A stretch of DNA of 64,000 nt from the NCBI GenBank assembly GCA_023250675.1, contig JAHFAE010000003.1, positions 4,311 to 68,310 of the forward strand. Reading direction: 5' to 3'. Source of the DNA: Oligoflexia bacterium (GTDB lineage Bacteria > Bdellovibrionota > Bdellovibrionia > JABDDW01). Under the pieces are notes generated by a model. The model worked only from the letters and a program-made list of their open reading frames with translations. It had not been told where the DNA came from and did not search any database. Numbering within the stretch: position 1 is the stretch's first letter; every line of letters begins with the position of its first letter. A program made the translations under genes and the position numbers. This document shows, piece by piece, positions 1-64,000 of the stretch.

Positions 1-53
1 CCTACCTTGGGCATTCTGGATTAGATAAAAATCTAGATCTTGTACGGCTCGCC

Positions 54-422
54 ATGTTGAGTAGCGAAAATCCCAATCGACCTGATCCCATTAAGTTTAA
101 AAAGTCTTATCAAGTTGCATTTTTTGATAGTTGCTGCAGTTACAAGTACTTTTCAGATCAATTTTTATTGGCCAAATACAAACAGCATCCAGATCCCATG
201 GTCAATCGCGTGTTAAGTGAGATTGGGAAAATGGAAGTCATAACCTACGGAGTTTCGGTTCCCTGGGGTACACATAATCGCGAAGCCTACGCTTTATTAG
301 ATCCCTTCGTGAATTTTGGTAAATCAACTCCTAACGAATTAAAGCTTCTCGATGTGCTTAGAACTATAGAGCTGCGACAAAACAAATGCACTTACCTCAT
401 CAATTCTGCGTTTATCAAGTAA
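54..422 (+). CDS. hypothetical protein
   Basis: 122-aa ORF starting with ATG at the window edge. No recognisable motif. Confidence 0.3.
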   Translation: MLSSENPNRPDPIKFKKSYQVAFFDSCCSYKYFSDQFLLAKYKQHPDPMVNRVLSEIGKMEVITYGVSVPWGTHNREAYALLDPFVNFGKSTPNELKLLDVLRTIELRQNKCTYLINSAFIK

Positions 423-433
423 TACTTGACCTT

Positions 434-862
434 TCAGATCGCTATAATAATTGAACCGGCGACGATGAGTAATCCCCCCAATAAAACTTTAAGACTTATA
501 GACTCCCCTAAGAATAAAAAAGCCAAAATCATTGCAAGGGGCACACTGAGTTTGTCTACAGGAATCACTTTAGAAGCCGGGCCCAATTGTAGGGCGCGGT
601 AATAACATAGCCACGAAAATCCTGTGGCGATTCCCGATACTACTAAAAAAATGAGACCACGGCTGGAGATTTCAGAAAGTGGTCGCCATTGATTTTTGAT
701 TGAGACGACGATTACTGTAAGCCCGAGAATGACTACGGTTCGAATTAAAGTGGCCAGATTTGAAGGAACTGACTCCACACCGATTTTTCCAAATAAAGCG
801 GTTAGCGCCGCGAATACGGCCGAACCAAGAGCAAAAAACAGCCAAGAAGTAAAAAACATCAT
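434..862 (-). CDS. small EamA/DMT-family membrane transporter-like protein
   Basis: About 140 aa with four hydrophobic helices, typical of single-EamA-domain proteins. The start was moved to the internal ATG preceded by GGAAAGG. Confidence 0.5.
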   Translation of the reverse strand: MMFFTSWLFFALGSAVFAALTALFGKIGVESVPSNLATLIRTVVILGLTVIVVSIKNQWRPLSEISSRGLIFLVVSGIATGFSWLCYYRALQLGPASKVIPVDKLSVPLAMILAFLFLGESISLKVLLGGLLIVAGSIIIAI

Positions 863-1024
863 TTGATTACCTTTCCCTTTGAACACCATTATCTCTATAA
901 ACCGTTGATTTCATAGCCACTTATATTAGTTTTACGTCTAAAACCTTTACGGCACAGGGAAATATCAAGTTATCTAGCCTAACGTCCGAATATGAGTATG
1001 GAATTACCCGACCGCGGAGGGCAT

Positions 1025-2347
1025 ATGAAGTCTCACGTTTTAGTGCTGATCGGAATCGCTTTTGTTTTAGCTGGATGCGGCCAAGCCCCTTTAAAAGAAT
1101 ATCCAGAGACAACTACTGCCGATGCAAGAAGGCTCACTTCAGAAATCGCAACTGGAGCTGCCCAACATTTAGATGTTCTAGCCCCTGAAGAGTTTGTTCA
1201 AGCAAAGAAATTATCTGAAAAAGTAGATGCCGCCATTATAGATGGCGATGACGAAAATGAGATCTTAAGTATTATCGCTCAAAGTCGTGCGGTTTTGAAG
1301 AGTGCTTATACAATCGGCAAATCCAGACGTCCCGCCGTTGACGGCATTATTAGAATTCGACAAATGGCCATGGAGGCTGGAGTAAGAAACTATCCCAAAT
1401 TTGGTTCAGATTTAAATCATGTTGACGACGATCTTCGTGATCAAGTTCATCATCTTGACGATTTGTCGCTAAAGGATTTTTCAAAAATCCAAGGTAAGTA
1501 TATGGATTTAGAATTGGCAACTTTAAAGGCGAACAACTTAGATCATATCATTAAGGCCATAGAAACCGCAAAAGACGAACACAAAGCAAAAAAAGTAGCA
1601 CCCAAATCTCTGAAGACTGCGGAGTTTGATCTTCAAAATGCTGAAAATATGATCGCCGCAAGCCGAGGTAGGCCTGAAACCTACAGGGCTTCAGTTGAAA
1701 AAGCTCGTTATAGTTCTCAGCTTCTAACTGATGTTATCATGGTGGCTACAAAAGGTGAAAATCGGTTAGACGAAGATACGGCACTAAATATTGTATATCA
1801 AAACCGAAGGATTTCGTCACTTCAGACAAACCTAACTGCAGCTAATACCAAAAATAAAACTTTAGATCAAAAAATGACAGTGGCTAACGCAACCTACAAA
1901 CTTCAAAAATCTATCGAAGCGGCCCGACACAGTTTCACTAAGCAAGAAGCCGAAGTTTACCAACAAGGTGATCGGGTACTTATTCGATTGAAGGCAATGA
2001 ATTTTTCAAGTGGTCATGCTGAGCTGCCAGCCTCTTCTTTTACTTTATTGAATAGAGTCAAAAAAGTGGCTATAGATCTGGGATTTCAACACATGATCAT
2101 CGAAGGTCATACCGATTCCGCTGGAAAGTCTGAATCCAATGACCAGCTTTCTCAGTCTCGCGCCGAAGCAGTGGCCCATTATTTTGAGTCAAACGGAGTT
2201 GATGGAGACAAGATTCAGGCTGTGGGATTTGGATTTAAAAAACCAATCGCAAGCAACAAGACGTCTATTGGTAGGTCTCAAAATAGAAGAGTCGATATTA
2301 TTATCACGCCCAATGGCGCTCAAAGAGAAACCGCATCAGAAAAATAA
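1025..2347 (+). CDS. OmpA-family lipoprotein
   Basis: GGAGGG sits 5 nt before the ATG. The N-terminus has a lipobox (LAGC). The C-terminus is an OmpA-like domain (...EGHTDSAGKSESNDQLSQSRAEAV...NRRVDIII). Confidence 0.7.
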   Translation: MKSHVLVLIGIAFVLAGCGQAPLKEYPETTTADARRLTSEIATGAAQHLDVLAPEEFVQAKKLSEKVDAAIIDGDDENEILSIIAQSRAVLKSAYTIGKSRRPAVDGIIRIRQMAMEAGVRNYPKFGSDLNHVDDDLRDQVHHLDDLSLKDFSKIQGKYMDLELATLKANNLDHIIKAIETAKDEHKAKKVAPKSLKTAEFDLQNAENMIAASRGRPETYRASVEKARYSSQLLTDVIMVATKGENRLDEDTALNIVYQNRRISSLQTNLTAANTKNKTLDQKMTVANATYKLQKSIEAARHSFTKQEAEVYQQGDRVLIRLKAMNFSSGHAELPASSFTLLNRVKKVAIDLGFQHMIIEGHTDSAGKSESNDQLSQSRAEAVAHYFESNGVDGDKIQAVGFGFKKPIASNKTSIGRSQNRRVDIIITPNGAQRETASEK

Positions 2348-2640
2348 TTTATTTCTTGCAAGAAATTTAACTATTGATTTTTTGATGGAAGAACCGTGGT
2401 GCCCAAGAGCAACAAGTAGACGAACTGAATTCTGGCGTCAACTGCGATTTAAGAACCTCTGGGAGTTTTGTCATTCTGGTCTTCGAGCTCGAAGCCTATC
2501 CTGAGCCAAAGAACCTCACTGCAAGTCAATTAAGAGGGCTCATAAAGAAATTTGGAAGTAGTACAAAGGCCGCCGTTGCCATTGGAGCTTGCGAGGCCTT
2601 TGTGCGCCAAAAAGCCAAACCTAAGTAATTTTCAATTAAT

Positions 2641-3102
2641 CTAGCAGGACTCCAAAACCTCTTGGAGAAACTCATTCACATGGGGCCACTTGTCATCGTC
2701 AATTCTCTCAATGGTTTCTCTATCTCCATCATAGACATGCTTGTGATGAAACTTATGGTGATCGGGTAAGTTGGACTTTACGTCCCCATGGGGACTGCAA
2801 TATCGAAATAACTTTGAGCCTCCAGGGATAGAGGCGCTGTAGGTATAATCATATGTGCGTGCTCTAGGCCGCTTTTTATTTGACGGATCTATTTCTACAT
2901 TTTTCCTAATATCAACTCTGATTGAATTTCCTTTTGTCGTTCGGATTACAATATTTTCTGCTCTTAAAATTAAAAAGAAGGGCGTGAGTTTCCTATGAAT
3001 ATAAGTCTTAACCGTAACCATATGTTTTGAGTATTGGCGCAGCACACGATCATGCACAGAGAGATAATTCTCCAGGGTATTCCAATCATGTTTGAGTTTC
3101 AT
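2641..3102 (-). CDS. hypothetical protein; downstream gene of an overlapping two-gene cassette
   Basis: 153-aa ORF. Its ATG overlaps the stop of the upstream 89-aa gene (ATGA), which implies translational coupling. It has a His-rich segment (DHHKFHHKH) and an R-x4-H near the N-terminus. No confident family assignment. Confidence 0.5.
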   Translation of the reverse strand: MKLKHDWNTLENYLSVHDRVLRQYSKHMVTVKTYIHRKLTPFFLILRAENIVIRTTKGNSIRVDIRKNVEIDPSNKKRPRARTYDYTYSASIPGGSKLFRYCSPHGDVKSNLPDHHKFHHKHVYDGDRETIERIDDDKWPHVNEFLQEVLESC

Positions 3103-3368
3103 TTTTTTAGAAATGCGACTTGTCTGGCTAGCATGAGGGCATCAAGGTGATCTTCGTTGAAATTTTTTGAGGTCTCTGCCTTTTCTAAAAGGGCTTCTAC
3201 AGAAAGATCATTTTTTGAAGCTAGAATTTCGAGTTCCATAGTTAGAGCCTTGAGGGCTTCTTCCTTGGAAGAATAAAGAGGTACACTCTTCATTACTTCG
3301 TCGAAAAGCTGATTATCTTTTGCAGAATCATCCTTTGTTTTACGTTTTGTTTTCTCAAGGTCTGCCAT
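3099..3368 (-). CDS. hypothetical small acidic helical protein; upstream gene of the cassette
   Basis: 89 aa. GGAGG sits 5 nt upstream of the ATG. The protein is K/E-rich and predicted helical, and its gene overlaps the downstream gene by 4 nt. Confidence 0.5.
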   Translation of the reverse strand: MADLEKTKRKTKDDSAKDNQLFDEVMKSVPLYSSKEEALKALTMELEILASKNDLSVEALLEKAETSKNFNEDHLDALMLARQVAFLKK

Positions 3369-3701
3369 AAGGCCTCCAGTAGAGATATAATAACATAGGT
3401 TTGCGCCAAATCGTTAGTCGAAAATAGCTTTGTTTACGTATAGTTACAACTTTATCCAAACGGTTTTCTTTACTGCCATTTATCCAATTTTTGTTTTTCG
3501 TGACCGTCAAAGGCTGCGGTCAATTCTGATTCCGCACTCCTGCAAACCTGTCTGTGCCAGAAACTACCCTGTCACAGGGTTTGCCTTACGGGTCGTGCGG
3601 GAATTGCCCTTCGCTTTGACTCTCCCATCCATCTCGCCGCTTGTCTTTTGTGAAAGCGGGCTCGATAGAGGGAGTCCCGAAAAACAAAAGGAGGATTTGA
3701 A

Positions 3702-3908
3702 ATGGGAATTGATAAAATAATTGAAATTGCAGTTGGGTTGACACTCATTGCGGCCGCCACGGGGCAATTGCCCAAAGTGGTGAGGCAAGTTCAAATGGCT
3801 CAACTCCGCCTACTTCAAGATTCTAAGACGTCGACATGGGGTCATCTTATGATTATTGATTCCAAGCAAAATTCTCGAAAGGTTTACATTGTTGATCCCC
3901 AAGAGTAG
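3702..3908 (+). CDS. small single-TM membrane protein (68 aa)
   Basis: A perfect AAGGAGG lies 7 nt upstream of the ATG. The protein has a hydrophobic segment IIEIAVGLTLIAAATG. The gene sits in an otherwise 618-bp intergenic gap. Confidence 0.4.
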   Translation: MGIDKIIEIAVGLTLIAAATGQLPKVVRQVQMAQLRLLQDSKTSTWGHLMIIDSKQNSRKVYIVDPQE

Positions 3909-3956
3909 ACGGGGATCACATCTTCCCAACTCATTAGCCCAAAATTAAATCATCAG

Positions 3957-3976
3957 GGTAGTGTCAGATGATCAGC
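3957..3976. terminator. palindrome tgtcag-N8-ctgaca between convergent genes
   Basis: 6-bp stem between the 3' ends of the 68-aa ORF and the HExxH gene. No clear U-tract. Confidence 0.25.
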
Positions 3977-3986
3977 TGACATAACA

Positions 3987-5081
3987 TTAGATGCCCTCAG
4001 GAATCGTCTGAATCAGACTATCTATATTATATTGCCAATCTTCTGATTGAAACAATTTTTCAAGAGCCTGCTGGAATGATGAACCTAATGAAATCTGGGT
4101 TATGAGTAATTTCAATGCTCCAGTCTTATAGTATGCGTCATCATAATTATTTGGCCCCAAACCTACCGCGCAATATTTTAAAATATCTGAGCTGCTCATA
4201 ACACCCAAAAGATTTAGAGTGCTAAGCGCCATATATTCGGCAAAACCTTCAACCATTTCTCCAATAGCCTCCTCTTTAACACACTCTTTACTTTCCGGCG
4301 TTCCATTATAGGCGTTAACCATCTGATACCGCTTGTTCCGCGTTTTAAAGTAATCTTTGATAAGCTGAGTATTATTGTTGGCGGTAAAGGGATTCGATAA
4401 ATTTTTAAATATTTTAAGCAGTATGAGAGATTCTTCATCAAATAAATTTGAAACTTCTTTAGTGACGGAATAGCATTTATTAATTTTCATGGGCTTATGC
4501 CCATATGCCCAGAGCGGCCAAATTTTTCTTTCGCCGAGGTCTGGTCCGCTTTGACCAAATTGATGAAAACCCTCATGAATTAGCATAAAAATAAGAAGCA
4601 TATTTGATTTGATAAATTGTTTAAAAAACGAATCTTTCGTTTTTTCAGCCAGGCCTTTAAAAAATTCAGGCTGAATATTAAAAAGCATGATTTGAGGTTC
4701 ATTCTGTCCCACTTCTTTGGTGAGGTTTTGAGAAAGAAAATTTGAGAAAGTTTCTATGTTGCCTCGCGCTACGCTCATAAAATCATACAAACCATTTTCG
4801 GGAGGAAGTACTGATTTTAAGTAAGAGGGGCCATAAGATCTGCCGCTTTTTAGCATCAATATACACTGGGGATTCACAATCGGGTCAATTAGTGCAATTG
4901 GGAAGGCCGATAAATGGTATCCGTTTATGATTGGAGCAGTTTTAGCTTCTTTGTCTAAAAATTCTTGAATTTGGATCTTCACTGAATGGTCACGAAGAAA
5001 AGAACAATCATCGTCTATCAAGGCCTGACCACTTGCACCTGTCGAAATTATTAACAATATGAAAATAAATACAATCTTCAT
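3987..5081 (-). CDS. secreted HExxH-motif protein (putative zinc metallopeptidase-like)
   Basis: The start was moved to MKIVFIFILLIISTGASGQA, a signal peptide with AGGGAG upstream. The motif LIHEGFHQFGQ has a Glu about 11 residues after the second His. Confidence 0.5.
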   Translation of the reverse strand: MKIVFIFILLIISTGASGQALIDDDCSFLRDHSVKIQIQEFLDKEAKTAPIINGYHLSAFPIALIDPIVNPQCILMLKSGRSYGPSYLKSVLPPENGLYDFMSVARGNIETFSNFLSQNLTKEVGQNEPQIMLFNIQPEFFKGLAEKTKDSFFKQFIKSNMLLIFMLIHEGFHQFGQSGPDLGERKIWPLWAYGHKPMKINKCYSVTKEVSNLFDEESLILLKIFKNLSNPFTANNNTQLIKDYFKTRNKRYQMVNAYNGTPESKECVKEEAIGEMVEGFAEYMALSTLNLLGVMSSSDILKYCAVGLGPNNYDDAYYKTGALKLLITQISLGSSFQQALEKLFQSEDWQYNIDSLIQTIPEGI

Positions 5082-5299
5082 AAACTCCCTTTGGTCAGAG
5101 AAACAATTATCTTGGCAATGCACCGTCAGTTGCGACATATGTGCCAAAAAGAAATCAAATTAAACGACCCAGTGACCTACTAAGCTAGGAAGACCTGGAA
5201 ATGGTTCCTGGGTCGCGGCCGGGTGAGCGCCCTTTCTTGATAATGTGACCCTTGAATGAGGTTAGCTTAGCTTTCTACGGTGTTTCGGGATCGTCAAAA

Positions 5300-5410
5300 A
5301 GAATTCCGAATCACCGTATTCGGTTTTCCGGAATGGCACGGGAACCCGTAAAACATTAAGTCGTCGAATCTGCGTCTGTTTTTAGAAATCATTACGGTAT
5401 TCCGTAAAAT
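5300..5410. repeat. cluster of short palindromes and repeated ATTCCG/CGGAAT and CCGTAAAA motifs
   Basis: Elements seen: ccgaat-N6-attcgg, ttccggaa, acggg-aa-cccgt, and ttacgg-tatt-ccgtaa. GTATTC and CCGTAAAA each occur twice, about 80 and 56 bp apart respectively. The cluster sits in the 560-bp divergent region upstream of the wHTH gene. Confidence 0.5.
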
Positions 5411-5551
5411 ATTGCATTCTCTTAACTTTGATTTTGCAGGTCTTTTCTCATTTTTCTCTATTAATCACATGCATTTAAATCTATTGGCATGATCTTCAAA
5501 AATTCTTGCAATTTAAAAAGGTGAGGAGGAGAGGTGTTTTTTAGATCAATG

Positions 5552-5588
5552 AATCCTCTCCCAGGATTACCGACGCATTTACGTCGGT
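5552..5588 (+). promoter_or_regulatory. two adjacent hairpins (aatcct-ctccc-aggatt; accgacg-cattta-cgtcggt) just upstream of the wHTH gene
   Basis: Perfect 6- and 7-bp inverted repeats lie 55-90 nt before the GTG start at 5643. Confidence 0.35.
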
Positions 5589-5642
5589 TTATTTGAAAAG
5601 TGAAACTTCGATGGACCATTTTTCGAGCCCCCAGAAAGCGAG

Positions 5643-6437
5643 GTGCTTATATTAAGATTTTCTGTTCGTGAAAAACATATTCTAAATTCATTAAATAAAT
5701 ATTCGATTCTTTCAAGTCACGAGCTTTACCAACGTTGCTTTAATGGAGTGTCCCACACCTTCATGATGAAGACTTTGAGGGACCTCATTACGAAAGGGAT
5801 GATCTATCGTGTAAAGGGCCGCTACAACGAGGCTCATTCGTTTGCGCTCACCTGCCGTGGTGCCAAAGGCTTAGGGTTTAACCTTCCACTCTCAAGAGTC
5901 TATTGGCAGACCAGGTACCATGACTTGGCAGTTAATAGAGTGCGCTTTATTTTTGAGGATCTTGGCCTTGGGGAAAAGTTTATTTCAATGAGGGATCTAA
6001 GACTTAAAAAAAATGATTCGATTTTAGAAGCCTTAGGGAATGTAAGAGGGAGTGATGGGGTATTTTTCATTCCATCAGAAGGCGGTAATGAAGTTGTTGT
6101 CATGGAAGTGGAAGTTGCTCAAAAAAAACCATTTGAACACAGACGAATTCTTTCAAAATTCAAAGACAATTCCCAAGTTGGTATCGTTCTCTGCTTTTTA
6201 GCAAGCCCTGCCGAGTATCTAACAGCGTTAACCGAATGGCGAAATTTTGAAAAGAGTAGGTCAACAAAACTTTATGTCGTGCACTTAGGAGAGTTCTTAA
6301 AATTCTCCGGCGATGCGAGGGTAAGAACTCTAAGGGGCATCTTACCTTTCCATAAGGCATTCAATTTAAGAAATTGGGTATCAAAGGTAAAGGAAAATGA
6401 AATTGACCAGAAACTCCTTTGGTCACCGTCATTTTGA
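5643..6437 (+). CDS. hypothetical protein with an N-terminal winged-helix-like region
   Basis: 264-aa ORF with a GTG start; the true start is uncertain and could be the internal ATG at 5763. The N-terminus looks wHTH-like (LRDLITKGMIYRVKGRY). The C-terminal domain is unknown and could be replication-relaxation-like or nuclease-like. Confidence 0.45.
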   Translation: MLILRFSVREKHILNSLNKYSILSSHELYQRCFNGVSHTFMMKTLRDLITKGMIYRVKGRYNEAHSFALTCRGAKGLGFNLPLSRVYWQTRYHDLAVNRVRFIFEDLGLGEKFISMRDLRLKKNDSILEALGNVRGSDGVFFIPSEGGNEVVVMEVEVAQKKPFEHRRILSKFKDNSQVGIVLCFLASPAEYLTALTEWRNFEKSRSTKLYVVHLGEFLKFSGDARVRTLRGILPFHKAFNLRNWVSKVKENEIDQKLLWSPSF

Positions 6438-6518
6438 CCGTCCTGGCGACGGTCATGGGTGAACCGTGAAAAATGTGTTCTTACAGAAGTTAAGCCAGTC
6501 GGAACACGAAGGAATATT

Positions 6519-6625
6519 GATCCCGCAATTTATAAAAGAGTCGCCCTTGACGCCCGTGACCACTCCCCCCCAACCATAGGTGGGAAGTAGTCACGGCCTG
6601 GGCTCAAAAGTTAGATTGCGGGATC
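6519..6625. repeat. nested imperfect inverted repeat (gatcccgcaat...attgcgggatc around cgtgaccact-C7-...-agtagtcacg)
   Basis: The outer arms are 11 bp and perfect. The inner arms match 9 of 10 bp. The centre is C-rich. It lies about 230 bp upstream of the recombinase operon. Confidence 0.5.
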
Positions 6626-6681
6626 AGAGAAATGAAAAATCATGGATGAATTTATAAGTTGTTTTATTTTTAGAGGTGTTG

Positions 6682-6855
6682 ATGAAGTTAGATGAAATGA
6701 CGATTGAAACAGTTCAAGTTAAGATCTTAAATGATGACTACGAAAAGAAATTGACAAATTTAGTAAAAATACTTTTGGAAATTGGAGAGACAACCAATTC
6801 AAGACAGGCTAATAAGGATGAGTCAAAACCGTCTGAAAATTTGGAGGCCGCATGA
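6682..6855 (+). CDS. 57-aa small protein translationally coupled to the serine recombinase (candidate directionality factor or regulator)
   Basis: ATG preceded by AGAGGTG. The stop TGA overlaps the recombinase ATG (ATGA). This ORF is not in the supplied track, presumably because it is under 60 aa. Confidence 0.4.
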   Translation: MKLDEMTIETVQVKILNDDYEKKLTNLVKILLEIGETTNSRQANKDESKPSENLEAA

Positions 6856-8585
6856 AACGAATTGGGCTCTATTTAAGAGTATCCACTGAAGAGCAGGCAA
6901 GAATTACTGACGGGAGTCTCGTCAGTCAGAAAGCCAGGCTTGAAGAATATGTGGCAGGCCTTAACAGGCGAGATAGCGGTTGGGGTCAGATAGTTGACGT
7001 TTACCAAGATACCCTTTCGGCTAAAGACATGAACCGCCCGGAGTTTAAAAGACTCATTGCCGATGTTCGCTCGGGCCGCATCAACCTGATCTTGGCAACA
7101 GAGCTTTCCAGATTGTCGAGGTCCACTAGGGATTTTTGCGAGCTGTGGGATATCTTTAAACAATATAAGACCCGCTTCATAACCCTGCGGGAGCAGTTTG
7201 ATACAACCACGGCCGCAGGTGAGATGATGGTTTTTAACCTCATTAATTTTGCTCAATTTGAAAGAAAACAAACGGCTGAAAGAATATCCGCAAACCAGCT
7301 ATCCCGTGCCAAACGCGGGCTTTGGAACGGTGGCACGATTCCATTGGGTTATACCCGTAACCCCAAAAACCCGGGGCAGCTCATTCCAAATCAGGATGAA
7401 GCCAAAGACGTTGAGACGATTTTTAAGACGTTTCTTGAAACTGGAGCTGTTAGAAAAGCCTGTCAGGCCGTTACAAAGAAGGGGATCTTCTCAAAGTCAT
7501 ATGTGAATAAGCACGGTATTGCAAAGGGTGGTGGCGCTTTCACGGTCCCAAGCCTCTATCAAATCCTCACCAATAAGGCCTATCTTGGAATTAGAGAGAT
7601 CAATAAGAAGAAGTCGACCAGTAAATTGGAGGAAGTGAAAGCGGCGTGGGAGCCGATTGTAAATCGGGAATTATTTGACCTGGTTCAAGAAAGACTTGGA
7701 GCAAATAAGAATAAGTATAAACCTGCCGAGTGGAAAAAATATGCTTATCCGCTCACTGAAAAAATTATCTGTGGTGAATGCGGCAAGAATCTCGGGGGCA
7801 AATCTGCTAACGGCCAGGGCGGGACCTATAATTACTATGCTCATGCAAGGCAGCTTCATAGTGACGGCAAATCGCACTTGAAGCGATGTCAAATGGAGAA
7901 GGTGAGGGCTCAAAGGACCGAAGAGATGGTGATTCGCTCCCTTAGAGACGTTCTCTCAAGGCCGGAAAAGATTGACGAGATGATCCAAGCCTACGCGAAA
8001 CAAAGCCAAGAGGTGATACCTGGGCTAGAGGGAAAGCTTAAGCAAGTCGACATTGAAATTAGGACCCATGGGAAACGGCGCGAGAATTTAATGGAACGTA
8101 TTGCAGATTTGCCGCCAGAAATTAATGCTGATTTATTCTTTGAGAAGATTAAGGCTGTGACTAAAAAACTTGAATCGGCAGACGTCATAAAAGCTGATCT
8201 CATGGCACAGAAAAACAAAGCGACGGGCCAGGTTATTGATAGAGAAGGGTTAAGGCGAAGGCTGCACAATTCCTTGGCGCTCCTAGAATCAAGTCCCAAG
8301 GAGAAACAACGCGAGATCTTTAATAACGTCATCCAGTTTGCAGAAGTTTATCCGATGAAAATGCGGTTGGGACTCTACGCCCCGACCGTTTCCTCAACGC
8401 TGACCGATCAAAAGCTTACTGGTACTGATTCTTATTTAAGAAGGTGTGCCAGTTCGACCAGCGTTAGGAGTGGTGCCTCCGAGGAGAATCGAACTCCTAC
8501 ACCCGTGAAGGTACTGGATTTTGAGTCCAGCGCGTCTACCAGTTCCGCCACAGAGGCAATCAAAAAAAACCTAGTGAGTTCATGA
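6852..8585 (+). CDS. large serine recombinase (integrase/resolvase-type N-terminal domain)
   Basis: The N-terminus MKRIGLYLRVSTEEQ carries the catalytic Ser and a resolvase-like domain (~140 aa), followed by a long recombinase/zinc-ribbon/coiled-coil region (CGECG...). GGAGG precedes the start. The last ~38 codons are read antisense through the tRNA-Leu. Confidence 0.8.
   Translation: MKRIGLYLRVSTEEQARITDGSLVSQKARLEEYVAGLNRRDSGWGQIVDVYQDTLSAKDMNRPEFKRLIADVRSGRINLILATELSRLSRSTRDFCELWDIFKQYKTRFITLREQFDTTTAAGEMMVFNLINFAQFERKQTAERISANQLSRAKRGLWNGGTIPLGYTRNPKNPGQLIPNQDEAKDVETIFKTFLETGAVRKACQAVTKKGIFSKSYVNKHGIAKGGGAFTVPSLYQILTNKAYLGIREINKKKSTSKLEEVKAAWEPIVNRELFDLVQERLGANKNKYKPAEWKKYAYPLTEKIICGECGKNLGGKSANGQGGTYNYYAHARQLHSDGKSHLKRCQMEKVRAQRTEEMVIRSLRDVLSRPEKIDEMIQAYAKQSQEVIPGLEGKLKQVDIEIRTHGKRRENLMERIADLPPEINADLFFEKIKAVTKKLESADVIKADLMAQKNKATGQVIDREGLRRRLHNSLALLESSPKEKQREIFNNVIQFAEVYPMKMRLGLYAPTVSSTLTDQKLTGTDSYLRRCASSTSVRSGASEENRTPTPVKVLDFESSASTSSATEAIKKNLVSS
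8471..8557 (-). tRNA. tRNA-Leu (anticodon CAA)
   Basis: The reverse complement folds as a class II tRNA. The acceptor stem is GCCTCTG/CGGAGGC. The D-arm contains GG. The anticodon stem-loop is CTGGA-CTCAAAA-TCCAG, with U33, anticodon CAA and A37. There is a long variable arm, a T-arm AGGAG-TTCGATT-CTCCT, a discriminator A and an encoded CCA. Confidence 0.85.
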
Positions 8586-8843
8586 TTTAACCCCAGAAAA
8601 ATACAAAAGCAAAACAAACTCCAATAAAAAACCGGGCTAAGAGGTTACTAGAAGTGGCACGACCACGAAAATTCTGCATAGTAACTGTCAAATTGCTCGC
8701 AGAATGGGAGTGTCACTATCGCAACATAATTAAGTAATATCAGTATATTACAATATTACATAAATTAGACTAGGTGGGGGCATGAACATTGCTCACCATT
8801 CTCTCCATAGAAGCTTAGTTTTTAGGCGTAAGGAGAAGATCAG

Positions 8844-10049
8844 ATGGAAAAATTTTTACAAATCGCTGTGGTCGTCGGAACATTGGGAATCTCAGGCTTT
8901 TCCCTAGGAGCTGAAGACTACAATCAAGGATTAAAAAAAGAACTTAGCGAAGTTAAGAAAATTCAGGTTGAAAAAGTAGCTCCAGCTATAAGTTCTGCTG
9001 AATCAATCAACACCGTAACACAAGTTCAGACACAAACCCCTCCGTCTACAAACACGAACCTGCAACCCATCTACATACTGCAACAACCGGCAGCTTCGCC
9101 CCAGGCGCAAGTTCAGCCCGCAACCACCATTGAAGCTGCGCCGGTAAAAGAGTCTCGTGCAGATCAGTTGAGAAAACAAAGAGAAGAAGTTGAACATCAA
9201 ACGGAAAATAAGCTTGTTGAACGACTTGAAGATGATCGCCTCTTATCTGAAAAAGACCGAGCAGACCGACTCTTGGCACCGTTGAATCCACCAACGCCCG
9301 CGGTTTCACCTTCTCCTCTTACTGTCAATCCCCCCATCACGACTGTACCAACTAATGCAACAGTTACTCCGGCGACAGTTGTTCCTCCACCCGTAGTAGC
9401 TCCGGTAATTGTAACAAGAGAAGAAGTACCTACTGTCACAGCTACCCATGATGACCTCATGCGAAACAATGAATCTGAAGAACCTGCTAAGTTCAGCATT
9501 GGTGCCTTGGCCGGTCTTGGTTCTTATCCTTCAGTCGGCAACGTCAACGGCGCCTATGCTGCCGGTGTCCTCATGGATATGCAGTTTGCCGAGCGTTTAG
9601 GACTTGAAACTGCATTTCTTTATTCAAGCTATGACATAAAGAACAACTACAATAATTTTTACTGCCCAGGCTGCGGCGGCAGTCTTGTCACAACTCTCAA
9701 TCAATATAATTTTGATGTTGGTTTGACTTATCATATTTTAGGCGGCCGAGTTTCGCCGGTGGTCGGAGTAATAGCCGACTACACCCGGCGAAGTTATTCA
9801 GATCGAATTCGTTATGGTTCAAATACCGGTTCGACTCGGGGTTCTAATTCCTTTGACGGGGGATTTCTGGTCGGAGTAGACGTTTCGGCAACCAAAAAAC
9901 TAACGGTGGGTATGGATATTCGATATCTCATGAATTTCAGTTACCGCACCGACGACGCACTAGCTTATAACGTAGGTTATCAGCAAGGCGATCCCATTGA
10001 ATCTCTCAATTACTACTTTGCCACATTAAGTTTGAAATTGTCCTTATAA
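8844..10049 (+). CDS. outer-membrane beta-barrel protein with a Pro/Thr/Val-rich linker
   Basis: AAGGAG precedes the start. The protein has a signal peptide, a long low-complexity PT-rich region and a C-terminal segment of alternating hydrophobic residues. Confidence 0.5.
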   Translation: MEKFLQIAVVVGTLGISGFSLGAEDYNQGLKKELSEVKKIQVEKVAPAISSAESINTVTQVQTQTPPSTNTNLQPIYILQQPAASPQAQVQPATTIEAAPVKESRADQLRKQREEVEHQTENKLVERLEDDRLLSEKDRADRLLAPLNPPTPAVSPSPLTVNPPITTVPTNATVTPATVVPPPVVAPVIVTREEVPTVTATHDDLMRNNESEEPAKFSIGALAGLGSYPSVGNVNGAYAAGVLMDMQFAERLGLETAFLYSSYDIKNNYNNFYCPGCGGSLVTTLNQYNFDVGLTYHILGGRVSPVVGVIADYTRRSYSDRIRYGSNTGSTRGSNSFDGGFLVGVDVSATKKLTVGMDIRYLMNFSYRTDDALAYNVGYQQGDPIESLNYYFATLSLKLSL

Positions 10050-10054
10050 TCAAA

Positions 10055-10088
10055 AGCGCTTCAGGATGAGGCGCTTTTTTTTGTTCAA
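10055..10088 (+). terminator. rho-independent terminator
   Basis: agcgcttc-aggat-gaggcgct, followed by T8. Confidence 0.55.
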
Positions 10089-10124
10089 AATGACAAAACT
10101 TCAAAACTCTGGCATCCTGTTGTT

Positions 10125-10817
10125 ATGCACATGACTTCTAAAAGTTTACTCTTATTTCTAGTCCTTTCAGTTTTCGGAACACCCGATGCTTTTGCAACAA
10201 AACAAATGGTTCTTAAATCAGTGGGTGCCGTAGGTGGCAAGGTCATTACAAACCGCGATGTTGAAGCAAATTACATCGTAGATAGGGTGCTGTATAATAA
10301 TGGTTCCTATACTCCTATTAGTCTTGGCACCGAAGAATTTAACTCGGCTCTAGATCGGCTGCTAGTCGAATATATGGTTTTTGAAGAAGCAACGGAGTTT
10401 GGTGTGGCAAAGGTAGCCGATTCTGAAGTTGACCAATCTTTTGGCTCCGTAAAAACTAAATTAAATAACACGGGCCCCATTCATTCAAATTGGTCTTTGT
10501 TAGGATACTCAGAGCCGCAGCTCAAAGAAATGGTGGGAAGAAAACTTCGCTCCAATCGATTCATTAAATATAAGTCTAACTCCAGTTACGTTCAGGTCAG
10601 CGACGAAGAGGCTCGGGATTATTTTAATAAAAACCAATTAAAATTTGGAACGGCTGAATTTGAAGGATTTAAGGTCAATATCAAGAAATTTCTTGGTAAG
10701 AAAAATGCCGACGATCGGCTCCGAGAATGGTTTGAAATTCTTCGAAAAAAGCATAAAGTAAAAAATCTTCAAATTGCCAATGAAGGGCACAGTGTTAAAG
10801 CACCGGCCGATCAATAG
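10125..10817 (+). CDS. secreted protein resembling a SurA N-terminal chaperone domain
   Basis: Signal peptide, then a segment (VITNRDVEANYIVDRVL...LDRLLVEYMVFEEA) resembling SurA/PpiD N-domains. Confidence 0.4.
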   Translation: MHMTSKSLLLFLVLSVFGTPDAFATKQMVLKSVGAVGGKVITNRDVEANYIVDRVLYNNGSYTPISLGTEEFNSALDRLLVEYMVFEEATEFGVAKVADSEVDQSFGSVKTKLNNTGPIHSNWSLLGYSEPQLKEMVGRKLRSNRFIKYKSNSSYVQVSDEEARDYFNKNQLKFGTAEFEGFKVNIKKFLGKKNADDRLREWFEILRKKHKVKNLQIANEGHSVKAPADQ

Positions 10818-11229
10818 TTCCGATCTACCTGATATTCTAAAGATCAATAATCAAGTTCAACTCAATCCGTGGACTCAAGCCGATATTGAAGTCGAAATAT
10901 CAAAACAATGTAATTTTTCTAAAGCAGCACTCAAAGAAGATAAACTCGTTGGCTATTTGCTGGTTCGAGAGTGTGGCAAAGATTTAGAGATTATGTCCAT
11001 AGGAGTTGACCAAAAGCATCAACGCTCCGGTATAGGAAGCGCGTTATTAAAAGAGTTAATCCAATCTAAACCGCCATCCACAGAGCTTTTTTTAGAAGTA
11101 AGTCATGAAAATCAACCGGCACAGGCGATCTATTTAAGGATGGGGTTTGAAACCTACTTGGTTAGAAAATCCTATTACGGAGATGGCAGCAACGCCCTCT
11201 GCATGAAACTTCGCCTTGCAAATCCCTAA
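10780..11229 (+). CDS. rimI: GNAT N-acetyltransferase, RimI-like
   Basis: Contains the GNAT acetyl-CoA motif QRSGIGSALL. Size and position upstream of rimP-nusA fit RimI. Confidence 0.55.
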   Translation: MKGTVLKHRPINSSDLPDILKINNQVQLNPWTQADIEVEISKQCNFSKAALKEDKLVGYLLVRECGKDLEIMSIGVDQKHQRSGIGSALLKELIQSKPPSTELFLEVSHENQPAQAIYLRMGFETYLVRKSYYGDGSNALCMKLRLANP

Positions 11230-11327
11230 TGGTTTTGATAAGTTTCCCTCAATTTAGTAGAACCAATGTTAATAAAAGACTCGTTTAAAATCTGGAGTCT
11301 ATTATTTTCCTTAGTTCTAGGCGCTTT

Positions 11328-11353
11328 GGTGGGCCATTTGGCCCTTTTTTTTT
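11328..11353 (+). terminator. rho-independent terminator
   Basis: gggccatttggccc followed by T10. Confidence 0.6.
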
Positions 11354-11370
11354 ATTATTAGGCAAAAAAT

Positions 11371-11886
11371 TTGGATATTGAAAAAATTGTTACCCTTATA
11401 AGTCCCGTAGTAGAAAAGAGTGGGTATTCACTCTACGACGTGGAATTCATAGGGAGAACGCTACGCGTCAGCATTGATAGGACCGAAGGAATTAGCCTTC
11501 AGGATTGTGTCGACTTGAGCCGCCTCATAAACCCACTTTTAGATGTTGAGGACGCGATCCCGGGCGGTCGTTACGAATTAGAAGTGAGCAGCCCTGGTCT
11601 TGATCGCAACCTTCGAAAACCTCCCCATTTTCAGTCCGTAGTGGGCCATAAAATTCATGTGACAACAGAGGTTCCCTTATCGAATTGGAACGGGGGGCTA
11701 GAAGACAGTTTCTTCCGCAATCGAAAGAATATTAGTGGAATACTAACTTCATTTGACGGGGTCACCATTGCTCTAAACACCGATGGTCGTGACGTTAAAA
11801 TTCCACTGTCAGCAGTTGCAAAAGCATATGTAGATTTTGAAATGAAAACGACACCAAAGAAGGGAAAGAGAGTAGAAAATGGCTGA
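11371..11886 (+). CDS. rimP: ribosome maturation factor RimP
   Basis: Conserved position immediately upstream of nusA, with a RimP-like N-terminus. Confidence 0.75.
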   Translation: MDIEKIVTLISPVVEKSGYSLYDVEFIGRTLRVSIDRTEGISLQDCVDLSRLINPLLDVEDAIPGGRYELEVSSPGLDRNLRKPPHFQSVVGHKIHVTTEVPLSNWNGGLEDSFFRNRKNISGILTSFDGVTIALNTDGRDVKIPLSAVAKAYVDFEMKTTPKKGKRVENG

Positions 11887-13507
11887 TGGTATCTTATTTT
11901 CTGAGTTAAGCCGAATGATAGATCAGGTCGGCAAAGATAAGGGCATTGATAAGAAAATTATTATCGAGGCTGTGAAGATGGCCATGGAAACTGCCGCAAG
12001 AAAGAAATTTGGTGTCAATAAAGAGATCGAAGCACAATTTAACGAAGAAACCGGTGAGCTTGAAATTTTTGAATTTCGCACCGTCGTCGAAGAGATCGAC
12101 GTTGAAGACACAGATATTCTCTTAGAAGACGCTCGAAAGCTGGATTCCGAAGTTCAGATTGGCGATAGTTTAGGAATTAAACTTGATTCCTCTCAACTAG
12201 GTCGAATCGCGGCACAAACTGCAAAACAAATCATCGTTGGGCGAGTTCGTGATGCTGAACGAGAAATCATCTACGCCGAGTTTCAAGAGCGAAAAGGTGA
12301 AATCGCCAGCGGCATAGCCCGCCGAGTTGAACGAGGAGCTATCGTTGTTGATTTAGGTAGAACAGAAGCCTACCTTCCTCAGAGAGAACAAATTCCCGGC
12401 GAAATTTTTAAGCCAGGAGACCGAATTCAAGGATATATTGCAGACGTTCGACAAAGTTTGAGGGGCCCTCAGATTATAATGTCTCGAGCTGACGAGCGAT
12501 ATCTCTCAAAACTTTTTGAGATGGAAGTTCCTGAGATTTACGACGGAATAGTTGAAATCAAAGCTGCTGCCCGTGAGCCCGGAAGCAGAGCTAAGATTGC
12601 TGTATCCAGTAAAGACCCGTCTGTTGATCCAGTAGGCGCCTGTGTTGGTATGAAAGGCAGTCGAGTCCAAAATATCGTTCAAGAATTAAAAGGCGAAAAA
12701 ATTGACATCGTCTCTTGGCATGAAGATTCCACCCGGTTTGTCTGTAATGCCTTAGCTCCAGCTGAAGTAAGCAAGGTCATTATCGATGAAGGTTCTAGAG
12801 AGATGGAAATTGTAGTGCCCGATAACCAACTGAGTCTTGCCATTGGTAAAAAAGGCCAAAACGTGCGTTTAGCGGCCAAACTTTCTGGTTGGAAGTTAGA
12901 TATCTTAAGTGAAACCAAGGTCCAAGCCAAAACCCAAGAGGCTATTTTCAACCTCATGTTAATTCCAGGTATCAGCGAAACCATGGCTCAAAACATTTAC
13001 CAATCGGGCTATGCTTCGCTTCAAGAAATTTCAAAGGCAGCCGTAGACGATTTGGCTCAAATTCCTGGCTACGATCAAGATAAAGCCCAAAAGCTTTTAG
13101 ACACTGTAGTTGAAGTTATTAAGAGTTATGCAGACAGTGGCAAGCCCTTACCACAGAGTGAAGCAGCAGTGATTGCCAAGAGCAGTGGTGCTAGTGGCGC
13201 GAAAGCCTTAGCTGAAGCTAGACTGAAAATGGAATTAAGTGCTTTAAAAGCTGCGACTAATAAGATTTCAGAAGAGCCGCAAGAAAAAACACCTGAACAA
13301 TTAGAAGCAGAGGCTGCAGCCGCTGAACTCTTAGAGATTCGGGGTGTCGGTGAGACAACGGTTGAACAGTTAAAGGCTGCGGGCGTTAAGAGTTTAGATG
13401 ATTTACTAGCAAGGTCAGAAGAAGAACTGAGTGCCATCGATGGTATCGGTGAGAAAAAAGCTAAGCAGCTCAAGACAGATGCTGAAGCCTACAGAAAAGA
13501 AAACTAA
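11879..13507 (+). CDS. nusA: transcription termination/antitermination factor NusA
   Basis: S1 and KH domains (GxxG), acidic repeats at the C-terminus, and the rimP-nusA-infB synteny. Confidence 0.9.
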   Translation: MADGILFSELSRMIDQVGKDKGIDKKIIIEAVKMAMETAARKKFGVNKEIEAQFNEETGELEIFEFRTVVEEIDVEDTDILLEDARKLDSEVQIGDSLGIKLDSSQLGRIAAQTAKQIIVGRVRDAEREIIYAEFQERKGEIASGIARRVERGAIVVDLGRTEAYLPQREQIPGEIFKPGDRIQGYIADVRQSLRGPQIIMSRADERYLSKLFEMEVPEIYDGIVEIKAAAREPGSRAKIAVSSKDPSVDPVGACVGMKGSRVQNIVQELKGEKIDIVSWHEDSTRFVCNALAPAEVSKVIIDEGSREMEIVVPDNQLSLAIGKKGQNVRLAAKLSGWKLDILSETKVQAKTQEAIFNLMLIPGISETMAQNIYQSGYASLQEISKAAVDDLAQIPGYDQDKAQKLLDTVVEVIKSYADSGKPLPQSEAAVIAKSSGASGAKALAEARLKMELSALKAATNKISEEPQEKTPEQLEAEAAAAELLEIRGVGETTVEQLKAAGVKSLDDLLARSEEELSAIDGIGEKKAKQLKTDAEAYRKEN

Positions 13508-13522
13508 TTCAAAGGACGGCGA

Positions 13523-16183
13523 GTGGAGCAAATTAAAGTATTCGAATTGGCAAAACAAATGGGCATGGAAACCATCGCCCTCATGGACAAACTTCGGGAA
13601 TTCAAAATTCCTGTTAAAAGTCACATGGCTGAATTGGATGAAATCCTGGTCGCACAGATCCAGGTAAAATTTGACGAAGAAAAAAAGACCACTCCTAAAA
13701 AAGCGACTAAGACCGTCAGAGCTAAAAAAGCAGCATCGTCTGCAAGCCCTGCAATATCATCAAACATAATTAAGAGTAACTCTACTGCAGCAAAGGCCCC
13801 TGTAAAAGCTACTTCAAAACCTGCGGTTAAAGCGGTAACGAAGGCGAGTGGTCCGGTAGAATCAGCACTTCCTTCTAGTCGAACAGTCATTAGAAGAAAA
13901 GCAAACGCCCCTGAACTAGTCCAACCTGATGCAGTTGAAATAGCAGAACAAAATATTGAAGGAGATGCCCAACACGCTGATTCGGTTGAGGGTTTAGAGC
14001 ATGGGAGGACGGATGTAGAAACTAGTTCTCAGTTAGTTGTTGATGAGAAAACACCCGTCAGACCTGGAATGGCCCAAGTTATTTCACGAATTGATCTTCG
14101 AGATACAATGGGCTCAAAAGCGCCCGTGATCCCATCAACTCAAGGGACTACTCAGGCTTCCAAAGAAAAAGCTGTCGCCGACGCTCGTGCCGCTAGTGAA
14201 GCGACTCTTGAAGCAAATAAATTTGACCGAGAAGCTATTGGAAAACTCATTAAGCAAGAGGCCCTAGCTCAAGCCAAGAAAGCGGCTGCTCTTCTCAGAG
14301 AAACAAAAATTGAAACTTTTAACGCAGCCGATTTTAAAAAGCGAGAAATGCTTTTTCAACCCAAAAAGAAAAAAACACTTACTGGCAGGGCAGCTCAGAA
14401 GACACAAATCACCAAACCCGGCGCTGCAAAGCGTAAAATAAAAATTGATGGATTAATAAATGTATCTGAGTTGGCTCAGGCAATGGGCATAAAGGCCAAT
14501 GTATTGCTAAAAAAACTCTTGGCCATGGGTTCAACTGTTGCCATCACAGATGTTTTAGATTTCGAAACGGCTCAAATTACTGCGACAGAGTTTGGATTTG
14601 AGGTTGAAAACATAAACCGAACAGATGAGCAATTGATTGCCGAAAATTCCGATGTAGTCGATAAGACGATGCAATCGAGGCCACCTGTTGTTACTGTTAT
14701 GGGGCACGTTGACCACGGAAAAACCTCCCTTTTAGATTCTATTCGAAAAGCAAACGTGGCTAGCGGTGAAGCGGGAGGCATAACTCAGCATATAGGTGCT
14801 TACAGCGTTGAAATCAATTCTAAGAAAATCACTTTTCTAGACACTCCTGGCCATGAGGCTTTTACCGCAATGCGAGCGCGCGGTGCAAAAGTTACTGACA
14901 TCGTCATTTTGGTCGTAGCTGCTGATGATGGAATTATGCCCCAGACAAGAGAAGCAATATTACACGCAAAAACTGCAGGCGTTCCCATTATCGTGGTCGT
15001 TAACAAAATGGATTTGCCCGCTGCTAATCCTCAAAAAGTTTTGCAAGGTTTAACTGAATTTGAGTTAGTTCCTGAAGAATGGGGCGGAACAACAATCGTA
15101 GCGAAAGTTTCTGCGACGAAAAAAGATGGAATTAAAGAATTATTAGAAATGATTTTGCTGCAAGCCGAAGTTTTAGAACTTAAAGCTAATCCCAACAGAC
15201 CTGCCTCAGGAACAATTATTGAAGCAAGACTTGAACGGGGCTGCGGAACTGTAGCCACCATGCTTGTTCAACAGGGAACAGCTAGAATTGGTGATATTGT
15301 TGTCGCGGGAGTTGTCTCAGGCCGAATTAGGGCTATGAATGATGACAAGGGAAAATCGGTAAAGCAAGCCTCGCCTGGTGATCCCGTTGAGATCACAGGT
15401 TTAGACGCTGTCCCCAGTGCAGGCGATGTATTTGATGTAGTAAAGAGCGAAGAAGTGGCAAAAGAAATCATTGAGAAACGAATTTCAAAAACTAAAGCTA
15501 GTCAGGCCACCCCTGCTCTCAAAATGTCCCTAGAAGACCTATTTGCAAAGGTTCAGCAATCTGATGTTAAGGAATTAGCGGTCATAGTAAAGGCTGACGT
15601 GCATGGGTCGGCTGAAGCTCTTAAAGAATTGCTTAATAAGTCTTCCAGCGAAAAAGTTCGCCTGAAAGTACTTTCAAGTACTGTTGGTGGTATTACTGAG
15701 AGCGATGTTCTTTTGGCTTCCACAAGTAATGCTATTATCATTGGGTTTAACGTAAGGCCAGAGTCGGGAGTTGGTGCAGTAGCAGAACGCGAAGGTATAG
15801 AAATAAAAACTTACTCTATAATCTACGAGGTGATTGACGATATTAAAAAAGCAATGACCGGAATGTTGGCGCCGACCTTTGTTGAGAAAGCTCTGGGACG
15901 AGCAGAAGTTCGATCTCTGTTCAACGTCCCAAAGGTGGGGACAGTTGCTGGTTGCATGGTTGTCGATGGTAAAGTAACTCGGCAATCTCAAGTTCGCTTG
16001 CTTAGAGACAGTCGAATCATTTACGAAGGAAAACTTGCATCTCTGAGGCGTTTTAAAGATGACGCCCGCGAAGTTCAAAGTGGTTATGAATGCGGTATTG
16101 GTATCGATAACTATAACGACCTTAAAGTAGGCGATGTTATTGAAGCTTATACCAAAGAACAAGTAGCGAGCTTACTGTCATGA
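13523..16183 (+). CDS. infB: translation initiation factor IF-2
   Basis: GTPase motifs [14 protein letters not shown] and NKMD. The N-terminus is Lys/Ala-rich. Confidence 0.9.
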
Positions 16184-16548
16184 GCGAAGGCCGCAAACCC
16201 AGATCCCATAGACCCGATCGAATGGCTGACTTTGTACGCGAAGAAGTAGCCCAGTTTTTGTTGAACGGACTAAAAGATCCAAGAATCGGATTTATCACTG
16301 TTACGAATGTCAAAATGACGGTCGATTTAAAAACTGCACGTGTCTATTATTCGGTATTTGGTTCTGACAAGGAAAAACAAGAAACAGAAGAGGCCTTGTC
16401 TGAGTCTTTAGGAAAGATTCGTTCGCATTTATCCAAAAAAATGCATACCCGATTTAGTCCAAGATTAGAATTTTTTGTAGATGAAGGACTTGAAAATAGT
16501 TATCGAGTTCAGGAACTCTTAGGAAGTATCAATCGTGCTGAAACCTGA
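16180..16548 (+). CDS. rbfA: ribosome-binding factor A
   Basis: Size, KH-like fold motifs and position after infB. Confidence 0.8.
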   Translation: MSEGRKPRSHRPDRMADFVREEVAQFLLNGLKDPRIGFITVTNVKMTVDLKTARVYYSVFGSDKEKQETEEALSESLGKIRSHLSKKMHTRFSPRLEFFVDEGLENSYRVQELLGSINRAET

Positions 16549-17512
16549 CCTTAAGAAAAAATTCGCAAACCTCATCAAAACAAACGACAAATTCTTAGTC
16601 TCAGGTCATCAAGGACCCGATGGAGATGTTATCGGTTCCACCTTGGCCATGACCTTGGGCCTTAAAAAACTTGGTAAAAGGGCCTTGGCCTATAATTCTG
16701 ATGGCTGTCCGCAATTCTTAAAGTTTCTTCCAAAATCAGAAACTGTGGTCAGTGAAATTCCAAAATATTTTTTAGACGCCATTTTGATTACTGTGGATTC
16801 AGGCGATCTTCAAAGGCTCGGGCCCACAATTGAAAATTTTGGCTTTAGAGAAATTTGGAATGTGGATCATCACCAAAGTAACACACGATTCGGCAAACAT
16901 AATTTTATCGATGTCAAAGCAGGTAGTACGGGTCAAGTTGTGATGGAGCTTTTGGAGAGTTGTCGCGGATTTAAATTAACAAAAGAAATAGCAAACTCTA
17001 TATTTTGCACGCTAAGTACCGACACAGGAAGTTTTAGGTACAGCAATGCGACGACTGAAGTATTTGAATTAGCCTCAAAATTAGTTCAAAATGGCGCGCG
17101 ACCTGAACTTATTAGTGAAGCTCTCTATGAAACTTACCCTCAGCGACGTCTTGTTCTGATGCATAAAGTTTTGGGTACAATGAAGTTTGAACAAAACGGT
17201 CAATTGGCTAAAATGTTTCTTACCCAGGCTGATCTCGATGAGGCAGGAGCTTTGGGAGAGGACTCTGATGAGTTTGTTAATTTGCCTAGGGGTGTAGTAG
17301 GTGTAAAAGTGGTTTGTTTTGTGAAAGAAAAATCTCCTGATCAATGGAAGATTTCTCTGAGATCCCGAGGAAATCTAAATGTTCTTCCTGTGGCCCAAGC
17401 TTTTGGCGGCGGTGGCCATAAGTTAGCAGCCGGTTGTACAATCAGCGGATCGAAGAATGAAATAGAGAAGAAACTTGATCAAGAATTAACCAAACACGGT
17501 TATTTCTCATGA
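16535..17512 (+). CDS. nrnA: DHH-family phosphoesterase (NrnA-like oligoribonuclease/pAp phosphatase)
   Basis: DHH motifs (DGD, DHH at NVDHHQSN) and a GGGH DHHA1 motif. Confidence 0.7.
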   Translation: MLKPDLKKKFANLIKTNDKFLVSGHQGPDGDVIGSTLAMTLGLKKLGKRALAYNSDGCPQFLKFLPKSETVVSEIPKYFLDAILITVDSGDLQRLGPTIENFGFREIWNVDHHQSNTRFGKHNFIDVKAGSTGQVVMELLESCRGFKLTKEIANSIFCTLSTDTGSFRYSNATTEVFELASKLVQNGARPELISEALYETYPQRRLVLMHKVLGTMKFEQNGQLAKMFLTQADLDEAGALGEDSDEFVNLPRGVVGVKVVCFVKEKSPDQWKISLRSRGNLNVLPVAQAFGGGGHKLAAGCTISGSKNEIEKKLDQELTKHGYFS

Positions 17513-18405
17513 ACAGTCTCAATGGTGTTGTTTTAGTTGATAAACCCAGCGGAATGACAAGTCACGATGTGGTTGAAGATTTGAGGCGCATCCTTAAAAT
17601 TCAAGCGGTTGGTCATGCGGGCACTCTTGACCCCTTAGCGACAGGCCTTTTGGTTTGTCTTGTCGGTGAAGCCACAAAACTGAGTCAGTACGTGATGAAT
17701 GAAGAAAAATCTTATCGAGTTGGTTTGAGATTCGGTATTCGTACGGACTCAGGGGATATTACAGGTAAAGTCATGGCAGAGTGTGATGCGGGAAGCATTG
17801 AGATTCCAGATTTGAAAATTAAGATTGACCAACTCGTGGGTGAGATTTCGCTTCTTGTTCCCAAGTACTCGGCGGTTAAAGTCGGGGGACGAAAGCTTTA
17901 TGAATATGCTCGAAAAAATGAAGATGTAGAAGTTCCTAAAAAGATAATGACCATCCATCGTGCCCAACTCTTAGAATATTCCCAAGGCCAAGCTCTTATA
18001 GATATTGATTGTGAAAAGGGCACCTATGTTCGTTCGTGGGTTGAAAAATTAGGAGAAAATTTGGGTGTAGGAGCAACCGTTACGAGCCTTAGACGATTAA
18101 CCTCTGGGGCTTTTAAAGTTGAACAAAGTCAAACAGTTAGCGAGATTTCCGAGAAACTAAATGAGGGAGATGGCCCCTTGGTTCCTATGGAGGACGTCTT
18201 AGGAGCTTGGCCGGCGCTAATGGTATTTAACCGAGATCAAACTTTATTAAAAAATGGCCAAATTCCACGAGGAATATTTGGTCAAATTTCTCAAATCGAT
18301 GTGAAGCACGGGATTCGTTTACTTGATGATCAAGGGCAGCTTTTGGCGCTTGTGGTCAGGGATGATGAAAAAGGAATTAAACTTGCGAGGGTCTTTAAAA
18401 ATTGA
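17509..18405 (+). CDS. truB: tRNA pseudouridine(55) synthase TruB
   Basis: The HAGTLDPLATG motif carries the catalytic Asp. Position before rpsO. Confidence 0.85.
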   Translation: MNSLNGVVLVDKPSGMTSHDVVEDLRRILKIQAVGHAGTLDPLATGLLVCLVGEATKLSQYVMNEEKSYRVGLRFGIRTDSGDITGKVMAECDAGSIEIPDLKIKIDQLVGEISLLVPKYSAVKVGGRKLYEYARKNEDVEVPKKIMTIHRAQLLEYSQGQALIDIDCEKGTYVRSWVEKLGENLGVGATVTSLRRLTSGAFKVEQSQTVSEISEKLNEGDGPLVPMEDVLGAWPALMVFNRDQTLLKNGQIPRGIFGQISQIDVKHGIRLLDDQGQLLALVVRDDEKGIKLARVFKN

Positions 18406-18469
18406 TAACAACACGTTCTCTAGTTGGTTCGCTTTGCCGCCGGCCAAACTGGATTAAGGAGTAGATCAT

Positions 18470-18739
18470 ATGGCAATAGATAAAGAGTTAAAGCAATCCA
18501 CAATCAAAAAGCATCGTCGAAGCGAACTGGACACGGGTAGTCCCGAAGTTCAAATAGCTTTGCTGACGAATCGAATCAATGATTTGACGGGCCACTTCAA
18601 AACCCATGTCAAGGATACTCATTCTCGCCGTGGTCTTTTAAAAATGGTTGGTCAACGTCGACGCCTTTTGGAATACCTTAAGCGACGCGATACAAGTAAA
18701 TACAAATCGCTGATCGAAGACCTAGGTATTCGTAAATAA
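18470..18739 (+). CDS. rpsO: 30S ribosomal protein S15
   Basis: 89 aa with the conserved S15 sequence ([24 protein letters not shown]...). Confidence 0.9.
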
Positions 18740-18799
18740 TTAATCTTTGTCGTGTCACAAACAAGTGCAGACGTCAATTTTAGATAAAGGGAGGCCATT

Positions 18800-20926
18800 A
18801 TGGCCCAACATCCGAGTTGGAAAGTAGTTAAAGAAACATTTAATTTTGGAGACAAAGCAATCACTCTAGAAACTGGCAGGCTTGCAAAACAAGCAGATGG
18901 CGCGGTTTTAGTGTCGTGCAATGAAACAACTGTTTTAGTAACAGTGGTATCTGATCGTGAAGCCAAGCCGGGCCGAGACTTTTTTCCGCTTACCGTCGAG
19001 TACCAAGAAAAATATTATGCTTCAGGCAAGATTCCCGGCGGATTTTTTAAAAGAGAAGCCAAACCATCGACTGATGCGACTTTGACTGCACGCCTTACTG
19101 ATAGACCGCTGCGGCCCTTGTTCCCCAGTGGGTATATGAACGATACTCAAATTGTTGCCACAGTACTTAGCGCAGATAACACAGTTGAACCTGGAATTTT
19201 GGCGGGTATTGGAGCCTCTGCGGCTCTTCATATTAGTGATATTCCTTTTGGTGGTCCCATTGCCACATGCCAAGTGGCCCGTGTTGATGGAAAATTCATC
19301 GCTATACCGAGCAGAGAACAAATTGAAAATGGGGATCTTGAACTCATCGTCGCCGGAAGTAAAACTGCCGTTCTCATGGTTGAGGGTGGTGCAAAGTTTA
19401 TTTCAGAAGCTGATATGCTCGAGTCTATAAAATTTGGTCATGAGACATTACAGGCTGCTATCTCTGCTCAAGATCGGCTTCGAAAATCTGTTGGTAAAAC
19501 AAAAAGAGAATTTGTGCCCGCTGAAACAGATTCAGCGTTTAGAAAAGAAGTGGAATCCTTTTTAAAGCCAAGAATTCGTGAAGCACTTCTTATTAAAGAA
19601 AAACTTGCCCGCTATCAAGGATTTGACGAAGCAAAGACCCAAGCAAAAGAGCGGTTTTTAACTGATGGCTCCATGGCCCCTGAACTCTTAGAGCAAAGAA
19701 AAAAGGAATTAGGGAATATTGTCGAGGATGTGAAATACACTGTTTCAAGAGAGATGATTATTAAAGAAAAACATCGTATTGATGGGCGCTCCACTACAGA
19801 CATTCGACCCATAACCTGTGAAGTGGGGCTGTTGCCACGGGCGCATGGTTCAGGCCTTTTTACTCGTGGTGAGACTCAAGTATTAGGCGCAGTGACTCTT
19901 GGTACTAGCGATGATGAACAGCTTATTGATTCTGTTGCGGGCAACTACTACAAAAGATTTATTTTGCACTATAACTTCCCTCCCTATAGCGTTGGCGAAA
20001 CAGGACGAATTGGATCCACAGGCCGACGTGAAATTGGCCATGGTGCACTTGCTGAAAGAGCATTGAGAGTCATCATGCCTGATCATTCCAAATTTCCTTA
20101 TACGGTTAGAATAGTTGGCGAAGTATTTGAATCCAACGGCTCTTCGTCGATGGGCACCATTTGCTCAGGCTGTTTAGGAATGATGGATGCAGGAATTCCT
20201 GTTATTGAACCCGTCGCTGGAATCGCCATGGGATTAATTAAAGAAGGAAACGACGTCGCTATTCTCTCAGATATATTGGGTGACGAAGATCACCTCGGAG
20301 ATATGGATTTTAAAGTAGCCGGTGGAAAATCAGGTATTACCGCCTTTCAAATGGACATCAAAATTGATGGTGTAACCTTCGACATTATGAAAACGGCATT
20401 GGCCCAAGCAGCTCAAGGGAGAGCCCATATTTTGGCTGAGATGAATAAGGTATTAAGTGAACCGCGAAATGACATTAGTCGTTATGCTCCAAGAATTGAA
20501 ACCATTCAAATTAAGCCAGATAAAGTCAGAGAAGTTATCGGCCCCGGAGGCAAAATGATTAAATCAATCATAGAGGCCACCGGTGTTAAAATTGACATCG
20601 AAGATGATGGCAAAATTCATATTGCCACCAGCGATCCTGAGGCAGCTAAAAAAGCCATCTTGATGATTAAAAATATTTGTGCCGAAGCTGAGGTTGGCAA
20701 AACTTACCACGGTAAAGTTAAAAAGATTATGGATTTTGGGGCTTTTGTTGAGATCTTACCAGGCACGGATGGACTCCTTCATATTTCTGAAATTGCCCAT
20801 GATCGAATTCGAGCTGTAGGTGATGTTTTAAAAGAAGGAGATGAATTGGACGTGCAAGTTTTAGACGTAGATCGAGCCGGCAAGATTAAATTGTCCCGAA
20901 AAATTCTTTTGGCTAAATCTCCCTAA
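18800..20926 (+). CDS. pnp: polyribonucleotide nucleotidyltransferase (PNPase)
   Basis: Two RNase PH domains plus KH and S1 domains; 708 aa. Confidence 0.9.
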
Positions 20927-20931
20927 CTTCT

Positions 20932-22185
20932 ATGTTTCGAAAAACCGTTTTAGATTCAGGAATAACGGTTGTAACTGAAAATCATGAGCATCAACGAGCT
21001 GTCTGCGTTGGTGCTTTTATTTTAACGGGTACCCGCGACGAGGATTCAAAGCACATTGGGATCACTCACTTCGTCGAGCACATGATTTTTAAGGGGACAA
21101 AAAATAGAAATGCGTCAGAGATTTCTCGATCTTTAGAGTGTGTGGGGGGTGAACTCAATGCTTACACAACCCGGGAGTACACTTGTATTCATGCCCTTTC
21201 TCTCAAAGAAGATCTCAATTTGGACATTGACGTCATCGGCGATCTCATTTGCAATGCCCGTTTTTCACCGTTGGAATTTGAAAGAGAAAAAAAAGTCATC
21301 TTGCAAGAAGTGGGAATGACCGAAGACACTCCTGAAGAGTTTATTTTTGATTTATTTTTTGAGCGAATCTATGGGAAGTCTTCTTTGGGTTGGCCCATTT
21401 TAGGATCAGCAAAAAGTCTTGACCAAATCGCGCGGGGTGATTTGATCAAATATTATAAAGAGGGTTATTTAAAAGGAAATATTATTGTTGCAGCGGCGGG
21501 CTGCCTTGACCACGAGGAGGTTGTAGCTGGAGTTAAGCGAGCCTTTAAGCTGAAGAAAAAATCTCTAAATAAAATGGAGCGTAAGGTACCCGAGTGGATT
21601 ACAACTAGGGAAGTTGTTCAAAAAGAGGGTGAACAAACCCACATTGTGGTCGGGTTTGAAGGCCTAAGCTACGTTGAACCGAGACGATTTGATTCATTTG
21701 TTTTAAATGCCTGGCTCGGTGGAGGAATGAGTTCAAAACTTTACCAGTCCATACGTGAAAAGAAAGGTCTAGCCTATACGGTTTACTCTAATCTTACCTA
21801 ATTCACTGATTGTGGCGCTCTCACTGTCTATGTGGGTACCGATGAGAAGAGCGCCCCGCAGGTCATCGATGCAGTTTATCGCGACGTCAAAGAATTAAAG
21901 AAAAAGAATTTAGATTCTGACTCGCTTCACCTTTTTAAACAGCAGGTTCGTGGTGGAGTTTTGCTCGCCGCAGATGATATGGAAAGCCGTATGACGTCGT
22001 TAGGCGTTAATGAAATGAACTTTGGAGATTATGTTTCAGTAGAATCAGTTGTTGAGTCGATTGAAAAAGTCAAAGCCGCTGATGTTCGAGATTTGGCCAA
22101 TGAGTTATTAACCCATGATAAAATGGCTGTGCTTGTGATGGGCGAAGTAAATGTGAACAAGATGAAAAAACTGATTGCGGGCTAA
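20932..22185 (+). pseudogene. M16-family zinc peptidase interrupted by an in-frame TAA at 21799-21801
   Basis: The inverted zinc motif HFVEHMIFKG is present. ORFs 20932-21801 and 21832-22185 are in the same frame and separated only by TAA (...YSNLT*FTDCGALTVYVGT...). The flanking sequence matches the conserved M16 (ys..dtGlfgiY.gt) region. Confidence 0.6.
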
Positions 22186-22195
22186 TATTTAGAAC

Positions 22196-22663
22196 ATGGA
22201 AAAGATTCGGATTAAAATAAGAAAACTTCATTCTGCTTTGGAATCCATTCCTACTTACCAATCTGATGAAGCCTGTGGTGCTGATGTTTGTGCTTTTTGG
22301 GATGGCAGTAGTGGGTCGATTGCGTTGAAGCCCAATGAAAGAATGTTGATTCCCACAGGCTTATCTTTTGAAATTCCAAAAGGATATGAAATTCAAGTGA
22401 GGCCTCGAAGTGGATTAGCGGTGAAATCTGGCATTACGATTCTAAATTCTCCTGGGACCATTGATAGTGATTATCGAGGTGAGTTACAACTCATTGTCAT
22501 TAACTTAAGTGATAAAGAATTTATTATTAAAAATGGAGATCGTCTAGCTCAACTGGTCGTGGCTCCTGTCATAAGAGCCGAATTTATTGAATCCCAAGAG
22601 CTGGCAGTTTCGAACAGAGGAAGCGCCGGATTCGGTAGTACCGGGTTAGATAAAAATATATGA
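22196..22663 (+). CDS. dut: dUTP diphosphatase
   Basis: dUTPase motifs (RSGLA, IDSDYRGE...). Confidence 0.85.
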   Translation: MEKIRIKIRKLHSALESIPTYQSDEACGADVCAFWDGSSGSIALKPNERMLIPTGLSFEIPKGYEIQVRPRSGLAVKSGITILNSPGTIDSDYRGELQLIVINLSDKEFIIKNGDRLAQLVVAPVIRAEFIESQELAVSNRGSAGFGSTGLDKNI

Positions 22664-22740
22664 AAATTTTCTAGAAAGCAAAAGCAAATCCTGACCAATT
22701 ATCAAACCTAACATCGTCTCCAAATTTCGAAATATTTAGT

Positions 22741-23442
22741 TTACTGAGATCCGTGTTCTAATTCTTTATGAATTTGATCAAGACTTGCAGGTGTGTAGTC
22801 TTGAACTTTAATGTGGTTAGAAGTGATGTCCATAATTATTCCGTAAAACCAAATAAGAATCACAAATCCACTGGCTGCACCCACCATTTGGAATACTTTT
22901 TTCTTATCTAAGAGAAAATTTTCGACTAAACCCGTGACTAAGAGCCCCGCTGAAATAACTATACCTAATAAACTAATAAAATTTACGGGTCTCGCCAATG
23001 GCGAAATAATTTCTAAAATTTCTGAAGGTATGAGAGCCATAACAGCTACGATAAATAATTTTCTAAATTCTAGTTCAGTTTTTAGCCAAAAAAGGCAGGT
23101 GTAATAGAAAAACCCGGCTAATATAAATGTGACGGCGAGGCCTCGAACGGGGCCGATAATAACACCGCCAATAACACTTAAGAAATTTCTAGAAACAATT
23201 CCACCTAGAACACTTGATCCGCCCGCCAATACCACTTCTAACATTATTACGGCCGGCCAATCCCATGATGGGACAGATTTCATGGATTCAAAAGGGTGTT
23301 TCAAAAAGCTAGGTAAAAAGAAAATTACTTCTTTTAGCCTGGCTTTGAGGTCTTCGGCACTAAGATTAAAGGCCCATCGGGGAGTCTGAGGAGGTATATT
23401 GCTCATGTTGTCATTGTGATGTCTTGAGAGCGTGTTCTGCAA
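22741..23442 (-). CDS. hypothetical polytopic membrane protein
   Basis: Five or six hydrophobic helices. No motif recognised. Confidence 0.35.
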   Translation of the reverse strand: MQNTLSRHHNDNMSNIPPQTPRWAFNLSAEDLKARLKEVIFFLPSFLKHPFESMKSVPSWDWPAVIMLEVVLAGGSSVLGGIVSRNFLSVIGGVIIGPVRGLAVTFILAGFFYYTCLFWLKTELEFRKLFIVAVMALIPSEILEIISPLARPVNFISLLGIVISAGLLVTGLVENFLLDKKKVFQMVGAASGFVILIWFYGIIMDITSNHIKVQDYTPASLDQIHKELEHGSQ

Positions 23443-24205
23443 GAAAAATGCAATGTTCTAAAAAGGTTTCGTGGGCTGTTTTTTCGTTTGCCGGCCAAGG
23501 TTTTCTCCCTACAACTTGAAGGTGATCGCCAGGAAATTCGCACCAAATACTTCCAATGCTTTTTGCGATGCGTTGGGAAGCCAAGGGTACGAGGCCGTCA
23601 TTTTCTGTAGGCAATTTCATTTTTCTCAAAATTCTAGTGAGCAAACGATGTTGCAACGCCACTTTTCGGGCTCTTGGAATATCTAAACGAGGATTACTTA
23701 TGATCGCTGTGACTAAAACGTCGGTCGGTTTAACAAAATTATTTAATGCGCGGGTTGCGGACTCTTTGGTCAGAGTTTCGTTGATACTCGCAAAGAGATT
23801 TAGGCCTAGCTTTCGTCCTTTGGCGCCATAATCTGCCCACGGGGTACCGCCGAAAACGGGACTCACCAGTGTGACACTTGAAATACGTCCCTTAAGATGG
23901 GGGCGACACATGAGTTCCAAAGAATTTACAGTGGCAAGGGAATGAGCAATTATGTGTATTTTCTTATGTACATTTAATATTTCAGTGAGCTGATCTTCGA
24001 ATTGTATTATACGAACTTTGTTTGGTCCTCTCCAATTGGATTTTAGTTCGTAAGTGAGAAACCCTTGGTCTTTGAGATATTCAGGAATTCCGTGCCAATA
24101 ATCTCGAAAATGAAAGATGCTCTTTAAGCCATGAAGAAAACAAATGGGGTAGGGGGAGATAAGGTAGTTATGTCTTTCCGATGATCGGGGAATTTGACGC
24201 ATCAA
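23411..24205 (-). CDS. alpha/beta-hydrolase (lipase/esterase-like)
   Basis: Nucleophile elbow IIAHSLA (a G-x-S-x-G variant) and an oxyanion-like CFLHG near the N-terminus. Confidence 0.5.
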   Translation of the reverse strand: MMRQIPRSSERHNYLISPYPICFLHGLKSIFHFRDYWHGIPEYLKDQGFLTYELKSNWRGPNKVRIIQFEDQLTEILNVHKKIHIIAHSLATVNSLELMCRPHLKGRISSVTLVSPVFGGTPWADYGAKGRKLGLNLFASINETLTKESATRALNNFVKPTDVLVTAIISNPRLDIPRARKVALQHRLLTRILRKMKLPTENDGLVPLASQRIAKSIGSIWCEFPGDHLQVVGRKPWPANEKTAHETFLEHCIFLAEHALKTSQ

Positions 24206-24843
24206 AAATGACCAGTAAATTTCATTCCCAAATCCATACTTGTTGGGTCATCCCCAGACGCCATTGGCAAGTGGTTGGTCAATTCAATGCCGGCGCTGGC
24301 TTGACCGGTAATCCAATATTCACCACCAAAAGCTAAAACTGTGCAGGCACTATTGAATGATTGATCAGGGGAACCTGCGATTTTAACTGAATAGGATCTG
24401 CTTCCCACTCCCAAACCGCCGTGTAAAGTAAGAGCCGTCAATATGGGTTTGTCGTAGAGCAGGCGAAGTTCAAATCCACTCGAGGCAAGACGTGAGCGAC
24501 CCATATTAGATTCGGGGTATCCCACGACATGACCTTCTGCAATCCAATTCTCTGAAAAAAGATCAGCTCCGAAATTAAGGTCAAATCCCTTAATTCCGCC
24601 GCGCTCTCTGATTCCTGGTGAAATCTGAAAGTCTTGAAACGAATTTAATAGGGCAACTCCAGCGTGAAGTCTCACTTCGTCAAATATGGAGAGCTCGTCT
24701 TGAGAATTTTCATAGGAAACCCCAGGATATGGTATCCTTAAATCGTCATAACCTGAATATGGTGCCCCGAAGCCCCACGACGATGTGAAAATGAGCGCGA
24801 ACGAAAAAAATATTCGATGGCAAGCCTTGGATCCTGTCAACAT
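24202..24843 (-). CDS. outer-membrane beta-barrel protein (possibly a PagL-like deacylase)
   Basis: Signal peptide, alternating amphipathic strands and a C-terminal aromatic (…GHF). The start codon overlaps the stop of the upstream hydrolase gene by 4 nt. Confidence 0.35.
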   Translation of the reverse strand: MLTGSKACHRIFFSFALIFTSSWGFGAPYSGYDDLRIPYPGVSYENSQDELSIFDEVRLHAGVALLNSFQDFQISPGIRERGGIKGFDLNFGADLFSENWIAEGHVVGYPESNMGRSRLASSGFELRLLYDKPILTALTLHGGLGVGSRSYSVKIAGSPDQSFNSACTVLAFGGEYWITGQASAGIELTNHLPMASGDDPTSMDLGMKFTGHF

Positions 24844-24942
24844 TTTCCCACCCCCAACTAAATTTTAACTCAATATGATAGACTCTGCCCCGTCAAAAAT
24901 CTGACTTTTCATTGATCACAATGAATTAGATAATGATGACTG

Positions 24943-25356
24943 ATGATCACTGTGAAATCAGAATGCTATTGCGCCCTTTGCCGAAACAAAAGAACGGTTT
25001 ATGCGAAACGGTCCTTAAGTCTAGTTAACTATTTGTTGGCTGCCGCCTTTACCGTAGCTTTAACTTGGTTGCTTTGGCATCAAGCCGATGCAAGGGGGCT
25101 TCTAATCTATATTGGGGCCATCGCAATCGCCGAGATTTTCATTTTGCTTCGAAGGAGAACGGGTTTGGCTTGCCCTCATTGTGGATTTGACCCAGTTTTG
25201 TATTCCCGAAATCAAGCCACCGCCCGTGATTTAGTAATTAAACACCTTGAAACTCGACAAGAAGATCCCAATGTATGGCTCGCCCGGCGGCCACCCATTC
25301 GGGGAGCTTCGAGAAGAAAGAAAAACAAAGATTCCACAAGAGAAATCATAGTATAA
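24943..25356 (+). CDS. small membrane protein with a split Cys4 motif
   Basis: CxxC and CPHCG flank two TM helices. Confidence 0.3.
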   Translation: MITVKSECYCALCRNKRTVYAKRSLSLVNYLLAAAFTVALTWLLWHQADARGLLIYIGAIAIAEIFILLRRRTGLACPHCGFDPVLYSRNQATARDLVIKHLETRQEDPNVWLARRPPIRGASRRKKNKDSTREIIV

Positions 25357-25364
25357 CACGTTTC

Positions 25365-26603
25365 ATGGGATATTGGTTAGCTGGAATTATTTTCTTCTTC
25401 ATTACCTTCGGTCCACGTTTTTACTCATTCATGAACTATGGATTCGGATTTTCAGATTTGGGTCTCTATTCCCAATTTTTGGCCGCGCTTTCTCATAACA
25501 ATTTTAATCCCTTCATCCCCTCTTGGGGAAAGGAGTTTTTTAAAATTAAATCTCAACCAATTTTAGTTTTGCTCTACCCCTTGAGTAAGTTTTCAATTTC
25601 TCCCGTTTGTTTTTTATTTCTAGATGAAATTTCAATATTCATGACTGCCGCAGTTTGCGCTCGGCACTCCAAAAAATCGGGACATCCTCAAGTTTTTAAT
25701 TACGCTTTATTTTTTGCAGTCCTATTTTCTCAGAGTTATTTTTCGGTCCTTCATGGGGCTGCTCGAATGACTCTTTGGGCACAGATCCCTCTGGCTCTTT
25801 TGGTGAGTGAATTTTTTTTAAAAAGAAGAATATTGTTTTTGTTCACGTTTTCAACTCTTCTTATCGCATTGGATCTCAATTTTTGGATTCTAGGTGTTGC
25901 GTTGGGAGTTATGTCGCTTATCACGAGATCAAATCGCTGGAACTTTAAAGCTAGAGTTTTAACATCCGCCCCAATCCTAGTGCCTTCTATTTTGGGATTT
26001 TTAGCAAGTGGAGGGTTTATTTTTGACAGGGAACTCTTTTTTCAAATCCACCAAGACAATTTATTAAACTGGTTTATCGGGTTTTGGTTTTTGCCACTGC
26101 TTTGCCCAGAGATGCTAATAGCGGCATTTTTGGCATTAGGGGTTCGGTTGAGTTCAAGTTTTCATGATCCGAGTATTCTAATACCATTGGGGGCTATAGG
26201 CAGTTCTATGGTTTTGGTAAGACTGAAAATTCGTGACGACTGGCTTGTTAAGTTATTTAGTTCAGGCCTTGTGGCCACGGCAATTTATCTCAATTTGATT
26301 TCAAGTGATCCTTTTTTTAGCTTTTGGAAAAATGATCGTTGGATCGTTACAGAAAACTCTACGGCCATATCTAATATGGTAGCAAAAATTTCCCCCCAGA
26401 ATTCTGTAGCTGCGAACGATTTCATTTCACCCCATTTAGCTTTTACCAAATATATGATTTCATTGGGAGCAACGGGGCCGGGGTCCCCGGTTGACTATGT
26501 CTTGAGCGTGCATGAGTCAACTCATTATGATAGAGATCCTCGATACACGTTGGTAGAAAGCCATAGTTCTAGTGGTGCTAGACTTTTACATAAAATTAAG
26601 TAA
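25365..26603 (+). CDS. polytopic membrane protein, possibly a GT-C-type glycosyltransferase
   Basis: More than ten TM helices. It lies immediately upstream of a polyprenol-phosphate mannosyltransferase gene. The function is inferred from context only. Confidence 0.35.
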   Translation: MGYWLAGIIFFFITFGPRFYSFMNYGFGFSDLGLYSQFLAALSHNNFNPFIPSWGKEFFKIKSQPILVLLYPLSKFSISPVCFLFLDEISIFMTAAVCARHSKKSGHPQVFNYALFFAVLFSQSYFSVLHGAARMTLWAQIPLALLVSEFFLKRRILFLFTFSTLLIALDLNFWILGVALGVMSLITRSNRWNFKARVLTSAPILVPSILGFLASGGFIFDRELFFQIHQDNLLNWFIGFWFLPLLCPEMLIAAFLALGVRLSSSFHDPSILIPLGAIGSSMVLVRLKIRDDWLVKLFSSGLVATAIYLNLISSDPFFSFWKNDRWIVTENSTAISNMVAKISPQNSVAANDFISPHLAFTKYMISLGATGPGSPVDYVLSVHESTHYDRDPRYTLVESHSSSGARLLHKIK

Positions 26604-26617
26604 TTAATATCTATTAT

Positions 26618-27367
26618 ATGAAGAAACTCATCGTAATTCCCACCTATAACGAACGCGCCAACATCATTGAACTTATGAAAGCCATTTTTCTGATTGTGCC
26701 CGATACGAGTATATTAGTCGTTGATGACGGGAGCCCTGATGAAACGGCTACAGCGGTTTTGGAGTTTAACAAGATTGAAAAGCGAACTTTTCTGTTGCAA
26801 CGTACAGAAAAAAAGGGCCTTGGCCCTGCCTATGTGGCGGGATTTAATTGGGGATTAGAACGGGGTTACGAATTTATTTCTGAAATGGATGCCGACTGGA
26901 GCCATCCCCCTCGTTTTTTGAAAGCCATGCACGAGATGGCTGTGAATTGCGATTTTGTCGTAGGCTCTCGTTATGTTAAGGGTGGTGGATCTATTAATTG
27001 GAGTTTTTTTAGAAAACTTATTTCTCGGTTTGGAAGTCTTTATTCCCAAATTATTTTAGGTGTTCCCATCAATGACTTTACCGGTGGGTTCAACGGATGG
27101 CATGCCAAAGTTTTGCAAGCTGTGGATTTATCTTCTATTGCCTCTGATGGTTACAGTTTTCAAATTGAATTGAAGTATCGCGCTGCCAAACTTGGTTTTT
27201 CATTCAAAGAATTTCCGATAATTTTTGAAGAGCGTCGAGAAGGTCAGAGCAAAATGTCTTCGGCCATTGTTCGCGAAGCAATTTGGAAGGTTTGGGCCAT
27301 TCGGCTGAATCAAATAAATAGGCAAGACGACGTCGCTTCAAAATCTTTGGGCGGTAAATCCAACTAA
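26618..27367 (+). CDS. GT2 polyprenol-phosphate (dolichol-P-mannose synthase-like) glycosyltransferase
   Basis: The N-terminus IVIPTYNE....VVDDGSPD is the GT2 signature, and a DAD motif follows. Confidence 0.7.
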   Translation: MKKLIVIPTYNERANIIELMKAIFLIVPDTSILVVDDGSPDETATAVLEFNKIEKRTFLLQRTEKKGLGPAYVAGFNWGLERGYEFISEMDADWSHPPRFLKAMHEMAVNCDFVVGSRYVKGGGSINWSFFRKLISRFGSLYSQIILGVPINDFTGGFNGWHAKVLQAVDLSSIASDGYSFQIELKYRAAKLGFSFKEFPIIFEERREGQSKMSSAIVREAIWKVWAIRLNQINRQDDVASKSLGGKSN

Positions 27368-27462
27368 TTTTTTTCTCAAATGTTAGGAAGTAGTGCCGCA
27401 TAAGGTAAAAGGTGCCTGGCACCCTGGGATACCCTTATATTTGCGGAAAAACCGCCAGGCAC

Positions 27463-28230
27463 CTATATATTCCATTTGGGGAAGAGGGACTTGACGTTTT
27501 TTTTAAGTTGAATGCTTAAGTCTTCTTCGGAAACACCTTTGATTGAAGCAACAACTTTTGCCGTATGGGCCACAAAAGCAGGTTTATTCTTTTTACCTCT
27601 CATTGGGACCGGCGCTAGGAATGGAGCATCGGTTTCAATTAGCAATCGATCGAGGGGTACGGTCTTTACTATGTCTCTTAAAGTTTGAGCATTTTTGAAG
27701 GTGATCACACCGCTTATACTTATATAAAATCCGACATCCAGGGCGGCACGGGCAAGTTTTTCGGTCCCAGAAAAGCAATGCATCATACCGGTATTTCTAC
27801 CTTTGCATCGTTTAAGTTCATTTGCCGTGTCATCTTCAGCATCTCGAGAGTGAATTTCAACAGGCAAACCGACACTTTGCGCCATTTCCATTTGTCGGCT
27901 AAATGCGTTTCTCTGAATATCAGGATCAGAATGGTTGTAAAAATAATCTAAGCCTATTTCACCTATGCCAATGATAAAATTTTCTGGCGCGCGGGACCTT
28001 ATGGTTGCTTCGACTTTGTCATCATAAAATTTAGCATCGTGGGGGTGTACTCCAAGGGTAGCTGCGATTGTGGGGTAGTGAGCTTTTGAAATATCACAGA
28101 CTTTGTCAAAGTCTTTTGGATGACAACCAATTGTTATCATATGATTGACTTTTTCTTTGGCGGCTTCATCCAAAACTTGGCCCGGATTTTCTTCAAGCAT
28201 CTCAAGATGAGTGTGAACATCAATCCACAT
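27463..28230 (-). CDS. tatD: TatD-family metal-dependent DNase/hydrolase
   Basis: Begins MWIDVHTHL and contains His/Asp/Glu metal ligands. Confidence 0.8.
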   Translation of the reverse strand: MWIDVHTHLEMLEENPGQVLDEAAKEKVNHMITIGCHPKDFDKVCDISKAHYPTIAATLGVHPHDAKFYDDKVEATIRSRAPENFIIGIGEIGLDYFYNHSDPDIQRNAFSRQMEMAQSVGLPVEIHSRDAEDDTANELKRCKGRNTGMMHCFSGTEKLARAALDVGFYISISGVITFKNAQTLRDIVKTVPLDRLLIETDAPFLAPVPMRGKKNKPAFVAHTAKVVASIKGVSEEDLSIQLKKNVKSLFPKWNI

Positions 28231-28231
28231 T

Positions 28232-29797
28232 TTATTGCAGCCTTGGAAAGAGTGGGCCACCCATCTTGATTGTAGCTTCTTTCATTGAGCCCCACTTCAC
28301 AGCTTCTTGAAAACTGATCTTATCAGTCAAGACATCTTGCAAACTTGATTGACCGAGACGATTTTGAATTTCTTCGCAGGTATAAGGAATAAAAGGCCAA
28401 AGAAAAAGACTGGCGATCCTTAGTCCCTCGGCCACGCTATAGAGGACTGACTTTAGCTCTTCTTTTTTCGCAGGATCTTTCGCCAACGTCCAAGGGGCTT
28501 TAGTATCGATATATTTATTCATGCCAAGCAAAATGGCAAAGATACTTTTTAGGACTTCGTTGTAACTAAAAGTCTCCATGGCATTAAAATTAAATTGTGT
28601 TGCCGCAGTGTCGATGGTGGTTTGAATTTCGCTATTTGATAGTGGTGCCTGAATAATTCCTTCTAAGTTTTTTTGGATAAGATTAAAGCTTCGACTCACA
28701 AGATTGCCTAAGTTATTAGCTAAATCGGCATTGGAGCGCTCCTTAAAATTTTTAATATTAAAGTCCCCATCTTGTCCCATGGGGAATTCTCGAAATAAAA
28801 ATAAGCGAAAAGCATCTTGGCCGTACTGGGCAGTAAAGGCCAACGGTTCGACTGTATTGCCTAAACTTTTGCTCATTTTTTGACCTTCGATGGTCCACCA
28901 GCCAGTGGCAAATATTCTCTTAGGCAGAGGCAGGCCAACACTCAACAAGAAACAAGGCCAATAAACGGCGTGGAACCTTAAAATGTCTTTTCCTAATAAG
29001 TGAATCGTTCTGGGGGCACTTTCTGTACCCCAATATTTTTTGAATGTTTCTGGTTTATCTAGTGGACTGAGTGCTGAAACATAATTAATCAGAGCATCAA
29101 ACCAAACATAAATCACATGGTGGGAACTTTTTGCCTCTGCATCTGATGGAAAAGGTATCCCCCAATTAAAACTCGTCCGACTCACACTTACATCTCGTAC
29201 CCCTTCTTTGATAAAGGCGACCACTTCGTTTTTTTTTGATTCTGGCAGAATAAAAGTTGGATTTGCCTCAATATGATTGAGAAGCTGACCTGTAAATTTG
29301 CTCACTTTGAAAAAGTAATTTTCTTCTTTGATTTTCTTAACATCGCGGCCACAGTTTGGGCATTTACCATTGACTAATTGGCTATCAGTCCAAAAGGATT
29401 CGTCGGGTACGCAGTACCATCCTTCGTAATTTCCAAGGTAAATATCCCCCTGAGACATGGCTTTTTTAATCAAATGGATTACGACTTTCTTATGTCGTTC
29501 TTCTGTTGTTCGAATAAAATCGTCGAACGTAATCCCCATCTTCTTCCAAGTTGACCTAAATGTTTCGGCTACCTGATCAGTAAATTCTTGAGGCGACTTG
29601 CCTAACTTAGCCGCAGCCTCTTGAATTTTTTCTCCATGTTCATCGGTACCAGTTAAAAAATGGACATCTTTTCCCATCAACCTCTCAAACCGGGCTAAAA
29701 CATCCGCAGCGACGGTGCAATAGGCTGTGCCCAAATGGGGAATGTCGTTGACATAATAGATGGGAGTCGTGATGTAAAATGATTCTTTACTCTTCAT
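28232..29797 (-). CDS. metG: methionine--tRNA ligase (short form)
   Basis: HLGTAY (HIGH) and KMSKS motifs. Confidence 0.9.
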   Translation of the reverse strand: MKSKESFYITTPIYYVNDIPHLGTAYCTVAADVLARFERLMGKDVHFLTGTDEHGEKIQEAAAKLGKSPQEFTDQVAETFRSTWKKMGITFDDFIRTTEERHKKVVIHLIKKAMSQGDIYLGNYEGWYCVPDESFWTDSQLVNGKCPNCGRDVKKIKEENYFFKVSKFTGQLLNHIEANPTFILPESKKNEVVAFIKEGVRDVSVSRTSFNWGIPFPSDAEAKSSHHVIYVWFDALINYVSALSPLDKPETFKKYWGTESAPRTIHLLGKDILRFHAVYWPCFLLSVGLPLPKRIFATGWWTIEGQKMSKSLGNTVEPLAFTAQYGQDAFRLFLFREFPMGQDGDFNIKNFKERSNADLANNLGNLVSRSFNLIQKNLEGIIQAPLSNSEIQTTIDTAATQFNFNAMETFSYNEVLKSIFAILLGMNKYIDTKAPWTLAKDPAKKEELKSVLYSVAEGLRIASLFLWPFIPYTCEEIQNRLGQSSLQDVLTDKISFQEAVKWGSMKEATIKMGGPLFPRLQ

Positions 29798-30788
29798 CTG
29801 AAACGATAACCTGTGAGACGAGTTCGTCTTTTTGAAGATCTTCCCCCACTATTTCTTCTTCATGTATGATCTTCGTTGTCTCAACGGCTTTTTTGGCCAA
29901 TGTGTCTTGTTCAATAACTCGACCGGCGGGGACATTTTCTATTGTGCCATCGTCAAATTTCACTAAAATCATTTGTTTAAGGATATCAAGTTTTAAAACG
30001 ATGCCGCAACCACTGCCTTTGCCGTCGCCACCCGAAGAGCATTTTACGCAGTTTCCTAATTTGGGAAGAGTTTTTCGAGCTTCGGCATAGATAGGCTGTT
30101 CATAAGCGAGGCAACATTTAAGCCTTCCACAGTTACCACTTACTTTTGTGGGATTAAGAGATAATCCTTGGTCTTTGGCCATTTTAATACTGACATTATG
30201 AAAAGACGTAAGAAATTTGCTGCAGCAAGTTTCTTGGCCGCAGGGGCCAAGGCCCCCAGTAAATTTCGTCTCGTCTCGAGCGCCCAATTGTCGCAATTCA
30301 ACTTTCATTTTAAAAAATCGAACTAAATCTTTAATCAGGTCTCTAAAATCAACTCGATCTTCTGACGAAAAATAAACCATAGCTTTTTTGGCGTTCAATG
30401 GAATTTCAATGGCTATCACGTGCATTTTCAAATTACGTTCTGCCACCAGGCTTTTCACTTGAGAAAGAGCTGATTTCTCAAGGGTCTCATGTTTTTCACG
30501 GGTTTTAAGATCGTTATAATTTGCAGGTCTTAATACTACAGGAAGCTTTAACTTCAGTGAATCGGGAGGAATAGTGATAGTGGGTTTAGAAACAAACCCG
30601 AGCATAACTCCCTTATCTTTAAAATCACATATAACCCTGTCACCTCGCACAAATTTAAAATCTCTTGCATCAAAATCGTAGACGCGGCCCACACTACGAA
30701 ACCTAACCCCGACAATACGAGAAGTGAAATCTACTGCTTGTGGAACCTGCGGTGTTGGTTGAATTATGGTTTCTGTTTCATTTGTCAT
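29787..30788 (-). CDS. PSP1 C-terminal domain protein (RicT/YaaT-like)
   Basis: Cys-rich segment (GPCGQETCC) and PSP1 domain. Conserved position between holB and metG. Confidence 0.6.
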   Translation of the reverse strand: MTNETETIIQPTPQVPQAVDFTSRIVGVRFRSVGRVYDFDARDFKFVRGDRVICDFKDKGVMLGFVSKPTITIPPDSLKLKLPVVLRPANYNDLKTREKHETLEKSALSQVKSLVAERNLKMHVIAIEIPLNAKKAMVYFSSEDRVDFRDLIKDLVRFFKMKVELRQLGARDETKFTGGLGPCGQETCCSKFLTSFHNVSIKMAKDQGLSLNPTKVSGNCGRLKCCLAYEQPIYAEARKTLPKLGNCVKCSSGGDGKGSGCGIVLKLDILKQMILVKFDDGTIENVPAGRVIEQDTLAKKAVETTKIIHEEEIVGEDLQKDELVSQVIVSDEE

Positions 30789-31762
30789 TAATTTGTCTCG
30801 CCCATTGTTAAAGTAGATTTTGTATCTATCCAAAACTTTTCAAAAGCCAAGGTTTTGTTAACATTGCTTTGGACGTCTTGTTCTAGACGAAAAAGTCTTT
30901 GCCCCATACTCAATAATGCCACTGAACTAAATTTTTTGGCAAGAAGTTCGATGATTTCAATTTCATCTGGGGCTAGTGCTAAAGGTGAATGGAGTTGAGA
31001 GGCCACGGCGTTTTTAATCACTTGCATCCAACACTGAATTGTAAACAATGCGGTATCCCTATCTTCTGAAAGTTCTCCCATCTTGTTAAATCCCTCATAG
31101 ACTCTAGAAATGGGTAGATCTCGCAAGGCCACGAGGGCTGACTTTCTTAAGTTTCGATATGTTTCGTCGGTAAATTGTTGAGCTAGGTCTACGCGGCCCT
31201 GGGAGAGTCTTAATGCCCAATCTTCGGCAGTAGAAACGATTTGTGAAATTTCGCTTCGGCCCAATGACCCAAACATTATATTTTGGCATCGTGATTGAAT
31301 TGTTATGGGTAGAGCTCCTTTATTAGACGTGACAAGAATAAAGTAACAATGGGCCGGGGGTTCTTCTAAAGTTTTCAAAAGAGAATTGGCTCCTTGATTT
31401 GTCATACTGTGCGCTTGGTCAATTATGGCTATTTTGGAGTGACCTTCAAATGCTCTCAGTGCTAAAGAATTTTGGAGTTGTCTGATTTGTTCAATCTTAA
31501 TATTTGCCGAATCGCTATTAGAAACAATATGAAGATCAGAATGGTGGCTTGTTTCGACCCGTAAGCAGCTAGAACACTTACCACAGGGCTTGATTTTTTC
31601 TTGGCAAAGTAGTCCCTGAGCCCAACCTCGAGCCACTAATTTTTTGCCGACCCCGGAAGGGCCAGAAAACAAAAAGGCAGGGGGAAGTCTTTCGTTTTCT
31701 CTCAGTGTTTTGAGAAGACTTGCAATTATTTCTTTATGTCCGATAATTTTGCTAAAAATCAT
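30788..31762 (-). CDS. holB: DNA polymerase III delta' subunit
   Basis: AAA+ P-loop-like GPSGVGK, a CxxC zinc module, and position after tmk. Confidence 0.7.
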   Translation of the reverse strand: MIFSKIIGHKEIIASLLKTLRENERLPPAFLFSGPSGVGKKLVARGWAQGLLCQEKIKPCGKCSSCLRVETSHHSDLHIVSNSDSANIKIEQIRQLQNSLALRAFEGHSKIAIIDQAHSMTNQGANSLLKTLEEPPAHCYFILVTSNKGALPITIQSRCQNIMFGSLGRSEISQIVSTAEDWALRLSQGRVDLAQQFTDETYRNLRKSALVALRDLPISRVYEGFNKMGELSEDRDTALFTIQCWMQVIKNAVASQLHSPLALAPDEIEIIELLAKKFSSVALLSMGQRLFRLEQDVQSNVNKTLAFEKFWIDTKSTLTMGETN

Positions 31763-32415
31763 AGAATTTTTCTATTTTTTACTTCCTGCAGTAGTTCTTC
31801 AAACAATTGTTTTGGGGTCTTCATTGCGTCTAATACCAAAAATCTTTTGGGTTCATGCTTTGCCAATGTTAAATACTCATCTCTGACCATTTGATGAAAT
31901 TCTAACTTTTCACTTTCCATCCGATCATCTTCTCTTGAAGCACGTCTGGTTTCAGCCACCTCAACAGTGCAATCAAGTAATACTGTTAAATCGGGAACTA
32001 ACCCGCTTGTGGCAAAACTATTTAACCAAACTACTTTTTCTTTATCTAATTTTCTTCCGGCTCCTTGAAAAGCTAAACTTGAGTCGGCATACCGATCGCT
32101 CAAAATCCAAAATCCTTTTTGCAATAAAGGTTTAATAATGACTTCAACATGTTGGGCTCGGTCGGCTTCGTAGATAAGGAGTTCCGCCCGAGGGCAGGGG
32201 GCTTCGCCATTTGTTCGAAGAAGGATATTGCGAAGATCTTTGCCCAATTGGGTTCCGCCCGGTTCCTTCGTGGTTTCAACGGGTAGACCTAAACCTTTCA
32301 AGTGTATCTTGAAGTTTTCAAGTAGGCTTGATTTGCCCGACCCATCGATTCCTTCAAAACTTATAAAAGGCATATAAGGGCTTAAATTCTCATAGGTTTT
32401 TTGAACTGTCAGCAA
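31759..32415 (-). CDS. tmk: thymidylate kinase
   Basis: P-loop FISFEGIDGSGKSS and the DRY lid motif. Confidence 0.85.
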   Translation of the reverse strand: MLTVQKTYENLSPYMPFISFEGIDGSGKSSLLENFKIHLKGLGLPVETTKEPGGTQLGKDLRNILLRTNGEAPCPRAELLIYEADRAQHVEVIIKPLLQKGFWILSDRYADSSLAFQGAGRKLDKEKVVWLNSFATSGLVPDLTVLLDCTVEVAETRRASREDDRMESEKLEFHQMVRDEYLTLAKHEPKRFLVLDAMKTPKQLFEELLQEVKNRKIL

Positions 32416-32460
32416 AATTAAATCATTTCAAGCTTTTGACCGATTATTACTATCGAGGGC

Positions 32461-33432
32461 GTGTCTGTGGCAGAAAACCGGGCTAATTTCAAGGTTTTAA
32501 TTGGTGATGATGACTCGTCTGCGGCACGTCGTTTGAGTGAATTTTTGGGCGAAAGAGGTTTCGCCACGGAGACTATTTTCAATGGCAAAGGTTTAAAAGA
32601 AAAAATCTTAAATTGGCAGCCAACCTATGTTGTTTGTGACCTCACTTTTCCAAGCTTTAATGCACCACAATTACTAACTTGGCTTCGCGATCCAGGATTT
32701 AAAGACAATCGACCCAAAGTATTTGTGACTTCTGCTCATAACGTCATTTCTAATATCAGAGAATGTATTGGGCTTGGCGCGAGCGATTACATTGTTAAAC
32801 CTTATAAATGCGAAGACATTCTCACTCGTCTTATTTTTCAAATTCAGAGCAAGCGGGAATTACTTTTTGACGGCACAGCTAGTTCAAAACTTACAGGTGG
32901 CGATATTTACATGCACCTTTTAGATATCGTTTTAAGAGAAGCTCTCAGCGGTCGCGATATTGCCGACATTCTCTACAATTTAACAAAAATGATTTCTATT
33001 ACTCTTAGTGCCGTGAGGTGTTCAGTGATTTCGGTGGCTGAAGATCTTCAAACGGGTGAAGTCAGTGCCAGTTCTGATGATCGGAAAGTTCGGGGCCTCA
33101 AGCTTGATATGAATAAGTATCCCGAGGTCATTCATGTGATGAACTCTTCTAAGGCAGTAATTATTGAAGACCTAGAATATGATCCGATGCTTGCTCAAAT
33201 AAAAAATTTGGTGAAGGGAATTTCATTTAACAGCATGATTGTTTGTCCCGTTAAAAGAAATAACGAAATGTATGGAGTCATCAGTGCCAGAATGGCAAAA
33301 GAACACTCAAAATTTAATGATCGAGATATTCGATTTGTCAATCTCGTTGCTCAAATCGTTAGCCTTGTATTAAGCACAAACATTAATATGCCGCACGAGT
33401 TTCTTGACGATAATAAGATAAAAGCTTCTTAA
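32461..33432 (+). CDS. response regulator with a receiver domain plus a GAF-like domain
   Basis: REC signature (DD...D...K) at the N-terminus, followed by a ~180-aa sensor-like domain. Confidence 0.55.
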   Translation: MSVAENRANFKVLIGDDDSSAARRLSEFLGERGFATETIFNGKGLKEKILNWQPTYVVCDLTFPSFNAPQLLTWLRDPGFKDNRPKVFVTSAHNVISNIRECIGLGASDYIVKPYKCEDILTRLIFQIQSKRELLFDGTASSKLTGGDIYMHLLDIVLREALSGRDIADILYNLTKMISITLSAVRCSVISVAEDLQTGEVSASSDDRKVRGLKLDMNKYPEVIHVMNSSKAVIIEDLEYDPMLAQIKNLVKGISFNSMIVCPVKRNNEMYGVISARMAKEHSKFNDRDIRFVNLVAQIVSLVLSTNINMPHEFLDDNKIKAS

Positions 33433-35132
33433 GAAATGCGAGCGCAATCAGGGCAAGAATCCAATTGCAAAACTTGATTGGGTCTTGAGCCGTCTCGATA
33501 AACAGTAATTCCCTTACATCTTAATTCATAGGCAAGTTGAAAAGCTTTTTTTACTTCTTCGACAGAGCTGCATTGTCGTAGATTTATTGTTTTTGAGACC
33601 CCGCTATCTGAGTGCTTTTGAAAAGCGGCTTGAATCTTCACATGGTTTTCAAAACTCAAGTCGCCGGTCGTTAGAAAAATCGATTTGATTTCATCGGGAA
33701 GAGGAAGATTTACTAAAGTCCCTTCTTTTGCGCAGGTCTCTAAATCGGTGTACCTAAGATTATGACGTTCCATCAAGGTTTTAAACTGGGGATGAATTTC
33801 CCATAATACTTCACCGTCAAGAACATGCCTTTGATAGGCATAAGAAAAGACAGGTTCAATTCCAGCCGATGCATTTGCTAGTAAACTAATGGTCCCCGTC
33901 GGGGCAACTGTGGTCAGTGCTGCATTTCTCAAAGGTTTTATACCGCGTTTTTTCCAGAGGCTTTTAGAGTACCCCTCAAAGGGCTCTGAAACCTGAGCTA
34001 ACTTTTGACTTACTTGGATGCATTGATCCCTGACAAATCTCATAACTTTATCTGCTAATTTAAGGGATTCTGGGCTACCGTAGGGTATCTTAAGTTTTAA
34101 AAGTAAATCGGCAAATCCCATGACCCCAAGCCCGATTTTTCTGTGGGCGTGGCAGAGTTTGTTAATCTCTGCAAGTGGATAGTGACAACAATCAATAACT
34201 TGATCCAAAAATAGAACGCCAGTTTCAATAAGATGGCCAAATTTGTTCCAGTCAACGCCGTCAGAACCCAGACTAAAAATCGCATTTAGATTTATACTTC
34301 CCAAATTGCATGCCTCATAGGGCAATAGTGGTTGTTCCCCACACGGATTTGTCGCTTCGATTTCTCCGGCAGTAGGTGTGGGATTATTTCTATTTATTTC
34401 ATCTATAAAAATAAGACCTGGTTCACCGGTGGTCCAAGCAGCCAAGCAAAGAGAATCAAAAATTTCTTTTGCTCGAACTGATTTAACAGTTTTGCCATCG
34501 CGAGGATCTTTAAGATTCCAGGAACCGGCGTTTCTAACAGCTTTCATAAAATTATCGGTAACGGCCACTGAAATATTGAAGTTCGTGATTTTATTTATGT
34601 TTGATTTGCAATTAATAAAGGCCTCCACATCGGCGTGGTCCACTTGGAGGACTCCCATATTTGCGCCACGACGAAGGCCGCCCTGTTTTATGGTTTGAGT
34701 TAATTCATTGAACAAAGACAAAAAACCAATGGGCCCGGCGGCATATCCTCCACTTGAATTTACCGAAGATTTTTCACCTCTTAGAGTAGAAAAACTAAAT
34801 CCTGTTCCTCCACCTGACTGGTGAATGAGGGCCGTTGCCTTAAGCGTATCCATGATACCACTCAGGTCATCAGGGATCGGTAAAACAAAACAGGCCGCCA
34901 ACTGCCCATTCTTTTTTCCGGCATTCATGAGGGTCGGGGAATTAGGAAGAAATTCTAATGCACTCATGGCATCAAAAAATCTTTTCTCAAGTGACTTTGA
35001 ACCCCGTGACACAGATTTTGCAACTCGGTGAAACATTTCTTCGGGGGACTCTTGGGAGCCTTTTTTTTTGCGCCAGAGGTAGCGTTGCTTCAAAACAGTG
35101 AGTGCATTGGGAGTCAATTGAGCATGGGACAC
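33429..35132 (-). CDS. nrdJ: class II adenosylcobalamin-dependent ribonucleotide reductase
   Basis: Active-site segments ...NPCGEQPL... and ...GGGTGFSFS.... GTG start. Confidence 0.85.
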   Translation of the reverse strand: MSHAQLTPNALTVLKQRYLWRKKKGSQESPEEMFHRVAKSVSRGSKSLEKRFFDAMSALEFLPNSPTLMNAGKKNGQLAACFVLPIPDDLSGIMDTLKATALIHQSGGGTGFSFSTLRGEKSSVNSSGGYAAGPIGFLSLFNELTQTIKQGGLRRGANMGVLQVDHADVEAFINCKSNINKITNFNISVAVTDNFMKAVRNAGSWNLKDPRDGKTVKSVRAKEIFDSLCLAAWTTGEPGLIFIDEINRNNPTPTAGEIEATNPCGEQPLLPYEACNLGSINLNAIFSLGSDGVDWNKFGHLIETGVLFLDQVIDCCHYPLAEINKLCHAHRKIGLGVMGFADLLLKLKIPYGSPESLKLADKVMRFVRDQCIQVSQKLAQVSEPFEGYSKSLWKKRGIKPLRNAALTTVAPTGTISLLANASAGIEPVFSYAYQRHVLDGEVLWEIHPQFKTLMERHNLRYTDLETCAKEGTLVNLPLPDEIKSIFLTTGDLSFENHVKIQAAFQKHSDSGVSKTINLRQCSSVEEVKKAFQLAYELRCKGITVYRDGSRPNQVLQLDSCPDCARIS

Positions 35133-35219
35133 GAGCGTAAGTGTATGATAGGACGATTTTGCGTCAAGTCATTATACAGTTTGGATTTAACAAAAATCAT
35201 TTTTTGCAGCGCGCGTCCT

Positions 35220-35248
35220 TTGACAGACTAAGGTCGAGTTAGTATACT
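35220..35248 (+). promoter_or_regulatory. sigma70-type promoter TTGACA-N17-TATACT, with the 10-bp perfect palindrome TAGTATACTA overlapping the -10
   Basis: -35 at 35220-35225 and -10 at 35243-35248. The palindrome is at 35241-35250. It drives the small zinc-ribbon ORF divergent from nrdJ. Confidence 0.5.
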
Positions 35249-35309
35249 AATACTAACAATGACTGAGTGAGGATCGTGGGGCCTCTTCAGTCAATCAAAG
35301 GAGTCGCCT

Positions 35310-35537
35310 ATGGACAATAATCTCCACGTCCGCAGATGCCATGTTTGCGGGACAGTGACTGAGAGTTCAGACGAAATTCTCAAATGTAAAGGTTGTTCCA
35401 AATCTCTTTTGCCATTTTACTACTTTGATAAACGTAAAATTCGCGAGTATTCTGATAAGCAAGAAAGCGCCAAGTTAGAAAAACTCCCTGATCTGAATGG
35501 TTATGGCCCCATACGAGGATTAACCGCCTACTGGTAA
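35310..35537 (+). CDS. small zinc-ribbon protein (75 aa, CxxC...CxxC)
   Basis: AAAGGAG sits 7 nt before the ATG. The four Cys are C10, C13, C26 and C29. It has a strong upstream promoter. Confidence 0.45.
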   Translation: MDNNLHVRRCHVCGTVTESSDEILKCKGCSKSLLPFYYFDKRKIREYSDKQESAKLEKLPDLNGYGPIRGLTAYW

Positions 35538-35550
35538 CAAAGGTCTCATT

Positions 35551-36762
35551 TTGAAAGTCACCCTGGAAGACATTAAAAAAGCAGCGGAAAATATAAAGCC
35601 TTATATTCATCAAACACTTCTAGAGCATTCGGCAAGCCTGAGCGATCTGGTCGGTGCAGATGTTTATCTAAAATTTGAGAATCTTCAACAAACAGGCAGC
35701 TTCAAAATTCGTGGGGCGGCAAATAAAGTTTCATCCCTGACCCAACAAGAAAAATCTGTTGGGGTTATTGCGGCGTCAGCAGGGAATCATGCCCAAGGTG
35801 TGGCTCTTGTAGCGCAAAAACTTGGGGTCAAAGCAACTATTGTTATGCCTGAAATGAGCCCCCTTATCAAAGTCGCTTCCACAAAACGGTTCGGCGCAGA
35901 AGTTATTTTGAAGGGCAGTGCTTACGACGACGCTTACCAAACAGCCTTAGAGCTTCAGAAAAAGCATGGTTCTATATTTATTCATCCTTTTGAAGACGAA
36001 AAAATTATCGCCGGTCAGGGGACCATCGGTCTTGAAATTATTAATGCTTGTCCAGAAGTCGACGTGGTCTATATTGCCATTGGGGGCGGGGGATTACTTT
36101 CAGGAATTGCCATCGCCCTAAAAGCCCTCAATTCCAAAATAAAAATTATCGGTGTGCAAGCGAGCGGTGCTGATTCAATGGCGCGAAGTTTTAAATCAAA
36201 AAAATTAGTCACGAACATTCAAAAAGTCTCAACCATTGCTGATGGAATAGCAGTAAAACAACCCTCTGACGTCATGTATTCACAATTCATTTCTAAACTT
36301 TGTGACGATGTGGTCACGGTGAACGATGACGAAATTGCCAAGACCATCGTCTTGTTGATGGAGAGGGCAAAAACTGTCGTTGAAGGAGCAGGGGCGGTGA
36401 GTGTCGCAGCTTTGCTCTCGAAAAAATCTAATATAAAATTTAAAAAGGCCGTAGCCGTATTGGGTGGCGGAAATATAGATCTTAATACTCTAGAAAAAGT
36501 AATCGATCGTGGTCTTCAAGAAGCAGGTAGGTTAGCCCGTATTCTCGTTTCGGCTCCCGATGTGCCAGGGTCATTGAATCGTCTCACAAGTATTATTGCC
36601 GAGAAAAAAGCTAACGTTTTGCAGATTAATCACAACCGCGTCAGCGATCGAATTCACTTAAGAGAAACACTTATTGAATTCACCCTAGAAACCACGGGGC
36701 CCGCCCACATCGTTGAAATTAAAAAGAGTTTCGAAGCCATCGGCGCTACTATATTAGAGTAA
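35551..36762 (+). CDS. ilvA: threonine ammonia-lyase (threonine dehydratase) with a C-terminal ACT-like domain
   Basis: PLP-binding SFKIRGA and glycine-rich GGGGL. TTG start. Confidence 0.8.
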   Translation: MKVTLEDIKKAAENIKPYIHQTLLEHSASLSDLVGADVYLKFENLQQTGSFKIRGAANKVSSLTQQEKSVGVIAASAGNHAQGVALVAQKLGVKATIVMPEMSPLIKVASTKRFGAEVILKGSAYDDAYQTALELQKKHGSIFIHPFEDEKIIAGQGTIGLEIINACPEVDVVYIAIGGGGLLSGIAIALKALNSKIKIIGVQASGADSMARSFKSKKLVTNIQKVSTIADGIAVKQPSDVMYSQFISKLCDDVVTVNDDEIAKTIVLLMERAKTVVEGAGAVSVAALLSKKSNIKFKKAVAVLGGGNIDLNTLEKVIDRGLQEAGRLARILVSAPDVPGSLNRLTSIIAEKKANVLQINHNRVSDRIHLRETLIEFTLETTGPAHIVEIKKSFEAIGATILE

Positions 36763-36962
36763 CATTCCCGCTAAGATAGTACTGTTGGGTTGTTCTTCTA
36801 AACTATGATTTCACTATCTCCCAAAAGTAAAAGTAACGGAACCCACCTCGGCTTTGTGGTCACTGCGACGGCGGCACGCCATCGTGCTATCAGGGAACCC
36901 CGAGAGTTGCTATCCGTGGCCCCTGATGCCGCTGTCTTCGTTGTGGTTCCAAAGGCGAAACG

Positions 36963-38513
36963 TCAGGTTTCTTCTTTGGAGGGCTCAACTACTTTACCCC
37001 AAGCCCCGCCGCCCGGAGTGTTAATGACGAGAGTGTCATTGGGTTTTACTGCAAATACATTTTTCTCATTGTGAAGTTTCTTTTTTTCGCCAGACCTATT
37101 CAAGATATTTTCGCCCGATAGCCCAGCACTTCCTCCAAAAATCCCATGGGGTTTGTAGTCTCGACGATCAGAGAGCATCATGACAAATCCAGGTTCTAAA
37201 AATTTATAACCCCGAGATAAACCGTCTCCACCTTTATGCCGTCCTTCACCGCCAGACCCGTCCCTGATTCCCGAATGGATAACTTGAATAGGGTAATCGG
37301 ATTCGATATCTTCGATAGAAGATGCGGGAGTATTATGAAGACTGGCATTGATGGCGTCGGACCCGTCTTTAGATTTAGAAGCACCTGCGCCTGAGCCCAA
37401 AGTATCGATCATGACTTTATCTTTAAATTTCATTAATGTAATATTTGACGAACTCCCATTCAAAGCAGGAGTTTCAAGAGGTAAAGCCTTACTCAAGCAT
37501 CCAATGAGGACATCGGCGATTCGGTTAGAAGTTTCATAATATCCGCCCAACATAGGGGCCGGCCCTGTTCCGTTGACAATTGTTCCTTCGGGGGCTTCCA
37601 CCACAAAGGCGTTGAACGCACCACTGTTAATGGGAATATCATGTTTTAAAAGGCATCTAAAAAACCAAAAACAAGTACTTAGCGTCATGGCGTAATTGCA
37701 ATTAAACGGGCCCTTAACTTGTTTTGAGCTACCTTGAAAACTCACCAAAATATTCTCGCCCTGAACGCTGAGTCGACATTGAATACGCACGGGAGTTTTT
37801 TCTATACCGTCGTTATCCAGAAAATCATGGGCTGTATACTCGCCATCGGGTATTTCATGAATTGCCTTTTTCATGGATTTTTCAGAATATTTTCTTAAAG
37901 CAGCTATCCCTGAATTCAATTTCTCTGCTCCCATTTGAGTTTCAAGAAGCGAGAGTCGGTGGATGGCAGTTTTCAACGATGACTTAGCTTCATTGACCTT
38001 TTGAATGAGGTTATCCCTAGAAATTCCTGCCTGACAAAGATAGTCAACGATGGCCTCATTTAAACCGTTTTCGTCTTCGAACGGCGCAGGCGGAACTCGA
38101 AACCCCTCGTCTTCAATAGACGTTGCCATTTTATCTAGTTTTTTGTTTAAAAGCGTAGGCACACCGATTTGAAGGACAAGATAGTATCTCAAATCCCCCG
38201 CTTGGGAGCGCCCATAACAAGCTTGGATAAACAAGAGATCACAGAGTCTTGTATTACCGCTCCCCGGATCATTGGTAACAAAAAGTTCGCCGACCTTCGG
38301 AACCACATATTTTTTTAACGATTTAATAACAGCTTCAGGAGTTGCAAAATGAAGTGGGTCGCTGCCGATTACTTGAACCAATTCTCCCTTAGAATCAACT
38401 ATGGCGCCTGTGAGTTCACCAGAAAACGGAGCGACTAGAGACTTAAGAACAGAATTTAATTTAGTATTGAGCTCTTGCATTTGAAAACTATCAAGGCTCA
38501 TGGGTTTCACCAT
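36963..38513 (-). CDS. hydantoinase B/oxoprolinase-family protein
   Basis: HyuB-type domain. Overlaps the upstream HyuA-like gene. Confidence 0.7.
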   Translation of the reverse strand: MVKPMSLDSFQMQELNTKLNSVLKSLVAPFSGELTGAIVDSKGELVQVIGSDPLHFATPEAVIKSLKKYVVPKVGELFVTNDPGSGNTRLCDLLFIQACYGRSQAGDLRYYLVLQIGVPTLLNKKLDKMATSIEDEGFRVPPAPFEDENGLNEAIVDYLCQAGISRDNLIQKVNEAKSSLKTAIHRLSLLETQMGAEKLNSGIAALRKYSEKSMKKAIHEIPDGEYTAHDFLDNDGIEKTPVRIQCRLSVQGENILVSFQGSSKQVKGPFNCNYAMTLSTCFWFFRCLLKHDIPINSGAFNAFVVEAPEGTIVNGTGPAPMLGGYYETSNRIADVLIGCLSKALPLETPALNGSSSNITLMKFKDKVMIDTLGSGAGASKSKDGSDAINASLHNTPASSIEDIESDYPIQVIHSGIRDGSGGEGRHKGGDGLSRGYKFLEPGFVMMLSDRRDYKPHGIFGGSAGLSGENILNRSGEKKKLHNEKNVFAVKPNDTLVINTPGGGAWGKVVEPSKEET

Positions 38514-39837
38514 CTAGAATTTTAGAAGAAAATTTGCACGAACCACGTTCCGTTAGTTTTTCAAAGGCGCCCTTGGGGATTTCTTTTAGTAAACCTATGG
38601 TGGGACTCCACTGACTCAAAACCTCAACGTCAAATTTTCTGAAAGCTGATTTAGAAATTATAGGAGTAGCCATAAGATTGGCGAACCAGCCGTCGAATGT
38701 AACTTTACAATCGACATGAGAAAAATGAAACTCCTCCATCAAAAGGGATATTTCGGTAGCAATATATACAGCTCCTAGTTCATTAAACATCTCAGCGCAC
38801 GATTCCGGAGTGACCCGAAGCTGTTTTGCCAAAGGCGCTAGCACTCTTTGAACGCGGGACTGATCAAATTTTATCCGAGGAGAATCGTCCAAAGTCAGTT
38901 TAGAAGAATAAGCCAAAGTATCAAAATAAGTCAGGGCAAGCCCTTTTCCTAAAATCACCGGTCCGGGTTCACTGCCCACTTTGGCTGGCCCTACATGTGC
39001 CATACCGGCTTCGTCTAATCCCATCATACTTAAAGGTGAAACCTTTAGTCTTTTTCGTGCAATACGTTTACCATCGCGAACCAGCGCTGTAATAATACGA
39101 TCTTCAAGACAAGTAATAAAAATTTGGTCTCCATCACCGGATTTTCTAAAATCAGCCGCCAGATCAATATTTTTCTTTGTGAATCCCAATTTTTCAAATT
39201 CGTTGTGAAATTCTTCTAGCACGGGACCTATGAATGACTTTTGTGCTGCCTTTTTAAAGCGCACTTGCTCGTTACCTTCAAACTCATGAGAACAAGAGAC
39301 AAAATATCCCTTTTCACGGACTCGGCTCGCCAGTTGTAATTCGTGTGACTTGTTTTTATTAGAGTGGAGTAAACAGATGGCTATGGATTTAATTTCACTT
39401 AAACTCAATTTACTTAAGACAAAATCAATCTCTTTTTCGTCGAGATTCACTTCAACCAAACCATTTGCAAGAGTTCGTTCAGTCACTCCAAACGAAAGAT
39501 CGTGAGAAATGAGAGGAGTAGGTTTTGAAGGTTGGAAGCTAAATAATTTCTCTCTGGATTGATTTCCAATTTCTAAAACATTTTCGAACCCCTCAGTTGC
39601 TAGGAGTGCCGTGGTGGCCCCCCATCGTTCGCGCAGAGCAACGCGCTCAAAGTCTGATGAAATGGCAAGGACTACGGTGGTTCTGTCAATGGGGGGAAGA
39701 GTGACTAAGGCTTCGTTAAAGCCACTAATAAGAGAATCTTTGCGGTTGGCCGAACGACAGGCGAAGGCCTGCTTTCCATCGGTTGCAACAAGATCGACAA
39801 ACATTTCGCGGATATTTGCGGCTATTTGCCACGACAT
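38491..39837 (-). CDS. hydantoinase A/oxoprolinase-family protein (short, atypical N-terminus)
   Basis: Hydantoinase_A-like actin-fold regions, but the canonical N-terminal GIDVGGTFTD is not evident. Confidence 0.55.
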   Translation of the reverse strand: MSWQIAANIREMFVDLVATDGKQAFACRSANRKDSLISGFNEALVTLPPIDRTTVVLAISSDFERVALRERWGATTALLATEGFENVLEIGNQSREKLFSFQPSKPTPLISHDLSFGVTERTLANGLVEVNLDEKEIDFVLSKLSLSEIKSIAICLLHSNKNKSHELQLASRVREKGYFVSCSHEFEGNEQVRFKKAAQKSFIGPVLEEFHNEFEKLGFTKKNIDLAADFRKSGDGDQIFITCLEDRIITALVRDGKRIARKRLKVSPLSMMGLDEAGMAHVGPAKVGSEPGPVILGKGLALTYFDTLAYSSKLTLDDSPRIKFDQSRVQRVLAPLAKQLRVTPESCAEMFNELGAVYIATEISLLMEEFHFSHVDCKVTFDGWFANLMATPIISKSAFRKFDVEVLSQWSPTIGLLKEIPKGAFEKLTERGSCKFSSKILDGETHEP

Positions 39838-39916
39838 TTCTTGACTCCTGACTAAGTGGCGATAGATTATGTGAGCAATTACAGTGATTCAAGAAAACAA
39901 TTAACGGGGAATCTCT

Positions 39917-40588
39917 TTGAATTCATTTGTGGTCACCATCGATGGGCCCGCGGGAAGCGGCAAGTCCACAGTAAGCGCTATGCTTGCAAAGCGCTTGAAA
40001 TTTAGGTTTTTGACTACGGGGGCGTTCTATCGGGGCCTCGCTATTCTTTGTAGCCAGAAAAATGCTGATCTTCATGACGCGGCAGCTGTGGTTCGTCTCG
40101 TTGAAAAACCAGGAATCCAAGTCACTGCCGACGAAAATGGTACTCAAGTTAGAATCGAAGGAAAAAATGTTTCAGACCAACTTAATTCTGAAAAAGTAGC
40201 GGCCATCGCAAGTAAAATCTCGAGTATCCCCGAAGTAAGAAAAGCACTCCTTCAAGCTCAACGTGAATTTCAATCCACCGGTGGGTTAATTGCTGAAGGC
40301 CGAGATTGTGGAACGGTGGTTTTTCCCGACGCCCAAGTAAAAATTTTTCTTACGGCAAATCTTGACACAAGGGTTATGCGACGTTCTATCGAGGTAAAAT
40401 CTTCTAACAGCAATGATTTGGCTAAAGATCTGGCCAATCGCGACCAAGCCGATACCCAAAGAAAAGTAGCCCCGCTGTCGAAGGCCATCGATGCGGTTGA
40501 AATAGATACGTCTTCCTTGAGTATTGGACAAGTTGCTGATAGAATCGAGGCCATAGTGAGGGATAAGTGGCGTCAACACAAGATTTAG
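39917..40588 (+). CDS. cmk: cytidylate kinase
   Basis: TIDGPAGSGKST P-loop. Confidence 0.85.
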   Translation: MNSFVVTIDGPAGSGKSTVSAMLAKRLKFRFLTTGAFYRGLAILCSQKNADLHDAAAVVRLVEKPGIQVTADENGTQVRIEGKNVSDQLNSEKVAAIASKISSIPEVRKALLQAQREFQSTGGLIAEGRDCGTVVFPDAQVKIFLTANLDTRVMRRSIEVKSSNSNDLAKDLANRDQADTQRKVAPLSKAIDAVEIDTSSLSIGQVADRIEAIVRDKWRQHKI

Positions 40589-41487
40589 GCCTTAACGAAC
40601 CTGAGATTGAACAAACTCATCAGCTTTCGACCCAAACTAAGAAATTTGAAATTCGAATCGCAAAAACAGCCGGCATTTGTTTTGGCGTCGAACGAGCTCT
40701 AAATCTAAGTGAAAAGGCTATCAAAGAAAAATCAGGTCCATTGGCGTCTTTGGGTCCAATTATTCATAATCCTCAAAAAGTTGCAGAGTTATCAGAGCGT
40801 GGAATGGATGTGGCAGAAGATCTCAGCTCCCTATCGGGGACCGTTGTTTTTAGAAGCCATGGAGTTCCTATTGAAACTCAAAGTCTGGCTTTAGCCCGCG
40901 GACTAAATATTGTTGATGCAACATGCCCCTTAGTGAAAGTTCCCCAAAATTTTGCTCGTAAACTCTCCCAAAACGGATATTTCGTTGTCATTGTGGGTGA
41001 CAAGGCTCATCCCGAGATTAAAGGTGTGATGAGCTATGTTCAAAATGGTGAGGTCGCCGTCATTAAATCCGAAGCCGAAGTTCAGGGGCTGCCTGAAAAA
41101 GAAAAGGTAGGAATTATTTGCCAAACAACTCTTAATAAAAGTGTATTTGAAAGGGTGATTGAAAAGTGCCGTGCTCGATTTAAAGAAGTTAAAGTTTATA
41201 ATACTATTTGTAGCGCTACCCGCGATCGCCAGGCCGCAGCTGCTGAATTGGCAGTGGAAGCGGATTGCATGATCGTTATTGGTGGCAGAAATTCATCTAA
41301 TACCCAAAAACTTCTAGATATTTGCAAAGATTCTTTGTCGCGGGCTTTTTTAGTTGAAACCCAAGAAGAAATTAGGCCCGAATGGCTAGAAGGCTCCAAA
41401 GTTGTTGGCATCACAGCAGGCGCCAGCACGCCCCACCTCTTGATTGAAAAAATCAGGGGTTGCCTGGCCCAAATGGGGAACGCCTAA
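40567..41487 (+). CDS. ispH: 4-hydroxy-3-methylbut-2-enyl diphosphate reductase
   Basis: Three conserved Cys regions (GICFGV, ATCPLV, NTICSAT). Confidence 0.85.
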   Translation: MASTQDLGLNEPEIEQTHQLSTQTKKFEIRIAKTAGICFGVERALNLSEKAIKEKSGPLASLGPIIHNPQKVAELSERGMDVAEDLSSLSGTVVFRSHGVPIETQSLALARGLNIVDATCPLVKVPQNFARKLSQNGYFVVIVGDKAHPEIKGVMSYVQNGEVAVIKSEAEVQGLPEKEKVGIICQTTLNKSVFERVIEKCRARFKEVKVYNTICSATRDRQAAAAELAVEADCMIVIGGRNSSNTQKLLDICKDSLSRAFLVETQEEIRPEWLEGSKVVGITAGASTPHLLIEKIRGCLAQMGNA

Positions 41488-41607
41488 TTATTCCCATAAA
41501 CCCTTTGACTTTAAACACTTAGCTCCTGTATAAATGTCGATTCCGAGCAAAGAAAAAAGAGGCATAATGGTGTGCCCCGTAACCCTTCGCTTGAGAGAGA
41601 TTTTCTG

Positions 41608-43422
41608 ATGACTCCTACTGAATCCCCCTTAAAAAAAGGCGAAAAAATGTCCAAAGCCGAAGCGGCTCGTCGCGCTGTATTGGCAGAACTTGAAGCCGAA
41701 GAAGCCAAAGAAAGTAATGGCAAAGATAAATCAAACACTTTTGCTGAACTATTTGAAGCCAGTGTTAAAGAACGCGATTTCAATGTGGGCGATGTGGTTT
41801 CTGGCCGTGTGCTTGAAGTTAACTCAGATTTTGTCTTAGTAGATATCAATTATAAGTCAGAGGGTTTGATTCCCTTTAGCGAATTCCAAACAGCTGAAGG
41901 CAAACCCGATATTAAACCCGGCGACGCTGTTCAGGTTTATATAGATAAAGTGGAAAATGAAAATGGCATGGTCGTTTTGTCAAAAGACAAAGCCGACATG
42001 CTTAAAGCGTGGAATGATATCAGCCAAGCCTGCGAGCGCGAAGAGCTTGTTGAAGGCACGATCATCGCAAAAGTCAAAGGCGGTTTAAGTGTTGATATTG
42101 GAGTTAAAGCATTTTTGCCCGGCTCACAAATTGATTTAAGGCCTGTAAGAAACTTAGATCAGTTTTTGGGTAAAAAACTAAAATTTAAAGTTATTAAATT
42201 TAATAAAAAGCGGGGCAACATTGTACTGTCCAGGCGAGCTCTTCTTGAAAAAGAGAGAGAACACCTTAAGCACCAAACACTAGAAACAATAAGAGAAGGC
42301 CAAATAGTAGATGGTATTGTGAAAAACATTACAGATTACGGCGCGTTTATTGATTTGGGTGGAATGGATGGACTCCTTCATATCACCGATATGAGTTGGG
42401 GCCGTGTGAAACATCCCTCTCAAATTCTCAACATTGGAGATGAAATTAAGGTAAAAGTTCTCAAATACGACACTGAGCGAGAGCGAGTGAGCCTAGGACT
42501 TAAGCAATTACAACCCGATCCGTGGGAGAACGTTCAGGCCCGATACGCCGTTAGTCAAAAACTTTCAGGCAAAATTGTGAGTCTAGCTGACTACGGTGCT
42601 TTTGTAGAACTTGAAGAGGGTGTAGAAGGTCTCATTCACGTTTCTGAGATGAGTTGGACACAAAGAGTAAAGCACCCTTCAAAAATTGTGGCCATTGATG
42701 ACACAGTGAATGTCATTGTTTTAGATGTAGATATTGCTAATCGTCGAATCAGCCTTGGAATGAAGCAACTTGAAGTAAATCCCTGGGTTGCCCTCAAAGA
42801 CAAGTATCCTTCAGGAACTGTTATTGAAGGCCAAATTAAATCTATCACAGACTTTGGTATCTTTATCGGCATTGAAGAAGGAATCGATGGGCTAGTCCAC
42901 ATCAGTGATTTCTCGTGGACAAAGCGAGTGAACCACCCCTCAGAAGTTTATAAAAAAGGCGATATGGTTAAAGCAGTTGTTTTGGCCGTAGATATGGAAA
43001 ATGAGCGCTTCAGCCTTGGGATCAAGCAATTAGAAAAAGATCCGTGGGCTGATGTGGCACAGAAGTATTCTGTTGGCACTCAGCTTGAAGTAAAAGTCAC
43101 GAAGACTGCAGATTTTGGCATCTTTGTTGAGCTCGAACCTGAAATCGAAGGTCTCATTCATATTAGCGAACTTTCTATGGAGCGTGTGGAAAAAACTGAA
43201 GATGTGGCTAAGCCCGGTGACACTCTAAGGGCTGAAGTTATCAGTATTGATCGAGATGCTCGAAAGATTGGTTTAAGTGCGAAGCAAGTCACGGTCAAGG
43301 GTGATCGGGCAGAAATTCAAAAATACTCCTCTGGAAGTGGGGCCAAAGGTTCGGCAAAAACAAGTCTTGGGGATTTGTTTGGCGACCAGCTTAAACCCAT
43401 AAAACCAGACGAAAAGAACTAA
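41608..43422 (+). CDS. rpsA: 30S ribosomal protein S1
   Basis: Six S1 repeats. Follows cmk. The start could be 41608 or 41647. Confidence 0.85.
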   Translation: MTPTESPLKKGEKMSKAEAARRAVLAELEAEEAKESNGKDKSNTFAELFEASVKERDFNVGDVVSGRVLEVNSDFVLVDINYKSEGLIPFSEFQTAEGKPDIKPGDAVQVYIDKVENENGMVVLSKDKADMLKAWNDISQACEREELVEGTIIAKVKGGLSVDIGVKAFLPGSQIDLRPVRNLDQFLGKKLKFKVIKFNKKRGNIVLSRRALLEKEREHLKHQTLETIREGQIVDGIVKNITDYGAFIDLGGMDGLLHITDMSWGRVKHPSQILNIGDEIKVKVLKYDTERERVSLGLKQLQPDPWENVQARYAVSQKLSGKIVSLADYGAFVELEEGVEGLIHVSEMSWTQRVKHPSKIVAIDDTVNVIVLDVDIANRRISLGMKQLEVNPWVALKDKYPSGTVIEGQIKSITDFGIFIGIEEGIDGLVHISDFSWTKRVNHPSEVYKKGDMVKAVVLAVDMENERFSLGIKQLEKDPWADVAQKYSVGTQLEVKVTKTADFGIFVELEPEIEGLIHISELSMERVEKTEDVAKPGDTLRAEVISIDRDARKIGLSAKQVTVKGDRAEIQKYSSGSGAKGSAKTSLGDLFGDQLKPIKPDEKN

Positions 43423-43428
43423 GAATTT

Positions 43429-43458
43429 GGGCCACCATTTGGTGGCCTTATTTTTTCT
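43429..43458 (+). terminator. rho-independent terminator after rpsA
   Basis: ggccaccatttggtggcc followed by a T-run. Confidence 0.55.
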
Positions 43459-43478
43459 TAACTTTAATTAGGTGAAAA

Positions 43479-44396
43479 ATGAAAAAAAATCCCTGGGTCA
43501 TTGCATTCTCATTGATTGGACTTTGTTTTGTCTTGGTCTTAATTGCGTTTGGTGCCGCCATGTATACGGCGTTTGGGGAGAGAAATCCCTCCGTCGCCAA
43601 TAACTCGGTTTTAGTTTTAGAGGTTAAGGGGGTCATAATGGAGAGTAAGACCTTCATTAAACTTCTACAAAAATACCGCGATGATCGAGATATCAAAGCC
43701 ATTGTCATCTATTTTAATTCACCTGGCGGCGTAGTGGGCCCCAGCCAAGAAATGTACGATGAAGTTTTAAAGACAAAACAAATGGGTAAACATGTTGTGG
43801 CAAGTCTTGGCAGTTTAGCTGCCAGTGGAGCTTATTATGTAGCAGCAGCATGTGAAAAAATTGTGACTAATCCCGGGACCATCACCGGTAGTATCGGTGT
43901 CATCATGGAATTTGCAAACTTGAGTAGACTCTATGATTGGGCAAAAATTGAACGCTATGTTGTAAAGAGTGGCCCCTATAAAGATATTGGAAGTGAATTT
44001 CGGACGATGACTCCAACAGAAAAAAGTATTGTTCAAAACATGATTGATAATGTCTATTCCCAATTTAAACGAGCCGTAGCTACGGGGCGTGGAATGAAGC
44101 TAGAAGACGTGGCTAAACTTGCCGATGGTCGAATCTATAGTGGTGAGCAGGCCGTAAAAAATGGGCTTGCTGATAGCTTGGGGGGTCTTCAAGAGGCCGT
44201 AGAGCAAGCGGCAAAATTAGCTGGAGTAAAAGGAAAACCAGAGATGTTTTTCCCCCAGCAGCATCATCGTCGTATTTGGGATTATATTATGGAAAAAGAT
44301 GAAGATGATGATCTCTTCGGGGCTATTACGAAAAGAATTTTTGGATTAGATCTTGTCGGCAAACCACTTTTTTTAATGTCGGGATTTAGATTTTGA
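43479..44396 (+). CDS. sppA: signal peptide peptidase SppA (36K type)
   Basis: N-terminal TM helix and a ClpP/crotonase-like fold with the Ser/Lys dyad region. Confidence 0.75.
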   Translation: MKKNPWVIAFSLIGLCFVLVLIAFGAAMYTAFGERNPSVANNSVLVLEVKGVIMESKTFIKLLQKYRDDRDIKAIVIYFNSPGGVVGPSQEMYDEVLKTKQMGKHVVASLGSLAASGAYYVAAACEKIVTNPGTITGSIGVIMEFANLSRLYDWAKIERYVVKSGPYKDIGSEFRTMTPTEKSIVQNMIDNVYSQFKRAVATGRGMKLEDVAKLADGRIYSGEQAVKNGLADSLGGLQEAVEQAAKLAGVKGKPEMFFPQQHHRRIWDYIMEKDEDDDLFGAITKRIFGLDLVGKPLFLMSGFRF

Positions 44397-44421
44397 ATTT
44401 AAAACTGAAACTGAAAAGAAG

Positions 44422-44964
44422 ATGAAAAAGACTGAAAAGAAAGTTGAATTTAAATCTCCAAAGAGTACTGATGAAAATCCGCGATTACCGGTGATATTTG
44501 CTCCATGGCGAAATTCATATATAAAACGAGATCAAAGCTTAAAGGGCTGTGTATTTTGTGATGGTCTAAAAAAAGGTGTGAGTTTTGAATCTCTCATTGT
44601 TTACAGCGCAAAAACTTGTTCGATATTCTTAAATAAATTTCCTTACAATAATGGGCATCTCTTGGTTATCCCCCATCGCCATACTCCAGATCTAGCTTCT
44701 CTGAATAAAGAAGAATTCAACGAGCTTCATGAAGTTTTGCTAAAAGCTCATAGCGCCATTATTAAATCTCATAACCCCCAAGGTATTAATATTGGCCTGA
44801 ATTTGGGCCGGGCCGCTGGCGCGGGTATCATTGACCACTTGCATTATCACCTAGTGCCCCGTTGGAGCGGAGATACTAATTTCATGCCCATTATAGGTGG
44901 GACAAAAGTCATTTCTGAAGAACTTGAGCAAACCTACAATAAACTGTTACCCTTGTTAGTATGA
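44422..44964 (+). CDS. HIT-family hydrolase
   Basis: Histidine triad HLHYHLVPR. Confidence 0.75.
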   Translation: MKKTEKKVEFKSPKSTDENPRLPVIFAPWRNSYIKRDQSLKGCVFCDGLKKGVSFESLIVYSAKTCSIFLNKFPYNNGHLLVIPHRHTPDLASLNKEEFNELHEVLLKAHSAIIKSHNPQGINIGLNLGRAAGAGIIDHLHYHLVPRWSGDTNFMPIIGGTKVISEELEQTYNKLLPLLV

Positions 44965-45377
44965 ATGCGCCCGAAATTGAAGTCGATCATATTGGAATTG
45001 CTGTGGAGACCCATGGTGGGCTTAGGTTTTGGGAGTTATTAGGATTAGAAAAAAATGCTCCCGTAGAATTAGTTCAAGACCAAAAAGTCAAAGTCAAAAT
45101 GCTTCCCATGAAAAATTCGGCAAACTTAGAATTTCTTGAACCCACTGAATCTGCCAGCACCGTCGCAAAATTTATTACAAAACGGGGGCCTGGAATTCAC
45201 CATGTTTGCCTTAGGGTAAAAAATATTGAAGAAGTACTAAGAAAATTAAAAGGCGGAGGCATTAAACTCATAAACGAAACGCCAGTTGCTGGGGCAAATG
45301 GAGCGCGGGTGGCGTTTGTTCATCCTTCGTCAACTGGGGGAGTACTTGTTGAACTTTCTCAAAGTTTGGGCCATTAA
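44961..45377 (+). CDS. VOC-family methylmalonyl-CoA epimerase-like protein
   Basis: Glyoxalase/VOC fold with H/E metal ligands (HIGIAV..., HHVCLRV). Confidence 0.6.
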   Translation: MNAPEIEVDHIGIAVETHGGLRFWELLGLEKNAPVELVQDQKVKVKMLPMKNSANLEFLEPTESASTVAKFITKRGPGIHHVCLRVKNIEEVLRKLKGGGIKLINETPVAGANGARVAFVHPSSTGGVLVELSQSLGH

Positions 45378-46157
45378 ATGGTGAGAAGACAGGTCCCTCC
45401 GGAGTTTCAACAGATAATGCCATTAACAGAGGTTGTAAAAGTGCTCATTATAACTACTGTTAGCATTTGGTTTGTAGGAAACGTCGTAGTAGAACAATAC
45501 TTACTTTCTGAACCAAGAATCACCATGTTTTTCGCGCTTACGCCTCTCAGTCTGGTCAGAGATTTTTATATTTGGCAGCCCGTTACCTACCTTTTCGTTC
45601 ATTCGCCAAATCCCATGCATATCATTTTCAATCTACTTCTCTTGTGGTGGCTGGGAAGTGAGCTTGAGAGGCTCTGGGGTGGGCGGTTTTTTACACTATT
45701 TTATTTTGTTTCAGGTGTTGGGGCAGGGCTTCTTTATTGCCTTGGAGCTTTTATCTACGCCCTTGTTTCGACCCGCTCAGAAGTTATGATCGGTCTTTCA
45801 ACGCCGGTTATCGGCGCGTCATCTGCCATATTTGGCCTTATGGTGGCTTACGGGATGGTTTTTGGGGAGCGGGTGGTGTATTTCATGTTCTTTTTCCCCA
45901 TGAAATCCAAGTATTTTGTGGCTATTTTAGGGGCTATTGAAGTCGTCTTAATCTTGAACAATGGCCTTGTTCAGGGTAAGGTGGCCAACCTAGCACATGT
46001 TTGTGGACTGGTTTCAGGGTATGTTTTCTTGAAAGTTTGGCCCTATTTTGGCGGCGGTCGGTCGGGAACAACTAAGAAACCCAAGTCTCGAAAACTAAAG
46101 TTAGTGGTTAATAACGAAGAGTTTACTGAAAACGAAAAGCCCAAGTATTGGAATTGA
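45378..46157 (+). CDS. rhomboid-family intramembrane serine protease
   Basis: GASSAIFGL (GxSx) and a downstream His within a TM helix. Confidence 0.75.
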   Translation: MVRRQVPPEFQQIMPLTEVVKVLIITTVSIWFVGNVVVEQYLLSEPRITMFFALTPLSLVRDFYIWQPVTYLFVHSPNPMHIIFNLLLLWWLGSELERLWGGRFFTLFYFVSGVGAGLLYCLGAFIYALVSTRSEVMIGLSTPVIGASSAIFGLMVAYGMVFGERVVYFMFFFPMKSKYFVAILGAIEVVLILNNGLVQGKVANLAHVCGLVSGYVFLKVWPYFGGGRSGTTKKPKSRKLKLVVNNEEFTENEKPKYWN

Positions 46158-46175
46158 CATAGGAGATTTTTAAAA

Positions 46176-46460
46176 ATGGCAAAACTAAATGTAAATCCCT
46201 TTGAATTTGATTCTCGAATGATGGAGTGGAATTTAAAACATAACACCATCACCAAAGAACAATTGAATACTTACCTTGCGAGTCTTCCTGACGACGCGGC
46301 CAATGCAGAAGCTCTTGAAATTAAAGAAGAAGCTCCACCTCGTTACACCTCGCCTCATTTAATGATGGAATCCAATGGCAGCAACGGATCCCATGACGAG
46401 TATGGCGACGAAGATTTTGATGGCGATGACGACTTGGCTGACGATACGGACAAAGCCTAA
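46176..46460 (+). CDS. hypothetical protein with an acidic C-terminal tail
   Basis: 94 aa ending DEDFDGDDDLADDTDKA. Confidence 0.4.
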   Translation: MAKLNVNPFEFDSRMMEWNLKHNTITKEQLNTYLASLPDDAANAEALEIKEEAPPRYTSPHLMMESNGSNGSHDEYGDEDFDGDDDLADDTDKA

Positions 46461-46470
46461 GAATTTCATT

Positions 46471-46725
46471 TTGCTTAAGCCATTTGTTTTCTTTGCAATA
46501 AAATCTTATAGAATCTTAGCCTTTGTACTTTTGGGGCCATTCGTTTTTGAATGGGCGTTTGCAATGCCCGAATATTCAGTGCGTGAAGGCAAGCAGTGCA
46601 TCTACTGCCATGTGAATGCCAAAGGTGGCCCTTTGAATGCTCGGGGACGCTACTATGGTGAACACTTTAACTTTGATGGTTTTGCGGCCAAGAAAAAGCA
46701 TAGGAGAGCTAAAGTTTCTCGCTGA
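46471..46725 (+). CDS. small secreted CxxCH-motif protein (possible mono-heme c-type cytochrome-like peptide)
   Basis: A possible TTG start gives a signal peptide (...VLLGPFVFEWAFA). The mature ~55 aa contains CIYCH. The start is uncertain. Confidence 0.3.
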   Translation: MLKPFVFFAIKSYRILAFVLLGPFVFEWAFAMPEYSVREGKQCIYCHVNAKGGPLNARGRYYGEHFNFDGFAAKKKHRRAKVSR

Positions 46726-46851
46726 GATCAGAATTGTTTGATTTGCCATTGAGGGCCCCAATTAACTGACACTGGTACAATAATCATTCCTTGACCATCT
46801 TCTTTTAGAGTCCTATAAAATCTCTGAAACTAAGTCATTGGAGGTTCACAT

Positions 46852-47316
46852 ATGTCAGGTGTAAATAAAGTCATTATTGTTGGTCGTCTAGGTACAGATC
46901 CAGAATTGCGCTACACTCCCGGTGGACAAGCTGTAGCCAAACTCAGCGTCGCCACCAGTGAGAACTGGAACGACAAACAAGGACAAAAACAAGAACGCAC
47001 CGAATGGCACCGCGTGGTGGTCTGGGGAAAATTGGCTGAAGTCTGTGGCCAACATCTTTCAAAGGGTCGCCAAGTTTATGTTGAAGGACGCCTTCAAACC
47101 CGTTCGTGGGACGATAAAACTTCGGGGCAGAAAAAATATGCCACTGAAATTGTCGCCAACACTGTTCAATTCCTAGGTGCAGCAACAGGTGGAGCCGCCG
47201 GTGCAGGGGTCGCAAGTCGCGGTCCTGAAGCTGAAGCAAGTGGTAAAACTACAGAATCCGATGTGGGTTTTGTGCCTGAGCCAGCATTTGATTCAGACGA
47301 AGAAATTCCTTTTTAA
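46852..47316 (+). CDS. ssb: single-stranded DNA-binding protein
   Basis: OB-fold at the N-terminus, a Gly-rich linker and an acidic C-terminus DSDEEIPF. Confidence 0.9.
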
Positions 47317-47415
47317 AACCGTCTAGAATATCGACATTTTGGATCAAACACTTTTTGGTTTGAGCCTATTAATAACGCCATGTTCTGGGCTATACTAAGG
47401 TCAAGGTAATTTGCT

Positions 47416-47976
47416 TTGTTACCGGGGGGGACTGTTTGTATGGCTGCCAAAGGAAAAGAAAAGGGAGACAAGGATGGAGCTGTCGCAACAGCGAAGCCAA
47501 GCTTAAAAGAAAGACTCCCGAAGATTTTGCTCTTTGTTTTAGTTTTTCTAAATCTCATGTTGATGGTTGGAAGTGCCTACGTCATCTACGACGTGAAGAT
47601 TGCCTACAAGCGACCACCGATCACTGAAGAAACCGAATCTCATGCACTGGTCTTAGAGAGGGATTTGCGGGGTGATAAACCAGTTCTTTATAGCTTTGAG
47701 CCTTTTAATATTAATTTAGATGGTAAACCTCACAAAATGGTTCGAACCACCATTCAATTTGAAATGCTTTCTGAAGAGGGTTACGAGGAAGCCGTTAATC
47801 TTGTTCCTGTTGCTCGCGATCAAATTGTACAAATTTTTAATTCCAAAAAATATGAAGACATTGAGTCTATTCAAGGAAAACTTTTCTTAAAAGATCAAAT
47901 CCTCACTGCCATGAATTCGCTTTTTCACAAAGGGTTAGTGAAAGAAGTCTATTTCGGCGAGTTCGTGGTTCAATAA
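47416..47976 (+). CDS. fliL: FliL-family flagellar basal-body-associated protein
   Basis: Single N-terminal TM helix and a FliL-like periplasmic domain (…FEPFNINL…RTTIQFEM…). Confidence 0.55.
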   Translation: MLPGGTVCMAAKGKEKGDKDGAVATAKPSLKERLPKILLFVLVFLNLMLMVGSAYVIYDVKIAYKRPPITEETESHALVLERDLRGDKPVLYSFEPFNINLDGKPHKMVRTTIQFEMLSEEGYEEAVNLVPVARDQIVQIFNSKKYEDIESIQGKLFLKDQILTAMNSLFHKGLVKEVYFGEFVVQ

Positions 47977-48161
47977 GGCCATCTCTAGTTCTTCCAATTT
48001 AATAATCATCAAAATCGACTTTCTGTGTTTCGTTCTGGGTGGCGACCATAATTGTCACTTAAGTTACAGGGGTGACAGGGGCGTCCATTAGGATCACCTA
48101 ATTTGCCTATGATCAGGTATCGGTTTTGCTTTCTCTTAAGAATAACCCTGGAGGCCTGAAA

Positions 48162-48881
48162 GTGAAGGCGACTCGTTTGAATGCCGCGTTTTCGGTTGTT
48201 TTTCTAATAGCAACGGCGAGCTATGGCCATATGTTATGTCAAGGGGCAAGGGCCCACGTGGCGGGGAAGTCACGATATAGTTTAGGTGGCAAGCAACTCT
48301 TAGTCTTAGAAGGTGTTCGAAAAGATACTGATCAAATCATTTTGCAAATGCATTCACTGCGTATTGGTGAAACTCCTAAAGAGTTCGACGGTGAAATCAG
48401 CGTCAAAGTGAAGATTTTTCGTCTTGATTTCTTGTCAGGTGATGAAAATAAAATTGGTGTAATTCCACTCGTTTTATTTAGTCGCTCAAAGAAAGCAATC
48501 GTTGAACTAGGCCCCTATACATACGCAGATACTGATCAAAATCGCTTCGTTCATTATTTTCTTCATAAAGAAACATCTTTGCCTCTAGATTCTTTGGTTC
48601 AAAATGAGGGCCGCGCCGTAGGATTTCAAGTTGAAATACTTGAAGTATTAAGTGACGGAAGAGAGCGACGTTTGAACAATTCTCTTCGCTACCTGGTTTT
48701 GCCTTTTGATTCTCAAAGGGTTTGTCATAAATCAACTCCTGCTGATACCATGGTCTTTGCCGGGGATCCCTTTGACTTTAATGTTCAAGAAGATAAGGAG
48801 GGGGGAACCTTTAGCGCTTCTTTTAACATTTTGGTTGCGCCCGGTGTCTCAGATCAGCATCAACATCATCATGTTCAATAA
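48162..48881 (+). CDS. hypothetical secreted protein
   Basis: GTG start preceded by GGAGG. Signal peptide. Confidence 0.4.
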   Translation: MKATRLNAAFSVVFLIATASYGHMLCQGARAHVAGKSRYSLGGKQLLVLEGVRKDTDQIILQMHSLRIGETPKEFDGEISVKVKIFRLDFLSGDENKIGVIPLVLFSRSKKAIVELGPYTYADTDQNRFVHYFLHKETSLPLDSLVQNEGRAVGFQVEILEVLSDGRERRLNNSLRYLVLPFDSQRVCHKSTPADTMVFAGDPFDFNVQEDKEGGTFSASFNILVAPGVSDQHQHHHVQ

Positions 48882-49027
48882 ATGCGCCTCGAGGAGTTGT
48901 TTTTTTGTTTTTCAATTCGCGGTAAATAATGTGCACCAATAATACGAATTTGAAGTTCTTTTGATTGGAAGTTGGTCGGCAGTCATCCAAAAGGAAACAC
49001 AGGTACGGAAAAAAAAGTTATGAACTT

Positions 49028-49414
49028 TTATCTCTGACAGGTTAACTCTTCAGAAGGTCGGCCAATAATATTGAGATAACCCCGACTTGCACCATTACCG
49101 ATTGTGACAGCTGTCAAACTTCCAACGACTTTAGGGCCATTTTCGCCATCAGGATTGACAAGTTGGAGAGAAGTGTGCGCTGCACCAACTGTGCCCACAG
49201 CTCTCAGGTAATTTGTGATTGTTCGTTTTCCACCCAGATTAGTCCTTCTTTGTATAACTACCCTGAAATTTTCAATGACGGCGCCGGACTGAGAAACGCT
49301 TACTTTGTAAAAAGGTGTATGTGTCACATCGATAGATTGGCAAGTCAGGACGGTTGATGCTGAGGCCTGGATCGTTGGCAACAGAGCAGCCAAAATTAAA
49401 ACTAAGATTTTCAT
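49028..49414 (-). CDS. hypothetical small secreted protein (two Cys)
   Basis: Signal peptide MKILVLILAALLPTIQASA, with Cys near each end of the mature protein. Confidence 0.4.
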   Translation of the reverse strand: MKILVLILAALLPTIQASASTVLTCQSIDVTHTPFYKVSVSQSGAVIENFRVVIQRRTNLGGKRTITNYLRAVGTVGAAHTSLQLVNPDGENGPKVVGSLTAVTIGNGASRGYLNIIGRPSEELTCQR

Positions 49415-49712
49415 ATTTTCTCCTATAAAATTAATTGCGAATTAAAGACCCAGCAACAGCTATACCAGAAAATAAACGCATCAATACCAATGTAGTGATT
49501 TTGATGACTCACGAATGAATTTTTTTTATTCCCCTTGTACTATTTACTACGACTCAGCACGTTATAGCATATGGAATCCAGGAGGATCGGCGACAGATTT
49601 TTATAAGTTACTGAAGGGTCTAGTTTATTGGGTGTGGCCCCGGTTTTGATTTTTAAAAGCGACATTTCAGTCCAGAGATCATTTGATTATTTTGTCTAGA
49701 AAAAACAAAGAC

Positions 49713-50678
49713 CTATTGAGCCTTTGAAATATTCGGCGGTGAATAAATGTTGGGCCCCGAAATTCTAAAAGAATAAGAATTACCGGCCGTCGCATAAGAC
49801 GCTAAAAGCATCAAGTAGGTTCCTACTTGTTGCTTAAATGTATCGCCCACTGAAAGTTTAATTAAAAGATCATAGGCCCCGAGCCTGGATTGAACGTCTG
49901 TACCTACTTTTTCAAAGCGCATTTCAAAGCGACCAGTGGCGTTTAAAAATATATCACTACCGGGTTTGCCTATGGTCAATTTTGAAACTTGAATAGCCCC
50001 TTTATCAGCAAGTCCTTCTAAAACAATATCCTGAAGATTAATTCTTGGAATAGCCACAGGACCCATCATTGGTGTCATGATACTTGATTCACCTATCACC
50101 GCTTTTTCGGCGTGAAGCTCGATATTGCCTTGAGGTTGTTCAACCATATCTACGTCAAGCTGAGTATTAACATTGGCCGAAAGACTACCACTTATATTTA
50201 AAGGAAGTTGGGCGAATTTAGAAACTTCTAAAAGATTTAAACCCGAAATATCTAAATCTATTTTTTGCTTTCTCTTACCGGCTGGGTTTTTATCACCCCC
50301 TCTTGTCACCACATCAACTTCGCCTCCAAGAAGGCCCTCCGCATGAACACTCACTCCAGGTTTTAAAGAAAATAAACCCATAATGCTGGGCGAAGCCGTA
50401 AGATACTTCGCCGTAATTGCAGGGGTGAAAGGCGTTTCCACAATCACATTTGAAAGAGCAAGCCCAGGTTGGGGCACGAGATTAAATTGTAGAGTATCGA
50501 AATTGACAAATATCTGCCGAGCCGTCAATTCAGACACTTTTACGGCGACAAAATCTCCCATATCGTTAAGAGGAAAAAGCCAATATAAAAAAAATAAATA
50601 AAATAATAATAATGCTCCCAATTTTTTCTTATGAAATCGCAATAAACTAAAAATGGGCGAAAGAATATTTGAAATCAA
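49713..50678 (-). CDS. gspN: T2SS GspN-like protein
   Basis: Single N-terminal TM helix and a periplasmic domain. It is the last gene of the gsp operon. Confidence 0.4.
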   Translation of the reverse strand: MISNILSPIFSLLRFHKKKLGALLLFYLFFLYWLFPLNDMGDFVAVKVSELTARQIFVNFDTLQFNLVPQPGLALSNVIVETPFTPAITAKYLTASPSIMGLFSLKPGVSVHAEGLLGGEVDVVTRGGDKNPAGKRKQKIDLDISGLNLLEVSKFAQLPLNISGSLSANVNTQLDVDMVEQPQGNIELHAEKAVIGESSIMTPMMGPVAIPRINLQDIVLEGLADKGAIQVSKLTIGKPGSDIFLNATGRFEMRFEKVGTDVQSRLGAYDLLIKLSVGDTFKQQVGTYLMLLASYATAGNSYSFRISGPNIYSPPNISKAQ

Positions 50679-51403
50679 ATCTCTTCACCTCGATTTGAAG
50701 GGATTGAAGGAGCTTGCCCTTTTGGAATACTTGGGGGGGGGGGAGGCAATTTAGATTTAACTGCGTCCAAAAGTCCTCCGCCAGGCAAAAGACTTTGGGC
50801 CGTCTTAGGCGCGAAATTGACGATCTTGTAATTCACATCATAGAAATGAGGATCGGTATTTTGAGCGATGAGTTCAAATCCAGATAATTTTAAACTAAAA
50901 TCTGCATGCTCGAGCTCAAAAGCTAAACTCACGGCCTGTTTAATTGTTAGTTTATGAATCTGATAAAAATATCCTCTTTGCTCTGCCCCCATTATATCTG
51001 AAGTGGGAATTTCACCTGAACTCTTCACTTGTTCAGGCTTTACAGACGCCGCAGCTATTTTTTGATCAAAAATAGCCTTCAGAGAACTGGGTGGCCCCGG
51101 AGTTAATACCGTTGGAGCCGCCGCCACATCACGAGTGATATGCAATAAATCTTTAAGTGCATATCTTTTTTCTTCAAATCGATCAGCCATCTCTGATGCA
51201 TCCATCATAGTAGTTGCAGGCCAATAGAGAATCAAAGTCGCGACGAAAAGAAAACCGGTCCACATGACGAGTTTTTGGCTTAAGGGTGGAAGTTCTTCAA
51301 ATCTTTCTTTTAGAGCAATAAACCAGGGGCTTTCTTGTTGCTCAGCCCAAGATGTTTTAAGCCTTTCTAAAAAACTCTCTAAAATGTTTTTTAAAAATTC
51401 CAT
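50675..51403 (-). CDS. gspM: T2SS inner-membrane protein GspM-like
   Basis: Bitopic topology and position after gspL. The C-terminal poly-Pro is encoded by a G11/C11 tract. Confidence 0.5.
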   Translation of the reverse strand: MEFLKNILESFLERLKTSWAEQQESPWFIALKERFEELPPLSQKLVMWTGFLFVATLILYWPATTMMDASEMADRFEEKRYALKDLLHITRDVAAAPTVLTPGPPSSLKAIFDQKIAAASVKPEQVKSSGEIPTSDIMGAEQRGYFYQIHKLTIKQAVSLAFELEHADFSLKLSGFELIAQNTDPHFYDVNYKIVNFAPKTAQSLLPGGGLLDAVKSKLPPPPPSIPKGQAPSIPSNRGEEI

Positions 51404-53037
51404 TACTTTCCTCTTTTTTCCACAGGAGATATTCGGGACACATTCATATTCAATTGAAATGCAAATTTGCTAGGTGGTGGAATAAATGAAGGCTGCCCCC
51501 CCTTCACTTGACTAAAAAGAGGTGATTGCATAATACTCTTTTGCAAGAAATCATATTCGGCCTTGTTATTAACTAGACCTTCAAGCAAGAGATTATCGCC
51601 ATCTATATTAATATGTCTGACATCAACAGTCACTTGCCCGTTTTTCGGCGCAACGATTGACAGGGTTTTCATTATATCGAGAGCTGAACTCATTCGATTT
51701 AACCGTAAAACTTCTTTTCTACTCTGTAATTCTTCTTTTTTAGCACTAATGAACCTTTTCAGAGACTCTGTTTTGAGCTGACTTGTGGCGATATTAAGAA
51801 TCGGATTTTTTGCCTGTTCTTTGAGAGCTTTGTCTACCGCAGTGAGATCGTCTTCTAAAAACATGACCCGTAGGGGGCTGTAGACATAAAAAGCGATGAT
51901 AAGAGCTAAAGCTAATTTTGCGCCTCCATGATAATTTTCCCAAAACATCTTAAATTTTTGGCTGTTTTTTGAAAATTCGTTTTTTCTTAAATTTATAGCC
52001 GGGCTGCTGGGCTTTCTTAATCCCTCTAGGGCCAAGCCTGTAGCCACACTGCTGGCCTTATCGGTACTTTCGGTGTCTTGAAGAAAAGTTTTTGTGCTGA
52101 CACCCAGGTGATGAAAAACTTCAAAATGCAATTCAAGCGCGCTTGTGAGAAAGGGGCCCAGGTTGAGGAGGCGGCTCATTCCACCTGTGATATAACCTCT
52201 TGTGAACTCAACTTGAAATTCAGCCTTAAGATCGACCATGGTGCGTTTTAGATCAACAAGCAATGGATTTAGACTTTGCACGATGACATCACTAAAATTC
52301 TTTTGATTATCATCGACGCCATCCTGACTTGTTAGAACAAATCCTTTTTCAGCTACGCCCTTAAGAGCATCAAGGTAAGGAAGCTGGTAAGCTCTACTCA
52401 CACTTGACGCCATATCTTTACCGCCAAAGAAAAGGGCTCGGCTTGCAAGGAGGTTTCCGTATTGAATTACGTTAATTATCGTCTTGCTATAACCAATATG
52501 AATAATAAGTTCGGCACCGCCCGGAACCGTGGTTTCTAAGTTAACGCCCTCGAAGAGATTGGCCAGTGCAATTCCATCTAAACTTACTATGTCAGGATCA
52601 AGCCCTGCATCGTCGCAAAGCATCAATGTTTCTTGAACATATTTTTTGGGTACGGCAAATGCTAAGACTTGGGAGGCCGATTCTTTTTGATTAATAATTC
52701 TAAAATCAAAGATAGCTTCTTCTTGTGAAAAGGGAATGGCATCTTCTAATTCAAAGGGCAGACTCTGTAGAATTTTTCTTCGTTCTAAAAATGGAAATGT
52801 AAGTATACGCTGAGTGCCCGCTTCAGAACCTAATCCAACGACGATCCGATAAACCGAGGGGTCATATTGGGCGGCAATTCTTCTTAAGGCCTCTATCTTT
52901 TCTAGGCGAACGTCTTGGCCAAGCTCGTGGGTGAGTTCGATTTCGTAGAAATCTCGTAGGTTAACCGATTTAAGAGCGGTCTCCAGTTCAGCGACTTTAA
53001 TGCTGTAACTTCCAATGTCAATGCCGACGATGCGCAA
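51403..53037 (-). CDS. gspL: T2SS protein GspL (cytoplasmic actin-like domain + TM + periplasmic domain)
   Basis: N-terminus MRIVGIDIGSYSIKVAELE (actin-like ATPase fold) with a mid-protein TM helix. Confidence 0.6.
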   Translation of the reverse strand: MRIVGIDIGSYSIKVAELETALKSVNLRDFYEIELTHELGQDVRLEKIEALRRIAAQYDPSVYRIVVGLGSEAGTQRILTFPFLERRKILQSLPFELEDAIPFSQEEAIFDFRIINQKESASQVLAFAVPKKYVQETLMLCDDAGLDPDIVSLDGIALANLFEGVNLETTVPGGAELIIHIGYSKTIINVIQYGNLLASRALFFGGKDMASSVSRAYQLPYLDALKGVAEKGFVLTSQDGVDDNQKNFSDVIVQSLNPLLVDLKRTMVDLKAEFQVEFTRGYITGGMSRLLNLGPFLTSALELHFEVFHHLGVSTKTFLQDTESTDKASSVATGLALEGLRKPSSPAINLRKNEFSKNSQKFKMFWENYHGGAKLALALIIAFYVYSPLRVMFLEDDLTAVDKALKEQAKNPILNIATSQLKTESLKRFISAKKEELQSRKEVLRLNRMSSALDIMKTLSIVAPKNGQVTVDVRHINIDGDNLLLEGLVNNKAEYDFLQKSIMQSPLFSQVKGGQPSFIPPPSKFAFQLNMNVSRISPVEKRGK

Positions 53038-53052
53038 TGAAATTTCATCCTC

Positions 53053-54261
53053 TCAAAATTCCTGCCAAAAAATTATGTGCGGCGGTCCAGACGTCCCTGA
53101 TGTCTGAGCAGGTGCTGCATGAGCTGGCGACGGACTGGATGAAGCGGCCGCCCCCTGTTGTTGTTGTTGCTGAGCGCCCGCCTGACTTGCCGAAGCTAGT
53201 AATGTAGCAATCTGTCCCTTTACTTTATCAAAATCATAGACGATCGCAATGATTTCACGTTGTGCTTTCTTGTAGAATCCATTGGAAGTGATTCGAAAAT
53301 TATATTCTGCGTCAAATAGCAACGGAATTTCTGGATCTTTGTTAAATTTATCTGCACGAACCCCTTTGCTCTGAACAAAACTTAAAAATTCTCCTGCGTT
53401 TCCAAATGGACCTTGGTTGGGGTCATTTCGTTTTTCAATTACGGCAGCAGAAATTTCTTTGGTGATTTGGGGATCGATACTTCGAATTACTTCAGCTGAA
53501 GCTAAATTCACGTTAATGCCTTTGGTTCCGTAGACAGTAACTCGAGGAGAGAGAAGATTAAAAATTTCGTCGGTCACTCCTGCCACCATATGTAATTCTT
53601 CTAATGTTTTCATGGGTCGGTTTGGAGGTTTGATGGGAGGATCGGTGCGGGAGTAATATTGAGATTCAGATCCGCCATTGAAAGATTCAGAATCGTCGTC
53701 GATCCAGTCTGCGATATTGTTCACAATCTCTTGAGCTTTAAGGCCACGATTTTCTTTGGCCCACTCATCATCGGCTTCTAGTCTGTTTTGTAATATTTGG
53801 TTGAGTTGGACTGATACCGATTTTCTCAATTGCTCAGAAGGAGAGCCTAGATCGTTGAGATCAATTTTTGAACCTTCCCCTTCAATCTTCGTTGAAAATG
53901 TGCCGTCAATATAACTTTTATCGATAGCATCTTTGAGCTGTTCTTTATCCATGCTACTTATGTTGTCGTCGGGAATCATAGGTGGCCATGAAAAGGGGAG
54001 CTGCCAAATCACATCAAGGGCCGCTTTGTTATTTCCCAGCTGACCTCCAAATTTCTGCATCACCGATTTATAGACATGAATTCGAAGCAAACTGATTTGA
54101 ATTCCAGATTTGGCCAGATAGTAAGCTTTGAGTCGGTCTATTTGGGAGGCGCCAATTGCCAATTCTACTTGAGTATTGTAGCCAATTTCGGTTGCAAGAA
54201 AAATCATGATGGTGATGGCAAAAAGAGTTACTAGTAGCGCAATACCTTTTTGATTTTTCAC
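53053..54261 (-). CDS. gspK: T2SS minor pseudopilin GspK
   Basis: Prepilin-like N-terminus without Glu5 (GIALLVTLFAITIM) and a large periplasmic domain. Confidence 0.6.
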   Translation of the reverse strand: MKNQKGIALLVTLFAITIMIFLATEIGYNTQVELAIGASQIDRLKAYYLAKSGIQISLLRIHVYKSVMQKFGGQLGNNKAALDVIWQLPFSWPPMIPDDNISSMDKEQLKDAIDKSYIDGTFSTKIEGEGSKIDLNDLGSPSEQLRKSVSVQLNQILQNRLEADDEWAKENRGLKAQEIVNNIADWIDDDSESFNGGSESQYYSRTDPPIKPPNRPMKTLEELHMVAGVTDEIFNLLSPRVTVYGTKGINVNLASAEVIRSIDPQITKEISAAVIEKRNDPNQGPFGNAGEFLSFVQSKGVRADKFNKDPEIPLLFDAEYNFRITSNGFYKKAQREIIAIVYDFDKVKGQIATLLASASQAGAQQQQQQGAAASSSPSPAHAAPAQTSGTSGPPHIIFWQEF

Positions 54262-55094
54262 TTTTGCCCTCCAAATGGTTGGGCACCCGGAGGACCATTG
54301 CCACTTTGGTAAGGTGGATCATTATTGGTCATGTGAATTGCCGCTAGTGTTGAGAGTTTGAGTTCTCGACCGTCTCGGGCAATAGCGAGACTTATTTCAA
54401 CAGCATCGGGAAATTTGTTACTCGTACGATCATCAAGAGCTCCTCCAGAACTCTTCCACGTCTCTACCCAATCTTTATTGTCCCCACCTAAATATCTAAA
54501 TTTTAATGACTGAACATACTCAAGGAGAACTGTTTCTTTTCCGCCTTTTGTCACGTCATCATCAAGGACTGTGGATTCTCGACGAATGAGTGCCTTCACG
54601 TTGTTTCTCTCTTTGCCTGCGGATCGAACATCTTTAATATAATACCCGATCTTTGCTTGATCACTTTCTTGGGCATTAACGGTGGTTCGAGAATGGCTTA
54701 GAGTTGTAAAATAAAGAGAGTCGGGCCCTCCTACAAATCCTGTGAGTTTTTCTGTGGGAATCGGGGGATCGCTATTTCTTTGAGCCGAACCTGAAAAGTT
54801 GGGAGGTGGTTTACCAGCGGCTTGAGCTTCTTGGATAAGTTTTTTCTTAATTTCATCATTGATATCTATCCAATGAAAAGCTGTGTTAATATCATGGGTC
54901 ATAATATTAAGTGCATCCCGAAGGCCTGCGTAGTCGTCTATTTGCACTTCAATTTTCTTTTTAAATTTAAGGCTTTTACTAATATTGACAGCGGTAAGTG
55001 TCGAAATGATGGCCAATATCAAAACGGCGATAAGGATTTCTAAAAGAGTAAATCCATTTTTAGAAACCAATAGGCAACTCCTTGGTGTAATCAA
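54258..55094 (-). CDS. gspJ: T2SS minor pseudopilin GspJ
   Basis: Prepilin motif GFTLLEILIAVLILAI. Confidence 0.6.
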   Translation of the reverse strand: MITPRSCLLVSKNGFTLLEILIAVLILAIISTLTAVNISKSLKFKKKIEVQIDDYAGLRDALNIMTHDINTAFHWIDINDEIKKKLIQEAQAAGKPPPNFSGSAQRNSDPPIPTEKLTGFVGGPDSLYFTTLSHSRTTVNAQESDQAKIGYYIKDVRSAGKERNNVKALIRRESTVLDDDVTKGGKETVLLEYVQSLKFRYLGGDNKDWVETWKSSGGALDDRTSNKFPDAVEISLAIARDGRELKLSTLAAIHMTNNDPPYQSGNGPPGAQPFGGQK

Positions 55095-55560
55095 TATAAA
55101 TTGTACTTAAAGAATAAGACTTTTGCGTGTTGCCTTGCTTGTAAGTCACAACAATTGAAATTTCTCTTACAGCTTTTTCAAAAAAATCCGTCATTGTTTT
55201 TATAATTGTTGTGGTAACCTCTGATTGTTTGTCACCATTTGCAGCGGGCGGAATAATAGGCGGCAAAGTGAATGGGCGCATTTTGACTTCCCAGGTATAG
55301 CCCGGATAGTCGTCGCCAAAATCCCCTGATTTAAAATCTGAATCGGTTTCTATTTCTTCAACTTTCTTATTTTTTGTGCGGGCTTCAAATTCCACCATCT
55401 TTTTTTGTAGTAAAAGCGTAATGGTGCTAAAAAGTCTGCCTTTTCTAACGCCTGCCTGGCTACTGTTCCAGCTCTGGTATAAAACAATGCTTGTGCCTGC
55501 TAAAATTATAAGAGAAACTAAAACTTCAAGAAGGGTGAAGCCTTTCACATTTAGTTTCAT
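55060..55560 (-). CDS. gspI: T2SS minor pseudopilin GspI
   Basis: Prepilin motif GFTLLEVLVSLIILA. Confidence 0.6.
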   Translation of the reverse strand: MKLNVKGFTLLEVLVSLIILAGTSIVLYQSWNSSQAGVRKGRLFSTITLLLQKKMVEFEARTKNKKVEEIETDSDFKSGDFGDDYPGYTWEVKMRPFTLPPIIPPAANGDKQSEVTTTIIKTMTDFFEKAVREISIVVTYKQGNTQKSYSLSTIYIDYTKELPIGF

Positions 55561-56156
55561 GGGTCCAAGTCCCTTAACTTAATATATTCTTGCGAAAGAT
55601 CCGTTTGGGCTGTAAGGGGATTGACCACAAGGGTCCAATGAAGGCTTTTGCCGTCTGTAATATGAATCGCTGCTTTTTGTACAAGACCTTGAGGAAAAAA
55701 GTGGATAAAGGCTTTGCCACTTACAAAGGGGTTTCTATAATTTTCAATTTCCACATCTTCAAAGCCTACACCGTTTGGAAGTTCTAAGGGATGTTTTAAT
55801 ATTTCTGAATCTTTAGAAAAATTTGAGGCCGGGGCTTTGTCGCCATGTTTGCCAAATGTACTTTGGACTTCGTCGGGATTTTCAACAAGTTCAGACGCGC
55901 CGCCACTTTCTACGGTGATATTGGGTTTAGTTTTTTTTTCTTTATCTCCAAAATCCACTACAAGCCTATAGGTTTTATTTTTGAGTCTTGCCATATGGTG
56001 AAGCTGGCGATTGAGAATGATAATGGTTCTTGTCTGTTTTCTAAGTTCGGTGCCCAAAGTGCGACCAAGTTTAGGAATGGCGACTGCCGTAACGAACGCA
56101 ATTATACCTAATGTGATCATGAGCTCTATGAGAGTAAAACCCCGATCACGGGTCAT
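55557..56156 (-). CDS. gspH: T2SS minor pseudopilin GspH
   Basis: Prepilin motif GFTLIELMITLGIIA. Confidence 0.6.
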   Translation of the reverse strand: MTRDRGFTLIELMITLGIIAFVTAVAIPKLGRTLGTELRKQTRTIIILNRQLHHMARLKNKTYRLVVDFGDKEKKTKPNITVESGGASELVENPDEVQSTFGKHGDKAPASNFSKDSEILKHPLELPNGVGFEDVEIENYRNPFVSGKAFIHFFPQGLVQKAAIHITDGKSLHWTLVVNPLTAQTDLSQEYIKLRDLDP

Positions 56157-56164
56157 TTGATTTG

Positions 56165-56593
56165 CTATAGATCCTCGCTAGAAATATCGGCATTAAATCC
56201 CTCACCACCTTCTTGCCGGTCTGCTCCAAAAGATTTAATGACATAGTGAAGACCGTCACTGCAAGTGTATGCAAGAGGGTTATTCCATGGATCCTTTGGT
56301 ACGCGCTTCAAATAGCTTTCAGGACCCCAATTGGGGCAGGCACGGCCTGTAGGATTTTGAACTAAGGCATTAAGGCCCTGTTCAGAGGTTGGATAAAACC
56401 CGCAATCTGTATAAAATTGATCAAGGGCTTTGCCTGTTTCACTGATCAATATTTTTGCTTCATTGAATCGAGCTTTCTTCAAATTGCCAATAACTTTTGT
56501 AACTAGAACAGTACCGATGGTGCCTAAAATAACAAGCACGATCATGATCTCAATGAGGGTCATACCTTTTTGATTTTTAAATAGTTTTCCCAT
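56165..56593 (-). CDS. gspG: T2SS major pseudopilin GspG
   Basis: GMTLIEIMIVLVILG prepilin N-terminus with the conserved GspG core. GGAGGTAA precedes the ATG. Confidence 0.85.
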   Translation of the reverse strand: MGKLFKNQKGMTLIEIMIVLVILGTIGTVLVTKVIGNLKKARFNEAKILISETGKALDQFYTDCGFYPTSEQGLNALVQNPTGRACPNWGPESYLKRVPKDPWNNPLAYTCSDGLHYVIKSFGADRQEGGEGFNADISSEDL

Positions 56594-56697
56594 TTGCTTA
56601 CCTCCGCCGAATTGAAACAACTATTCTCGCTTGAGTCGGGTTTTAGGTCAAGATTGGTTTGGATTTTTGCTGTATTGCATCAATTGGTGTTTTGGCA

Positions 56698-57918
56698 TTA
56701 CGACAAATTGGACATTTCAAATATGGGGACGAGAATTGCAAAAACAATAAAGCCAATAATGAGCCCCATCCCAACAATCATAATAGGTTCTAAGAGAGAC
56801 GTCAGACCTGAAATCGCATTATCAACTTGAAAATCATAGGCGTCAGAAACTTGGGTGAGCATGGGTTCTAATTCGCCGGTTTTTTCGCCAATGCTAATCA
56901 TATGGATGACGATGGGGGGGAATTCCCCTGATTTTTTTAGTGGTCCGGCGATACTTTCTCCTTCGCTCACATTATCTCGTGCGTTGGCGATCACCTTTTC
57001 AAAAACGGTGTTATCAACAACATTTTTGACAATATCAAAGGCGTTAAGCATAGGCACACCACCGGCAAGTAAAGTAGATAATGTCTTTGCAAACCGAGAA
57101 ACGGCAATCATACGGATAAGACGACCAAAAATCGGCAATTTCATTTTAATAATATCCCATTGCTGGCGTCCGCTATGGCTTGACTTCCATCTAAAAAAGA
57201 ATATTAAAGCAGACACCAAACCCACGGTGATTGAAATCCAATAATCAGCCACAAAATTACTTACTTTGATTAAGAAAGTTGTATACCAAGGTAAAGTCAT
57301 TTCAGTTTCGGCGAAAACTTGAGTGATCTTTGGAATGACAAACACAAATAAAACTATCATAACAATAAATCCAAACACACCCATTAACATCGGATACATC
57401 ATGGCTGAACGAACTTTATTTCTAAGAGAATTTTGCTTTTCAGTGAATTCGGCAAGACGTAACAAAATAATATCCAAAGTGCCTGAGGTCTCACCCGCCT
57501 CACACATAGACACGTAGATATTTTGGAAAATCTTTGGATATTTGCCAAGAGCCTTATGTAGACTGGACCCTTCATTGACCATCTGTTTTATATCACTTAT
57601 GGCCCCACGAAGAACCGTATTCTCAACTTGATCAACTAAAGCACCCAGGGCATCGACAAGGGGGATTTGTGCTTTCACTAACGTGGCAAACTGCCTGGTC
57701 ATCATTGATAGGTCTTGAGTGCTCACACCGCTTCCAATAGTAAAACTGGGGCCCGCTGCCTTCTTCTTAGCGGCCTGAGCTTTCTTGTCTTTAATGTCGA
57801 CTACGTAAATGCCGTCTCGTTTAAGTTTTGTTCGGGCTGTCTTAACATTATCTGACTCAAGAATGCCTTTGACGTTTTTTCCCGCAGCACTTAAGCCCTT
57901 ATACTCAAAAGTGGGCAT
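56698..57918 (-). CDS. gspF: T2SS inner-membrane platform protein GspF
   Basis: Two GspF repeats and three TM helices. Confidence 0.85.
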   Translation of the reverse strand: MPTFEYKGLSAAGKNVKGILESDNVKTARTKLKRDGIYVVDIKDKKAQAAKKKAAGPSFTIGSGVSTQDLSMMTRQFATLVKAQIPLVDALGALVDQVENTVLRGAISDIKQMVNEGSSLHKALGKYPKIFQNIYVSMCEAGETSGTLDIILLRLAEFTEKQNSLRNKVRSAMMYPMLMGVFGFIVMIVLFVFVIPKITQVFAETEMTLPWYTTFLIKVSNFVADYWISITVGLVSALIFFFRWKSSHSGRQQWDIIKMKLPIFGRLIRMIAVSRFAKTLSTLLAGGVPMLNAFDIVKNVVDNTVFEKVIANARDNVSEGESIAGPLKKSGEFPPIVIHMISIGEKTGELEPMLTQVSDAYDFQVDNAISGLTSLLEPIMIVGMGLIIGFIVFAILVPIFEMSNLS

Positions 57919-57920
57919 AA

Positions 57921-59609
57921 CTATTCATCTTCCTGAGTGGTCGAGAGAAGTTCTTCAATAGTAGTAATACCTTGCAGTACTTTTTTGACTCCATCTTCTC
58001 TAAAAGTTTTCATTCCTTGAGCTTGGGCTGCTCTTTTTATAGTCCCACTGTCTTTATTTTGCAAAATGAGCTGCCTGATACCCTCGTTCATCTGTAAAAG
58101 CTCTGAAATAACAGTTCGACCAATATATCCTTTTTGATTGCATTGGTTACATCCACCGGCCTTAAAGACGCTGCCTTTACGGGCATCATCCCGCGTTGCT
58201 TCAATACTCGCAAGCTCAGCGTCGGTCGGATTGTAAGCTACTTTGCAATGGGGACAAAGAACTCTAATGAGTCTTTGGGCCAAGATTCCTATAAGACTAC
58301 TTGAAACTAGAAATGGTTCACACCCCATATCAATAAGCCTTGGTATAGCGCCCGCAGAATCATTAGTGTGAATTGTTGATAAAACCAAGTGACCTGTTAA
58401 TGAAGAGTTGATAGCAATTTCAGCTGTTTCAAAATCACGAATCTCACCAATCATAATGACATCGGGGTCTTGACGTAAAATGGCCCGCAATCCGTTAGCA
58501 AATGTAAGATTGATTTTACTATTCACTTGAATTTGGCCGATGCCGTGAATGGTGTATTCAACGGGGTCTTCAACAGTAATAATATTTCGCTCAATACTGT
58601 TAATGGCCATCAGGGCTGCGTACAATGTTGTTGATTTGCCAGAACCGGTAGGGCCTGTGACAAGAAAAATTCCATGCTGCTTATTAACGAGATCTAAAAT
58701 ATTCTGCAGACTCTGATCGTGAAAGCCAAGTTGAGGAAGTTCTAAAATAACATTGCTTCTATCTTGAAGACGCATGACAAGTCGCTCGCCATGGGATGTG
58801 GGTACAGAACTCAATCGAATATCAATATCTTTACCGGCCATCTTGATGGGAATTCGACCATCTTGGGGTAGACGCTTTTCAGCAATATTGAGATTGGCCA
58901 TGACCTTAATTCTTGAAGTGATGGCACTTTGAAGTTTTTTAGGTGGTTTAAAAATATCGTATAAAACACCGTCGATGCGAAAGCGCACGACGAGATCTCG
59001 CTCGTAGGGCTCCACATGAATATCAGAAGCTTTTTCTTTCACAGCTCTAAATAAAAGGGAATTGACGAGCTTAATGACAGGAGCGTCGTCATCGCCGGCT
59101 TCTAATAAATCAATGGGTTCGTCAAAATCGTATGATTCCCCATCATCCATTCCTTCGATTCCCTCGAAGGCGGCCGTGCTTTTTTCGTAAACTTTATTTA
59201 TGGCATCTTGAATTTTAACACTTGCGACGACGATGGGGACAACTCTTTTTCCAAAAAGAGTTCTCATATCATCAATGATTTTGTAATTCATGGGGTTTGA
59301 AGTCAGAACTTTAATATGATCGGTCTCACTCTTAAACGGGAGTACTTCGTATTGTTTGGCGTAGTTAATTGGAATATTTTTAACCAAATCAACGGGTATG
59401 TCGTTAATGGGAATTTCTTTCATATAGTCCACTTGAATATGAGCGCAAAGTGCCTTGAGCACATCATCAAGCCCAGTGAGATTTTTCTTAACGAGCTCCT
59501 CACTCAAAGTGAGGCCCTTGGGAGTTTTTAATTCCAAAACTTTAGTGAGCTGATTTTCCGTGAGTGTGGTGCCCTTTAATAAAAGGGCACCTACAGTTTC
59601 ATTTGCCAA
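57921..59609 (-). CDS. gspE: T2SS ATPase GspE
   Basis: Walker A GPTGSGKST, Asp/His boxes and a tetra-Cys motif (CPHC...CNQC). Confidence 0.9.
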   Translation of the reverse strand: MANETVGALLLKGTTLTENQLTKVLELKTPKGLTLSEELVKKNLTGLDDVLKALCAHIQVDYMKEIPINDIPVDLVKNIPINYAKQYEVLPFKSETDHIKVLTSNPMNYKIIDDMRTLFGKRVVPIVVASVKIQDAINKVYEKSTAAFEGIEGMDDGESYDFDEPIDLLEAGDDDAPVIKLVNSLLFRAVKEKASDIHVEPYERDLVVRFRIDGVLYDIFKPPKKLQSAITSRIKVMANLNIAEKRLPQDGRIPIKMAGKDIDIRLSSVPTSHGERLVMRLQDRSNVILELPQLGFHDQSLQNILDLVNKQHGIFLVTGPTGSGKSTTLYAALMAINSIERNIITVEDPVEYTIHGIGQIQVNSKINLTFANGLRAILRQDPDVIMIGEIRDFETAEIAINSSLTGHLVLSTIHTNDSAGAIPRLIDMGCEPFLVSSSLIGILAQRLIRVLCPHCKVAYNPTDAELASIEATRDDARKGSVFKAGGCNQCNQKGYIGRTVISELLQMNEGIRQLILQNKDSGTIKRAAQAQGMKTFREDGVKKVLQGITTIEELLSTTQEDE

Positions 59610-59618
59610 AGAGGCTCC

Positions 59619-61988
59619 TTATTTTGGATTAGACTCGAGTTTACCGTTACGTTCCATGCGCAACGAATCAAGGTATTCTCCTTGGGCATCTTTGCCCCCA
59701 ACATTTTTTTCAATAAATCTGACGCGATCTTTCATCTTTTGAACGAGGAGATTGGCAGAGTCTTCAGTGTTTCTAATAATTTTTGGCGTTAAAAACATAA
59801 GGAGATTTTGCTTAGTAGTCTCCGTTCTCTTGCTCTTGAATAGCCATCCTAGAATGGGAATATCACCAAGTAATGGCACTTTAACAACTGTCACAATTTC
59901 GTTATCAGTCATTAAGCCGCCCAACACAATGGTATCGCCGTCTCGTACCATGACATTTGTTTTTGCAAAGCGCTTGGTGGTCGTAACGGCATTGGCTTGT
60001 AAGTTTGCCGCCCCTGAAGACCTGGTTGACAACCCTTGAACTTGTTGGTCAATTTCAAGGCGCATAGTATTTGATTTAGGACTAATATGGGGTTTGATGT
60101 CTAATTTAATAGTCACGTCTTCACGAGTGACACTTGTTGTTGTGCCGGCAGCGGTAGTATTTGACGAAGCTGTAACAGGGACTTTTTCACCCACTTCTAA
60201 AATGGCATTTTCATTATCAAGGGCCATAATTTGAGGAGTGCTCAAAATATTAACGTTGGCTACTGAAGATAAAAAGTTAATAAAGCCTATCAAGTTTGGA
60301 ATTTTTACAACTTCAGACGCACCCGGTGGTTTTACGCTTACTTGGCCACCACCACCAAATCCCAAAATAGCACCCGTATCTTTTGAAGGATCCAAAACAT
60401 TAGCCACGGGTTCGGATACAAACCCCGATCGGCCTGCAAAACTATCGCCTATTAAGTTATAATAACTGATACCCCAAGATTTTTTGCCCTCAACGTTCAT
60501 TTCTAGAATTACACCTTCAACAAAGACTTGATCACGGGCAATATCTAATTTTGCTAGAATGGCTTGGACAATTTCGTAGTCTTGTTTACTGGCCGTAACA
60601 ACTAAACTATTAGTTGTTTTGTCTGCGACAACTTTAACGTCGCCGCCAAAAATGGTGGTCTTTGAAATGGGTGCCGTCCCGCCGATGGGCCCAGAGGGGG
60701 CCGAAGTGGCTGCCGCTGTTGATGCCTGGGCAAGGCCTGAAAGAGTAGCAGAAATTTTTTCTGCGTCGCCGAAGCGAACATAATAGACATAAACGCCGCC
60801 CGCATCTTCGGGGCGCATTCGATAATCTAATTTAGCAACGAGCTTTTTAATCTTACCGATACCTTGGGTGTTACCAACGACAATGAGTGAATTTGTGCGT
60901 TCATCGGGTATAACGAGAGAAAACGCTTCACTGCCTTGACCTTGGGATCCACCCAACGGAGTAAATCGCGGAATCCCCGCAGTAAATGCATTACCCTGAC
61001 TCCCAGAGCCTTTTCCTTTATTGATAATTTGATCTACAAGTTTTGCAATATCTGCGGCTCTCGCGTATCGTACTCGCACAACTTCGAGTTGCTCTTCAAA
61101 ACCCGGCACGTCAATTTGGCGCAAAATTTTCATAATGCGTTCAATATTGCTGCCATAATCAGACATGATGAGAGTGTTGGTGGGTTCATAGACGCGCATT
61201 TCACCGAGGCGTGACTGCAAAATGGGTCCGAGGCTGTTGTAAACCTCTTTTGCTTGAATATAGCGTAATTGCACTATGCGCGTGATCATGGAGTCAGTAT
61301 TGGGCGAATAAGCGCCCGAATAGGTGTCTAAGTTATCTCGTTGAGCGTTGTTCGCTTGTTTTATCTTTAAAAATTTTCCTGAAGGAACGACAGTGAGACC
61401 GTTAATTGCCAGCGCAGACAAAAAAGCCTTATATGCTTCAGCCACAGTGATTCGAGTTGGAGCAATGATTGTGATTTTTCCACGAACTTGAGTGTCTATA
61501 ATAAAATTTTTGCCCGTTAATTCTGAAATGGCTTTAACGATGTCGGTGATTTCGGCATTCGGGTAGTCAAAACTGTCAATGAGGTCTGGAAAATTCTCGT
61601 CAGTAATGTCTTTATCAGACGCATCGGCCATATTGGGAGTGAGTTTAGTTAATAAATTCGTCGGTTCTTTTCGATTTCGTCTTGGAATTGGTTTTGCGGC
61701 TTTTAGTTTTCCACCAATTGACCCATTGCCACTGGGGGGGGGAGAATTGAATTGACTGTCCTGAGGATTATTTATCGAAGAATCATTAAAATTTTTACGA
61801 CCAGTACCGTTGAATCCGCCGTAGGGATTTTGCTGATAGGATCCGGGAGGAGATGGTGGGGCATCAAAATCTTCGTCATCGAGAAAGTTATCCGTACTAG
61901 GTGGAGGCACTTGACCTTCAAGTGCCAGCGAAAAAACGAGCACTGATGTAAAAAACAAAGAAACCCCAACGCCAAGGTGTTTTTTCAT
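59619..61988 (-). CDS. gspD: T2SS secretin GspD
   Basis: Signal peptide, N0-N3 domains and a C-terminal secretin domain (...VPLLGDIPILGWLF...). Confidence 0.85.
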   Translation of the reverse strand: MKKHLGVGVSLFFTSVLVFSLALEGQVPPPSTDNFLDDEDFDAPPSPPGSYQQNPYGGFNGTGRKNFNDSSINNPQDSQFNSPPPSGNGSIGGKLKAAKPIPRRNRKEPTNLLTKLTPNMADASDKDITDENFPDLIDSFDYPNAEITDIVKAISELTGKNFIIDTQVRGKITIIAPTRITVAEAYKAFLSALAINGLTVVPSGKFLKIKQANNAQRDNLDTYSGAYSPNTDSMITRIVQLRYIQAKEVYNSLGPILQSRLGEMRVYEPTNTLIMSDYGSNIERIMKILRQIDVPGFEEQLEVVRVRYARAADIAKLVDQIINKGKGSGSQGNAFTAGIPRFTPLGGSQGQGSEAFSLVIPDERTNSLIVVGNTQGIGKIKKLVAKLDYRMRPEDAGGVYVYYVRFGDAEKISATLSGLAQASTAAATSAPSGPIGGTAPISKTTIFGGDVKVVADKTTNSLVVTASKQDYEIVQAILAKLDIARDQVFVEGVILEMNVEGKKSWGISYYNLIGDSFAGRSGFVSEPVANVLDPSKDTGAILGFGGGGQVSVKPPGASEVVKIPNLIGFINFLSSVANVNILSTPQIMALDNENAILEVGEKVPVTASSNTTAAGTTTSVTREDVTIKLDIKPHISPKSNTMRLEIDQQVQGLSTRSSGAANLQANAVTTTKRFAKTNVMVRDGDTIVLGGLMTDNEIVTVVKVPLLGDIPILGWLFKSKRTETTKQNLLMFLTPKIIRNTEDSANLLVQKMKDRVRFIEKNVGGKDAQGEYLDSLRMERNGKLESNPK

Positions 61989-61995
61989 ATTGCCC

Positions 61996-62988
61996 TCATC
62001 GAATATTGTAAGTCAAAGTTACCAACCGTCCATTTCGTTCGACGACCAAACGAACTTGGTTCTTTGTTCTCAAACTATTGTAAAGTTCCATGCTCTTAGA
62101 CACGCTATCCAGTTGTTCGCCATCGACTTGTTTAATCACATCGCCTGGATCAACGAGTTTGCGTAAAATAGAATTTTCTTGAATATCCACAACCCGAAAT
62201 CCATCAATTCTGCCATTGACCATATTGGGAAGAGCTCGAGCTTCAGTTAACAACTGTGGAAGATTACTCATCAAACCCTCAAGCTCTGAGCGATTGATGG
62301 CGAAAACTCCATCGCCTTCTTTCTGAAATGGTCCCATGGCTGGGTCCTTGGGAACCATTTTTTTTTGAAAACTGAATGCCGAATCGTCTTTGATGTGAAT
62401 GAATTCCAATGCCCCGCTAGAGAGATTACGAATGAATGCTTTTTTCCTCTCCACTTTGATTAAAGTAGCCAGCCCCTCAATATCGTCATTGGGAATATAG
62501 GGGAGAATCTTTTCGGCGTTCCCTTTTGCTTCGATAGTAGCAACGCATTTTCCCGGGTTTACATGGACGATGGTTCCCACAAGTGTTAAGGGAAGCTGAG
62601 ATTCTTTAGCCATACTGGTGTTATCCACATCAGGACTATTTTCAGCAATTTCGATGTCAGGAATAATTCCGTCACTATTAAAAACGTTTCTCGCTAAAAT
62701 ATCGTTGTAATCAGACAAGGGCCTATAGGGAGGCGGTTCCACGGTTTTAGGTTTAGCATTTGGTGCCGCATTAGGAATCATGTGAGCTCTCATGGCCACA
62801 CCGGTGAGATCCGCCATCATGGCACCGATGGCCGCTACAAAAACGTAGGGTAAAGCGCTGTTGAATTGTCCCAAGCCCCGCCGAATCCGCCTTAAGGGAG
62901 CTAGTTGGGAGGAGCCCGATTCTTGTATCCTGGCACTTGCAGGAATTTCTGGTCCTTTTTTTTTAGAAAAAAAGTCCATTATCCCCAT
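61996..62988 (-). CDS. gspC: T2SS GspC-like protein with a C-terminal PDZ domain
   Basis: N-terminal TM helix, an HR-like region and a PDZ-like C-terminus. It is the first gene of the operon. Confidence 0.5.
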   Translation of the reverse strand: MGIMDFFSKKKGPEIPASARIQESGSSQLAPLRRIRRGLGQFNSALPYVFVAAIGAMMADLTGVAMRAHMIPNAAPNAKPKTVEPPPYRPLSDYNDILARNVFNSDGIIPDIEIAENSPDVDNTSMAKESQLPLTLVGTIVHVNPGKCVATIEAKGNAEKILPYIPNDDIEGLATLIKVERKKAFIRNLSSGALEFIHIKDDSAFSFQKKMVPKDPAMGPFQKEGDGVFAINRSELEGLMSNLPQLLTEARALPNMVNGRIDGFRVVDIQENSILRKLVDPGDVIKQVDGEQLDSVSKSMELYNSLRTKNQVRLVVERNGRLVTLTYNIR

Positions 62989-63175
62989 AAAGATAATGGT
63001 CTTTTCAAAGGTAGTATCATCCTTGATTCTCCAGCCATTATTTTACTTAAAATTACTTTAAAAGACTTCAAGTTTTTACCCAAAATGCAATGCGTTAACG
63101 CCTCGTTTTTCGAGCCTAGTCTAGGTGCTTTTTTTTATTTGCTAAGATGTTCAAAAATAATCATAGTGGATCGCC

Positions 63176-64000
63176 ATGTTTGAATCGCTTTCAGATAAAA
63201 TTCTCTCTGGTCTAAAGAAAATTTCTGGGCAAGGGAAAATCTCTCAATCTCAAATAGAAGAAGCCCTTAAAACCATTCGCCTCGCTCTTTTAGAAGCCGA
63301 TGTCAATTTCAAAGTTGTCAAACAATTCGTTGATGCTGTTTCTGTCAAAGCTATGGGACAAGAGATTGTCGCCAGTGTCACTGCAGGTCAGCAAATCATT
63401 AAAATCGTTCATGACGAACTTGTTCATCTTTTAGGCGACACAAACTCTGCACTAAATTTTTTAGGCCATGGTCCCCATGTGATTATGCTTGTAGGACTTC
63501 AAGGTGCCGGTAAGACGACGTCGTCGGCAAAATTGGCTCGCCATATTTCTAAAAAGGGACGTCAACCACTTCTCGTCCCCGTTGACGTTCAAAGACCCGC
63601 TGCTATAGAGCAATTAAAAACTTTAGGTCGCTCACTGAATTTGCCGGTATTTGACACGCAAGGCTCTGACAGACCCTCAACGATTTGCAAAAAAGCTCTA
63701 GTTTTTGCCCAAGAAAACGGCAAAGACACTCTCATTGTCGACACTGCAGGTAGGCTTCAAATCGACGAAGAATTGATGTCTGAACTTGTAGATATCAAAA
63801 AGATTCTTTCACCAGCCGAAATCTTATTCGTCGCAGATTCAATGAGTGGACAAGAAGCGGTAAACGTAGCTCTGGGATTTCATGAAAAGCTTTGTCTAAC
63901 CGGCGTTGTCCTCACAAAAATGGATGGGGATGCGCGTGGTGGGGCTGCTTTGTCAATTAAGGCTACCACAGGAATTCCCGTCAAATTTGTCGGTATTTCA
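63176..64000 (+). CDS. ffh: signal recognition particle protein Ffh (partial, continues beyond the window)
   Basis: N-domain and G-domain with the P-loop GLQGAGKTTS and DTAGR. Confidence 0.9.
   Translation, partial: MFESLSDKILSGLKKISGQGKISQSQIEEALKTIRLALLEADVNFKVVKQFVDAVSVKAMGQEIVASVTAGQQIIKIVHDELVHLLGDTNSALNFLGHGPHVIMLVGLQGAGKTTSSAKLARHISKKGRQPLLVPVDVQRPAAIEQLKTLGRSLNLPVFDTQGSDRPSTICKKALVFAQENGKDTLIVDTAGRLQIDEELMSELVDIKKILSPAEILFVADSMSGQEAVNVALGFHEKLCLTGVVLTKMDGDARGGAALSIKATTGIPVKFVGIS

Follow-up and report, generated by a model that had tools for sequence, protein, structure and literature searches.

Analysis of a 64,000-nt stretch of Oligoflexia bacterium DNA (the window) points, with good confidence, to an integrative element that spans positions 2397/2402 to 8471/8476 and that a large serine integrase, encoded by the element itself, inserted at the outermost 3' end of tRNA-Leu(CAA), the attP site lying within the integrase ORF and a helix-turn-helix (HTH) tail being split off from that gene. 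The island, 6,074 bp long, extends from one copy of the core TGGTGCC (2397-2403) to a second, identical one (8471-8477), and its ends are placed to the single base, the right core being the CCA end of the tRNA. An earlier note, made from the letters of this DNA, had proposed an integrative island with the tRNA and a motif at 2397 as its boundaries, and in this it was right; taken as a whole, the observation behind that note is confirmed in part and its interpretation partly supported. Both the targeting of tRNA or tmRNA 3' ends and the splitting of the own gene by integration are essentially undescribed for serine integrases.

The integrase gene (6852-8585, + strand) codes in its integrated-state form for a 577-aa protein with three Pfam domains, Resolvase, Recombinase and Zn_ribbon_recom. 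It matches phrog_95 (integrase; E 2e-96, residues 1-508 covered), and its nucleophile motif RVSTEEQ is invariant. Homologs number over 1000, most of them in Bdellovibrionales MAGs. Among solved structures, the TP901-1 and SPbeta integrases come closest, with a best E of 7.5e-15 that concerns the catalytic domain alone. The identification of a large serine recombinase as the island's integrase, and the overlap of its gene with the tRNA, thus stand as first described: the ORF runs antisense through the entire tRNA-Leu(CAA), an intact gene at 8471-8557 (- strand; Rfam 57.8 bits) and, as had also been claimed, the sole tRNA in the window. Residues 1-542 are derived from the element and residues 543-577 from antisense tRNA and host flank, and in 97 of the best 120 homologs the C-terminus reads GAxxxxRT… or GAxxxT-stop, the translation of the acceptor and T-arm in antisense. 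The overlap is not incidental, attP lying inside the ORF and integration detaching a 74-codon HTH tail (2404-2624).

The two ends share an exact block, GTGGTGCC, which at the right junction (P-O-B'; 8470-8477, + strand) supplies the tRNA with its functional CCA end. Within the integrase ORF, the P arm of attP (8450-8470, + strand) carries CAGTTCG at 8450-8456; read in the integrase frame, its half-site GTTCG and the core are both coding (…SSTSVRSGA), the half-site, 14 nt before the tRNA end, encoding the conserved peptide SSTSV. GTTCG stands exactly at -19 to -15 in 19 of the 26 related right junctions, against a background of 6e-4 per position. On the host side the tRNA provides the B' arm of attB, and its T-loop, CGAAC on the + strand at 8490-8494, lies 15-19 bp from the dyad. 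The P-arm motif matches that of the T-loop with a shift of 5 bp, as expected for attP versus attB and in agreement with the offset of Rutherford et al. 2013 (PMC3783163). Two related loci (L094 and L095) are 90.8% identical up to exactly the right core and unrelated past it. The attP dyad falls on G|C; since a palindromic crossover dinucleotide is unusual for serine integrases, the crossover is placed no finer than within TGGTGC.

At the left junction (B-O-P'), the second copy of GTGGTGCC (2396-2403, + strand) represents the tRNA's CCA, discriminator and first acceptor bases in displaced form, and is followed by the P' arm of attP (2404-2427, + strand), in which CGAACTG (2421-2427) is the inverted partner of CAGTTCG. 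Joining 8477 to 2404 in silico gives an unbroken 616-aa ORF, in which the integrase frame stays open for 74 further codons, up to 2627, and the same join restores a 52-bp attP, CAGTTCG-N38-CGAACTG, with a perfect 7-bp inverted repeat. The sequence shows that the P' half-site and the 74-codon tail now lie 6 kb off, at the opposite end of the island, in the same phase and devoid of a start codon.

The B arm (2370-2396, + strand) is the host sequence found just 3' of the original tRNA end. A recognisable half-site was sought in it and none was found; the B arms of eight left junctions share no common motif, and several are hairpins resembling tRNA terminators. In the window, the B arm carries TGGAAGAACCG (2386-2396), the very sequence that other family members have as their P' motif. 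Host-identical sequence in L012 stops at 2369. Between the stop of the OmpA-like gene (2347) and the island there is, on the host side, a 16-nt perfect palindrome, ATTTCTTGCAAGAAAT (2351-2366), possibly a terminator shared by both genes or the trailer native to the tRNA; a terminator scan did not flag it because its stem is AT-rich.

Comparison with relatives covered 26 independent loci having an integrase above 300 bits and a tRNA or tmRNA. In all 26, the integrase ORF runs antisense into the 3' end of the RNA gene, with overlaps of 9-231 nt, and the targets comprise Leu (five anticodons), Phe, Val, Arg (three anticodons), Met, Pro, His and Asp tRNAs as well as tmRNA, at least 12 different genes in all. 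The contiguous "long" integrases inspected (P0014 in L007 and P0035 in L094) resemble tandem P|P' junctions, not free attP sites. An empty attB or a circular junction was sought for the window element and its relatives and none was found, nor did the comparison proposed in the earlier note, for an OmpA-like gene adjacent to tRNA-Leu in related genomes, yield an empty site, so that we infer mobility from the architecture and from the comparison between loci. The lack of an empty site would also fit a fixed locus that is no longer mobile, inherited vertically beside tRNA-Leu(CAA) in this lineage and domesticated or decaying, with att-like features that are fossils. The composition of the island, indistinguishable from that of the host, goes in the same direction (the compositional deviation looked for did not appear, with a GC content of 0.418 versus 0.420 for the window and a tetranucleotide distance within 1 SD), as does locus L004, where a family integrase of 70% identity occupies the same tRNA with the same right flank, a case compatible with old vertical residence. 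We nevertheless regard such a fixed locus as unlikely: its parts are all intact (integrase ORF, stop-free tail and perfect inverted repeat), the cargo proteins have no detectable homologs outside the source strain, the family occupies its many t(m)RNA genes in varied genomic contexts, with some members arranged in tandem arrays, and the identity of the L004 integrase is above that of most flanking host proteins (39-59%).

A mobile element inserted at the tRNA 3' end could still have been of the classical kind, tRNA 3' ends being a classic target of islands (PMC4383910). The motif at 2397 would then be a decayed copy of a longer tRNA 3' fragment, and the ORF overlap and the open frame at 2398-2627 would be incidental. 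That reading was close to the one first given for the 13 nt at 2397-2409, of which the match itself holds, tggtgcccaagag (2397-2409) being identical to tggtgcctccgag (8471-8483) at 10 of 13 positions with cgaact at 2421-2426. The idea of a degenerate displaced tRNA copy with a T-loop relic was rejected: 2397-2426 is a 6-8 bp crossover core plus the P' half-site of the element, because the same layout is found at the left ends of related elements. In all eight left junctions (the window, L005, L007, L015, L016, L018, L020 and L026, in islands of 3.3-11 kb), the core is followed by N18, by [CA]GAAC at +25 to +29 from the core and by a conserved in-frame tail, a layout kept across different tRNAs and integrases down to 36% identity. 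In favour of that idea are the imperfect match and the frequency of TGGTGCC in the window (11 occurrences versus 5.1 expected). The 7-mer alone is no more than chance, but its combination with the CGAAC spacing and the tail frame is more. Among six core matches upstream of the integrase, only that at 2397 has CGAAC at +25 to +29 plus a tail-homologous frame, which is open for 77 codons in the integrase phase; by our estimate, a frame this open would arise by chance with a probability of about 0.01 in DNA of 42% GC. Selection on a tail that has no start codon, an identity between sister elements that breaks off at the core instead of reaching further into the tRNA, and the lack of any tyrosine integrase further make a classical tRNA island very unlikely.

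The detached tail is best considered as the orphan 3' end of the integrase gene (2398-2627, + strand), made up of the GA core codons and 74 tail codons with a TAA at 2625-2627. A structure model gave a confident three-helix HTH (pLDDT >90 in the helices; coded at about 2521-2616), with Cro, Aca1, Fis and LysR HTH domains as best matches. A search for homologs with E<1e-3 retrieved 99, nearly all with GA-x4-V(D/E)E(P/L) and then the conserved AYPEPK…IGASEAFVRQN, and a tail HMM matched upstream of the integrase at five loci. Codon comparison (pN/pS about 0.3, with saturated synonymous sites) indicates purifying selection. About 95 of the 99 homologs are annotated in the protein library as free-standing ORFs of 50-130 aa, which together with the Cro-like fold would suit an independent small Cro/Xis-like regulator gene abutting attP and never fused to the integrase. 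This is highly improbable, given that the open segment of the window has no ATG, GTG or TTG ahead of codon 72, that the tails of the window, L005, L007, L015 and L016 lack ATG altogether and have GTG or TTG only inside the domain, and that the phase of the tail relative to the core is that of the integrase in eight of eight cases, against a chance of one third each. Moreover, tail and integrase C-end are physically fused in P0332 and P0286, and the library ORFs begin ahead of the invariant GA core codons, in host flank that is not conserved, which points to a gene-calling artefact.

Examination of the remaining genes distinguished, by sequence, a backbone in which the integrase is accompanied by a Replic_Relax-like protein and a small coupled ORF. 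The Replic_Relax-like protein, a 264-aa winged-helix protein (5643-6437, + strand; 224 aa in the source record) located upstream of the integrase operon, had been counted as a wHTH protein of the cargo; it now appears as a backbone gene and a divergent member of the Replic_Relax family (PF13814). It has no direct Pfam match itself and reaches PF13814 via an intermediate homolog only, L014:1121-1918 (BLASTP E 7e-17), which with L021:961-1818 passes the cut-off of 25.3 bits (33.4 and 29.9 bits). Gene order is identical in the P0006 locus. The stop codon of the 59-aa ORF (6676-6855, + strand) overlaps the start of the integrase gene (ATGA), and its product may be a directionality factor or a regulator; all related loci have an ORF of 44-65 aa at this position, with weak similarity in L002, L003 and L015. 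A 68-aa small membrane protein (3702-3908, + strand), rightly described as such and likewise taken for cargo, probably belongs to the backbone because it recurs beside the integrase in related elements (by tblastn, identity is 66% in the two loci whose integrases are closest, L003 and L002, and 43% in L029).

The cargo proper, which had been said to match no nameable family, is indeed orphan: the ORFs at 2641-6855 gave no significant match in Pfam, NCBIfam, PHROG or PADLOC HMM searches. Two coupled genes converge on the tail. The downstream one (153 aa; 2641-3102, - strand) forms a singleton cluster with no family match and an unusable AlphaFold model (pLDDT 34), and the other (89 aa; 3099-3368, - strand), which overlaps it by 4 nt, has as its sole match a sub-threshold Antitox_RHH (E 0.15); an antitoxin-like partner would be a weak guess. 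At a position analogous to this pair, L007 carries a HigBA-like pair. The 386-aa ORF (3987-5147, - strand) has an HEGFH motif and a downstream EGFAEY, and likely starts at the ATG at 5078 (MKIVFIF...), with a signal-like N-terminus; its motifs suggest that it may be a secreted metallopeptidase-like protein, and no match was found in Pfam, NCBIfam, PADLOC, PDB or plasmids. The intergenic regions, earlier called repeat-rich, contain just short, weak repeats. A defence island or phage satellite parked beside the integrase, the likeness drawn in the earlier note, is extremely unlikely. Its small size, integrase-adjacent position, orphan cargo and convergent two-gene cassette, and the DarTG and Mrr cargo of L007 (DarT/Macro, Mrr-like nuclease, helicase), speak for it, and are set against 0 PADLOC matches for all seven proteins, no phage hallmark genes (no PHROG structural, packaging or primase matches) and nothing matched in IMG/VR or plasmids.

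A possible mechanism can be drawn for integration by the serine integrase. The excised circle would code for the 616-aa integrase-HTH fusion and the integrated copy for the 577-aa protein, whose last 35 residues would be read from antisense tRNA and flank, so that integration would swap a DNA-binding tail for antisense-tRNA codons. The tRNA would be left unchanged because exchange is limited to the shared 6-8 bp core. The zinc-ribbon domain may read GTTCG, which each attP arm carries at 20-24 bp from the dyad, and on the host side the same motif would be supplied by the universal tRNA T-loop at 15-19 bp; serine integrases are known for just such a 5-bp offset. The tRNA trailer, which forms the other host arm, is not conserved. 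The exchange of tails could let the free and integrated states make different proteins, as with Mx8 IntP/IntX, and may bias integration against excision or alter regulation, the 59-aa ORF perhaps acting alongside it as directionality factor. The presence of a Replic_Relax-like protein suggests that the circular form is maintained or mobilised.

The integrase of the window has the same Resolvase/Recombinase/zinc ribbon set as those of phiC31, Bxb1, A118/LI, TP901-1 and SPbeta (SprA), although its sequence similarity to solved integrases is low. Like characterised large serine integrases, it has an attP of about 50 bp with inverted half-sites, an outer (zinc-ribbon) motif 5 bp closer to the centre on the host side, and a short shared core with no long direct repeats. 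In contrast to these, which have protein-coding or intergenic targets and an attP outside the int ORF, the family uses t(m)RNA 3' ends, one attB half-site is a T-loop while the other arm is not conserved, and attP lies inside the ORF, so that a C-terminal HTH is present or absent depending on the recombination state. In the TIGER survey of Mageeney et al. (2020), 14 of 297 serine-integrase islands mapped to t(m)RNA genes, a use called "not reported previously" and for which "experimental proof will be required" (PMC7192596); the survey gives no clade, att anatomy or gene-splitting for these islands. With integrative mobilizable elements having Replic_Relax (PF13814) the element shares its small size and an integrase with a winged-helix protein immediately upstream, the latter assigned via an intermediate homolog; unlike in those elements, neither relaxase activity nor an oriT or a coupling protein could be identified.

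Myxophage Mx8 also has an attB at a tRNA 3' end. The attP of its tyrosine integrase (IntP/IntX) likewise lies within the int coding sequence, and integration does not inactivate int but recombines it into a gene that ends differently and whose properties are changed (PMC6070905; PMC4383910). No homology is implied, Mx8 differing in its unrelated family, tyrosine chemistry, large arm-type att sites and 50-kb phage genome. In SSV-type "suicidal" integrases (PMC7253208; PMC4383910), the recombination site is also inside the ORF, and insertion into a tRNA gene cuts the integrase gene in two; these are archaeal tyrosine recombinases whose split takes away catalytic parts, whereas the integrase of the window keeps its catalytic and DNA-binding domains together and only the extra HTH is detached.

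The open reading frame at 6852-8585 (+) codes for a 577-amino acid protein which, by its domain content, is a bona fide large serine integrase. Its N-terminal resolvase catalytic domain (PF00239, E 1.2e-30 in Pfam) is followed by a Recombinase domain (PF07508, E 1.8e-16) and a Zn_ribbon_recom zinc ribbon (PF13408, E 7e-7, above cut-off), and residues 1-508 match the phrog_95 integrase family of PHROGs (E 1.7e-96). The serine nucleophile is present, in an R9-V10-S11-T12 stretch that is invariant across a 20-sequence alignment. Searches of Pfam, PHROGs and NCBIfam revealed no other recombinase in the island (2397-8477), and no tyrosine integrase. More than 1000 homologs were found, mostly in metagenome-assembled genomes (MAGs) of Bdellovibrionales/Bdellovibrionota, and marine and freshwater metagenomes hold relatives of 35-40% identity. 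A metagenome scan with generic peptide patterns added at least three close relatives, the distant ones proving informative; scans of IMG/VR with the integrase and with the pattern of its P arm found no relatives.

ARAGORN identified a single tRNA in the window, tRNA-Leu(CAA) at 8471-8557 (-), as the earlier note had read by eye; Rfam agrees (57.8 bits) and detects no further RNA between 2000 and 9000. The overlap of its 3' end by the recombinase gene was likewise borne out: the integrase frame runs antisense through the entire tRNA and, from residue 540 on, is the antisense strand of the complete tRNA gene. Sequence comparison indicates that this overlap is a trait of the integrase family. Related loci were scored with an HMM of the family, and those above 300 bits with any tRNA or tmRNA were taken in; every qualifying locus (26 independent) carries a tRNA or tmRNA on the opposite strand, with its 3' end overlapped over 9-231 nt by the integrase frame. 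The targets comprise tRNA-Leu (five anticodons), Phe, Val, Arg (three anticodons), Met, Pro, His and Asp, together with two tmRNA genes. Among the 120 best homologs of the more than 1000, 97 end in GAxxxxRT… or in GAxxxT-stop, because the antisense acceptor stem and T-arm encode these residues in that frame, where CGA-ACx reads R-T and a TTCAA T-loop yields an in-frame TGA.

At three other loci, L055, L057 and L058, far more distant serine integrases (HMM scores of 169-202) likewise face an antisense tRNA, which they overlap or which follows shortly after their 3' end: Gln lies 72 nt away, Ser 124 nt away, and Trp is overlapped by 221 nt. Targeting of tRNA ends may extend beyond the clade studied here. 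In the integrated state, transcription of the integrase must cross the whole tRNA-Leu gene antisense and 28 nt more (8471-8585), and opposing transcription from the highly expressed tRNA gene could by itself lower the expression of the integrase.

A 13-nt degenerate copy of the tRNA 3' end had been described at 2397. The match is real, and it is exact over an 8-nt block, GTGGTGCC, at 2396-2403 and 8470-8477; a search for a long exact direct repeat with the tRNA end gave identity limited to the same 8 nt, as it did at 8/8 related left ends. The core 7-mer occurs 11 times in the window against 5.1 expected, which is not significant alone. A further direct repeat, 2447-2467 and 8434-8454 (76% identity), was judged due to chance and is out of register with the cores. 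The short match at the tRNA end could be read as the remnant of a decayed classical tRNA island, but this is unlikely: an island of the Islander type needs a tyrosine integrase, whereas only a serine integrase is present, and a displaced tRNA fragment of tens of nucleotides, whereas 8 identical ones are seen here and at every related left end.

Joining the two ends of the element around the core (TGGTGCC, 2397-2403 and 8471-8477) rebuilds an attP of the form CAGTTCG-N38-CGAACTG, in which the arms of a perfect 7-bp inverted repeat stand symmetrically about the core; it is a reconstruction, no free attP having been observed. In length and layout the rebuilt site matches a serine-integrase attP, with 6-8 bp of core shared between attP and attB and without long direct repeats. 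In the right arm, GTTCG stands exactly 14 nt before the tRNA CCA end at 19 of the 26 right junctions (background 6e-4 per position), and this placement is kept for integrases of 35-40% identity on other tRNAs; on the left, [CA]GAAC is found at +25..29 from the core at 8/8 junctions. With the dyad falling on G|C of TGGTGC, the motif lies 20-24 bp away in both element arms, and the T-loop CGAAC of the tRNA-side host arm (B') lies 15-19 bp away. For the integrase of LI/A118, the zinc-ribbon motif is shifted 5 bp inward in attB relative to attP (PMC3783163); the B' half shows the same shift. In the B half, the arm on the tRNA trailer side, no motif could be recognised and nothing is common between loci, a terminator-like hairpin being often found there. 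The conserved peptides GST(S/T)V and V(D/E)EP are simply what the two half-sites encode.

The exchange point can be placed by comparing two contigs of one sample, L094 and L095, whose 1815 nt before the core are 90.8% identical and whose sequences beyond it are unrelated; this puts it within the core, at the level of the core and not of the dinucleotide. In large serine integrases a non-palindromic central dinucleotide sets polarity; the dyad here lies on G|C, which makes any choice of crossover dinucleotide within TGGTGC tentative. Exchange is confined to the CCA, the discriminator and one or two bases of the acceptor. These are the same in both partners, so the tRNA is left intact, as follows directly from the sequence. 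Separately, the host arm at 2386-2396 reads TGGAAGAACCG, identical to the P' motif of L094 and of another related contig, L007 (10833-10843). Its position is wrong for the element in the window, and an earlier insertion may have left it there.

When 8477 is joined to 2404, the integrase frame stays open for 74 further codons, to a TAA at 2625-2627, and the product of the joined frame would be 616 amino acids long. As reconstructed, attP thus lies inside the int coding sequence, so that integration splits the gene and alters its product. The 75-residue tail was used as a HMMER query against 1.84 billion representatives and retrieved 99 relatives at E<1e-3. Their N-termini are mutually unrelated and give way to a shared GA-x4-V(D/E)E(P/L), then AYPEPK…IGASEAFVRQN; in two proteins, P0332 and P0286, the segment is fused to an integrase C-terminus (…SSSLTVGAQAAQVDEP…). 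At four loci (L005, L007, L015 and L016), the tail HMM matches upstream of the integrase and on its strand. A rule-based search for left ends (first 6-8 nt of the antisense tRNA, N18, NGAAC, then an open frame in integrase phase) found these four again and added three more, L018/L019 (tRNA-Arg), L020 (Leu-CAG) and L026 (Leu-GAG), which share a second type of tail, …YPIQW…LAELAKLRW…. The islands delimited in this way measure 3.3-11 kb.

An independent gene is what the annotations would make of the tail, nearly all of its relatives being recorded as small ORFs of 50-130 amino acids. That reading is unlikely. The first ATG, GTG or TTG in the frame at 2398-2627 comes only eight codons ahead of its stop. 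The frame cannot be translated alone, and Met codons are absent from all five tails of the first type. Two pairs of tails have low pN (0.20-0.27) against saturated pS (0.65-0.83), also beyond the att arm; the frame must therefore have been translated. An AlphaFold model built on a 48-sequence alignment is a three-helix bundle with pLDDT >90. Its closest structural matches are the helix-turn-helix (HTH) domains of Cro, Aca1, Fis and LysR, with E-values that are weak, as they should be for a stretch of 30 residues, and weak Pfam matches to P22_Cro and HTH_50 agree with this fold.

The mobility of the element was examined from its flanks. The OmpA-family gene on the left, which ends at 2347, has 475 homologs in Bdellovibrionales-type MAGs. 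Comparisons based on OmpA, contig searches and exact look-ups yielded neither an empty site nor a circular junction: the OmpA-like protein, used to scan genome contigs, led to a single unrelated locus, neither the integrase nor the right-flank OMP had a record in exact look-ups, and with OmpA homologs at 54% identity synteny is lost (L013). Among the contigs with an identical OmpA, one carries the island (L010), one ends too early (L011) and one diverges at 2369 (L012). Past 2369, the last of these, a 1.6-kb contig from another sample (1384-1613 compared with 2348-2576 of the window), is AT-rich and reads as an internal piece of an ORF resembling DNA methylases (…GYIFISIDDNE…). Either an assembly chimera or a strain that differs in content at the hotspot could account for it.

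A fixed locus would fit part of this picture. Contig L004 shares the right flank of the window (OMP, SurA-like, RimI, RimP, NusA) and also has an integrase of the family at this tRNA; that integrase is 70% identical and most flanking proteins are 39-59% identical, a pattern compatible with either independent insertion or long residence. We nonetheless regard fixation as unlikely. The long integrases inspected, on L007, L094 and L095, are probably tandem P|P' junctions, in which the P arm of one element abuts the P' arm of the next, and such junctions are evidence of repeated insertion at these sites, not of free attP. The alternative, that P0014 (631 aa) and P0035 are unsplit attP-form integrases, was rejected because L007 has a canonical orphan tail at its left end, and the P'-type arms in L094 and L095 have no tRNA.

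In the tandem array of L007 (1-14697), a family element of about 10.7 kb has its left core at 103 and its integrase, P0014, at 9135-11030; the P0014 ORF runs on without a break through the P' arm of a second element and into that element's tail, which is of the other type (type 2). The second element starts with a HigBA-like pair. The cargo of the first element includes DarT/Macro (DarTG), an Mrr-like nuclease, an AEP-TOTE/SNF2 helicase and an IS transposase. At L026, a second core with a CGAAC site lies at 210, 4.3 kb left of the true left end (4475), and L018 carries a fragment resembling a tRNA 3' end at 4280 and a P-type GTTCG-N14 on the expected host arm (5016-5034). These att-like remnants hint at serial insertions and decay.

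Two backbone genes can be proposed. A 59-amino acid ORF (6676-6855) overlaps the integrase start and has positional counterparts of 44-65 amino acids at every locus examined, with weak similarity in three. Large serine integrases need a separate directionality factor for excision, and this ORF, conserved in position, is a candidate for it. The 264-amino acid protein at 5643-6437 matches L014:1121-1918 (E 7e-17), which in turn passes the Replic_Relax profile PF13814 (33.4 bits, cut-off 25.3), as does the L021 counterpart; the window protein itself has no Pfam match, and the link is transitive through L014. A homolog search with it found only itself, and the related P0006 locus has the gene order of the window. 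Its start (5643-5762) is probably over-extended, the source record calling 224 amino acids, as is that of the 386-amino acid ORF (5079-5147), in which a signal-peptide-like MKIVFIF… begins at the 24th codon.

The remaining cargo matches no family that can be named, as the first reading had it: none of the six ORFs between the OmpA gene and the integrase has a significant match in Pfam, NCBIfam, PHROGs or PADLOC, and nothing usable came from Pfam at E up to 5, PDB sequences or plasmid tblastn. A 68-amino acid membrane protein (3702-3908), probably also of the backbone, is 66% identical to ORFs adjoining the two closest integrases. None of the libraries searched contains a relative of the coupled ORF pair (2641-3368) or of the HEGFH protein (3987-5147), which are singletons. 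A single-sequence AlphaFold model of the 153-amino acid ORF (pLDDT 34) was discarded. In L007, a convergent two-gene HigBA-like cassette occupies the same place after the tail. The resemblance to defence or satellite islands suggested by the earlier note did not survive, and a defence island is unlikely, since PADLOC gave 0 matches, PHROGs matched the integrase alone and scans of IMG/VR found no relatives. Nor did a repeat search support its 'repeat-rich' intergenic regions, and the composition of the island is that of the host. Two copies of ACGGnnnnCCGTAAAAnATT (5338-5357 and 5394-5413, 56 nt apart) lie in the intergenic region 5147-5643, and a 15-nt inverted repeat (6518-6532 and 6612-6626, 93% complementary) precedes the operon of the 59-amino acid ORF and integrase; both are possibly operators, for the tail HTH or for the winged-helix protein.

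Where the two junctions lie, that the frame continues from one to the other, how the tail is conserved and folded, and how the motifs are spaced are all shown by the analysis. With slightly more doubt than confidence, we propose a large, widespread clade of serine integrases that uses the universally conserved T-loop of tRNA and tmRNA, at a fixed distance from the CCA, as an attB half-site and could be retargeted to essentially any tRNA or tmRNA gene by a change of a few core bases, and that keeps attP in its own gene, the HTH, attached only when excised, acting as a sensor of integration state for directionality or expression. The zinc-ribbon domain would recognise GTTCG both in the T-loop and in each arm of attP. 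In the excised form, whose circle junction is predicted to read …CAGTTCGACCAGCGTTAGGAGTGGTGCCCAAGAGCAACAAGTAGACGAACTG…, integrase and HTH would be made as one fused protein; in the integrated form the integrase would end in a junk tail. The empty site is predicted to read …TTTTTTGATGGAAGAACCGTGGTGCCTCCGAGGAGAATCGAACTCC…. This difference between states would modulate directionality or expression, possibly with the 59-amino acid ORF as directionality factor, and the Replic_Relax-like protein would serve the circular intermediate.

If this is true, serine integrases have a separate route to tRNA targeting and would also have a natural 'fused-domain' directionality switch. A concrete rule that can be tested emerges from the sequences: the element supplies GTTCG-N14-CCA end and the host supplies the T-loop. 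It bears on the long-standing problem of why tRNA genes are preferred by integrases. Since the sites recognised exist in every genome, these enzymes are candidates for landing-pad-free integration. Annotation pipelines, for their part, should not call antisense-tRNA extensions and orphan tails genuine separate gene ends.

Characterised serine integrases differ from the one described here both in their target, here the 3' ends of tRNA and tmRNA genes, and in the place of attP, here inside the integrase gene. According to the authors of Islander, the targeting of tRNA genes is not known from serine integrases (PMC4383910), and a large catalogue of such recombinases nowhere mentions tRNA (PMC10083194). 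The sole earlier counter-indication found for what would be a whole clade (>1000 proteins) is the TIGER survey of 2020, which placed 14 of 297 serine-integrase islands at tRNA or tmRNA genes, as previously unreported and in need of proof (PMC7192596). A literature search of incomplete coverage found no serine integrase with a gene-spanning attP. That design is documented for the tyrosine integrases of Mx8 (PMC6070905, PMC4383910) and of SSV-type viruses (PMC7253208, PMC4383910). An integrase rewriting its own C-terminus on integration has hitherto been a matter of those tyrosine enzymes only, and the likeness to Mx8 IntP and the SSV-type integrases is one of analogy, not homology. The serine case would represent the convergent evolution of a state-dependent switch and a natural counterpart to engineered integrase-RDF fusions.

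Follow-up and report, generated by a model that had tools for sequence, protein, structure and literature searches.

A putative TumE-family toxin gene and its co-occurring small partner in Bdellovibrionota

What is the role of two small, overlapping genes that databases list as a pair of hypothetical proteins? The genes lie in a 64,000-nucleotide stretch of an Oligoflexia bacterium genome (contig JAHFAE010000003.1, positions 4,311 to 68,310), which we call the window, and they encode an 89-residue protein followed by a 153-residue, histidine-rich one. An initial annotation of this DNA proposed a candidate novel toxin-antitoxin (TA) or abortive-infection pair on a genomic island and placed the larger product in no named family. 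Can such a pair be given a name and a testable function? The observations outlined below are consistent with a TA module of the TumE-TumA superfamily, a reading that extends this superfamily into predatory bacteria.

Layout of the gene pair

The pair and the region upstream of it comprise the following features, with the evidence for each given in parentheses.

2641-3102, minus strand: putative toxin gene of the TumE superfamily (DUF6516), 153 aa (ORF; A1 alignment and profile; hhalign; AlphaFold)
3099-3368, minus strand: putative TumA-type antitoxin gene, 89 aa (ORF; 11-protein family; AlphaFold; homolog upstream of the toxin at every locus)
3099-3102, minus strand: ATGA stop/start overlap, in which the TGA of the 89-aa gene meets the ATG of the 153-aa gene (sequence)
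3373-3377, minus strand: GGAGG Shine-Dalgarno sequence, 4 bases 5' of the ATG (3368) of the 89-aa gene (direct sequence reading)
3369-3700, minus strand: intergenic region upstream of the pair, presumed promoter, common to the pair and a divergent 68-aa ORF (promoter and operator scans)
3702-3908, plus strand: 68-aa ORF, divergent from the pair (ORF)

The overlapping genes, the GGAGG ribosome-binding site, and the ATGA overlap had all been described in the initial annotation, and all are present; the two ORFs are found at the positions that it gave, on the minus strand, a detail that it had left unstated. We take both ORFs as genuine genes and not chance reading frames, since both have homologs (to 36% identity for the 153-residue protein and to about 25 to 30% for the 89-residue protein) and the larger product yields a confident structural model. 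No Shine-Dalgarno sequence precedes the toxin ATG (GCATTTCTAAAAAAATGA; the 17 bases 5' of it are GTCGCATTTCTAAAAAA). Based on the ATGA overlap and the absence of a Shine-Dalgarno sequence of its own, we infer that the 153-aa gene is translated by coupling to the 89-aa gene. Farther upstream, a sigma-70 consensus scan of positions 3369 to 3700 returned no minus-strand site and a total no higher than that of shuffled sequence, and the search for a convincing operator palindrome upstream of the pair returned a single weak 9-nt inverted repeat.

Homology and predicted folds of the two proteins

Does the 153-residue protein belong to a known family? Neither window protein has a significant match in Pfam, NCBIfam, PADLOC, or PHROGs, and in the Pfam and NCBIfam scans, the larger one matches neither PF20126 nor NF045777 even at an E value of ≤10. 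These are the curated models for the toxin of the TumE-TumA superfamily, also known as DUF6516 (Durairaj et al., Nature 2023, PMC10584680). A collection of 5.8 billion protein clusters holds 17 homologs of the protein, down to 36% identity, at E values of 1e-22 to 1e-76; when these are scanned singly, 2 of the 17 match PF20126 (“Toxin TumE”) weakly, the better at 6.6e-4. The alignment of the 17 and the profile made from it are here called A1.

The A1 profile retrieves 289 proteins at an E value of ≤1e-3 from 1.84 billion representative proteins. Among its distant matches, which number 93 and are 21 to 35% identical to the window protein, PF20126 is matched by 42 (best E value, 2.8e-12) and NF045777 (“toxin TumE”) by 17. 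Four proteins that were checked individually (P0061, P0065, P0096, and P0142) exceed the Pfam gathering score of 23.4 bits, and the A1 profile reaches these same four at E values of 2e-18 to 1.5e-8. Aligned with hhalign to Pfam-positive TumE proteins, A1 scores a probability of 99.8% (E value, 2.2e-29) over 144 of 154 columns; this comparison set consists of Pfam-positive proteins from our own profile search. The aligned blocks are K-H-x-W-N together with H17 in the first helix, V-x-K67, T83-x-x-Y86-x-Y88, R100-Y101-(C/D)-x-x-H105, H119-H120-K-H122, and W-P140...E-(F/V). Judged by this profile homology, the 153-residue protein is a divergent and currently unannotated member of the TumE/DUF6516 superfamily. 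Since the window protein and most of its close homologs fall below the curated models, membership rests on homology at the level of profiles; PF20126 and NF045777 both miss a whole clade, one that is found only in Bdellovibrionota. The larger protein can therefore be placed in a named family after all, and the homology that emerged is to a toxin superfamily rather than to a housekeeping family.

Conservation within the A1 alignment falls on K4-H5-x-W7, K67, T83/Y86/Y88, R100-Y101-C102-S-P104-H105, H115, H119-H120-K-H122, and P140-H141, and within the close family, a single Cys and six His never vary. Two histidine-containing motifs had been singled out at the start, an R-x4-H near the N terminus and an HHKFHHKH cluster. 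Both are present, and they fared differently: R23-x4-H28 is not conserved, whereas the cluster (residues 115 to 122) has H115, H119, H120, and H122 invariant in the close family and H120 and H122 invariant in all 94 sequences of the wider family, in which R100 and Y101 each reach at least 90% conservation. Because the motifs align in hhalign and H120 and H122 are invariant across those 94 sequences, we identify the HHKFHHKH cluster, on sequence grounds, as the TumE family signature.

The AlphaFold2 model of the protein, computed from the 17-sequence alignment, is confident (pLDDT, 92.7; pTM, 0.87). It comprises a helix (residues 10 to 23), seven strands (35-40, 43-54, 60-72, 80-91, 97-102, 120-125, and 128-133), a short helix between the fifth and sixth of these (114-117), and a C-terminal helix (142-152). 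The published TumE fold has two helices packed on a seven-stranded antiparallel sheet, with no relative in the PDB (PMC10584680), and by the number and order of elements, compared without superposition, the model belongs to the same fold class of helix, seven strands, and helix. The initial annotation had suggested AlphaFold and Foldseek for both proteins, and a PDB match was found for neither: Foldseek returned none for the toxin model in the PDB and none among viral structures (BFVD) at an E value of ≤1e-3, and a sequence-profile search with the toxin family likewise returned no PDB entry. The conserved residues map to strands 3 to 6 and the loops after them, where, if the model is right, they would form a single active face. 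This is a well-conserved and confidently modeled variant of TumE, and its invariant Cys and six His are natural targets for mutagenesis.

What of the partner? The 89-residue protein finds 3 homologs in a large protein collection when used as a single query and 11 when used as a profile, reaching down to about 25 to 30% identity. The family consists of those 11 proteins and of others extracted from the loci described below, all of them accompanying this toxin clade, and its core reads roughly S-S-K-x-x-A-L-x-A-L-x-x-E-L-x-x-L-A-x-K-x-x-L-S-V-E-E-L-L...E-D...A-L-R-L...L-K-K. AlphaFold predicts four helices (residues 15-27, 35-52, 57-66, and 72-88; pLDDT, 73.5) preceded by 12 disordered, Lys-rich residues. 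The window protein is acidic (pI 5.2), so that its earlier description as helical and acidic was accurate for this copy. Partner pI values span 4.8 to 9.6 in the 19 distinct pairs described below, a spread to which automatic start-codon choice may contribute, and acidity is thus not a trait of the family.

No match to the partner family turned up in the copies of Pfam-A, NCBIfam, PADLOC, PHROGs, and PDB that we searched, and its predicted fold has no PDB match by Foldseek at an E value of ≤1e-3. We found no recognizable DNA-binding domain in it, nor does it resemble any known antitoxin to a significant degree. Hits to Put_Phosphatase (E value, 0.06) and Antitox_RHH (E value, 0.15) were set aside as noise, and a profile match to designed dTor helical repeats in the PDB (E value, 2e-15) was taken as a compositional or helical-repeat artifact. 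With neither a DNA-binding domain nor an operator-like repeat, classical autoregulation is unsupported. The 89-residue protein is probably the antitoxin of the 153-residue protein, and the family it represents is a clade-specific family of putative antitoxins that is matchless in the libraries searched: one more unrelated-looking antitoxin family for a toxin already known with many partners.

Co-occurrence, distribution, and genomic context

If the two genes form a module, they should be found together elsewhere, a check that the initial annotation had proposed. We scanned all six frames of metagenome and genome contigs with hidden Markov models of both families. A partner homolog lies directly upstream of the toxin gene, on the same strand, at 33 of 33 loci, which represent 19 distinct pairs; in 18 of the 19, the distance from the partner stop to the toxin start is −4 to +16 bases. 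The same arrangement recurs at three distant TumE loci (L035, L037, and L039) and, in part, at a fourth (L038). The two proteins also diverge together: pairwise identities among toxins correlate with those among partners (r = 0.76), a value that none of 5,000 Mantel permutations reaches. Mean identity is 28% for the partner and 45% for the toxin, the partner diverging faster. Antitoxins usually diverge faster than toxins.

Every genome match is a metagenome-assembled genome (MAG) of Bdellovibrionota, assigned to Bdellovibrio, Pseudobdellovibrionaceae, Bacteriovoracaceae, or Oligoflexia. Two paralogous pairs, L018 and L023, occur in a single MAG. A Bacteriovoracaceae MAG (L032) carries two copies of the pair, 94 to 98% identical and 7.38 kb apart (7989-8393 and 15372-15776), and in both toxin genes, an in-frame TGA stands at one and the same codon, following YTYHCW; the partners beside them are intact. 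The long ORFs around these pairs read normally in the standard code; we consider the locus to be either a duplicated pseudogene or, as the less likely alternative, a case of recoding. In a Bdellovibrio MAG (L033, 7705-8242), the partner is intact and the toxin has lost the region of its central sheet through a deletion and a frameshift, which makes this a decayed module. Broken toxins beside intact partners, as at these two loci, fit selection against an active toxin. The L032 contig also holds four copies of a 147-nt direct repeat, 61 to 94% identical to one another, over 10 kb (4992-5138, 9993-10139, 14051-14197, and 14822-14968), a small repeat that may be mobile or regulatory.

The neighbors of the pair differ from locus to locus. 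A PIN pair lies nearby at L001, and ordinary metabolic or chromosomal genes do so at L004 and L016. At L010 (6561-12462), the pair lies at the edge of a cluster of conjugative type IV secretion genes (TrbC, a VirB4/TraG-like ATPase, and TrbL) and is probably carried by a conjugative element. On one metagenome contig (L014, 6782-8721), it sits beside a diversity-generating retroelement with an RVT_1 reverse transcriptase, bAvd, and an HRDC protein, and genes with FGE-sulfatase domains flank both sides.

Is the pair in the window on an island, as the initial annotation had it? The genes to the right of the 68-aa ORF are these.

3987-5147, minus strand: ORF, 386 aa
5643-6437, plus strand: ORF, 264 aa
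6676-6855, plus strand: ORF, 59 aa
6852-8585, plus strand: large serine recombinase, 577 aa (Resolvase, Recombinase, and Zn_ribbon_recom domains; phrog_95 integrase)
8471-8557, minus strand: tRNA-Leu(CAA), intact, overlapped by the recombinase ORF

The recombinase ORF crosses the antisense strand of the tRNA gene entirely and ends 28 bases past it. Because a large serine recombinase abuts a tRNA-Leu gene about 3.5 kb from the pair, it is plausible that a small element integrated at that tRNA gene and that the pair is aboard. The three ORFs in between have no Pfam or PHROGs match at an E value of ≤0.01; the smallest of them, of 59 aa, shares positions 6852-6855 with the start of the recombinase gene and could encode a directionality or excision factor. 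The boundaries of such an element did not emerge: we found no att-like direct repeat between the tRNA gene and the region left of the pair, no compositional step at the putative island, and no empty site, a metagenome scan with the neighboring OmpA protein having yielded one irrelevant locus.

A probable TumE-type module and its alternatives

How do these observations compare with known systems? In most TumE clusters, the DUF6516 gene is the second of a two-gene operon that opens with a small partner gene, and the partners are diverse and mostly uncharacterized (PMC10584680). Six gammaproteobacterial pairs, all of subcluster 1a, were tested in Escherichia coli: all six toxins halted growth, and all six were neutralized by their partners (PMC10584680). 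The TumE of Allochromatium tepidum cut 35S-methionine incorporation, an effect on translation shown for that toxin only, and an RNase activity of TumE was proposed as a “yet-unproven” one (PMC10584680). A full-text literature search returned no later paper on the mechanism of TumE.

The window pair resembles these systems in a toxin that is homologous over its full length, has the same fold class, carries an RY-x-x-x-H ... HHKH ... WP signature, and is encoded 3' of a small, fast-evolving partner in a two-gene unit. It differs from them as follows. The toxin does not reach the curated cutoffs of Pfam and NCBIfam and belongs to a clade found only in Bdellovibrionota; the clade reads RYCSPH, with Cys replacing the usual Asp of the RYD motif; and the partner forms a small family of its own, with no match to RelB-like or other Pfam antitoxins and no evident DNA-binding domain. 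The partners of neighboring long TumE clades (80 and 87 aa; L035, L037, L039, and, in part, L038) match the 89-residue protein in size, in position, and in overlapping the toxin start, and they share with its family a loose helix-loop-helix pattern, (K/E)L..(F/L)(E/A)....(M/L)(S/T)...(M/L)L....(E/D)D, but this likeness falls short of significance (hhalign probability, 20%; pairwise E value, 1e-3 over 39 columns). Compared with RelBE, MazEF, and VapBC, the pair shares an antitoxin-first, two-gene operon, a stop/start overlap, a scattered presence on mobile elements, and translation as the probable target. However, its toxin resembles RelE, MazF, or PIN in neither sequence nor fold, and its partner has none of the DNA-binding domains (RHH, AbrB, HTH, and Phd) that those antitoxins carry.

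In total, we consider it probable that the pair is a type II TA module of the TumE-TumA superfamily with a clade-specific antitoxin, a reading supported by the constant co-occurrence of the two genes and by the homology of the 153-residue protein to experimentally validated TumE. The original proposal of a novel TA pair is therefore supported in its TA assignment, to which the 33 of 33 loci and the TumE homology both point, and not in its novelty: by profile homology, the toxin belongs to a named family (TumE/DUF6516, PF20126), and the module is of a known kind. The general understanding of TA systems is unchanged by this finding.

From its homology to the tested TumE proteins, we posit a mechanism in which the 153-residue protein would stop growth by a shutdown of protein synthesis, probably through a hydrolytic, RNase-like site. 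Strands 3 to 6 would supply this site with the conserved Arg-Tyr-Cys...His and HHxHHKH residues. Since the toxin start is probably coupled to the stop of the 89-aa gene (ATGA, with no separate ribosome-binding site), the four-helix partner would be made first and in excess, and it would bind and neutralize the toxin. We speculate that the module may stabilize the small integrated element near the serine recombinase and tRNA-Leu.

Could the Bdellovibrionota clade be a functionally distinct branch of TumE? In this proposal, the active site would use Cys (RYCSPH versus RYDNxH), activity might be metal dependent or directed at another target, and a new four-helix antitoxin fold without a DNA-binding domain would go with noncanonical regulation. 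We think this unlikely; if it were true, the clade may reveal the biochemical activity of TumE toxins.

A role in defense, with a TumE-like effector freed on infection to kill or arrest the cell, would be a matter of function and not of distinct architecture. Many type II TA modules act in phage defense, and genes of mobile elements lie near the pair in the window, at L010, and at L014. Nevertheless, PADLOC-DB 2.0 has no match to either protein at an E value of ≤10, PHROGs has none, and the 27 pattern matches on viral contigs include no relatives of the toxin family. No recognizable defense genes adjoin the pair in the loci examined, and no trigger or sensor component is evident. We judge an anti-phage role, including the abortive infection first suggested, to be improbable; the PADLOC and viral-contig results both go against it.

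Is the pair a TA module at all? The invariant Cys and six His would suit metal binding, and one can imagine a protein rich in His and Cys that binds metal as an enzyme or metallochaperone, is assisted or regulated by a small helical subunit, and serves a function specific to Bdellovibrionota. The restriction of the close family to Bdellovibrionota MAGs, the ordinary chromosomal genes that flank several loci, and the fact that the toxicity tests cover one TumE subcluster (PMC10584680), far from this clade, would all agree with such a function. Against it stand the full-length homology to a superfamily in which six of six tested pairs behave as TA pairs, the patchy distribution, the genomes with multiple copies (L018 and L023; L032), the variable context, and the toxin pseudogenes beside intact partners, features that typify selfish TA modules as opposed to housekeeping enzymes. 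We regard a metalloprotein of this sort as quite improbable.

An assignment of the 153-residue protein to the HEPN or HNH nuclease toxins, which R23-x4-H28 and the His cluster of the window sequence might suggest, is scarcely credible, since R23 and H28 vary in the alignment, the predicted fold is mainly a seven-stranded sheet flanked by two helices as opposed to the all-alpha HEPN fold, neither family has a Pfam match at an E value of ≤10, and the Foldseek results against the PDB contain no HNH protein or any other nuclease.

Two further features border the gene pair in the window. On its upstream side, the divergent 68-aa ORF has a ribosome-binding site of its own (AAAGGAGG) and a hydrophobic stretch at its start, and it is also called as a gene in two contigs of the same species (L008 and L009). 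On the downstream side, within the 294-bp gap between a convergent OmpA-family gene and the toxin gene, positions 2563 to 2603 hold a perfect 9-bp inverted repeat (ACAAAGGCC ... GGCCTTTGT) with a 23-nt loop, which may serve as a terminator in both directions or as a site of recombination.

Follow-up and report, generated by a model that had tools for sequence, protein, structure and literature searches.

The window analysed here, a stretch of DNA 64,000 nt long, is compact: under a crude gene model, ~90% of it is coding. By the same model its largest intergenic gap lies at 3369-3986 and measures 618 nt, against 495 nt for the runner-up and a median of 15 nt, and the initial annotation was thus right to call it unusually long for such a genome. 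The gap is flanked by two minus-strand genes, one encoding an 89-aa protein (3099-3368) and the other a protein with an HExxH motif (3987-5147). G+C content is 53% at 3500-3700 as compared with ~40% in the surroundings, and searches for tRNA and tmRNA within the gap returned none.

The genes around the gap are unfamiliar. The 89-aa gene overlaps a 153-aa gene by 4 nt (2641-3368, minus strand), forming what had been termed a cassette. Neither product has a match in Pfam, NCBIfam, PHROGs or PADLOC, and a TumE/TumA-type assignment of the pair was dropped in the absence of a family match; the 153-aa product contains a His-rich stretch, HHKFHHKH. On the other side, the HExxH protein (386 aa) begins with a signal-peptide-like segment, and a 264-aa protein is encoded further along on the plus strand (5643-6437), ahead of the recombinase gene described below. 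These two proteins also lack a family match, and their genes look like variable cargo because metagenome contigs of the same strain (L001, L002 and L003) break here.

Within the gap, conservation begins abruptly at the 5' arm of a helix that we call P1 (Table 1). The AT-rich spacer upstream of this arm presumably holds the promoters of the 89-aa gene, on the minus strand, and of the leader, on the plus strand; one promoter-like site is found, on the plus strand at 3362-3391. The repeat TTTATCCAA occurs twice, at 3451-3459, just 5' of the arm, and at 3479-3487, running into it. AUCCAAUUUU, as present in the window, complements the 3'-UTR block AAAAUUGGAU of the other elements but not the degenerate version of that block in the window itself. 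At the far end of the gap, the palindrome noted after the ORF does exist, at 3962-3981 and not at 3957-3976. It begins where the conserved module ends and lies outside it, adjoins the stop codon (3987-3989) of the minus-strand HExxH gene, and is absent from the homologues in an alignment of the downstream region.

Table 1. Features of the locus, with the recombinase-tRNA overlaps of the window and of two related loci. Positions refer to the window unless another locus is named.
Feature	Position	Strand	Basis or sequence
AT-rich spacer, ~35% G+C	3369-3480		unalignable to homologues 5' of the P1 arm
Structured leader RNA, ~77 bp in 9-10 helices	3481-3701	+	covariance model, covariation, MFE z
P1, 5' arm: anti-SD AUCC, AA, UUUUUGUUUUUCG	3482-3500	+	inverted repeat, MFE structures
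Domain 1, P2-P6	3506-3620	+	same helices in five homologues folded separately
P2	3506-3512 with 3614-3620	+	GUCAAAG with CUUUGAC
P3	3521-3526 with 3601-3606	+	domain 1
P4	3532-3537 with 3595-3600	+	domain 1
P5	3542-3548 with 3578-3584	+	domain 1
P6 hairpin, CUGUG.CAG-N8-CUG.CACAG	3552-3577	+	conserved, covarying
Domain 2, P7-P8	3622-3674	+	covariation
P7, CUCCC/GGGAG plus AUC/GAU	3622-3626 with 3670-3674	+	brackets P8
P8, CCGCUU/AAGCGG	3637-3642 with 3654-3659	+	conserved
P1, 3' arm: CGAAAAACAAAAGGAGGAU, includes AAGGAGG 3688-3694	3678-3696	+	inverted repeat, fold
Small protein gene, 68 aa, core ~53 aa	3702-3908	+	homology, dN/dS
Hairpin over stop codon, GATCCCC-10 nt-GGGGATC	3894-3917	+	covaries
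Conserved 3'-UTR block, CAAAATTGGATCAAnTGAGTAGTGT in relatives, degenerate in window	3938-3964	+	downstream-region alignment
Near-palindrome, 20 bp, TGTCAGATGATCAGCTGACA, 9/10 pairs	3962-3981		read from sequence
Recombinase	6852-8585	+	
tRNA Leu-CAA	8471-8557	-	
Recombinase, L006	3678-5369		
tRNA Leu-TAA, L006	3683-3771		
Recombinase, L009	1994-3637		
tRNA Phe-GAA, L009	1997-2072		

The gap contains a real gene. A 68-aa ORF opened by AAGGAGG-N7-ATG had been proposed, and its coordinates are correct: the Shine-Dalgarno sequence (SD) is followed after 7 nt by the ATG at 3702, the ORF runs to the TAG at 3906-3908, and there is no other in-frame start. A protein search with the product yielded 12 homologues (66-79% identity), and metagenome and genome scans added loci L010-L037. 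Across 22 distinct homologues recovered from the loci, dN/dS is 0.04-0.23 with dS ranging from 0.5 to saturation (Nei-Gojobori). The ORF thus withstands the conservation test that had been set for it and, judged by its sequence evolution, it is a genuine coding gene. The same 22 sequences share a core motif, A[AS]ATG[QN]LPK...AQ..LL.[DE]S.[AT]S.WG, and a profile search of 1.84 billion representatives brings the family to 148 cluster representatives, nearly all of 40-100 aa. The hairpin over the stop codon is present in all five close homologues with differing sequences (for example CTGGCTCTCGC/GCGAGAGTCAG and CGGCGAAA/TTTCGCCG), and the conserved 3'-UTR block marks the end of the conserved module.

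The small protein has no family match in Pfam, NCBIfam, PHROGs or PADLOC, and a tblastn search of plasmid and phage collections gave no match. Its AF2 model, of modest confidence (pLDDT 67), comprises three helices (3-20, 23-40 and 46-56) arranged as a helical hairpin with a hydrophobic N-terminal helix; a Foldseek search of this model against the PDB found nothing. The single transmembrane segment assigned earlier is borderline and plausible at most, since the hydrophobic core spans only ~15-17 residues and the best 19-residue Kyte-Doolittle mean is 1.3-1.9 across the family. A holin or phage-defence accessory function, also suggested at the outset, is disfavoured: no lysis genes lie nearby, PADLOC and PHROG searches give no match, and the neighbours of the module are recombinases, HTH proteins and uncharacterised cargo.

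Ahead of the small gene lies an elaborate RNA structure, whose 3' end in the window is the SD and start codon of the gene itself. The segment 3369-3701 folds with an MFE z of -4.19 (none of 100 shuffles as low) and 3481-3706 with a z of -4.73 (none of 200 shuffles folds as well); the latter segment matches the covariance model at 208.5 bits. A repeat search finds 3482-3504 repeated in inverted form at 3674-3696 (23 nt); the two arms have 169 nt between them, take in the SD and close the whole element. P1 is the outermost helix and encloses two domains, P2-P6 and P7-P8. In the model alignment, 14 of the 16 pairs of helix 1 change on both sides, and helices 3, 5 and 6 of domain 1 are 84-93% paired with many two-sided changes. 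P2 carries a variable extension that covaries (UUCG/CGAA, CCUUUG/CAAAGG, CC/GG), P6 shows exchanges of U-A for C-G and of G-C for A-U, and a hairpin of variable length is inserted 3' of P5. Three pairs of domain 1 are invariant (G83:C114, C85:G112 and A86:U111). Domain 2 has a wholly different sequence in other subgroups with its pairing kept (CCUUCC/GGAAGG, GGUUGCCC/GGGCAACC), and all pairs of helices 8 and 10, which are 90% and 97% paired, covary.

This fold refines the leader of nested hairpins drawn in the initial annotation. The covariation backs a structured leader, and two of its elements are real and conserved: the ccgctt-N11-aagcgg hairpin is P8, and the ctccc/gggag part of the proposed gactctccc/gagggagtc pairing is P7, which brackets P8. 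A third, the ccctg-tca-caggg hairpin, can be drawn but is dropped by the homologues, in which the conserved helix is CTGTG.CAG-N8-CTG.CACAG (P6), and the main helix P1 had been overlooked. A transcription attenuator is likewise not supported, as no terminator hairpin plus U-tract is conserved 5' of the ORF; only 3501-3522 resembles a terminator, with a weak T-run, and neither L013 nor the other subgroups retain it.

Homologues that were folded separately converge on one architecture. The leader is 69-87% identical among four other distinct sequences (L006, L009, L013 and L038), and it appears to be under selection, since this identity is far higher than expected from the synonymous divergence of the adjacent ORF, where dS runs from 0.5 to saturation. 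The covariation alignment comprises 17 distinct homologues from three gene arrangements, L026, which has a 39-nt internal duplication, being left out. On this alignment, which is fitted to the model and therefore favours it in the pair counts (the E-values of the model being rough), standard pairs occupy 81.2% of cells, against 59.9% when shuffled (reached in 0 of 500 trials) and 40-49% when partners are slid, and the covariation score is 0.551 against 0.208 for shuffled and at most 0.192 for slid pairings (n=17 throughout). Two-sided changes affect 65 of the 77 pairs (n=17), the conserved and covarying structure looked for in a structured cis-regulatory leader. Three sequences, L045, L048 and L053, fit the model even though they had no part in its building. 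The structure check and Rfam scan proposed at the outset therefore come out in favour of a conserved, covarying structure with no Rfam match: Rfam 15 gives nothing for 3300-4050 at E <= 10, only tRNA-Leu for the whole window, and chance-level matches for L017 and L009. Thus, positions 3481-3701 encode a structured RNA of a family without prior description or Rfam entry.

It is the plus strand that carries the structure, and as RNA, not protein. G-U pairs are frequent on that strand, and the model scores 170-240 bits there against at most 17 bits on the minus strand. A 96-aa ORF (3430-3720) overlies the leader in the window, and we rejected it as a protein since the indels are not multiples of 3. 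Comparable ORFs of 78-113 aa over the RNA in relatives were also rejected as spurious: a 1-nt indel separates the near-identical L017 and L021. When the translation of one such 88-aa 'ORF' was searched against 5.8 billion proteins, it matched itself and one other. Public records of L017 (7344-7610), L019 (7340-7576), L043 (2339-2680) and L052 (1073-1339) have gene calls of 78-113 aa that coincide exactly with the RNA, and these appear to be the structured RNA mis-annotated as hypothetical proteins. Three DNA patterns derived from the leader, searched against viral contigs, produced a single chance hit in a high-GC gene (L039) and nothing else.

The RNA is found ahead of more than one kind of gene. 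An nhmmer profile of the leader matched L017 and L021, which display a second arrangement: a protein with HTH and Recombinase (PF07508) domains lies 5' of the RNA, behind which come a 111-aa gene (its product ending ...ALAIRWGL) and the small ORF, followed in several loci by a resolvase. Covariance models R1 and R2, run with filters off, added full-length copies in L016, L019, L035 and L036, and relatives of the 111-aa protein led to three more copies, in L045, L048 and L053 (57-107 bits). The same two models uncovered a third subgroup (L025, L028 and L031, plus L026) with the order tRNA-Pro, small ORF, RNA and a 149-aa Cys-rich gene. Its matches are weak (23-33 bits) and L025 has no thermodynamic signal (z = +0.1); a compensatory change is seen in this subgroup, from CCCCCG/CGGGGG to CCCCUCG/CGAGGGG. 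Two variants of the third subgroup are rearranged: L026 has a 39-nt tandem duplication inside the P5/P6 region (~800-900), and L029 (~347-600) diverges completely past P5, in what looks like a rearrangement breakpoint.

Two features hold across these arrangements. First, an SD and AUG follow the 3' arm of the RNA at a fixed distance in 17 of 17 copies, the gene behind them being the small ORF, the 111-aa gene or the 149-aa gene. Second, a member of the small-ORF family lies within 0.5 kb of every RNA copy, be it directly downstream, two genes downstream or upstream. Among loci with the 111-aa gene, RNA and small ORF are both present in L043, L047 and L052, and neither is present in L040, L042, L046, L049 and L051. 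Small ORFs are also found without the RNA in L010, L022-24, L030, L033 and L034. The RNA and the small gene, then, occur together, and leader, ORF, stop-codon hairpin and 3' block form a portable module of ~480 nt (3481-3964), of which the window has one copy.

How could such an RNA act? In the predicted fold the SD lies within the 3' arm of P1 in all subgroups and thus takes part in the structure as an expression platform would. Every subgroup pairs it with an anti-SD in the 5' arm: AUCC/CUCC...UUUUGUUU in the window's group (CUCC/GGAG), CCUUUC in the second (CCUUUC/GAAAGG) and CUCCUUUAG in the third (CUCCUUUAG/CUAAAGAGGAG). Partition-function calculations give the window's SD an unpaired probability of 0.35 in the full leader, that is, only partly buried, against 0.78 in a truncated mRNA; for its relatives the ranges are 0.001-0.5 and 0.25-0.98. 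Since these predicted values leave the SD largely paired in the full leader and open in truncated mRNAs, control of translation in cis by SD occlusion appears to be the best supported mode of action. We envision that 3481-3701 is transcribed from the plus strand as a leader RNA of ~220 nt, in which P1 would pair the 5' anti-SD segment with the SD region of the next gene, closing over P2-P6 and P7-P8. In the full fold the ribosome-binding site would be occluded and the 68-aa gene poorly translated, until an event that prevents or opens P1 turns translation on. The leading candidate for this trigger would be an element-encoded protein, perhaps the small protein, because its gene stays with the RNA in all three positions, be it directly behind, two genes behind or ahead of it.

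We hold with moderate confidence that the RNA is a cis-acting leader that controls translation and is carried on serine-recombinase elements inserted in tRNA genes. Several observations count against this leader reading. The fold is far more elaborate than SD occlusion requires, P1, though AU-rich, has a length of 12-18 bp that makes its opening hard to picture, and the third subgroup has weak scores, with L025 lacking a thermodynamic signal. The window's own SD is predicted to be only partly buried, and the pair counts come from alignments fitted to the model. Moreover, being the leader of the small gene cannot account for everything, since the third subgroup has its small gene 5' of the RNA.

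Among the functions first proposed, a riboswitch comes nearest. Here P2-P8 would form the aptamer for a small molecule whose binding stabilises or destabilises P1, which would double as the expression platform. The complex multi-helix core with its invariant loop and junction nucleotides would suit this role, as would the presence of the same RNA ahead of three unrelated genes, a distribution typical of riboswitches. The downstream genes, however, encode uncharacterised mobile-element proteins and none for metabolism or transport, so that no ligand can be inferred from them; nor would a riboswitch explain why the small ORF is so strictly found with the RNA whatever the gene order, and Rfam offers no match. 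We therefore regard a riboswitch as unlikely.

The burial of the SD also brings to mind type I toxin-antitoxin systems, another of the initial suggestions. The tisB, zorO and dinQ mRNAs have an extended, structured UTR whose 5' end hides the SD. By analogy, the small product, with its hydrophobic N-terminal helix, would be a membrane toxin, the leader would keep its mRNA untranslatable until processed, and an antisense RNA would serve as antitoxin; the occurrence of the module in varied contexts on mobile elements would fit as well. Yet no conserved antisense element is present, and a crude consensus scan, itself weak evidence, detects no minus-strand promoter-like site in 3000-4300. The small protein matches neither Hok, Ldr, Fst, TisB or Ibs nor other toxin families, many of its relatives are embedded in operons without the leader, translationally coupled to an HTH-recombinase-domain gene or a resolvase, and in one subgroup the RNA is downstream of the small gene. 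There is also no consistent long-distance 5'-3' pairing: the sites predicted for a hok-like pairing of 5' leader and 3' UTR vary across homologues, and this candidate was rejected. A type I toxin is thus improbable.

The elements that carry the module can be recognised. In the window, L006 and L009, it is accompanied by a homologous pair, a ~55-aa gene and a large serine recombinase (Int), relative to which its position and orientation vary between loci; no recombinase is found within 3 kb of it in L013. In all three of the former loci the recombinase ORF runs antisense through a whole tRNA gene and ends just past its 5' end. Because the entire tRNA is read antisense by the 3' end of the recombinase each time, these are related elements inserted in tRNA genes, and because the ORF stops just beyond the tRNA 5' end, the junction lies in or at the tRNA. 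The same overlap implies that Int has a C-terminal stretch of ~30 residues that varies from one target to another. At ~3400-3500, where the left end of the island might be marked by a repeat or a displaced piece of tRNA-Leu, a search found neither. In the window, the small partner gene (59 aa, 6676-6855, plus strand) overlaps the Int start codon and has homologues at the same position in L006 and L009. Its product has conserved text (...SIETV...DYEEK...LVKLLLSI...) and no family match, and it could be an excision or directionality factor.

Elsewhere the RNA belongs to a recurrent five-part module (L019 6903-8932, L043 1382-4008, L052 450-2660) composed of a stand-alone HTH + Recombinase-domain protein without catalytic domain, the RNA, the 111-aa gene, the small ORF and a small resolvase. 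This arrangement resembles a serine recombinase split between two genes, one for DNA binding and one for catalysis. Such surroundings raise the idea that the RNA acts in trans for the mobile element, as the RNA partner of the small protein, of the recombinase-domain proteins or of both, the overlap with the SD being incidental; the RNAs encoded in the 5' untranslated ends of IS110 elements offer an analogy. This would account for a complexity beyond the needs of SD occlusion, for the co-occurrence with the small ORF whatever the gene order, and for an invariable location on elements with serine recombinases or stand-alone HTH + Recombinase-domain proteins. Against it, the leader shows no guide-like complementarity to the tRNA-Leu integration site, the position of SD and AUG is fixed in 17 of 17 copies, and L013 has no recombinase nearby, and we judge a trans-acting RNA to be quite improbable. 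A broader proposal is that the RNA is one half of an RNA + small-protein module that times the establishment or recombination of serine-recombinase elements. For instance, the small protein or the HTH + Recombinase-domain protein would bind the RNA to determine how far the resolvase operon is expressed, or the RNA itself would work in trans; we treat this proposal as speculative and rather unlikely.

Relatives of the 111-aa protein extend into other surroundings. Three of them (L049 2891-4692, L046 1572-4324 and L040 3465-5333), all without RNA and small ORF, have as neighbours ArdA and DUF6908, a TraC/VirB4-like ATPase directly 5', and a Fic protein downstream. More distant relatives, in loci without the RNA, adjoin ArdA, DUF6908 and TraC/TrbI genes. 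ArdA and transfer genes are typical of leading regions, and the neighbourhood is conjugative or anti-restriction, which suggests an establishment or early-gene role. Could the structure then work as single-stranded DNA, as a promoter or origin of the Frpo/ssi type during transfer, and not as RNA? Besides these adjacent transfer genes, it counts in favour that Frpo elements are folded regulatory regions of 50-350 nt located ahead of early genes (PMC11541004). However, the fold is multi-branched and not one long hairpin mimicking a duplex promoter, no stem holds a -35/-10 conserved across subgroups (a TTGACT-like motif occurs in one subgroup only, without a suitably spaced -10), the RNA is missing from every locus that has ArdA or Tra genes, and the fixed coupling to SD and AUG is accounted for by RNA. 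A single-stranded DNA function is therefore very improbable.

If the leader reading is true, a complex RNA family (~77 bp, two domains, strong covariation, no Rfam entry) joins the few large orphan bacterial RNAs. It would be linked both to 148 clusters of unannotated small proteins and to elements that have a serine recombinase and use tRNA genes as insertion sites, and would offer experimenters a concrete way into the control of early or accessory genes by such elements; recognising the RNA would also correct the metagenome annotation of hypothetical proteins of 78-113 aa. Should the reading as an RNA + small-protein module be the true one, the RNA would found a new class, large, structured and confined to mobile elements.

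How does the RNA compare with known systems? As in retron msr-msd RNA, inverted repeats flank a structured segment of ~170 nt, but neighbouring ORFs and Pfam scans reveal no reverse transcriptase and the 3' arm is an SD, and a retron is not supported. Frpo/ssi elements, in which a long hairpin mimics a duplex with -35, -10 and UP elements (PMC11541004), are alike in being folded elements of 200-300 nt ahead of mobile-element genes, with a partly conjugative and anti-restriction gene neighbourhood in the distant relatives. Here, in contrast, the fold is branched, no -35/-10 mimic is conserved, and it is the sense strand that is structured, with SD and AUG at its end. The type I toxin mRNAs (hok, tisB, zorO, dinQ, aapA1) likewise travel on mobile elements, specify a small product with a hydrophobic stretch and have an extended, highly structured UTR whose distant 5' end masks the SD, as is predicted here; in the present case, however, no antisense RNA gene was found, the small gene often sits in an operon without the leader, and toxin homology is lacking. 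Translational and 'orphan' riboswitches resemble it more closely, as conserved, covarying multi-helix 5' leaders with the SD in the closing helix and different genes downstream. They differ in that here no ligand can be inferred, mobile-element genes lie downstream, no Rfam family exists, and the RNA is always with one small gene, even when that gene is upstream. Finally, there are the autoregulatory leaders of ribosomal-protein operons. The small protein departs from their regulators in its hydrophobic N-terminal helix and lack of a recognisable RNA-binding domain, and in one subgroup the presumed regulator gene is upstream of the RNA. As in these operons, however, a structured 5' UTR covers the SD and the presumed regulator is encoded in the same operon, an analogy that would account for the constant association of RNA and small gene.

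Follow-up and report, generated by a model that had tools for sequence, protein, structure and literature searches.

The window (the whole stretch of 64,000 nucleotides that was analysed) very probably carries an integrative element of ~6.07 kb (6,074 bp; positions ~2397-8470) at the extreme 3' end of a chromosomal tRNA-Leu(CAA) gene. The element would have been inserted there by its own large serine recombinase (LSR), whose gene would contain the attachment site attP in its 3' part, so that insertion would cut off the enzyme's own DNA-binding tail and separate the recombinase body from a helix-turn-helix (HTH) domain that now lies at the element's opposite end. Our high confidence covers this explanation as a whole. 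Comparison with related loci establishes, at the level of sequence alone, the overlap of the recombinase gene with the tRNA, the conservation of its phase, the end of recombinase homology, a second core, an in-phase conserved tail, and the geometry of the arms.

Table 1. Predicted features of the element and its borders (window positions; names of attachment-site parts follow the proposed mechanism)
Feature	Position	Strand	Remarks
Putative attB-left flank	2348-2395	.	original sequence downstream of tRNA 3' end; between OmpA-like gene (992-2347) and element
Left core copy (attL)	2396-2403	.	8 bp, GTGGTGCC; same 8-mer at 8470-8477
Putative detached recombinase 3' end ("ext")	2398-2628	+	core GA codons, 74 codons (2404-2625), stop TAA 2626-2628
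Putative P' arm of attP, now in attL	2404-2426	+	conserved GTAGACGAAC motif (2414-2423 plus next bases)
Two cargo ORFs, 153 aa and 89 aa	2641-3102, 3099-3368	-	no Pfam or PHROGs match
Cargo ORF, 386 aa	3987-5147	-	hydrophobic N-terminus; no Pfam or PHROGs match
264-aa ORF	5643-6437	+	recurs in some sister elements; no Pfam match above cutoff
Conserved hairpin/palindromic cis element	6518-6626	+	upstream of small ORF and recombinase
59-aa ORF	6676-6855	+	stop overlaps recombinase start (ATGA)
Recombinase ORF	6852-8585	+	577 aa; first in-frame stop TGA at 8583-8585
Conserved LSR body	6852-8477	+	residues 1-542; C-terminal motif SSTSVRSGA
Putative P arm of attP, now in attR	8451-8470	+	AGTTCG 8451-8456 (-20..-15), inverted T-loop mimic
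Right core copy (attR)	8470-8477	.	GTGGTGCC; antisense to tRNA nt 70-76, with one further base
tRNA-Leu(CAA), presumed integration target	8471-8557	-	intact; ARAGORN
Putative integration-created recombinase tail	8478-8585	+	residues 543-577 plus stop; template, antisense of tRNA and its 5' flank

The recombinase, its probable attachment sites, and its relatives

Judged by its sequence, the product of the recombinase open reading frame (ORF) is an LSR. Its domains fulfil two criteria for this class, namely (i) a Resolvase catalytic domain with the nucleophilic serine (PF00239, residues 6-156, 1.2e-30) and (ii) a Recombinase domain (PF07508, residues 182-282, 1.8e-16) followed by a zinc ribbon (Zn_ribbon_recom, PF13408, residues 300-365, 7e-7), all in Pfam. 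The protein further matches the PHROGs integrase family phrog_95 (1.7e-96) and, in the PDB, the integrases of TP901-1 (N-terminal domain, 8e-15), SPbeta (SprA), and A118. In an alignment of 32 homologues, the catalytic-pocket residues, including R9 and S11, are unchanged, and C307, C310, C346, S535, and G541 are invariant. No second Resolvase-domain ORF, such as a DsiA-like small serine recombinase, was found within 2397-8470 with Pfam or PHROGs, and the sole recombinase in the element being of the serine family, the tyrosine integrase criterion of the Islander signature is not fulfilled. The tRNA gene was also recovered with Rfam (RF00005, 8474-8557, 57.8 bits), and there is no tmRNA in the window. 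Since the right flank of the window (encoding an outer-membrane protein, an acetyltransferase, RimP, and NusA) is syntenic at one related locus (L167), the tRNA is taken to be chromosomal.

A generic repeat search over positions 1-12000 did not detect the left element end because the core is just 8 bp long; this end was instead located by tblastn with the tails of unusually long homologues and then confirmed by comparison across the family. We place the element at ~2397-8470 because the core recurs on the left with an in-phase, conserved HTH tail after it. The core, TGGTGC(C), corresponds to the 3' end of the tRNA (CCA, A73, C72, and G71), with the TGG at 2397-2399 of the left copy representing the CCA; the intact tRNA thus lies at one end of the element, and the displaced tRNA fragment at the other is just 7 nt long (TGGTGCC, within 2396-2403). 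In the 11 loci for which both junctions are available, the cores measure 6-16 nt and always cover TGGNNN, and the elements measure 3.4-9.9 kb. The attB-left flank contains no recombinase-arm motif; at two related loci (L013 and L010), a terminator-like hairpin makes up the corresponding flank and adjoins the core directly, as would be expected of the native sequence downstream of a tRNA. Inside the element, the sequence downstream of the tRNA yielded no convincing terminator. A third copy, CCGTGGTGCC, at 5855-5864, in frame within the 264-aa ORF, was considered as a junction and rejected, since it lacks both a P' motif at +24 and homology to the tail.

The P-arm DNA doubles as the code for the conserved ...SSTSVRSGA peptide motif, and its consensus, GGTTCG-N14-TGG, holds at the DNA level across 45 loci. 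On the other side of the core, the CGAACT of the P' arm (2421-2426) occupies +24..+29, counted from the T of TGG, and CGAAC or a near variant stands at +24 in all 11 reconstructed attP sites. The corresponding CGAACT of the tRNA T-loop (+ strand, 8490-8495) occupies +19..+24, its CGAAC thus starting at +19, and the tRNA T-loop is, by sequence, the B-type arm of the attachment site. Measured from a centre at tRNA nt 72/71, each attP T-loop mimic (GTTCG/CGAAC) is 19.5 bp away and the real T-loop 5 bp nearer, giving 50-bp attP-like and 40-bp attB-like sites; there is an imperfect palindrome at 8443-8459/8487-8503. This geometry, with attP arms ~5 bp longer than attB arms, fits that of a canonical LSR as far as sequence can tell, the rule itself having been established in structural studies of LI integrase. 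The crossover can be confined to TGGNNN and is inferred to fall at or near tRNA nt 72/71, its exact cleavage site being undetermined. The symmetry centre is GC, a palindromic dinucleotide, in 7 of the 11 loci; in characterised serine integrases, a palindromic central dinucleotide would abolish polarity, and this observation counts against our explanation.

The 45 related Bdellovibrionota loci and the window together adjoin tRNA genes for 11 amino acids, and a tRNA-Phe (L169) provides a 12th specificity. The closest relatives (68-71% identity) are spread over three tRNAs (Leu-CAA, Leu-TAA, and Phe-GAA), which implies continuing target turnover. That turnover bears on whether the element, having integrated as we propose, is now a fossil, immobile and with a relic recombinase, which we consider unlikely but by no means negligible. 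Neither a circular or excised form of the element nor an empty attB was found, and excision activity, and with it any excision still occurring, therefore remains an inference; many related loci, moreover, hold decayed remnants, truncated recombinases, and tandem debris. In the window itself, however, the 542-residue body is intact, with every catalytic and zinc-ribbon invariant in place, and so are the two arms, the core, and the 74-codon tail, which speaks against a relic. A metagenome scan returned no match to the exact attP, attB, attL, or attR of the window element, and the three matches to a generic attP pattern were tandem or remnant junctions or lay on contigs too short to judge. The recombinase family was absent from IMG/VR, where only distant phage LSRs (~30% identity) occur.

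A probable detached recombinase end

An earlier note on this DNA had proposed that the attachment site lies inside the 3' end of the recombinase gene and that integration replaced the native C-terminus, and it had predicted a different C-terminus for the excised form. Both ideas gain support from the open frame at 2404-2625, which lies 6,074 bp upstream, directly after the second core and in the same codon phase as the recombinase. Its 74 codons, none of them Met, specify a β-hairpin and an HTH; by tblastn, sister elements carry homologous tails at their far ends, encoded on the recombinase strand. Tail homology begins exactly at the core "GA" in 206 database clusters; further, among 120 database ORFs from the tail family, 94 show "GA....VDEP" behind a stretch of 2-58 unrelated residues, so the homology starts at the core and not at any conserved start. 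Although the linker joining core and HTH is not of constant length, none of the 17 junctions examined breaks the frame. With a dN/dS of 0.14-0.29, the HTH tail is, by this sequence measure, under purifying selection, although part of the conservation at its N-terminus (VDEP = GTAGACGAACC) could reflect a constraint on the DNA site rather than on the protein. The HTH weakly resembles that of P22 Cro; modelled from its single sequence with AlphaFold, the tail reached a pLDDT of 51.5, a low confidence.

It might be argued that the HTH ORF is a small element gene in its own right (e.g., excisionase- or RDF-like), that the recombinase ends at about residue 542, and that the run-on in the circle is incidental. 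Excisionases are common among small HTH proteins encoded at element ends, gene callers annotate family members as separate hypothetical proteins of 59-141 aa, and a TTG inside one tail (L013) could permit independent translation. We nevertheless find this improbable, as an independent gene would not account for homology that sets in precisely at the core after unrelated sequence with variable pseudo-starts, for a window copy entirely without Met, or for a frame that stays continuous with the recombinase despite linker indels. A further point in its favour is the lack of a full-length recombinase-tail fusion among the best database matches (profile searches for such fusions returned just short ORFs or fragments); a further point against it is that, at the seven related loci at which a recombinase lies directly upstream of a tail (L001-L004, L017, L165, and L170), the two are fused in frame. 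These fusions resemble junctions between elements that are tandem or decayed more than they resemble free circles, which counts against our explanation. Similarly, two proteins encoded without a tRNA downstream (P0014, 631 aa, and P0035, 579 aa) were considered as un-integrated attP forms and reinterpreted as tandem junctions; the left end of L001 has a type-1 tail, whereas the type-2 tail fused in P0014 belongs to a more distant clade. The two tail types yield an hhalign probability of only 12%, and their homology is therefore unproven.

The recombinase frame within the tRNA gene

At the other end of the element, the recombinase ORF does read antisense through tRNA-Leu to its first in-frame stop, as the earlier note had stated. 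That note had also ascribed the last ~38 codons to the opposite strand of the tRNA; the antisense templating stands, but the number does not, for the tRNA itself templates 29 codons, and the last nine, the stop among them, come from the 28 nt past its 5' end (8558-8585). In the 32-sequence alignment, conservation runs up to the invariant S535 and G541 and then ends, the homology of relatives stopping at G541/A542, which coincides with the tRNA CCA end and the first acceptor bases. A conserved C-terminus continuing through the overlap would have refuted the idea of an integration scar; instead, the tails past G541 vary with the tRNA that templates them, those of relatives at other tRNAs being unrelated and 4 to >60 residues long. 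In many relatives, the ORF meets an in-frame TGA supplied by the T-loop and thus ends after 21 nt of tRNA sequence. Moreover, the 3'-terminal base of the tRNA falls on position 3 of a recombinase codon in 44 of 46 loci (45 relatives and the window), an overlap that, on this sequence evidence, is far beyond chance. That the tRNA-overlapping segment is a real, selected, functional Ser/Thr-rich C-terminus can be set aside almost entirely: the frame is open for 35 codons past the core and one homologue (P0002) has nearly the same tail, but this homologue lies at the same tRNA-Leu(CAA) site and thus has the same template, conservation of the tail was looked for among relatives at different tRNAs and not found, and so common a stop follows simply from the T-loop.

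Proposed mechanism, known systems, and other contents

In the mechanism that we propose, attP would comprise a P arm, a core, and a P' arm, of which the P arm would combine the conserved ...SSTSVRSGA code with an inverted T-loop mimic (GTTCG), and the P' arm would be a second T-loop mimic (GTAGACGAAC) at the start of the 74-codon HTH tail. The attB site would have the acceptor and T-arm of the tRNA as one half and the flank downstream of the tRNA as the other. Recombination between attP and attB would (i) leave the tRNA sequence unchanged, (ii) fuse the recombinase body to 35 nonsense codons from the tRNA antisense strand, and (iii) strand the HTH tail at the far end without a conserved start codon, whereas excision would rejoin body and tail into a 616-aa integrase. 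The excised circle would be expected to carry the junction ...GTTAGGAGTGGTGCCCAAGAGCAACAAG..., and excision would be expected to yield ...CCAGCGTTAGGAGTGGTGCCCAAGAGCAACAAGTAGACGAAC... as the attP junction and ...GATGGAAGAACCGTGGTGCCTCCGAGGAGAATCGAAC... as the attB junction.

With attP inside the integrase gene, the C-terminal HTH would be present only in the excised state; that its loss changes the activity or regulation of the enzyme with integration state is inferred. We tentatively suggest, while regarding it as somewhat less probable than its negation, that this LSR clade of Bdellovibrionota recognises the universally conserved T-loop and the acceptor end of tRNAs, has T-loop mimics in its own attP for this purpose, and uses integration as a switch, the full-length HTH enzyme being made only from the circle or beside a new tandem element and the integrated copy being tail-less. 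This raises the question of whether a serine integrase can sense its own integration state without, or besides, a separate directionality factor; if the switch reading were true, directionality or expression control dependent on integration state would be built in.

An integrase gene altered in this way is, as the earlier note held, unusual for a serine recombinase, but it is not without precedent, since dsiB of the Dehalococcoides ssrA-specific islands has the same 3' overlap (McMurdie et al. 2011, PMC3146451). DsiB, a CcrB-like LSR, integrates at the 3' end of the tmRNA gene ssrA, and the 3' end of its gene always overlaps attL; the frame closes only past the island, with a stop codon in ssrA or a neighbouring island, alignments diverge in this part, and McMurdie et al. 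proposed that dsiB may be complete only on the circle or beside a tandem island (PMC3146451). By analogy, this is the closest precedent for the window element, sequence relatedness to DsiB being outside our comparison. In both, the integrase 3' end overlaps the att junction, here antisense into the target RNA gene. Unlike DsiB, which targets ssrA, the present family targets ordinary tRNA genes, with at least 12 amino-acid specificities represented, is hosted by Bdellovibrionota, lacks (in the window element) a DsiA-like companion small serine recombinase, and has a detached part that could be identified, namely the conserved HTH tail under purifying selection.

The phage LSRs (phiC31, Bxb1, TP901-1, A118/LI, and SPbeta SprA) share with the window enzyme the order Resolvase, Recombinase, zinc ribbon, as well as short quasi-palindromic sites in which the attP arm motifs lie ~5 bp further from the centre than those of attB. 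Their targets are protein-coding or intergenic and their attP lies outside the int ORF, whereas the window family targets the tRNA 3' end from an attP inside it, has only one conserved attB arm (the tRNA), and carries an extra C-terminal HTH. In the Myxococcus phage Mx8 (IntP) and in Sulfolobus SSV1, attP lies within int, and integration alters or splits the integrase gene, as it would have altered the window gene. Islander-type tyrosine-integrase islands likewise integrate at tRNA 3' ends and regenerate the tRNA. The recombinases of all these systems (Islander-type, Mx8, and SSV1) are, however, unrelated in family and chemistry to the serine integrase of the window, and the duplicated tRNA segment of the window family, unlike that of Islander-type islands, is only 6-16 nt long.

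According to the Islander paper, no serine-family integrase was known to act on tRNA or tmRNA genes, and such targeting has been held to be a tyrosine-integrase trait; here, an LSR family appears to use at least 12 kinds of tRNA at one fixed position. The apparent logic is that the outer DNA-binding motif of the enzyme matches the invariant T-loop, with two inverted mimics at the canonical +5-bp spacing in attP. If true, this would be a natural integrase family retargetable among tRNA genes, and, serine integrases being the preferred integrases for genome engineering, enzymes that recognise a conserved feature of tRNAs could provide natural landing sites in many organisms. About 200 orphan "hypothetical" families of 60-140 aa would also be explained as detached gene ends.

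Among the other contents of the element, the 264-aa ORF has homologues ~1.2 kb upstream of the recombinase at four related loci (L006, L026, L053, and L074; tblastn). The 59-aa ORF has a positional and weakly similar homologue in L013 (9813-10001), and small ORFs occupy its position in L004, L167, and L169; it is a candidate accessory or directionality factor by inference only. The hairpin between these two ORFs (minimum free energy, -51.8 kcal/mol; z = -5.6) matched no Rfam family. Its core is conserved at 11 other loci, where it precedes the recombinase by ~300-350 nt, with compensatory changes at 6 of the 15 predicted pairs.

Recombinase homology and the tRNA 3' terminus

The ORF at 6852-8585 is identified as a large serine recombinase by its Resolvase (6-156), Recombinase (182-282) and Zn_ribbon_recom (300-365) domains, by its match to the PHROG integrase phrog_95 (1.7e-96), and by its matches to the solved TP901-1, SPbeta SprA and A118 integrases. 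It runs antisense through the entire tRNA-Leu(CAA) (Rfam tRNA model match at 8474-8557, 57.8 bits), and its first in-frame stop was confirmed where the earlier note had placed it. Its last ~38 codons had all been ascribed there to the tRNA, which holds for 29 of them; the other nine derive from the tRNA 5' flank. This tRNA is the sole one in the 64-kb window, and the gene order of its right flank is identical in the related locus L167.

Our database search found 1,154 relatives of the recombinase, of which the best 120 are 49-77% identical and come mostly from Bdellovibrionales MAGs. Their common C-terminal motif is (R)xGS[ST][ST]Vxx-G[AG], past which the tails diverge, either resembling tRNA antisense reads (NRTPTP, TRTPTP) or ending in ...GAPGRT and a stop. 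Alignment of 32 sequences shows Ser535 and Gly541 as the last invariant residues; the G541-A542 codons, GGTGCC, overlap TGGTGCC at 8471-8477, the antisense of tRNA G70-G71-C72-A73-C74-C75-A76, which places the limit of homology at the tRNA 3' terminus. A C-terminus conserved across the tRNA-overlapping segment would have made the overlap functional coding sequence; that homology stops at this terminus favours an integration junction. Two more distant relatives (L029 10001-12172 and L075 1-1953; ~34-38% identity) are considerably extended at the C-terminus (723 and 650 aa), where a distinct HTH-like segment forms the end; neither is followed by a tRNA, and they may have a different attP arrangement or non-tRNA targets.

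Features of the element, its flanks and related loci (window positions unless a locus is named)
Feature	Position	Strand	Remarks
Core 8-mer, left copy	2396-2403		
Detached tail	2404-2625		74 codons; stop 2626-2628
ORF, function unknown	2641-3102		no Pfam or PHROGs match
ORF, function unknown	3099-3368		no Pfam or PHROGs match
ORF, function unknown	3987-5147		no Pfam or PHROGs match
264-aa ORF, function unknown	5643-6437		homologues in four sister loci
Conserved hairpin	6518-6626 (core 6555-6597)		MFE -51.8 kcal/mol, z = -5.6, 12-bp stem
59-aa ORF	6676-6855		stop overlaps recombinase ATG (ATGA)
Recombinase ORF	6852-8585	+	577 aa; first in-frame stop TGA 8583-8585
Core 8-mer, right copy	8470-8477		
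tRNA-Leu(CAA)	8471-8557	-	ARAGORN
Right flank, ordinary chromosome	8844-13507		outer-membrane beta-barrel protein, 230-aa ORF, acetyltransferase-like ORF, RimP, NusA
Remnant left flank, L011	7370-7401		
Remnant left flank, L054	1711-1818		
Remnant left flank, L017	7389-8069		
Remnant left flank, L166	3986-4033		
Remnant left flank, L170	3147-3755		

The detached C-terminal tail

Two unusually long homologues, P0014 and P0035, have a common non-tRNA tail past the 'GA', and with such tails as probes the left end was located at 2380-2630. Here a second copy of the 8-mer GTGGTGCC is followed, in the recombinase codon phase, by the open tail, which encodes QEQQVDELNSGVNCDLRTSGSFVILVFELEAYPEPKNLTASQLRGLIKKFGSSTKAAVAIGACEAFVRQKAKPK. 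The different native C-terminus predicted in the earlier note is thus matched by an in-phase segment at the far end, which, together with the end of homology at the tRNA 3' terminus, supports an attachment site inside the recombinase 3' end, where integration replaces the native C-terminus. Joining 8477 to 2404 would yield a 616-aa protein.

Type-1 tail homologues were found by tblastn in L010, L011, L012, L013, L016, L017, and L020, on the recombinase's strand and 2-2.5 kb upstream of it, and also close to the left end of L001. In the more distant clade (L019, L023, L025, L047, L054, L058, L060, and L070), the equivalent position holds a second tail type, EEPL..YPIQWR.PR.NLAELAKLRWI.GWS.RELAKHYG.... 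In all 17 reconstructed junctions the T of the core falls at the third codon position of the tail frame, and the linker after the core differs in length among them, with the frame open throughout. Both junctions are available for 11 loci; there the block they share measures 6-16 nt and in every case includes TGGNNN, with element sizes of 3.4-9.9 kb (6,074 bp in the window).

The tail is a genuine protein-coding fragment without a start of its own: type-1 tails show pairwise dN/dS of 0.14-0.29, and the window copy has no Met. A tail profile search returned 206 database clusters, the best 120 being 59-141-aa 'hypothetical proteins'; in 94 of these 120 the conserved sequence starts at 'GA....VDEP', after 2-58 unrelated residues that are sometimes an older recombinase remnant (...GSSTVGN or ...SNSLTF). 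The C-terminal part bears a weak Cro-like HTH resemblance (Pfam P22_Cro 0.043; PDB 1rzs 0.11), and a single-sequence structure model was of low confidence. By inference only, the tail could be an integration requirement, bias directionality, or mediate autoregulation.

tRNA targeting and attachment-site anatomy

Our family scan, with one genome per species, gave 79 loci, nearly all from Bdellovibrionota; Bdellovibrio sp. HCB-162, whose genome is complete, is among the sources. At 45 of these loci the recombinase reading frame extends antisense into the 3' end of a tRNA gene (Leu, Met, Ser, Arg, Val, Pro, Ala, Gln, Gly, His, or Asp), and one of three further loci from an exact-protein look-up adds tRNA-Phe. 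The tRNA terminal base is codon position 3 in 44/46 loci, the window counted. In many ORFs the stop comes exactly 21 nt inside the tRNA, since the recombinase frame reads a TTCAA T-loop as TGA; TTCGA, the window's type, is read through. The window's three closest relatives (68-71% identity) lie at tRNA-Leu(CAA), tRNA-Leu(TAA), and tRNA-Phe(GAA).

With position 0 set at the T of TGG, the attP P arm (consensus of 45 loci, GGTTCGnnTAnnnTnAnnAT followed by TGG) carries GGTTCG at -20..-15, with the variant AGTTCG at 8451-8456 in the window, and the P' arm carries CGAAC at +24..+28, inside GTAGACGAAC, in 11/11 loci. This makes the attP arms symmetric about +4.5, a point that lies between tRNA nt 72 and 71, with a span of 50 bp. 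The tRNA-arm CGAAC, at +19, is the antisense of G53-T54-Psi55-C56-R57 and lies 5 bp closer in than its P' counterpart, implying a 40-bp attB. For serine integrases, work on the LI integrase established that the zinc-ribbon-domain motif is ~5 bp more distant from the centre in attP than in attB, and the arm spacing of this family matches that rule. From this geometry, the attP arms are inverted mimics of the T-loop, and the conserved peptide motifs GS(T/N) and VDEP are these mimics read as codons. The other attB arm, the downstream flank of the tRNA, has no conserved motif; in L013 and L010 a terminator-like hairpin abuts the core there.

Since TGGN (N73-CCA) comes from the element, the tRNA is restored without change and identity always reaches position 0; on the opposite side of the core, identity ends at +5 in 4/11 loci. 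The symmetric centre is a palindromic GC in seven of the 11, the window included, and in characterised serine integrases a palindromic centre would abolish polarity. The only dinucleotide non-palindromic in all 11 loci is GG at +1/+2. Judged from sequence, crossover would fall within TGGNNN, with no finer placement. A third copy of CCGTGGTGCC (5855-5864), in frame inside the 264-aa ORF, was dismissed as a chance match, having no P' motif and no tail homology after it, and is at most a potential pseudo-site.

Probable tandem arrays, known systems and cargo

The search for a circular or excised form advised in the earlier note was unsuccessful: no circular form and no empty tRNA site was found, an exact metagenome search for the window element's attP, attB, attL or attR gave 0 matches, and the recombinase family is absent from IMG/VR. 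Recombinase-tail fusions are present in L001-4, L017, L165, and L170, and the most plausible reading of them is as junctions within tandem or decayed arrays, in which a newcomer inserting beside the tRNA would lend its tail to the older element's recombinase. Many elements have as left flank an old recombinase 3' remnant (P arm, ...GSxTLTxGA) and not the native tRNA flank, which implies that insertion beside the tRNA recurred, that tandem arrays formed, and that older copies decayed; such remnants are fused in frame to the newer element's tail. The native tRNA terminator is displaced by 6 kb, and no convincing terminator was found inside the window element downstream of the tRNA, from which we infer that transcription reading through the tRNA may continue, antisense, into the recombinase gene.

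The Islander paper says that tRNA and tmRNA genes are not known as targets of serine-family integrases. DsiB, the large serine recombinase of Dehalococcoides ssrA islands, has the same architecture at a tRNA-like target, and the authors who described it raised the possibility that the dsiB gene is whole only in the circular form or next to a tandem island (PMC3146451). Unlike DsiB, the present family targets ordinary tRNAs of many specificities, and the window element lacks a partner like the small serine recombinase DsiA; further, the detached part is here identified as a conserved HTH under selection, and the T-loop-mimic geometry is shown. No description of this arrangement in Bdellovibrionota was found in the literature searched, although later reports cannot be excluded.

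Within the element, the 264-aa ORF appears to be a semi-conserved module, with homologues ~1.2 kb upstream of the recombinase in L006, L026, L053, and L074. The gap that precedes the small ORF and the recombinase holds this very stable hairpin, whose core (CCGTGACCACTCCCCCCCAAC...GGTGGGAAGTGGTCACGG) is also kept in 11 further loci of the family, ~300-350 nt before the recombinase. Across the 12 loci, Watson-Crick-to-Watson-Crick compensatory changes occur at 6 of 15 predicted pairs, and G-U at none. It matches no Rfam family; an RNA, a cruciform, and a palindromic operator are all possible. The 59-aa ORF, without a family match, has a weak homologue in L013 (9813-10001) and small ORFs at the same position in L004, L167, and L169, and is a candidate directionality factor or regulator.

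The L013 element (Bdellovibrio sp. HCB-162, NZ_CP178861, 8221-11662) is a minimal member of 3,441 bp, made up of the tail, one ORF of 165 aa with a signal peptide, another of 62 aa, and the recombinase; it lies between a terminator hairpin and tRNA-Leu(TAG), adjoining gcvH/gcvT. These small elements can be defence-gene carriers: the ~10.7-kb sister element in L001 bears anti-phage-type cargo at 315-5376, comprising DarT with a Macro domain (DarTG-like), an Mrr restriction enzyme, an SNF2/DEAD helicase with an AEP-TOTE domain, and an IS transposase.
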